A stretch of 32,000 nt of DNA from assembly GCF_000400465.1 (NCBI RefSeq), contig NW_008806281.1:150001-182000 (forward strand). Direction: 5' to 3'. Below, in pieces: positions 1 to 32,000 of the stretch; position 1 is the first letter of the stretch, and each line of letters starts with the position of its first letter. Source of the stretch: Wallemia ichthyophaga EXF-994 (taxonomy: Eukaryota > Fungi > Basidiomycota). The notes beneath the pieces are model-generated. The model was not told where the DNA came from. It was given only the letters and a program-made list of their open reading frames with translations, and did not search any database. A program made the position numbers and the translations under genes.

Positions 1-1005
1 CCCTCGCTCGTCCTCTTGATGGCAGTTGTTCACGTTCTTCGGTATTCTCTTCCTCGTGACTATCACCTAAAATCTTTGATTCACGTCTTTCTGGGGAGTA
101 TCCTGAAGGGTCTTGAATTACATAATGTTCAGGGTTTGTTCGCGGCGTCTCAGAGTTGCCGAAGTTGCCGAGACTCTCGGCGGGAAACTGATGGGCACGA
201 AGCATGCTAGAGTTCGAGGAAAGAGGCTGCCTTTCGGCCATAGATTCATCCTCTTCCTTGAGTGGTTCGACTGGAGAGATCGTAAGTTGGGAGTTGTGCA
301 TATGGAACAACCACACTTACCAGTACTCAACCAAGCCTGTATAGGTTCCCAATCGTCGTGAATATCTTTCATTGGGTGCTCATTGATAGTGGGTATCTGA
401 TCATTATCTGCAGCAACGGAGCTAAATCTTTGAGGTACGGCAAAATGAGTAGCCGGAGAAGTGGGCAGGCTGGACATGGATGGCTTCCTAAGGTTAGTCG
501 ATGAAAAGGCCTTCCTTGGGAAATTGAATAGACTGAGCGTGTTCCTCTTCCGCACACCAGAAAATTGTGATTGAGAATGACTTGTATTTCTTTTAAGTGA
601 TTGAATTGTATGCCAAAGAGAGGAGCTTCTCTTATCTGTTGATTTGTTTGAAGAAGAATGCTGACTTTGACTAGATTGTCGGTTTCGCAGCCGCTCTTGT
701 TCCTGCTGCTGCTGCACGGTCAAACTCGATGCACGCGACGGCACCGGTGGTTGAGCTTCCGGCCTCACTAGCGATGACTGCCTGTTTGGTATATAAGAGG
801 ACGGTAGTGGTACGTTGAATGTGTTTTTCGGTGGGTTTGATGTATCCTCGATGCTCTCGCTGCTCTCGCTTGGATCCCCATCCGAACCGGACGGCGGTGT
901 GAGATCGCTGGGAGCAGGTGACGGTGTTCGCGATGCACTCTTTGGCCGTCTTGCAGATCGTTGTGGTCTCGCTGGCCTCTTCTGAGGCACCTCGAGATTG
1001 CTCAT
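1..1005 (-). CDS. Hypothetical Ser/Pro-rich disordered protein; 3' end runs off the left edge of the window
   Basis: ATG at 1005. A GTAAGT...CTCCAG intron at 320..271 (50 nt) restores an open frame (EPLKEEDESMAERQ...) that continues to base 1. No recognisable domain. Confidence 0.7.
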
Positions 1006-1158
1006 GGTGGAGGTGTAACTTCAAGTGGAAGGAGCGCGGAAAAACAAAGCGTTAATTTGGTCAATCAGGAACTCTGATGTTGTATATGTTAGTAGATCAT
1101 TTGGTGCTGGAGTGTAATCGCTACAAACGCGTATAACCGGTCTCTTAATCGTGCAGCC

Positions 1159-2429
1159 ATGACGCTCGGATATGCAAAGTTACAGGATGGACGGATAGAC
1201 GGTGCAGATGGTGCAGGTGGTGTGGACAGCACGCATGAGCCACCGCACACGATCCACTCCAACTGGAACAAGGCTGATGCAAATCTCGAGGAAATCACGC
1301 TGGACGATCTCAGCGAGCCAGTCGAGCCAGCGCCACTGAAGCGCTCCCTGATAGCCGGATGCGGGCCACTCGGGCGCAACTACACTCCCAGCTCCATCTA
1401 CGAGTCTGCGGCCCCCGTTGAAGCCGTCAAAGTGGCATTAGACAATGGTCGGTGGCGGCTTATAAACTGTGGAAATCGAACGCTCTCTCTTACATTGCAT
1501 ACACAGGTGTGCGTGCTTTCGATAACGCCCCTCACTACGCACCCGCCGAAGCCGTTCTCGGCCGGGCGCTTAACATCCTCGAGCCATTGCACCCGAGGCA
1601 CACATACACGCTCATCACCAAAGTCGGTCATTACGGCGATGAGGTCAATTACAGTGAGGCGCGTATTCACGAATCTCTCCGCAGATCGTTTGCATATCTC
1701 AACACGGACTACCTAGATATCGTCTACCTCCACGATGTCGAGTTCGTAGCGGAGGCGATAGCTGATATCAACGAGGCTGGTCAGCCAACAAGAGTGCTCG
1801 ACAATCTCCAAAAGTACAATTTGACTGGTGAGCCGAGGATACTGGGCAAGGGCGACGAAGAGGTGCTCAACGCCCTACGGATACTCAACGGGTATAAGAA
1901 AAAAGGCAAAATACGCAATATAGGCGTTTCCGCACTACCCTTACCAACACTGCTGCGTGTTTCTAGGTTGGCTATTAGCCACCTCGGAAAAGATTCACTG
2001 CAGTATGTCATGTCGTATGCTAATCATGGCCCTCAAGCGCTCGCTCCACCCAGCTATATCCAAACCAATTTTGAAGCATTCGAGGGGCTGTTTGATGACA
2101 GTATCTCTCTCGTCACTGCTAGTCCGTTCGCTATGGGCTTGCTCACTCCTCAAGGCCCCCCAGACTGGCATCCTGCGCCAGATGGTCTCAAAGATACTGC
2201 AAAACGCACAGTGAAAGCGTTGGGCCAGGAGGCTAGCAAAGCTGCGGCGAGCTTCTCTATGCGCAAATATACAACTGTCAGCGGTTGGCAGAATGCAGAT
2301 GAGGTAAAACAGGGTCTGGAGGCGTACCATGACTCAAAAGCCAGCGAAAGTGACTTGGAGAGAAAGCTCGTTGATGCCTTCATAAAGTCTGGATGGAGTG
2401 GCTATGTTTGGAGTAGCGGAAGGGTGTAG
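1159..2429 (+). CDS. ARA2: Aldo-keto reductase, D-arabinose 1-dehydrogenase (ARA2-like)
   Basis: Two ORF-track frames joined by a GT-AG intron at 1448..1506. AKR motifs FDNAPHY, ITKVGHY, YLHDVEF and ASPFAMGLL are present; LHDVEF is typical of the Ara2 subfamily. Confidence 0.8.
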
Positions 2430-2541
2430 CTGTAGTGAATAGAATTTATAGAATACTGAGAGTGTACCTAGACAATGATATGAAATAGCGAGCTTAATTG
2501 TTTTGATGAAGTTTCTAAAACAAAACGATTGCAAAAATATT

Positions 2542-2614
2542 AGCCCCACGCGGGGCTCGAACCCGCAGCCTTGTGATTAAGAGTCACACGCTCTACCGAT
2601 TGAGCTAGCAAGGC
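2542..2614 (-). tRNA. tRNA-Lys(CTT), intronless
   Basis: Reverse complement GCCTTGCTAGCTCAATCGGTAGAGCGTGTGACTCTTAATCACAAGGCTGCGGGTTCGAGCCCCGCGTGGGGCT folds as a cloverleaf. Anticodon arm TGTGA-CTCTTAA-TCACA, TTCGA T-loop, and a T5 Pol III terminator at 2537..2533. Confidence 0.97.
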
Positions 2615-3692
2615 TGTTAATAGCGTTCTCAACAATTTACAATATAATCTTAATTTGTGCAAAAGCAAAGATGTCACAAGGCATCAAATTTTGACATTAT
2701 AGACGTCAAAATCACACAATAATAGACAAGTTCGACAAAATTTCTACTTTGATGCTTTAGTGAGTAAAAACGAGTAATAGTTGCAAATATGACGGTTATC
2801 TCATCAAAACAACAAAAAGAGGCATTCTGCAGTATCTTTGAAAGTATAAGTGCTCTTCTGTAGCTGAAATATGCTGCTTAGTGTAATAAAAGCTCTATGA
2901 GCATAGTAATAACCTTCCAATAACAGTTTGAACTCAGTCGATTTTCGAGGAGATGACATATTCAAGAGTGTTCTTAAAGTCATACAAAAATATCATTAAA
3001 GCAACACGATACTGTCTCAATGAACCCAAGACTGATTTAAAAGTTCATGATATTGATGTGTTAACGCCTCAAATACCCAAGAAAATAATGGGTACCTGTG
3101 ACGCAAAAAAATGATTGAAATTCCAAATTGCTTGTTGTATCTACCACTACTTCACTTGTAGCACTTTTAGTCACCGATCTGAATCACCTCTGCACGTGCA
3201 TCAATGATATCACGAGAGTCATAATATCAGAGTGAAGACTTAGTGATTCAAGCCATGCTAGGTTCAAGAAAAGGAAAACCTTAGATTGCTTAATTTATCA
3301 TCAAATTCTTCCTATAAACGTGTTCAATGGGTTAGGTGTTGTTTAGCGCTCTGCAATGGTTACAATGGTTTTGGCATGTCTCAGAGATAGACATTTGAAA
3401 AAGAGAAATACACACTCCTAAAACCCTGAGAGGCACAAATTCTTAAAATTGGCCTTATATTCTGTAAATTGCCGATACATGCTTTTGTACCTGAGTCGTG
3501 CAGCGAGCGATTCACAAGGCGTTTTGTGCCAAATAATTGAGCCGCACCAATTTATCACAGGTATCTCGACAGGGGGACGTAAAGCATAATAAATAAAGAA
3601 AGAACAAAAGAGTGAAACGTGAGAGTGAGTGAAGGGTATAGACAATTCTCGTAAACAGAAATATCGTTATTAAGCTCAAGTAGCAGATAAGA

Positions 3693-4757
3693 CTAACTAG
3701 CAGAATCGATCGACTGCCTCCTCTCAGAGGCTGTGATGAAACTAGCAGCAGTGGTAGCAATAGTAGTAGAGCTCTTCTTATAATTAGAAGCAGGATTATT
3801 GTAAACTAAATCAGGACTGCGGATAGGATTGAGCGGACTAGTGCCAATGTTGTAGCTACGGAGAGATTGAGTGGTGTTTGAATCGAAACTTTCTCGGCGA
3901 CTGTTAGGTGCCAGAGCTCTAGTGGAGAATTCGTCGTCATCGAGTTTGAGTGAGGAGTGCAGGCTAGATTTAGTGATAGAATTTGAGTTGTCATTGTGGT
4001 AAATTCTTCCAGCGTTTGAAGAAGCGAGAGTCATGATTGAAGCGTCGTCATTAGGGGGAGAGAGAGGACGTGGATTGTTGTGTAGTTGAGGACGTGTGTA
4101 CGTGGGAGGGGTGTTGTAAGAGATCTGGGCGTTGTGAGAGTTGTAAGAGGAGTTCGGATTAAAATGAGGAGAAGACGGAGAAGCCTGGGCGATTTGAGCG
4201 ACTTGATGAGATTCTAAAGAGGATCTATCGTGTGGATCGATGGATAGCAGAGTAGTTGGCTTAGTACTGGCTTTAGAAATAAAAGTATTCGATTCGTTGT
4301 CGTCGTCGTCGTTGTCTGGATGATCGGTGTTAAGAGTGGAATGAGAATGAGTATCTGGATCGCTGTCAATGGAGTTGGAAGTGAAGCTGATGGACTTCTT
4401 GCTATTGAGGGGTTTTAAGCTTGCGTCATCGTCTGCGCCGTTGTGTGGGCCGATTGAAGATTCTGGGTAATTTGATCGCTTGATAGTGGAGAATGAGGTG
4501 TGGTTGACGACGCCATTGAGAGTGGACCTGCGCTTAGAAGATGGCTTTGGCGTATCGTGTAGCTCGTAATCGTAAGCAAAACCGGGGGCAGGGGGAACAT
4601 TAGTGGAAGAGCGTCTACCAAGGCGTTTACTCAGCCAATTGATGATTGGCTTCCGATCTTTCTTTTTAGTGGCTGAGATTGGAGTGGTGGTGGGTGTTGT
4701 GTGTGGTTGTTGCTGTTGCTGTTGTTGTTGCTGCTCTCTCTCCTCAGAAGATCTCAT
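3693..4757 (-). CDS. Hypothetical Ser/Asn-rich protein with N-terminal polyQ
   Basis: Intronless ORF of about 354 aa from the ATG at 4757 (MRSSEEREQQQ...). Low complexity; no domain recognised with confidence. Confidence 0.75.
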   Translation of the reverse strand: MRSSEEREQQQQQQQQQPHTTPTTTPISATKKKDRKPIINWLSKRLGRRSSTNVPPAPGFAYDYELHDTPKPSSKRRSTLNGVVNHTSFSTIKRSNYPESSIGPHNGADDDASLKPLNSKKSISFTSNSIDSDPDTHSHSTLNTDHPDNDDDDNESNTFISKASTKPTTLLSIDPHDRSSLESHQVAQIAQASPSSPHFNPNSSYNSHNAQISYNTPPTYTRPQLHNNPRPLSPPNDDASIMTLASSNAGRIYHNDNSNSITKSSLHSSLKLDDDEFSTRALAPNSRRESFDSNTTQSLRSYNIGTSPLNPIRSPDLVYNNPASNYKKSSTTIATTAASFITASERRQSIDSAS

Positions 4758-5312
4758 GACTGTGAGCTGCAAACAAGTTCAAGTGACGTGAGCCATTCAA
4801 CATGAAAGATACAAGAAGGAATTTATTTAATTCCCTAAAACACCCTTTTAACCTCAATAAACATTTCCTTGCAAATCTACGTGGGTTGCTGTGAGCCTGT
4901 GTATTCTGCCCGCCGTCTCACCCACCTTACACCTCCCGCCAGTACCTTGCCTCCTCGCGTCTGTTTTGCAACTCAGCCAATTGATGATTGGCTTCCGATC
5001 TTTCTTTTTAGTGGCTGAGATTGGAGTGGTGGTGGGTGTTGTGTGTGGTTGTTGCTGTTGCTGTTGTTGTTGCTGCTCTCTCTCCTCAGAAGATCTCATG
5101 ACTGTGAGCTGCAAACAAGTTCAAGTGACGTGAGCCATTCAACATGAAAGATACAAGAAGGAATTTATTTAATTCCCTAAAACACCCTTTTAACCTCAAT
5201 AAACATTTCCTTGCAAATCTACGTGGGTTGCTGTGAGCCTGTGTATTCTGCCCGCCGTCTCACCCACCTTACACCTCCCGCCAGTACCTTGCTTCATCGC
5301 GTCTGTTTTGCA
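4629..5312. repeat. Direct tandem duplication, 2 x 342 bp (4629..4970 and 4971..5312)
   Basis: Read side by side, the copies are identical except at 4951/5293 (c/t) and 4954/5296 (c/a). Confidence 0.97.
4835..5099 (-). CDS. Putative chimeric gene created by the duplication (polyQ N-terminus fused to the C-terminal half of a RING finger), 71 aa
   Basis: ATG at 5099, in-frame junction WLS|CKTD at 4971/4970, duplicated 49-nt intron at 4925..4877, and terminal exon ICKEMFIEVKRVF* ending at 4835. Expression is unknown. Confidence 0.5.
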
Positions 5313-5477
5313 CAGGTAAGCGTGATTACAAGGTACACAACTATATTCCACTGGTTTCGTTTTGCAGATGAGGCATATAATTGGTGTGTTTGGAGTGTTT
5401 GGAGTACCTGGAGTATCTATAGTACCCTGAGTACCTCGAATATCGTTAATATTACTCGTTTTACTCGTATTGCTCAT
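5177..5477 (-). CDS. Small RING-finger protein (C3HC4_3-like), 83 aa
   Basis: CLIC-x11-CNH-x3-CKTD-x9-CK, then intron GTGGGT...CGTAG at 5267..5219, then ICKEMFIEVKRVF*. Splicing supplies the last Cys of the CxxC pair. Confidence 0.85.
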
Positions 5478-5510
5478 CGCTGTTTCTAATCTTGAACAAG
5501 AACCACCATC

Positions 5511-6112
5511 ATGACCTCAATAAACAACGCCATCCACTCAATCAAATCCCCGCTTTTAAAATCATTCCTTCTCTCTGAATCTAATTTCTGGTTTGTGGCA
5601 CAGAAATCCCAGCATCTCCTGCCGCCATCAACGACCCTCGAACAAGCGCAATCTGATCCTCGCGCTTTGAGACCTTCGCCGTTTCAATTCAGAAAGTCCA
5701 AGCTCACCGGTAAATGGCAGCCCCCGCGTTACTCGAGGAGACAGCAGGCTGACCTCATCAAGGCTGCCAGAGCTGAAGGCGTGATGCACCTACTTCCAAC
5801 TTCAGTCAAGGACGCTGTCACCGATGCTGTTTCCGTTGAGAAACCCTTTAATTGGCAGGAGAAGGCCATGTTTGATGTCCTCCCAAGGGCTCCTAGAGCC
5901 GTTGCAGAGAAGAAGTTTAAGGGTAGTCTCTGGCACAGGAAGCAGCCAGCCAGACAAGCAGCAATCCATGAAAATCTACAGAACATGTCCCAAAAGATCG
6001 ATTTCTGGAACAAGGTGCGCTGTTCTCTCTCTTTGTTCTGTCTTCTTGCTTACTCTCTACAAAGGAAAAGGAACAGCGCAAACAGAAACACACTCCGCCA
6101 CTACCTTTCTAG
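5511..6112 (+). CDS. MRPL25: Mitochondrial ribosomal protein mL59 (MRPL25)
   Basis: KWQPPRYSRRQQADLIKAA motif and KKFKGSLW. Intron 6015..6064 followed by exon EKEQRKQKHTPPLPF*, ending in the LPF C-terminus typical of the family. Confidence 0.85.
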
Positions 6113-6209
6113 ATTCATTTGTTTCACACTTTATACATTACTCTTTATCGCATTCGTTTTCTTTCCCTCCTTGCCCTCTTCTTGCTCCTCTCCTTACTCT
6201 CCATTCTCC

Positions 6210-7280
6210 ATGGCTAGACGTTTCACTGTAAAAGTTCCAGCGACTTCTGCAAATCTAGCGTGTGGCTTTGATTGCCTGGGTGCCAGTTGGGAGGGTATTG
6301 ATTTACGTCTGAGCGTCTCTCACCAACCCTACCCCGCAACGAAACACACAACGCCTACAATCACCTACACAGGCGAGGGAGCTGGCGAGGTACCTCTGGA
6401 TCCATACAAGAATCTAACGACGCGCGTGTGCATATATGTGTTAAGATGCCACGACATAGGAGAATTCCCCGACGAGTTGGACATAAAAGTGCACAACGAA
6501 ATCCCCTTTGGACGCGGTCTGGGCAGTTCCGGTGCTGCGGTGGTAGCTGGGGTCTTATTAGCGGATGCGCTGGCTGATTTGCGTATGACGCCGTCGCGCC
6601 AGCTCGATTTCGCGCTAATGGTTGAGCGTCACCCCGACAACGTAGCTGCAGCGTTGATCGGCGGGTTCGTAGGGAGCTACCTGAAAACGTTACCAGCGGG
6701 GGCGCTCGACCCATCCAGCGTGCCCATGAGCGAGGTGCTACCCGAATACCCGCGCGACGCCAGCAAGGACTGGGGAAGCAAGCCTCCCGTCCCCCCGCAC
6801 GAGATCGGCCACTGGCTTCGTTATGGCTGGGCAGAGCAGATCAAGGCGCTTGTAGTCATCCCTCAATTTGAATTATCTACCGCCAAGGCTAGGGGGTGTC
6901 TACCGGAACTGTATGAGAGGGGAGATGTCGTTTTCAATTTACAGCGCCTCGCTGTACTTACTACAGCTCTCTCCATTAATCCACCGGACCCACATCTTAT
7001 TTGGGAAGCTATGCAGGACCGTCTCCACCAGCCGTACCGCGCTGAGTTGATACCAGGTCTACCGGAAATCACTAGATCTCTCACACCTTCAACCCACCCA
7101 GGTCTGCTTGGAATCTGCCTCTCAGGCGCTGGTCCAACTATACTCGCCCTGCACACACATAACGATGACGCCATTGCGCAGGGCATCTGCAGCATCTTTG
7201 CAAAGAACGGCGTGCAGTGCAGACTCGAAGTGAAGGGGATATCGCTTACGGGTTCTACGGTGAATTGGGAGTTAAAATAA
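6210..7280 (+). CDS. THR1: Homoserine kinase (GHMP family)
   Basis: VKVPATSANL..GFDCLG, IPFGRGLGSSGAAVVAG, ERHPDNVAAALIGGF, MQDRLHQPYRAELIPG and CLSGAGPTIL motifs. Confidence 0.95.
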   Translation: MARRFTVKVPATSANLACGFDCLGASWEGIDLRLSVSHQPYPATKHTTPTITYTGEGAGEVPLDPYKNLTTRVCIYVLRCHDIGEFPDELDIKVHNEIPFGRGLGSSGAAVVAGVLLADALADLRMTPSRQLDFALMVERHPDNVAAALIGGFVGSYLKTLPAGALDPSSVPMSEVLPEYPRDASKDWGSKPPVPPHEIGHWLRYGWAEQIKALVVIPQFELSTAKARGCLPELYERGDVVFNLQRLAVLTTALSINPPDPHLIWEAMQDRLHQPYRAELIPGLPEITRSLTPSTHPGLLGICLSGAGPTILALHTHNDDAIAQGICSIFAKNGVQCRLEVKGISLTGSTVNWELK

Positions 7281-7338
7281 TGCATTTCCTGTGTTTTATA
7301 TGTTTTATATCCTTTCTGCCTTTGTCTCTCGTACGACC

Positions 7339-8046
7339 ATGTCGAACACGGCCATCACATACACACAATACCACGACGAGCGGCAGCTTGCGAGTATCAT
7401 GGATCTCATCGACACGGAGCTCTCAGAGCCCTACATCAACATGACTTACCGGTATTTCGTGCATACGTGGTGCGTGGTGTGTGGGTGAGGGTGAAGCCAA
7501 GGCAGCTAACAGCGCGCGCGTGCGCACTACAGGCCACAGCTGACGTTTTTGGTGGGTGTGTTGGTTGAAAACATTGCAATTTGCTTATTCATTGTTTCTT
7601 TCATTGCTTGCTCAGGCTCATGACCACACCACGGCGCAATCTCAATCTCAATCACTTGCACAGAACTCCGCTCTCGCTGTTGGCGTCGTCGTATGTAAGC
7701 AGGAGAGACACAAGTCGGGGCTGATGCGCGGTTATATCGCTATGCTCTCAGTGCGTACGGATTATCGTAAACGCGGTATAGCCACGAAGCTCGTGAGGAT
7801 GGCGATAGACGCCATGATTAGCGGCGGTGCTGAGGAGGTGCGTGTGGAGCATGGATTGTAAAGTATAAGCAATCTAACACACGGCAGATTGTGCTCGAAA
7901 CTGAAGTGGATAATTCCACATCTATTGCATTTTACAAGAGACTTGGCTTTATGGCAGAGAAACGCCTTTATCGGTTCTACATGAACGGAAAAGACGCTTT
8001 TAGGCTTTGTTTACCGGTGGTGGAAGGGGAGGATAAGTATGGATAG
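7339..8046 (+). CDS. MAK3: N-terminal acetyltransferase NatC catalytic subunit (NAA30/Mak3)
   Basis: Exons 7339-7469, 7533-7551, 7616-7837 and 7888-8046. Motifs ELSEPY, RGYIAMLSV, KRGIATKLV, IVLETEVDN and KRLYRFYMNGKDAFRL. Confidence 0.93.
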
Positions 8047-8048
8047 CC

Positions 8049-8110
8049 TGTGGCTTGTGGCTTGTGGCTTGTGGTATTTAGCATTTAGCAATTAGCAATT
8101 AGCATTTAGT
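8049..8110. repeat. Two abutting heptamer minisatellites, (TGTGGCT)x~4 and (AWTTAGC)x5
   Basis: Read directly between the convergent MAK3 and MED4 stop codons. Confidence 0.85.
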
Positions 8111-8167
8111 AATCCATAGTCATCATTAGCATTAGAAATAGCCTCAGCCTCAGCCTCAGCATTGAAA

Positions 8168-8839
8168 TCAATCCAGCAAATCAAACTCAACATCCCCATC
8201 ACCGTCAAATGCTTGCATGTGTTGCTGCTCTTGTGCAGTGCTGTTGATTGGATGGTGGACCACTTTCTCAGCCTCCACCTCGCGACTCTCTCCCATTTCA
8301 AGCGTGAGCGTGTGTTCCTCGCCCTGAGCAAATAGGATACCACGACGCATGTTTGATTCGGTGGGGAAAGGCATATTGAATGGCTGCTGAGGGGCGTGGC
8401 TGTCGTTGGTGGTGAGAGACGGTGGAGCGTGGGTGAAAGCAGCCAACTTTTGAGCGTATTCGAGGAGAGTTTCGTGAGGTATTTTACTCTCCTCAGCCGC
8501 TCTCATCTGGGCCTTGTCTTTGTCACTGTCTTGTACAATTCTGCCCAAATCATTCTGTGATTGTTTGAGTGTGTGTAGTGAGTGCTGGATTGATTCTTCC
8601 AACTCGATGATATCCGTTTCCAGAGCAGCAATAATACCCTGTCGCAGCTGGTGCCCGCGCAGCTCCTCCAAATGCACCGACAGTGCGCTGTCCAGTTGTG
8701 AGAGCTGTGCCAACGCCCCCACACTAACTCTTCCGGGCTTCACTGGCTGGCTGGACAGACTGGCGAATAGAGCAGCGCTTATTCTGTCGATATCATTCAG
8801 CGTTTTTATTGCTTCTTGGTTCCCAACGCCCATCATCAT
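8168..8839 (-). CDS. MED4: Mediator subunit 4
   Basis: Coiled-coil region followed by LLEYAQKLAAFTHAPP and PFPTESNMRRGIL, characteristic of Med4. The start is one of three tandem ATGs at 8839, 8836 or 8833. Confidence 0.85.
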   Translation of the reverse strand: MMMGVGNQEAIKTLNDIDRISAALFASLSSQPVKPGRVSVGALAQLSQLDSALSVHLEELRGHQLRQGIIAALETDIIELEESIQHSLHTLKQSQNDLGRIVQDSDKDKAQMRAAEESKIPHETLLEYAQKLAAFTHAPPSLTTNDSHAPQQPFNMPFPTESNMRRGILFAQGEEHTLTLEMGESREVEAEKVVHHPINSTAQEQQHMQAFDGDGDVEFDLLD

Positions 8840-10628
8840 GGACTTACTAGAGCAACCCGCACGGGTGAAGAATTCTTTCATCAAGACTGACGGTCTCCGT
8901 GCGTGGTATGACGAGAACGGCAATCCAGTTGAGCCGTTCATCATCGGCATAGCCGGGGGCAGTTCGAGCGGCAAGACGTACGTAGCGGGGTGAGTGTGGT
9001 GTCGCTATCACCGCTTCTGCCATACTCAACCAGCTTAGTGAAATCATAAAGCGTCTGCACAACGTACAATCCATAGCCATCATCTCCCAGGACAGTTTCT
9101 ACGGCGAGCGAACACCCGCTGAAATAGACTTGGCGTACAAGAACATGTACGATTTCGACTCACCCCAAGCTATCGATATGGAGCTATTCACTAACGTACT
9201 CAACGATATTAAGAAATGCAGGGCTGTCCAACTCCCAAACTACTCATTCAACACGCACTCCCGTCTCCCCCAATCCACCTACTTGTACGGTGCACGCGTC
9301 GTTATCGTTGAGGGGATCCTCGTTCTCACTGATCCCGCCTTGCGCGACTTTTTCGACATGAAGGTCTTCGTGCAATGCGACAGTGATGTCATGCTCGCGC
9401 GGCGCATCAAGCGCGATGTCGTCGAGAGGTGAGTGGGGGTGTGTAGCGTGTAGCGCGACCGACAGCTCACACCACCCAGATCGCGCGATGTCGACGGTGT
9501 GCTCAGCCAGTACCTCAAATGGGTCAAGCCGTCTTTTGTGAGTGTATACTGCCCACCTCACACCAACACTCTCTAACAACTACACAGGAAAATTTCGTGC
9601 TTCCCTCCTCCCGTCATGCTGATATCATAGTGCCTGGCGCAGCCAACAGTGTAGCGGTGGATCTGATAGTGACGCATCTCAAAACGCAGCTCACACAGCG
9701 CTCCCGATTCCTTCGCAAAACACTCTCCACCACTTCACCCCGCTGCTCCGACTTACCGCCTAACGTGCGCGTGATAGCGAGCACCCCGACACGTAACGCC
9801 CTCCTCACACTCCTCCGCGATCCTTGCACACCCCGCACGCAATTTGTCGATGCCGTCGACCGCCTAGCTGCAATGGTGGCTGGAGAGGTTTTGGCCTATC
9901 TCCCGCACGAGAAATGTGTGGTAGACACGCCCTTAGCGGTGAGTGAGGGGGTGCGAATGAATCTGAGTGAGGGTAGGCATCCTGATGCTAATGTTGATGC
10001 CAATGTTGATGCTAATGTTTCAACACCCGGCAATCTCTGCGCAGTGGCCATCCAGCGCTCCGGCTCACTCTTCAATCACGGCCTGCGGCGTATTTTCCCC
10101 GATGTAGAACTGGGCTCAATGTTGATCCAGCACGATACTGAACACGGTGAGCCGGCACTGTACCACCACAATCTGCCGCGTGCAGTGAAGCAGGCTGAGA
10201 CAGCGCGACACACTTGGGTGCTGCTGTCTGACTCCCAATGCGGCACTGGCGCTGCGGCTTACATGGCCATTCGGGTGTTGCTGGACCACGGCGTCCTCCA
10301 ACATCATATCATCTTCCTTACTTTCCTCGTCGCGAAACGCGGCGGCGTGCACGCTATTCATAGAGCCTTTCCCGGTATTCAAATCCTTACGGCCGCCGCT
10401 GACCCCGTGTTGCGCGAAGTCGAGGTGCCTATTAGCGGTAATGGTAGCGGGAAAGCTAACACATTCAACGAGGAGAATGACGCGCAGGAGAATGTGCAAA
10501 CTCACACTCACACACCCACTCACAGGCGCAAAAGCGTCGTTAGCTTGGAGGTCCCCGAACGCAAAAAGTACTGGCAGATCGTACCAGGGATGGGCAATGT
10601 GGGCGATAGGTATTATGGGACGGTGTGA
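8838..10628 (+). CDS. URK1: Uridine kinase with C-terminal UPRTase-like domain, 546 aa
   Basis: Exons 8838-8989, 9039-9428, 9480-9537 and 9588-10628 join in frame. P-loop GIAGGSSSGKT, SQDSFY, VVIVEGIL, RRIKRDVVER, HADIIVP, and C-terminal IVPGMGNVGDRYYG. Confidence 0.93.
9984..10019 (+). repeat. 12-bp coding repeat x3 (DANV)3 inserted in the URK1 UPRTase-like domain
   Basis: gatgctaatgtt gatgccaatgtt gatgctaatgtt. Confidence 0.9.
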
Positions 10629-10714
10629 GTGGGGTAAAGTGCAAAGTGGAAAGTAATGCAATGGATAGATATACAGATAATACATACATAGACAGATACA
10701 TACAGACACTACCG

Positions 10715-11893
10715 TCACGCATTCAAATGGTACACTTGCACACCCCCTTCACCACCCCGGACACTGTCGAAGCAAGTGGGGCACCAGAAAGAGACGAGTG
10801 CAGCACCCACTTTATCCTTGTAAGTGGTGAAATGTGCCTGTTTCTTATTGCAGATGTCGCACAAGTGTTTTGTGTGTGTTGGTGCTGCGCGTATGTACTT
10901 GTAACGCGGGACAACTTCCTTGGTGGCTTTCAACCTGACACTGGTAACTTGCAGGGTATGCTCACAGTTTCCGTTGTGGATGTATATACCTACGCCGCCT
11001 GTGCGGAGAGGAAGGCTGCTGATGGGGGTGTCTGTGGTGTTGTTTGTGGTTTTGGTGTTGGCGTTGCTATTGGTATCGGTATTGGTAATACTACTACTAC
11101 TACTACTACTAGTACTATCACTAGAATTACCACTACGATTGCTAACGCCACCAGCACTCCCAAAGACCTCCTCATACGCTGTAATACACCCTGCGCGCCC
11201 ATCCAAGTAAGCCACGCCGTCAAAGAGGATACATCCTGCTGGAGTGATGTTGGAGCAACAGCGAGCGCGTATGCGATCGATGACATGATTGAGAGGGGCG
11301 GCAGAAGGCAGGGCGAGTGAGCACAGTTTGTTTGTGTCTGGAGCGGGAGCGCCCACAAGCACATCCACAACCGCACACCGATAGTCCCAACCGCGCCCGC
11401 GTGCATTAATATCCGTGTTATCCGCCCCTTTCCCATCCACATCGGCGGCGGAAGCGGGGCGGATGTGGTGTGCGAGTGTGCGCGTATCGCAACCCTTCTG
11501 GATGTGGTCCAGACACCGTTGTGGGGGTGCGGTTATGATTGAGGGGAGGACGTTTAGCGCGTCTGCAGCTGCACCTTGATCTGTATCTGCATCGTTCCTG
11601 CGCCCACGCCTCCGCCTCAACGCGTATCTCTCGTTGTGGGTCTGGAGTGCGTGCACGAATCGCTTATCGCACAGCAGCCGTTCGTCGTCAGCGGTGATAG
11701 TGGCTGTGGAGCGCGTGAGGGAGTGTATGAGGGAGTGCGTTTGTGTGTTGGTGGTGTCCTCGTCGCCCTCGCCCTCGCCCTCGCCTTGGTTACTCTTACT
11801 CTCTTCCAGCCTTCTACAGCGATCTAGAAACGCCTGTAGATTGATAAGCGGGGAATTGCCACCGAAGCTGTTTGCCATTTCATTTGAATTCAT
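10715..11893 (-). CDS. SNAPC3: snRNA-activating protein complex subunit 3 (SNAP50) homolog
   Basis: ILFDGVAYLD, YIHNGNCEH-x6-VRL, CDIC and WCPTCF match the SNAP50 C-terminal zinc-binding region (HxGxCEH...CxxC...CxxCF). Intronless, 392 aa, with a poly-Ser insertion. Confidence 0.8.
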   Translation of the reverse strand: MNSNEMANSFGGNSPLINLQAFLDRCRRLEESKSNQGEGEGEGDEDTTNTQTHSLIHSLTRSTATITADDERLLCDKRFVHALQTHNERYALRRRRGRRNDADTDQGAAADALNVLPSIITAPPQRCLDHIQKGCDTRTLAHHIRPASAADVDGKGADNTDINARGRGWDYRCAVVDVLVGAPAPDTNKLCSLALPSAAPLNHVIDRIRARCCSNITPAGCILFDGVAYLDGRAGCITAYEEVFGSAGGVSNRSGNSSDSTSSSSSSSITNTDTNSNANTKTTNNTTDTPISSLPLRTGGVGIYIHNGNCEHTLQVTSVRLKATKEVVPRYKYIRAAPTHTKHLCDICNKKQAHFTTYKDKVGAALVSFWCPTCFDSVRGGEGGVQVYHLNA

Positions 11894-11925
11894 TATTTGA
11901 TTGTCGCCGTTGTTGGCTTCAAACT

Positions 11926-12524
11926 ATGACGTGGGTGTGTGCTGAAACGAGAAGACATGGACTGAAAAGGCAAACAGCGGGCAATTGAGATATGATTACT
12001 TCCAAACGAATGGGAGTTTAGAGGTTAGCGTATTTGCCAAAGGAGTGAGTCAGGATGGCTTAACAGTGGAGTTTAAGGAGAGAGAGCTGTTTGTAAACCT
12101 AAGTGACAACAGACAACTCCATCTAGCACCGCTATTATACCCTATTCAACCTTCAAAGTGCAGCTACACGTTAAAATCCATGAAAATTGAAATTGAGCTG
12201 GTTAAAGCGGTAGAAGGGGTCCATTGGAGTGGTTTAACACAGCCAGCAGACACACAGCCGCAACAACACCCTACAAATACAAAAGACTGGAATAAAATAG
12301 CTATAGAACAAGACAAAGAAGAAAAAGAAGATAAGAATCAAGACACAAACCCAGATGACTTTTTTAAGAAGCTTTTCGCCGGTGCAGACGACGACGTTCG
12401 CAAGGCAATGATGAAATCGTATCAGGAGAGTGGAGGTACGACGCTATCGACGAATTGGGATCAAGTGAAGAAGGGTGAGGTGAAGGGCACGCCGCCGGAA
12501 GGAATGGAGAGGAAGGACTACTAA
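11926..12524 (+). CDS. SGT1: SGT1 co-chaperone (CS + SGS domains, no TPR)
   Basis: Micro-exon ATGAC at 11926-11930 and intron 11931..11977 give MTGQLRYDYFQT. CS domain plus SGS motif AMMKSYQESGGTTLSTNW. Confidence 0.9.
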
Positions 12525-12535
12525 TGTAGTAGCTC

Positions 12536-12895
12536 TCACTCCTTGCCATACTCATGCAACCACTCCTGCGTACTCCAAATTGGTTTATTGGATTCACCAG
12601 TCAGGTGTGCTGCTTTCAGTGGCTTTGCGTAGTTGCATTTGATAACGTTGTTTGAAAGAATATTTAAATCCATATTGTCAATCGCAGTAGCAGCAGCAAT
12701 CTTGTCATCAAACTCAATAAAGCCATATCCCCTATGGGGCAGCTTTGAGAACTTCTCCTGAGGCGCTGGGAGTTGTATATCGAGGATATTGCCGAAGGAG
12801 TGAAAAGAAGCGTGTAAATCATCCTTATTGAGGGATTGGCTGATGTTGTTTACCCATACCGTCCTCTGTGACTTGTCTTTGATTGAAGAAGACAT
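12536..12895 (-). CDS. Single-RRM protein resembling the N-terminal RRM of cyclophilin E (PPIE), with no PPIase domain
   Basis: HRGYGFIEF RNP1, AAIDNMD, NYAKP and the PIWSTQEWL tail match the PPIE RRM region. 119 aa. Confidence 0.8.
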   Translation of the reverse strand: MSSSIKDKSQRTVWVNNISQSLNKDDLHASFHSFGNILDIQLPAPQEKFSKLPHRGYGFIEFDDKIAAATAIDNMDLNILSNNVIKCNYAKPLKAAHLTGESNKPIWSTQEWLHEYGKE

Positions 12896-12936
12896 GATTG
12901 AGGCTAATCAACGTGTTCAAACGATTCGACGACGAT

Positions 12937-14130
12937 ATGAATAGGATACATAGGCTACTAAAGCCAGTTAAGGTGGATTGGAATAACAAGCTCATTAATA
13001 TTCACTGGAATGACAACAAATCGTGTAACTTTCATAACTTATGGCTTAGAGACCACTCTAGGGACGCACACTCATTCCATCCAATCACAAAGCAGAGGTT
13101 GGTGGACACTTACGCCATTCCAGACTCAATACAGCCCATTGAAGTATCTCAATCAGACACCACGCTCTCTGTTCGTTGGAATGACAACTCAACGTGCAAG
13201 TACCCGTATCACTGGCTATATAATAATAGCTACTATCCCAAGCTTAGTGAGGTTAAGAGGGATATAAAACCAACCTGGAATGCCCAGCAGATACGCCAGA
13301 ACACTCCGACAACCCAGTACACCGACATTGTACACTCAGATAAAGGTATCTTAAACTGGCTCCAAAACATCCACACCCATGGAATTGGTTTTGTTGAAGG
13401 TGTACCATCCACTCCCGAACACACGGAACAGCTCACTCAACAAATCACTTTCATTCGCCAAACCCACTACGGAACTTTCTGGGACTTCACCTCCGACCTG
13501 AGCCACGGTGACACTGCATACACCGACATAGCACTCGGTGCACACACCGACACTACCTACTTCACTGACCCGATCGGTCTCCAATTATTCCACTTGCTAC
13601 AACCGGCGACAGTCCAAGGCGGTGATAGTCTCTTCATCGACGGCTTCCACTGCGCAAATATCCTCAAGCAGCTTGATCCACCCGCCTTCGACACACTCTC
13701 CACCACCCCTATCCCCTCTCACTCCGTTGGGAGCCAAGACGCCATCATTAAACCTGCACAGCAGTCTGGCTATCCTATAATCAACCTCGACAACATCACC
13801 GGCGAGCTACTCCAAATCCGCTACAACAATGACGACAGATCGGTGTTAAATGCGTTGTCTCCGAAACGCGTTGAGGATTTTTACAGGGCGTTAAAGATTT
13901 GGAATGGCATCCTCAACGACCCCCGCAATCAGTTCTGGCTCCCTCTTGAGAAAGGAAAGGTCGTCCTCTTCGATAATTGGAGAATCCTCCATGGTAGATC
14001 TGCCTTTAGCGGCAAGAGAAGATTATGTGGTGCGTATATCAACCATGACGACTATATGTCCAGACTGCGCACGCTTACTGAGAAACATTTCGATCATGAT
14101 TTAAGGAACGAGTACGGAACCCTGTTTTAG
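12937..14130 (+). CDS. TMLHE: Trimethyllysine dioxygenase (carnitine biosynthesis; Fe/2OG oxygenase)
   Basis: WLRDH...HPITKQRL, HTDTTYFTDPIGLQLFH (HxD), QIRYNNDDRS, DNWRILHGR and RRLCGAY. First in-frame ATG is at 12937; the track start at 12898 is TTG. Confidence 0.88.
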   Translation: MNRIHRLLKPVKVDWNNKLINIHWNDNKSCNFHNLWLRDHSRDAHSFHPITKQRLVDTYAIPDSIQPIEVSQSDTTLSVRWNDNSTCKYPYHWLYNNSYYPKLSEVKRDIKPTWNAQQIRQNTPTTQYTDIVHSDKGILNWLQNIHTHGIGFVEGVPSTPEHTEQLTQQITFIRQTHYGTFWDFTSDLSHGDTAYTDIALGAHTDTTYFTDPIGLQLFHLLQPATVQGGDSLFIDGFHCANILKQLDPPAFDTLSTTPIPSHSVGSQDAIIKPAQQSGYPIINLDNITGELLQIRYNNDDRSVLNALSPKRVEDFYRALKIWNGILNDPRNQFWLPLEKGKVVLFDNWRILHGRSAFSGKRRLCGAYINHDDYMSRLRTLTEKHFDHDLRNEYGTLF

Positions 14131-14244
14131 GCGGTGTGAGGTGTAAAAATTATGATTGAATACATATGTTTTGCTTGGTGTTGAGTGTGTTTTGATACTA
14201 TTTGCTAACCCCTTAACCACCGCCACCACCAACATCCCCCTCTA

Positions 14245-14261
14245 TGACGTATTCACGTGAC
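14245..14261. promoter_or_regulatory. Adjacent CRE-like (TGACGTA) and E-box (TCACGTGAC) motifs upstream of the velvet gene
   Basis: Motif match only, in a 470-bp intergenic gap. No functional evidence. Confidence 0.2.
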
Positions 14262-14602
14262 TTTATGCTAGGGTGACTGCATGAACCCAATTTACGCAGG
14301 CTAAATTTAAAAGCTAAGCTGCTTTTTTCGTGTTAGAGTGTTTACGCGTGTGCATATATGACTAGTATGCTCCGCACACATATCCAAGACAGTTACTGTG
14401 TTACTCAGCTAAAGTAAAACACTCAACCTGTTTAACACATGCCGAACGAGGCTAAAATGAACTTACTATGAATAAAAAATCAAATTTTATAAACCTAATT
14501 TTGTTATTTCGTCCCTTACCGAATATTTCATTTCTGCCGTGAAGTTTGAAGCTTAACCAAGCGGGAAGGTAGAAGATACGAGAAAAAGCTCCAGTAGACA
14601 AA

Positions 14603-15352
14603 ATGAACAATGCAGACAGTCTCCTACACCAATCCAAAGAGCCACGACAATATCGTCTGAACATCCTCCAGCAGCCCCGCGTAGCTAGGATGTCTTCCTT
14701 TAGCGAGAAGAGGCCGGTTGATCCACCTGCGATTATTCAGCTAGAGGTGTATGATAGCGCGGGTAGACTAGATGAGGAGTAAATTGTGATTTAGAATTAC
14801 AAGTATCTTTATTCACACCGTTTACAGCGCGCTAAGATCGCCGTTCTGGGTACTACACGTTCTTCTCGCAGACAACGACACACTCCCCAAACCCCAGTCA
14901 CAGATATTGCAAGGCTCATTAACATCCTCTGCACACTACTGCCGTCTATCCAACCACGACACTGATGGCTATGGATGTTTTTTCTATTTCAGGTACGTCA
15001 TCAGATTATATCTAATCTAATCTCATTGAGGCACTTAACGTACTCCCAGCGACCTCACTCTCACTATGGAAGGCGCTTATCGTCTCAAATTCCTTCTCAC
15101 AACCGTCTGCTCTCAGGATAATTCCCCACAGCCTGTGCTGAGCCATGTCGTCACTAACCCGTTCACCGTGTACACTGCTAAGAAGTTTCCTGGTATGGCG
15201 CGTAAGTTGGGTTGTTTATCTGGCTTTCTCCTTTTAATTACCACACAGCTTCTTCTCATCTCGCTAAATCACTCGCGGCGCAAGGTGTCAAAATACCCAT
15301 CAGAAATGAAGAGCGAAAACGAAATCAGAACAGAGAAGAAGAGCTTAATTGA
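14603..15352 (+). CDS. Velvet-domain regulatory protein, 198 aa
   Basis: Exons 14603-14778, 14828-14992, 15050-15201 and 15249-15352 join in frame. Motifs YRLNILQQPRVARM, RPVDPPAIIQL, DLTLTMEGAYRLKF and FTVYTAKKFPGMAPSSHLAKSLAAQGVKIPIR. Confidence 0.92.
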
Positions 15353-15400
15353 TCAACCTTAGGTTAATAAACAACACCACATGCATCCGTATCACTAAAT

Positions 15401-16810
15401 TCAACTCTTGCCGAAGAAGCTCGAAATAGAGCGCAGCGTGGACGGTTTATCGAATCCGCCGTCGTTAGAGGGGGCGTGTGAGTGGGCATGTGAGTTTAAT
15501 TGTGAGTGTGACTGTTGCGTTAGCGTTGGCGTCGTACTATCAGCATTCCTTGCGCTGCTCTGCTGTCTACCAAACAACCACGATGCATTTGTTTTGTGAG
15601 CAGTATCTGTAGGCGTAGGCACATCCTCATCTGTAGGCAGCGGCGGTAATTTCAACCCACTCGGCTTCTCCTCGCCGGAACTATCCATGAACTCACGCAA
15701 CGCCCGTAGCGCATTCTCACTCGATAACTTACCCTCCTTGATTACATCCACCTCCCGCCTCAGCCTCTGTATCTCGTTGGAAAGATTAGCGTTCTCCATT
15801 TGCACATTAGTCATATCCATCACCTGCGACGATCTGTTAGACGATGCGTTGCTCGACGGTTGTTGTGGGGCTGGTTGAGGGTTGAGGTGTAAGTCTTTGA
15901 GGGATTTTGTTGTGTTGCCATTACCATTGCCATTACCACTGATGCTTGCATTATCCGCTGATACGGACGACAATCTCTTGTGTGACTTGATCGAAGCTCT
16001 CTTCTGTGGTAAAAGGGTGTAAGAGGTATTTCTTTGTATTATAACATATCGACTCACCGAAAGATTGGCTGGCTCGCTTAGTATAAACGACGACCGCTTC
16101 GACTCCGTCTCCTGTCTCCTCCTACTCTTATCCTGCTCTTGCTGCTGCTGCAGTTTCATGACGCCATTCCTGCTCTCCTCAACCCGCGTACGCAATTGTA
16201 CTATTATCTCCTCTGCATCTACTCTTTGCTTCTTTTCTATTTCCAACTCCTGTGCAATTAATTCGCAATCTTCTTTGTATTTCTCGTTACTTGTCATTAG
16301 AGCTACGTTGTCCTCACGCACTTTAGCCAATTCTGAAAGTATCTTTTCTAGGTCGTGCTCTGTGTGCTCTGCTTTCTCTGCGTGCTCTATATCTCTCTCA
16401 GATTCAGGCGGCGTGCGCAGTCCTAGCACTGACATGCGTTTATCGAACTCGTCCACTGTCTTTGCTGGGGGTATGTCCTCCGCATCTTGCTCATTCTCAT
16501 TCCCATTCTCGTTCTCACCCACACCTCCGGTGGTATGATCCTCCATCTTTATGAAATCTTCTTCGGCGTCGTCCCATTTATCGAGCGATTTCGTTTGCGA
16601 TAAGGATAACGAAGGTGATAGCGGTGGTTCTAGGGTGTGTTGATGCTCCTGCTTGTGCTGGTGCGTCAAGGATTGGGTATCATTGGAATCCAGCGTATCC
16701 TGTGTATCCAGCGTATCCAGCGTATCCTGCGTATCCTTCGTATCCTGCATATTCTGAGTATCATTCTCATCAAATCCATACTTCTCCTCTCTTTCTCCCG
16801 ATTCTTGCAT
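15401..16810 (-). CDS. Hypothetical coiled-coil protein with DTQ/DTL repeats
   Basis: Long ORF with two predicted coiled-coil stretches. Likely in-frame intron at 16057..16004; first ATG at 16810. Confidence 0.75.
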   Translation of the reverse strand: MQESGEREEKYGFDENDTQNMQDTKDTQDTLDTLDTQDTLDSNDTQSLTHQHKQEHQHTLEPPLSPSLSLSQTKSLDKWDDAEEDFIKMEDHTTGGVGENENGNENEQDAEDIPPAKTVDEFDKRMSVLGLRTPPESERDIEHAEKAEHTEHDLEKILSELAKVREDNVALMTSNEKYKEDCELIAQELEIEKKQRVDAEEIIVQLRTRVEESRNGVMKLQQQQEQDKSRRRQETESKRSSFILSEPANLSVSRYVIIQRNTSYTLLPQKRASIKSHKRLSSVSADNASISGNGNGNGNTTKSLKDLHLNPQPAPQQPSSNASSNRSSQVMDMTNVQMENANLSNEIQRLRREVDVIKEGKLSSENALRALREFMDSSGEEKPSGLKLPPLPTDEDVPTPTDTAHKTNASWLFGRQQSSARNADSTTPTLTQQSHSQLNSHAHSHAPSNDGGFDKPSTLRSISSFFGKS

Positions 16811-16932
16811 TTTACTTCTATTTGAGTGTGCGTGATGGAGAATCACAGCGCGTTTGGTTCAAAACTTCGAAAGCCATCAAAGCACGCCAGAAATCGAGGC
16901 AGCTGTCAGCACAAATCAACGCACTCAAATAA

Positions 16933-17263
16933 ATGCTCAGCTCCAACGCATTACTTAAAGCGTCTCAATCGTCCTCCTCGGCACACAGCAGCCCGTTGGC
17001 CACGATGAGCAAAGCCACAGCCACATGTGCACCTGTTGTGAGTTATGGCATGTGCTCATATAGACTGACCTACTAATCACTCATTCCCTCCAGGCTAAGG
17101 CTTATGGCGCTTGCGTTGCTTCTTCCTACGAGGACATTTCCAAAGGCGTCTGTTCAAGCGAATTTGAAGCCTTCAAAAACTGCGTCACTAACGCCGTGAG
17201 TGGGAGCATGATTCTCACTCTCCTCTCTTTCTAACCACCTCTCAGATGGGTAGGAAGTGGTAA
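16933..17263 (+). CDS. Twin CX9C mitochondrial protein, NDUFAF8-like, 74 aa (absent from the ORF track)
   Basis: Exons 16933-17037, 17094-17195 and 17246-17263 with GTGAGT donors and CTRAC-like branch sites. Product ...TCAPVAKAYGACVASSYEDISKGVCSSEFEAFKNCVTNAMGRKW contains two exact CX9C motifs. Confidence 0.8.
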
Positions 17264-17346
17264 TCCTTTCTCTAACCTTTGCATCCATTGTATTCTAATC
17301 TTCTTTCTTCTTTCAAAATGTACATCTTCTCTTTACAACACTATTC

Positions 17347-19170
17347 TCATCTTCTTCCCGCCTTTGACGGTGTCTGGGTATGATGTGTTTTGCTGCTTCG
17401 CGGTGTGTCACTGATCATGATCTTTTTCATCATGGGCGTAAGCCCTGAGCGATCACCTGACAACAGAGACCGCGTTTTTCGTTCATCTGCCAGCGTCTCC
17501 TCGATTCTCCTCCTACGGTTATCGTTGCGCTGTGATGGCGTCATCTGCATTCTCGATGCGCTTGGTGTGTAAGTGCCCCTATTCTTGCTCATCCCACTGC
17601 CTGTCGGCGTCAGTGGCAATGGCTGTGTTTCTTTGCGACTCTTCGCAGGCGCTGTGCGCATCCCATCAATTATCGTCGTCCGTCTAGGTGGTGTCACGTT
17701 CCGACTCTTGCGCGCTGACATTGGTGCAGATAGCTGTTGGTGTTGTTTTGACTGTGGTTTCTTGAACAATTGCTCCTCACTCTCCTGGCGCAGTTTAATC
17801 GCTTTGACGCGTCGAGTGAGCTCATCATCCTCACTACTCTCACTACTTTCACTACTCTCGCTGGCTCTGCTTGCCAAGTTGAAATTAACCTTCTGTTTCG
17901 GTCTTGGTTTCCCTTTCCCCTTGTGGGATGAGCGCGAGGTGAGCGTCTTGCCTATATCTTTGTCGCTTTCCGATGGGTTGCTGTTACTGCTACTACTGCC
18001 ACTGCTACTGCTGCTCAGTGTCATGCTGCGCCTGTCACGCGGACGCATTCTTCTGTCTCTCTTCCTCTTCTCCCTCAGCGCTCTCTGCTTTGCACTGTCA
18101 TCTGTTAGCTCCTCTTCATCACTGCGCCCGTCCATCGCATATTTCTCTTCTTTGTATTTCCAGAAAGCGTCAAAACTGGTGTCGCCATTGTCGTCATTCG
18201 CAGTGCGATACTCGTTCTTCTTCACCGCAGCTGAGTTTTGGTCGTTGTCACTGTCACTGTCGCTTTCATTACTGCTGCTGTAGCTTTGCCAAGCGGATAG
18301 TCTGTCGTGTGGCAAACCCTCATCACTACCGTCCTCGTCCTCGCTCTCACTCGAAGACAATTCGATCGTCTTGATGTGCTTCGTTGCGCCTCTTACTACG
18401 CTGCCATCTGAGCTGGGAGATGTGTTTCCAATTGTATTCTGCGCCATGTTCCTCTGTACTGAAGATCTTCTACGTTTGCTGGTTGTCGATTGACCTGCAC
18501 GAGCTGTAAAGCGGTAATGTCAGAGTCAGAAGTCAAAAAAAGGAAGGAGTCAGTACTCACACCCACCCATACGCATACCCTTTCTCACGCCCGCATTCTC
18601 CTTGTCATCACTACCACTCAAATCATGCCATTCTGCATCGCTCTCTGAGAAATCAATCACCGTCGGCAAGCCCCTGCTTTTTCTATCGCGGTAGTAAGGT
18701 TCGTGATCGGCGTGTAGCTCCCGATCAGCGCGCAGAAACGCATCAAGATCTTCCTGGTCTCTTTGAGAGCGCTGCTGGTGTATTAGTGCCTGGTGCTGCT
18801 CGAGCAGCTCGCGTTCATGCTCGCTATCCTCGTCTGACGCTCCAGAGTCATCTGTCGCATCACCACCGTCTACACCACCGAATACGAGGTTAGAGTCAAG
18901 CCCGCGTATGTGACCGCGGTCCGAAATTAGCTCGCCTGTTAGTATATCCACTTCATCATCTTCTGCTGCATCTATGTTGCCGTATTTCAACGCTAGCATG
19001 TCCCACGTCTCGCCTAGTTTGAGATTAGAGATGTAGCGCTTGAATGTCACCGCGTCATCCCCGTTGTCCTTGTCGTCCCTGTTGTCACCCGCGTTGCCAT
19101 CGTCAGGTGTGAGATGCTGTGGGGGAATATAATCCTTTCCGTTAAATGGACGTGGAAAGTAGGAAGACAT
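17347..19170 (-). CDS. SCM3: Scm3-domain protein (CENP-A chaperone) with a long disordered C-terminus
   Basis: LKLGETWDMLALKYG...DDEVDILTGELISDRGHIRGL matches the Scm3 motif. An intron ending at 18504 (donor 18560 or 18578) joins the two track ORFs in frame. Confidence 0.75.
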
Positions 19171-19254
19171 ATAAAAATATAAAATTAAGTCAATTTATAT
19201 CTCTCTTCAATATCACCTCAATGATGGTTGTCCTAAACGTCGAGAGCGCTGAAT

Positions 19255-19641
19255 ATGCCAGGCCCCTCCAGGAGAAGCAGGACAGGCGCGTCTAAAAGAG
19301 ATATCCACAGAGCATCGAGAACCAAAGCCCGCACTAAGGATCTCGACCAGGTCCAGCTACAAGATTTGCTGCCTGAGAATAAAGCAAAATTGGAGAACCA
19401 GCCTCTGGACGAAAGTTTGCCTGGATTAGGACAGCACTACTGCGTTGAATGCGCTAGATACTTTGAATCTGACGTCTCTCTGTCCGCGCACCAAAAGACA
19501 AAAGTTCACAGAAGACGTCTCAAGAATCTCAAGGAACCTGCTTACACCCAGGCTGAGGCAGACGCTGCTGTCGGTTTGGGCGTCGATAAAACTCAACGAA
19601 ACTCAACTAAGCCACAGTCGATTGAAGTTGATCACAATTAG
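19255..19641 (+). CDS. BUD20: Bud20/ZNF593 C2H2 zinc-finger 60S biogenesis factor
   Basis: RTKDLDQV, LPGLGQHYCVECARYF, HQKTKVHRRRLKNLKEPAYTQAEADAA. Confidence 0.95.
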   Translation: MPGPSRRSRTGASKRDIHRASRTKARTKDLDQVQLQDLLPENKAKLENQPLDESLPGLGQHYCVECARYFESDVSLSAHQKTKVHRRRLKNLKEPAYTQAEADAAVGLGVDKTQRNSTKPQSIEVDHN

Positions 19642-19751
19642 CCACGGACCTTGTATCTATCACACAGATTTTATGTATCTATAGATTATTTATGCAAACA
19701 AGAATAAATTGAAAAAGCCCTTAAAAAGAATAATTTCGCCTTTACTCAAAC

Positions 19752-22700
19752 TTAAAGACATGAGTTATCGTAGAAGTTGGTTCCGTGTGTTGTTGGTTTC
19801 ACAACTCCTTGTCTGATAACGAAATCACCGAATCCCTCATTTTCCAGCCTCTCAAGCGCGTACTGCTTGATCAATGGGCTGAGTATGTCTAATATCTCTG
19901 GCTCGGTTACCGACTCCTTGAATGGCTTCGCCAATCGTGTTCCGTCAGATGCTCCACCCAATAACATCAAATATGTTCCAGGAGCCCTACCCACGAATGC
20001 TATTTCTCCCATCCATGGTCGAGAGCATCCGTTTGGACATCCAGACATTCTCATCACTATCATGTCGTTCCTCAATCCATTCTTCTCCATGATATTCTCC
20101 ACCTTTCCAACTAACATAGGCAAGTAACGCTCCGATTCCGCCATTGCTAATCCACAAGTTGGTAACGCAACACACGCTGATGAAGACAATCTCAATCCTG
20201 TATAGGTCAAGATATCTAACTTATACTTGTGAAGCAGGTTCTTTATCTCCTCGAGCTGTGAATCCTCAACATCTGAAATTATCAAATGTTGGTTGGCTGT
20301 GAGACGGAATGTACCCTTGTGAATCTTTGCTATTTCACGCAGCCCGGTCTTGTATTGAAGACCATCGATTTCATCTTGGATACGACCGTTTTCCTAAAGG
20401 ATCCAATTAGCATGTCTAATCTTGCAACACTAATACTCACAATAAACATGGTAAAGTGCCACTTTCCATCCTGACCCTGAGCCCATCCATACCTATCGAT
20501 GTTCGAGTCAAACTTGTATGGACGACTCTCTTCCAATTTGTAACCGAGGTATTCATGGAGCTTGCCAACGAATCCAGGTAATGTCAAGTTGTCGATGGTG
20601 TACTTCAGACGAGCATTCTTGCGGTTCTCACGGTTACCATAGTCGCGTTGAACCAACATGATCTTCTCAGCGACGTCGTTGATCTTGTTTGGTGGCACAA
20701 ATCCAATGACATCACCAAGACGTGGATATGTTTTCTTGTTTGAGTGTGTAACACCCATACCACCACTGTGAGCACTGTTAGCGTTTTCTAAAATCTTGTC
20801 TCAACACTCACCCTATCGCAACGTTGAAACCTTCAAGTTGTTGACTTCTCTCATTTACAATCGCAATGAAACCAACATCATTTGCAAAGACATCAACATC
20901 GTTGTGAGGTGGAATAGCAATAGCGATCTTAAACTTTCTTGGCAGGTAGTATGGAGTGTACAATGGCTCCTGATCGACGACAGATTCACCTGCAATCTTC
21001 TTGCCATCTAACCAAATCTCACGGTATGCTGAGGTCTGCGGCAAGAGGTGATCACTCAGTCCCTTAGCAGCTTCGTGCACAACAGCGTGCAAATGCGAGA
21101 ATGTGGGATTGGCCGATGCCAATACGTTTCTGTTGACATCACCACATGCAGCAATAGTATCCAAGGCTGTCTTATTGATTGCTTGCATTGTTGCCTTCAA
21201 GTTACGCTTGATCACACCGTGGAATTGGAATGTTTGTCTTGTAGTAATCTTCATCGACTTATTGGCATACTCATCACCAATCCTGTCAAATGCCAACCAT
21301 TGTGGACCGTTACAAACACCTGCTGGCATACGCACTCTAATCATGAAACTGTATGCTGGCTCCAGCCCTTCATTCTTTCTATCCTCTCTGATATCACGGT
21401 CATCTTGCATATAGGTACCGTGGAACTTGGTCAATTGTGTATCGGCCTCGGCGATAGCCCCAGTAGACTCATCCTCAAGTCCTTGTTCAATTGTACCGCG
21501 GAGGAAGTTGGATGCAATCTTGATGTGCTCATTTGTAACTGGTTCCGGTTCCTTTTCAGTGACTTCGACATCGTCGACACCTAACGCCTTCCACAGCTTT
21601 GGTTCCCAGATCTTGTAACCCGTCTGTGGACCATCTGGATCTTGGTCGTCACCCAATCCAAGGTCGGCAAAACGTGTAGCGCCAAGCTTCTCAAGACGTG
21701 CATCCAAGTCCTTTCCAGGACGATTGTAGAAGTGTGCATCTTCGATTCTTGGCCAATAGTGAGAGTCACCCATACCAAACACACTGAACTTGACGTCATT
21801 CAATGTCTTGAAAACATCAGCTTGTCCGAGCAAGGTGGCCGTGGTCTTGAAAAAGTTTCTTCCGTTTTGTGGTGGCTCACCCTGACCAGCTGTTGAAGAA
21901 ACAAAGACAACGTTTTTCTCGAGCTTCATATCCTCAAATGGGAAGTCATCCATAGCCAAAACTCTAGCAGCAACTCCGCGCAGCTTAGCGCGAGTAGCGA
22001 TGCGCTTAGCAACCTTCTCAGCGTTACCACCGTCAGAAGCAAACAATACGAGCAATGGTGGACCATCCATGTTACCGAGAAGTGAGTCCAATGCTTGCTG
22101 TGCCTTCTTCTTTTGAGCATCCTTCAAACCTTGTCCCTCTGAGCCAACAAGCTGTGGTGCAAGCTGTGGCTTGGATTGAACAAAGTTAGCTAAATGGTTT
22201 TGGCGATCGAGGAAGCTCTTGAGGTCTTCTTTGATACGCTCAGAGTCGAGTGAGAACATGTTGTTGGTTTCTTTTGCTGGGTTCCAACGGTATAACGGCC
22301 AGTAGCCAACGTCGACAGCTGCCTTTGTATCCTTGAGCATTTGAAGTGGAGTAGATTGCTCTGAAGTGTATGGCAAGTGAGCAAGGACAATAGATGGGCC
22401 ATCATACTTGTCAGCTTCCATCAATGCTTGGAGGACTTGGGTGTATGATGAGTACACGGCAACAGATGCGACGTAAACATCTCCGTAGTTCATTGCATAG
22501 AGACCAACATCCTTCTTGCGCTTTGATGGATCTTGGGCGTTTCTCTGATGGTATGGCAATGAATCAATAAGAAGAACGTTTATGTTCTTTCCAGATGCAA
22601 TAACTAATTGATGTCAGCAAAACTTTCAATCAATACTCGTATTCCAACTTACCATGGTGAAGCCCTGAGAATCCTACATCGTACGACCATGCATCAGATC

Positions 22701-24189
22701 CAATAATCCAACGCGATTGTGAAGTGAGCAAACTGGTATTTTCCAAAACATATCGGACCTTTGGATGAGATGGCTTTTCATTTTTTAAGATTTCAACGGC
22801 TGTGTTTGCAAGTGACTGGCTAACTTTCGAGTCATCTTTCTTAATAAGCCATTTTGAGAAAGCTTCGTGAAGTTGATTCGAAACACTGTTTGAGGAGATT
22901 AACTCAGAGATGGCACTAATGACGGACTCTCTCTTGTTGAGATTAGCGAGAGTAGAACCGAATGCAAACTCTGGTGAAGTAATGTCAAGACCCTCTGATG
23001 GTACTTGATCTGGCGAGTTGACAACAGCCAAGTTTTCACCAAAGATTTGTTCCAAGAGTTGAGTGTATGACTTTTCATGCTTAGGTACGTAAACATCGTA
23101 ATTTGCTTTAGCTGCCTCAGAGAGCTTTCCATAGAGCTGACCGTGCTCTGGTTGGTCCTTGTCGAGGTTGGAGTGAACAGATTCAACCACCGTAGCAATC
23201 TTGTCTTGACTTATAGATCCAATAACACTGGACGAAAGCTTTGGTAATTGCCTGTCTGAGGTGGTGAATGCACTGATCACGTCAACAAAAAGTGGAGCGA
23301 ATTGATCAACCTTTTTGGTAACTTGTTCGAGAACGGCAATACGCTCAACAGATGAAGGAATAAGATCAAGGAGTCGCTGATAGTCCATTGGACGGTAAGT
23401 GGTGAGTGCGAGAACTCCAATAGCAGAGTCTTTGTTGACGGAGTTGAGGAAGGCTGAAGAAGCAGAGCCAAAAGTGATAAATAAAGTGTTAGGATCTGAA
23501 GGACCAGAGTAAAAAGAGGTGCGTTGTGGTCTGCGTGTGGCGATGAGTGCCTGCAAGGCGATAGCATCAAAATTTTCGAGCTGCTTAGCAGACTTGTCTG
23601 ATGGTAAGTGAGAAACGCCATTAATACCGTTAGAAGGAGCTTTATCATTTTGGAGGAAGGTAATGATGTCTTGCTGAGAAATTTCACTAAAGTGGTCAAC
23701 GATGGAGGAATCTTCGAAGATGTGAATGACGGAGGAATTGAGCTGAGCAGCAAGCTTGGAAGCAATGAGAGAATGATCGTGAGCTTCAACTAAAGATGAA
23801 GAGTAGATGATTGGAAGACCGGAAGAGCGGAGGGTGAGTATATCGGAGAGGTCACCGGCTTGTTCAATAGACAAATTGAAGACGATTGGCTCATCGTTGA
23901 GTTGCTTAGTAAGAGTAATAATCTCGTTAATCATGTGTGGGTCTGCAAAGCCAGTGACGGAGACAGGACTTGCGCCATTGAGTGCGTGTCTAACGGCGGT
24001 GTCGATTGGCTGAGCTCTGGAATGGAGAGTGGCAATCACAGGATGATTTACAAGGCCAGTGTCATTTGCCAAAATGGAATATGATTGGTCGAATGAAGAT
24101 GGCTGGTTTGAAGGTGGCAACACAGATACCACTGTCTTCGAACTGAGATAAGTAATTCTACCAACCACCTGTGAAATTAAGGTGGCCAT
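19752..24189 (-). CDS. MET5: Assimilatory sulfite reductase beta subunit (flavodoxin plus siroheme/4Fe-4S hemoprotein domains)
   Basis: Four exons (first intron 22652..22604). Flavodoxin [53 protein letters not shown] and [12 protein letters not shown]. Confidence 0.95.
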
Positions 24190-24539
24190 CTATATACTAA
24201 TTAGCTTTTCCTTTAAATTTCAAGCTTTACTCACTTTTGACTTTGTTGGTCCAAGTTAAAGAAGCGAGTCCGCCAATCTGCATCGATGATGTGCTTCGTA
24301 GTCGTCCACTAAAATTCTTCCGATTACAATTCAGCATTTTATTAAATCTTATTAGCTATCCCGTTGTTAATGTTTTTACACTTAATTCATCTCTCTCCCG
24401 TTCCTTTCCTCATCGGTATCGTCGGTATCGTCGGAATTTTAGTTGTGTTAGCCAAATCCGAATTCAGACGTGTTTCATCAATTGGTACATGTTGCTAATC
24501 TATATTATCCAATCTACACTTTGATACCTCAGTTTAAAC

Positions 24540-25082
24540 TCAGAAACCTTGAAAATTTTATCAGTACTGTTCAATATCTCGATTCCGGCAAACTCACAGC
24601 AGTCACAATCAAATGGACATAAAGCTGTATCGCCACCTTTATCATCATCCATACCAAGCTCATCAAAGGTATACACTGAAAATCCGTCATCGGTCCTTTT
24701 TCCTGTGTATAAACGCGTTAAAAGAGTTTAAGCGTTTAAACCCTGACTCACGCCCACTAGTACCCCTAGAATCAGCAAAGTCGTCTTCTTCCTCGTCTTT
24801 CGGCTGTTTCTTCTGCTTTTCTGGTTTCTTGTCTACAGTACTCGAGCTTGTGTCGACTACAGTAATTGGTGACTGGTCCTCTTTGTCGCCTTTACCAGTA
24901 TTTACATCCTCACTAACTTTCTTTGCTTTCTTCGCCTTCTTCTTTGATGAATTTGAGTTTGGTTTGGACTGCTCTTGCTTCTTCTCATCACCCCGACTTG
25001 TACTACCGCCTGCGAATATATCATCGATCTCATTAGCTTTACGCTTCTTCTCTTGGTCGTTTCCCTTGGCTGACTTGGCCAT
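24540..25082 (-). CDS. DUF1764-family small eukaryotic protein
   Basis: EIDDIF, DFADSRG, then spliced RKRTDDGFSVYTFDELGMDDDKGGDTALCPFDCDC plus an 8-nt last exon (24547..24540) giving the CF* terminus typical of this family. Confidence 0.85.
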
Positions 25083-25114
25083 TTCACTCTCTGTTATCAA
25101 CGTTTAACGGTAAA

Positions 25115-27185
25115 ATGGATAGGAATAACAGAATCCAAAAATTAACTTCTTCAAGATTCGGTCAGAGAGCTGCAAACCTTGCCAGCTCCGCAGGTACTTA
25201 TATCGCTTCAAAGGACTATCCACAGCTCGCGAAATCCTTTTACTCATCTGCATCACAAAACGCAAGCGATTTACTCGGATACACAAATGATCCTAACACA
25301 GTTATTGAGGGTACTGATACAATCACCGTCTTCCCAGGCTGGGCTGTCGAGAAAGCTGAAGAATCTGTATACAAACTCCAACTCAGCGGCTACGCGTCCT
25401 GTCTGAGAAGCATCGATAAAGCAACACGATCCCAGCGGGCTTTCATGAAGCTCGCAAGATCATTCGCTGCACTTCCCCCTCTCCCCAACACTACTGCTTC
25501 GTCACAGGAGACATTCAGCAGCGTCGAGGAGGAATTGGAGGAGTTAGAGGCAAGCAATATACCCAAATCTGAACAAGAACAGATTCAACTTGAGCTCAAG
25601 GCTGAGTCGGCTCGTACAGGTGGCTCTAATACTGCTCCTGGTCGCTGGAACGAACAGCCCAGAGTTGCGAATATGATGAAGCCTCAGCAACTAGAAAGAC
25701 AACAAGCTAGCGTACCAAGTATACCTCTTGAAAAGTTGCACACTATGCATGCAAATATGAGTGAGTCGCTCTACCACTCCTCAGTATGCCATCTTACGTC
25801 AATCTTCAGATAAGCGTCTGCAGCCATTCTGGTCCTCTATATTACCCAATAGAATCTTGAAACTCAACGTGTATGCTGTTTGGGGTACTCCTGTCGACAG
25901 GACGGTTGACGAAGTGCCCGAAGCTAAACCGGTCGCCACTACACAAGTAAGAACGAATCAACAAGGCCATTTTGAATATGTGTTTAACATAGTGGGTCGG
26001 ATACTAAATTTGTTTAGCTCTTCTTATAATTCACAGAAAATAGACAACATCCGGAGACCTTCTTGGGTTAAAGATCCATATCAAAAGCCCATAGAGCTGA
26101 AAATCCAGGTAGACCTTCTCCCTCAGATGCTTGACTACAGTTTACGCCCAGGCATAGTACCAACTCCTGACTCAGTTGCCGACGTAACAGCCAGTCAGAT
26201 ACTCCATGTAAAGCTGTCTTCCGATCGTGGCATACGAGTGATATCAGACCTCGACGATACAGTCAGGACGACGGAAATTTTCAACGGGGTCAGAGCCATG
26301 TTCCGCAACGTCTTTGTCAACGATGAAAAAGAAATGGTTATACCAGATATCGTCAACTGGTACAATAACATGTATAAGCAGGGCATAGCAGGGTTTCACT
26401 ATGTGTCTAATTCTCCCTATGAGGCATTCTCAGCAATTAACGACTTTTTCAATATTTCTAATCTCCCACATGGTCATTTCAAGCTCAAGTATTATGGCGG
26501 AAAGTCTCTGCTCGGTGGCTTGTGGGAACCGGCTGCGGAGAGGAAACGAGCAGGTGTGATTGAAATATTGAATGAATTCAAACTTTGCCAGTTTATTCTT
26601 GTCGGAGATAGCGGTGAACAGGATTTGGAGCTGTATTCATCTTTGGCGAGAGAGCGACCTAACCAGATACTGGCAGTCTTTATAAGAGACGTGACAACAC
26701 CAAACGACAAAGATATAAGTAAGGAGAGTACAGGGACGTCTTCTGAGGACGTGTTAATACCACCAGTCCCACCACCGCGAAGCACAAAGCCAGATCTACC
26801 ACCTATGTCACATATACCACCTATAGCACCGAAAGAAAACACTTGCCAGACGAAGAAACCCCCGCCACCGCCTGTGCCTCCTAAACCTTCACTCACACCA
26901 CAGACACATTTGGCGCCAAAGCTTCCATCTAGAAGTGAGACAACGCCATCGTCTTCAATTCGGTCGAAGCCATCATCTATCACTCTTCTGGGCAGTGACA
27001 GCGAACCAATAGAGTTTGAAGCTTATGACGCCGCAGAAGCAAAATTAATGAAACGCATTGATAATTTCATGATGAGATTGGAAAAAGCAAAGATGGAGAT
27101 ACCTGCGCAAGTCATCTTTTGCGTATTTAAAGATGCAAGAGAGGTTGAATCTATAACGGAGACCTTACTCGCAGCTCAAAGATAG
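25115..27185 (+). CDS. APP1: APP1-like phosphatidate phosphatase (DUF2183)
   Basis: ISDLDDTV (DxDxT) motif, FHYVSNSP, LVGDSGEQDLELY and a Pro-rich tail. Intron 25761..25809 joins the two track ORFs. Confidence 0.85.
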
Positions 27186-27315
27186 ACTTACAACGGTTTT
27201 ATAAGCTAACGACATAACGCACAATTTGTATCTGTAGCAATAATTTATTTAATGTTCTTTGCAATTTATTTGAATGACGAATAAATATAATAATACAATA
27301 GAGCTAAAGGTTCAA

Positions 27316-28675
27316 CTAAGCTTCTTCGATTCCACCGACACCCAGTGCATATGTAGCTTCAGTTTCCTAGACAATATGAGCTTAATAATACATCGCCTCA
27401 TTATACTTACAGGTAAGTCTGGTGAATCTGACAACTTTGCAATGCGCTCGTTGCCTCTGCCTTTGCGAAGATAGATGCGTGTTGTGGATGCATGACCGAG
27501 AACGTGACCCCCGACAGGTTTTTTGTCGGCTGCTGCAAATGTCGTCATGGCGCCAGGATCAGCTTGTACGTGATTAGAGATAAGAATCGCGACGTTGAAT
27601 TCTTCAGCGAGTCTAATCAGACGTGTCAAATGCTATTATGCGACTACGTCAGCTTTGAACCACTAATCAGACTAACGACGCACCTGATTCAGTTTTTGCT
27701 GGCGCTCAGAAAGTTCCCCTCGGCCGCTGTAATCGGTTCTGAATAGCGCAAGAATCGAGTCGACAACGACCAGCTGAGAATCATGTCAATTTGCTACGCT
27801 AGCTTGTAGCTTTACTCACTCTGTAGATGCCACCCTCGTCAGCCATTTTAGCTGCCAGAGTGTTCAGCAAGTCCATCTGTCTACTCAAGGTAAGAGTTTA
27901 CATTAAATTAAGAGTCGCACATACTGCTCTGAATTGAATGCGCGCGCAACAGTGATATTATCAAGAGCTGCCTCCTCATCCATGTTAAATCTTGCCGCAA
28001 TTGACCTGATCCTGTCTGGACGGAAAGTGCCTTCGGTGTCAATGTAGGCAGCTTTACCACTAGCGCCGCCCATGTCTTGGGGCAACTGAACAGTAACGCA
28101 AGCAGTGTGGCAGAGTTGAGTTTTTCCTGTTCTGAATTCACCATATACCTCTGTTATGGCTTGTGATTGAACACCTGCTATACAGGTGGTGAGTATAGGT
28201 GCGAAAGACGACCAAACGCACCCCCAAGAATAGCGTCGAATGCTTTCGAGCCAGTGGAGATGTTGCATATGCTTTCACGCTTCTTAGCGACCTCTGCAGC
28301 GGTTAAGAAACCAGTCTTTGAGCACTTCTGAGCGGCTTCCTTGATCTTCTCGACTTTAACCTCGGAAAGACCCTAGCTTGATTGTGAGTATGTAGATAGC
28401 AGTTAGTATTGAAGCTATCTGCCTTGATTTTGAGCAATTGACGACGAGTAACTTGCAAAACGGCCATAACGGTGCTAATTCCGCCGTTGCGCAGTTTAGT
28501 GATATCAGCAGCATTGATATTGTACTGCTGGAGCGTATCAATGTGATCAAAAGTAGTCTCTGGTGCTTGCTAAGAGATGAGCGTTAGAGATGGAGATGAC
28601 TAGAGATCTTCAAAGATGCTCTACATTTTCATTAAGAACTTCTGATTGGTCAACGACTGAAGGTGTTTGTGACAT
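27316..28675 (-). CDS. DMC1: Meiotic recombinase Dmc1
   Basis: Multi-exon frame reconstructed from MSQTPS to GGIEEA*. Walker [51 protein letters not shown] and [22 protein letters not shown] and ERxAKL-DSPD favour Dmc1 over Rad51. Confidence 0.88.
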
Positions 28676-28745
28676 GCTTTGAATAATTTATTTCGTTTTG
28701 TTGGTGGACGTTGGTTATAAACCTCCTCAGAAATATACATCGAAC

Positions 28746-30329
<1,584 letters not shown>

Positions 30330-30419
30330 ATATAAAATCTGATTATGATTAAGTTATATGTGTATAAAATACAATAAATAATGCAAAAGTTAGCTTTCTA
30401 TATATATGGTACGTAAAGG

Positions 30420-31224
30420 CTAGGATTGACCATTTGTTTGCCTATATTCTTTCAGTATTTGATGCACGGCAACAGAGTTTCGAATGTTTTCATCAGCGAG
30501 CTTCTCAAAAGCTTCCGTGACGCGTTTATATGCTGCTTCTAGATCCGCTGTTCTGGTGGTAGTGTTGTTGGGAAGATTGAATTGACTTGAATAATTATCA
30601 TCATCATCGAAACCTCTCATACTCATTCTAGCAGGCGGTCGTTGTGGGTAGCCTTCTTGGGAATATGACGGGCTAGCTGAATGATTCATGTAGTCATCCA
30701 AAACAGATTCAGTCTGTCTGTCTCTATCTTTCATTTTGAGTGTATCTCGTCGATTGTCGATATCATCAAGTGCTTTTTCTTCTTCAGTATCGGTGACTTG
30801 ATCAAGCTCCTTTCGCACACGCTTAAACCAAAGCGGATCGGCGTTCTTATGTGCGTCTTTGGATTTCAAGAGATTCCGTAGTACTTCAATGTCGTTGTCG
30901 CTGTTCTCTTCAAATACCTTTAATTGTTGAGTATGGCTATGGTTGCTGCTCGTACCCTCCACTTGATAGTTGAGTTGATCTCTCTGATGCTGTAAAACCA
31001 GGATACGCCTTCTCATCAAACGCTCTCTACTGTCGAATTCTTGTAGAGTATCTCTTACGAGGACTGCAAGATTTTTAAGCTCGTTTGCATTAGGATAATC
31101 TGAGCGTGATTGGGTTAGTTGATTTGTGGGTAAAGCTTATTAACGTACTAGCGAAATTATTCTTTAAAATTTCAATCTCCTTGCGAAGGTTGCTGTTCTC
31201 CTCAATCACTCTCTTTATCTCCAT
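30420..31224 (-). CDS. Hypothetical coiled-coil protein
   Basis: ATG at 31224 (MEIKRVIEEN...) and a GTACGT...CTCAG intron join in frame to the track ORF 30420..31019. No domain recognised. Confidence 0.65.
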
Positions 31225-31268
31225 TTGTTATGATGTGATGATGGAAAAGGTGGAACAAGGGAATATGT

Positions 31269-32000
31269 TCAGCTCATAACCATAACCTCTGCATAAATAA
31301 CAAAGAATCCTACCAAAGCTGTTATTATCAGTGGAAATATGTTCATCCACAAAAACTGCAGACGCGCTATCCTGATTCCTTTTGATTTCAGTATCTTATC
31401 CCATAGTAGCCCCGCTAAGCTAGCCGAGAGCGTGAATGAGTATGCACCAATATTGCTTCCGAAAGCTATACCGAGCATCCCTGCACGTACTGTTTTTGGA
31501 TTCCTGCTCGACTGAACGAGAACTTGGGACATAAGCACAGTTGCACCGATGTTAGTGCTGCCATTGCACAGCACTATCTCTATCAAACCCAATACCCACA
31601 CTGCCCGTAAAGTATCATCACCTATTGCTTTCTGTGCCCAACTGGCAAAGATGTCTATCCAGCCAACTGCTTGCAATGAGTTGACGAGAATGAATTGTGT
31701 GATGGCAAATGGTATAAGGGCGAATGGCAGACGGCTACCAACTGTCAACACGGTAGGAAATGACAGGTTGACAGTTCGCAGCCACCCAATCCTCTTCTCC
31801 ACCTTGCTCTTGAATTTGGCATGATGGCGCCAGTCATGTACCAGGTCTCTAACAAAGACAACGAATGCAGCGGGTATTGTAATCCAACAAACATGCATAC
31901 CTTCAATCAAAACGCTGCAAATGACCAATGAAACCAGTGTTGCTGTTAATATCACGCTGCTAAAGATTGCCCCAGTTCTATCAATCAAGACACTGCGAGG
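31269..32000 (-). CDS. ArsB/NhaD-superfamily (arsenical pump-like) membrane transporter, 3' part only
   Basis: Multiple hydrophobic segments with STNIGATVL and FGSNIGAYSFTLSASLAGLLW..IL..KGI motifs. The 5' end lies beyond the window. Confidence 0.75.
   Translation of the reverse strand, partial: PRSVLIDRTGAIFSSVILTATLVSLVICSVLIEGMHVCWITIPAAFVVFVRDLVHDWRHHAKFKSKVEKRIGWLRTVNLSFPTVLTVGSRLPFALIPFAITQFILVNSLQAVGWIDIFASWAQKAIGDDTLRAVWVLGLIEIVLCNGSTNIGATVLMSQVLVQSSRNPKTVRAGMLGIAFGSNIGAYSFTLSASLAGLLWDKILKSKGIRIARLQFLWMNIFPLIITALVGFFVIYAEVMVMS

Follow-up and report, generated by a model that had tools for sequence, protein, structure and literature searches.

Chimeric genes are known to arise commonly from tandem duplications that ignore gene boundaries, and 76 formed in this way were found in 15 lines of D. 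yakuba (2017, PLoS Genet 13:e1006795, PMC5460883; see also PMC4069613). In these duplications, the 5′ end of a downstream gene is joined to the 3′ end of an upstream gene on the same strand, while both parent genes stay whole. The architecture of the locus studied here is identical. The two cases differ in that the D. yakuba duplications were documented by population sequence data and RNA-seq, whereas the present one is known from a single assembly. The locus also resembles a second described system. False duplications, which arise from sequencing errors or incorrect gap filling, create false chimeric genes (2022, Genome Biol 23:205, PMC9516828). There, as here, the copy adjoins the original, is missing from independent assemblies of the species and carries variants seen nowhere else, and the annotation pipeline has made an extra chimeric gene. 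On the other hand, the published cases were confirmed by read depth and read pairs and most have an assembly gap, whereas the present copy has no N bases beside it and is known from the assembly alone. The heterozygosity route that is common among the published cases does not apply, since the genome is reported to be haploid. The third point of reference is the RING finger family zf-C3HC4_3 (PF13920). The 83-residue parent protein clears the curated cut-off of this family, while the chimera starts at the fifth zinc ligand and has no Pfam match. Is the duplication a newborn gene of the fungus or a product of the assembly? The second answer is the more probable one on the evidence set out below.

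The window, that is, the whole stretch of 32,000 nucleotides analysed, comes from Wallemia ichthyophaga EXF-994. Window position p corresponds to position 150000+p of scaffold KE007231.1, and the two are identical over the 8757 bases compared. A sequence-only reading had described a 342-bp tandem duplication at 4629-5312, which was confirmed both by Tandem Repeats Finder (period 342, 2.0 copies, 99% matches, 0 indels, score 1354) and by a base-by-base, gap-free comparison, in which the two head-to-tail copies (Table 1) differ at two positions (4951 C versus 5293 T; 4954 C versus 5296 A). A repeat search of the window also returned an exact 300-nt repeat pair with a spacing of 342. An exact repeat of 342 nt cannot have originated by chance. 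On the minus strand, the unit runs from codon 56 of the RING gene (CKTDAMKQ...) through the 49-nt intron, exon 2 and the stop codon into a spacer of 77 nt, and ends at codon 43 of the polyQ gene (...PIINWLS). The composition given in the earlier reading, with the 3′ end of the RING gene, the intergenic spacer and the 5′ end of the polyQ gene on one strand, is thus correct. ATG codons of the polyQ gene consequently occur at both 5099 and 4757, and the RING intron recurs at 4925..4877. The repeat extends 0 nt beyond the unit on either side, which means that there is no microhomology at the junction, as had been claimed; the wider context in the record is ...GTCTGTTTTGCA/ACTCAGCCAAT..., where the slash marks the junction. 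None of the 15-, 17- or 21-mers of the unit recurs elsewhere in the window, and the window contains 0 N bases, including none between the copies.

Table 1. Features of the duplicated locus and of related loci. Positions are those of the window unless a contig or another locus (L) is named; a slash within a sequence marks the breakpoint.
Feature	Position	Strand	Remarks
Intact polyQ/Ser-rich gene, 354 aa	3693..4757	-	No Pfam family; the breakpoint cuts the conserved N-terminal motif KKKDRKPIINWLS/KRLGRRSSTNVPPAPG
Copy 1 of the 342-bp unit	4629..4970	-	Adjoins the intact polyQ gene; private substitutions 4951 (C) and 4954 (C)
(CAA/CAG)9 tract encoding the polyQ run	4707..4733	-	Second copy at 5049..5075; sole low-complexity stretch within the unit
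Chimeric ORF J056_004457, 71 aa	4835..5099	-	Exon 1 5099..4926 (43 polyQ + 15 RING codons); intron 4925..4877; exon 2 4876..4835
Duplication junction TTTTGCA/ACTCAGCC	4970..4971	.	Blunt, 0 nt microhomology; codon boundary in both parent genes
Copy 2 of the 342-bp unit	4971..5312	-	Sequence state of every other strain (T 5293, A 5296)
Parent RING-finger gene, 83 aa	5177..5477	-	Exon 1 5477..5268; 49-nt intron 5267..5219; exon 2 5218..5177 including stop
Mitochondrial ribosomal protein mL59 gene, divergent neighbour	5511..6112	+	ATG 33 nt from the RING ATG
RING orthologues of two other Wallemia species	L008 ~4589-5000; L009 ~1530-1924		Intron position conserved
Fused model TIB65047.1, 420 aa	SPOQ01000007.1, L014 2501-3943		
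Fused model TIA83336.1, 378 aa	SPNX01000007.1, L015 2501-3763		

The junction creates an ORF that is intact and in frame, with canonical GT..AG splice sites, 129 nt of coding sequence ahead of the junction, both breakpoints in phase 0 and a spliced length of 216 nt. The 71-aa translation is exactly as the earlier reading wrote it, and the coding sequences of both parent genes are whole, as it also stated. When the spliced RING protein was used in a protein search, the single match was a 71-aa protein identical to the chimera, namely the hypothetical protein J056_004457 of W. ichthyophaga EXF-994 (EOR01136.1, XP_009267927.1, UniProt R9AM13). This chimeric protein was found on one contig only, the KE007231.1 scaffold of GCA_000400465.1. 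According to the 2013 genome paper, the source of the gene model was GeneMark-ES, an ab initio predictor; thus, the annotation is no evidence of transcription. The expression tables of the 2013 supplement contain no trace of J056_004457, whether by locus tag, accession or protein sequence; they carry GME identifiers not mapped to the gene, and RNA reads falling on the duplicated unit would map to multiple places anyway.

It was also claimed that the chimera has received its own copies of the upstream region, the intron and the stop codon. This holds for the intron and the stop codon but not for the upstream region, since the chimera sits in the original context, with the duplicated copy placed ahead of the intact polyQ gene. 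The 5′ half of the chimera is in copy 2, where it is preceded by the upstream sequence native to the polyQ gene. For the intact polyQ gene starting at 4757, the native upstream sequence ends at the junction, after only 213 nt. In a real duplication, it would therefore be the parent polyQ gene, not the chimera, that has been displaced.

The RING-side breakpoint falls exactly at the fifth zinc ligand. The chimera retains four of the eight ligands (C5, D6, C7 and C8; CKTD...CKIC), and the description "half a RING finger" is accurate. The retained ligands amount to one pair per zinc site, which leaves neither site complete, and Pfam gives no match for the chimera even at E<=1. Judging from its predicted sequence, the chimera cannot work as a RING. 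The parent protein, on the other hand, has the ligand pattern C-x2-C ... C-x-H-x3-C-x2-D ... C-x2-C and matches PF13920 over residues 34-75 with 31.1 bits against a cut-off of 27 (E = 2.1e-7). The Asp at its sixth ligand position is conserved.

A RING ORF lies between the mL59 gene and the orthologue of the polyQ gene also in W. hederae and in a third Wallemia species, whose locus was taken from the Logan assembly of run SRR25399871. In both species the intron is 51 nt long and interrupts the same codon as in W. ichthyophaga. The exons are conserved across the three species while the intron is not, and synonymous codon differences exceed nonsynonymous ones in all three pairwise comparisons (22 versus 6 between W. 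hederae and the third species). The proteins of the two other species are shorter, at 67 and 64 aa. The RING was annotated as a gene of its own in no locus, genome or protein set examined. Both parent genes are real, and the RING gene is conserved yet unannotated in the genomes examined.

The neighbourhood is crowded. The divergent start codons of the RING and mL59 genes are 33 nt apart (5478-5510), and the RING stop codon lies 77 nt from the polyQ ATG. The genome is very compact, and promoters and UTRs here must overlap neighbouring genes. On the plus strand, an uninterrupted ORF of 589 codons (5511-7280) passes through the mL59 and homoserine kinase genes. The EXF-994 reference splits this ORF into proteins of 183 aa (with a 50-nt intron) and 356 aa, while later strain annotations fuse the two into a single protein of 582-589 aa with both Pfam domains. 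As for the polyQ gene, its 354-aa product is rich in Ser and Thr. The Q9 run in its 5′ part (4629-4757) is specific to W. ichthyophaga and absent from the two other Wallemia species. Just after the run stands the motif KKKDRKPIINWLSKRLGRRSSTNVPPAPG, which is nearly invariant in the three species; the breakpoint follows NWLS.

The distribution of the duplication was assessed in 12 other W. ichthyophaga loci among the matches listed, none of which is EXF-994 itself. They comprise 11 GenBank assemblies (SPOR, SPOG, SPOB, SPOD, SPOL, SPOI, SPOJ, SPNZ, SPOQ, SPNX and SPOE) and one Logan contig (SRR25393947). All 12 have a single unit and lack the junction 21-mer, which is confined to the loci from the EXF-994 record. 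The distance from the RING ATG to the polyQ ATG is 378 nt in every one of them, against 378 and 720 nt in the reference, and the spacing is that of a single copy in W. hederae and the third species too. The presence/absence comparison across strains proposed along with the gene-birth claim therefore gave 0 of 12, with none of the loci coming from EXF-994.

Could a duplication shared by the whole species have been collapsed in the other assemblies? The strain assemblies were built with IDBA-Hybrid, guided by the EXF-994 reference itself. A repeat of this kind would form a loop in the graph and break the contigs, yet eight of the 11 GenBank strain contigs are 169-256 kb long and pass through the locus unbroken, and the 41-kb Logan contig is unbranched with a single copy. 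This explanation was rejected. A collapsed repeat would be unlikely there if Logan contigs are assembled at k=31. The polyQ haplotype differs in the only Logan contigs of the species, indicating that their source is another strain.

The reference differs from other strains in small ways as well. Three substitutions (2967, 5571 and 7560) are private to it in a comparison with five strains over 8757 bp, and these may be real private SNPs or base errors of the reference. The closest strains show a SNP density of 0.13% against the EXF-994 reference. Elsewhere in the window, strains differ at 8049-8113, where two adjacent 7-bp tandem arrays (TGTGGCT and ATTTAGC) vary by 7-bp and 14-bp indels and by several substitutions around 8068-8084. 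A tRNA-Lys(CTT) gene (2541-2615, minus strand) is followed by a block at 2619-2628 with strain haplotypes CAAG versus TCGC or TCTC. Within a long minus-strand ORF, positions 16688-16762 hold 8.3 copies of a 9-bp tandem repeat (ATCCTGCGT; 81% matches).

The two mismatches between the copies lie 17 and 20 nt from the junction, about 3-4 nt apart, in the extra copy (copy 1) only. At the variable positions, all strains, W. hederae and the third species have ATGAAG (Met-Lys), while AGGAGG (Arg-Arg) occurs only in copy 1; the mismatches thus replace an M-K pair that is conserved across three species. Under random placement, the probability that both fall in that 20-nt stretch is P = 0.0034. A duplication found in the reference alone must date from the branch private to the reference. 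The rate on this branch, 3 changes per 8757 bp, predicts 0.23 changes in 684 bp, and the probability of two or more is P = 0.024. Later independent mutations were therefore rejected as the source of the mismatches, both by position and by the private-branch rate. Both probabilities being low, the mismatches arose together with the junction, either as repair mutations or as assembly errors. A templated origin was rejected as well; no 10- to 14-mer with both mismatches occurs elsewhere in the window on either strand, and the window has no other near-match of the terminal 20-mer. Each mismatch copies its 5′ neighbour on the plus strand (GC[T>C] and TC[A>C]). Phasing errors near the 3′ ends of Illumina reads typically look like this, and polymerase misalignment also yields such substitutions.

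The duplication is private to the assembly, and its mismatches are tied to a junction that is blunt. Taken together, it is probable that the second copy is a false tandem duplication introduced by the EXF-994 reference assembly and not DNA of the fungus. According to the 2013 genome paper, the reference was sequenced on a HiSeq 2000 with 500-bp and 2-kb libraries and assembled by SOAPdenovo 1.04 with K=21, to a coverage of >270x and 101 contigs in 82 scaffolds. The quality filter removed only reads with at least 40 bases of Q2 or below, and long poor read tails were thus kept. The steps inside the assembler may be inferred as follows. The true EXF-994 locus would have a single-copy RING gene, the 77-nt spacer and the polyQ gene, as in the other strains. 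The K=21 de Bruijn assembly may have broken in or near the locus, with the (CAA/CAG)9 tract as a candidate site, and the scaffolder may have overestimated the gap. Read-by-read gap filling would then have extended the left contig rightwards on the plus strand into sequence already present in the right contig, and the contigs would have been abutted. If the final ~20 nt of the extension were an uncorrected low-quality read tail, this would explain both the position of the mismatches 17 and 20 nt before the junction and the copying of the preceding plus-strand base. GeneMark-ES would finally have read the resulting in-frame ORF as a gene.

Several observations agree with an assembly error. The duplication is private to one short-read K=21 assembly of 2013 in which poor read tails were retained. 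The mismatches stand where a rightward gap-filling extension would have ended, and their error pattern fits reads running in that direction. The copy-1 states occur in no other strain and replace the conserved M-K pair, and the junction has zero microhomology. There are also points against it. False duplications usually flank a gap (PMC9516828), whereas no N separates the copies here. The output of a de Bruijn assembler is normally limited to k-mers present in the reads, and at >270x an unsupported junction with two uncorrected errors is not the default outcome. A gap-closing step is absent from the description in the 2013 paper, and gaps closed by GapCloser were ~99.8-99.96% identical in the benchmark of the Sealer paper. 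A literature search found nothing specific on SOAPdenovo gap closing producing such duplications, which leaves the assembler mechanism an inference. A repeated k-mer that would force a K=21 contig break was sought within the window, but the unit's 15-, 17- and 21-mers do not turn up elsewhere in it. Finally, the other samples are not EXF-994, and their single copy would be accounted for just as well by a real duplication private to this strain.

A real, strain-specific duplication, whether inert or expressed, is less probable than an assembly error. In its plainer form, judged unlikely, the duplication is private to the EXF-994 lineage, and the chimeric ORF, which has only half a RING and half of the conserved N-terminal motif, would exist in the DNA as a by-product, neutral or mildly harmful. 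Two breaks (4628/4629 and 5312/5313), on sister chromatids or during replication, would have been joined bluntly, and error-prone fill-in would have left the two substitutions near the joint. The sequence is seamless, with no N and >270x coverage, and the reference lineage is distinct by its three private SNPs and the 0.13% density, leaving time for a private event. The boundary-ignoring architecture is that of a common route, and polymerase misalignment could also give the neighbour-copying substitutions. Against this, the duplication is absent from all 12 other samples, and two point mutations are needed besides the rearrangement (P = 0.024 if independent). Fungal tandem duplications of this size that arise spontaneously usually rely on microhomology, which the junction lacks, and the assembly method is prone to just such an error. 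A literature search found no long-read assembly of EXF-994.

In the full form of the gene-birth claim, the chimera is a real and very young gene, which would be transcribed from the polyQ promoter, spliced at 4925..4877 and translated into a 71-aa protein with an existing or emerging function. In favour of this, the ORF is intact and in frame with GT..AG splice sites, its 5′ side lies in the upstream context native to the polyQ gene, and GeneMark-ES predicted it. Every point against a private duplication counts here too. In addition, the annotation is ab initio and the tables with GME identifiers cannot be mapped to the gene; the protein has no Pfam match and only four of the eight zinc ligands, one pair from each zinc site; the substitutions alter residues conserved in three species; and no other strain carries it. 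The full claim is hardly credible. It is likewise very improbable that a real duplication arose on the short branch private to this lineage, through blunt joining of ends and mutagenic synthesis beside the joint, and that its chimera is transcribed from the native upstream region of the polyQ gene and spliced. A real young gene born by non-homologous repair is thus the less likely reading of a duplication that is present in the reference only, is absent from 12 loci and two other Wallemia species, has junction-bound mismatches and is supported by an ab initio model.

Gene birth claimed from a single short-read assembly has to be proved at the level of the reads. A real copy would be an ordinary case of a well-known way in which chimeric genes form, attractive mainly for its recency and the known empty site. 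If the copy is false, which is the preferred reading, a database error has already spread, with the 71-aa J056_004457 present in NCBI, nr and UniRef collections. The EXF-994 proteome served as annotation evidence for 21 later strains, and in two single-copy strains MAKER models join fragments of the RING gene by splicing to the polyQ gene (Table 1). The chimeric EXF-994 protein, used as annotation evidence, likely caused these fused models. The RefSeq and UniProt entry of the chimera is probably an error, and this error has apparently been propagated into the fused models of two other strains.
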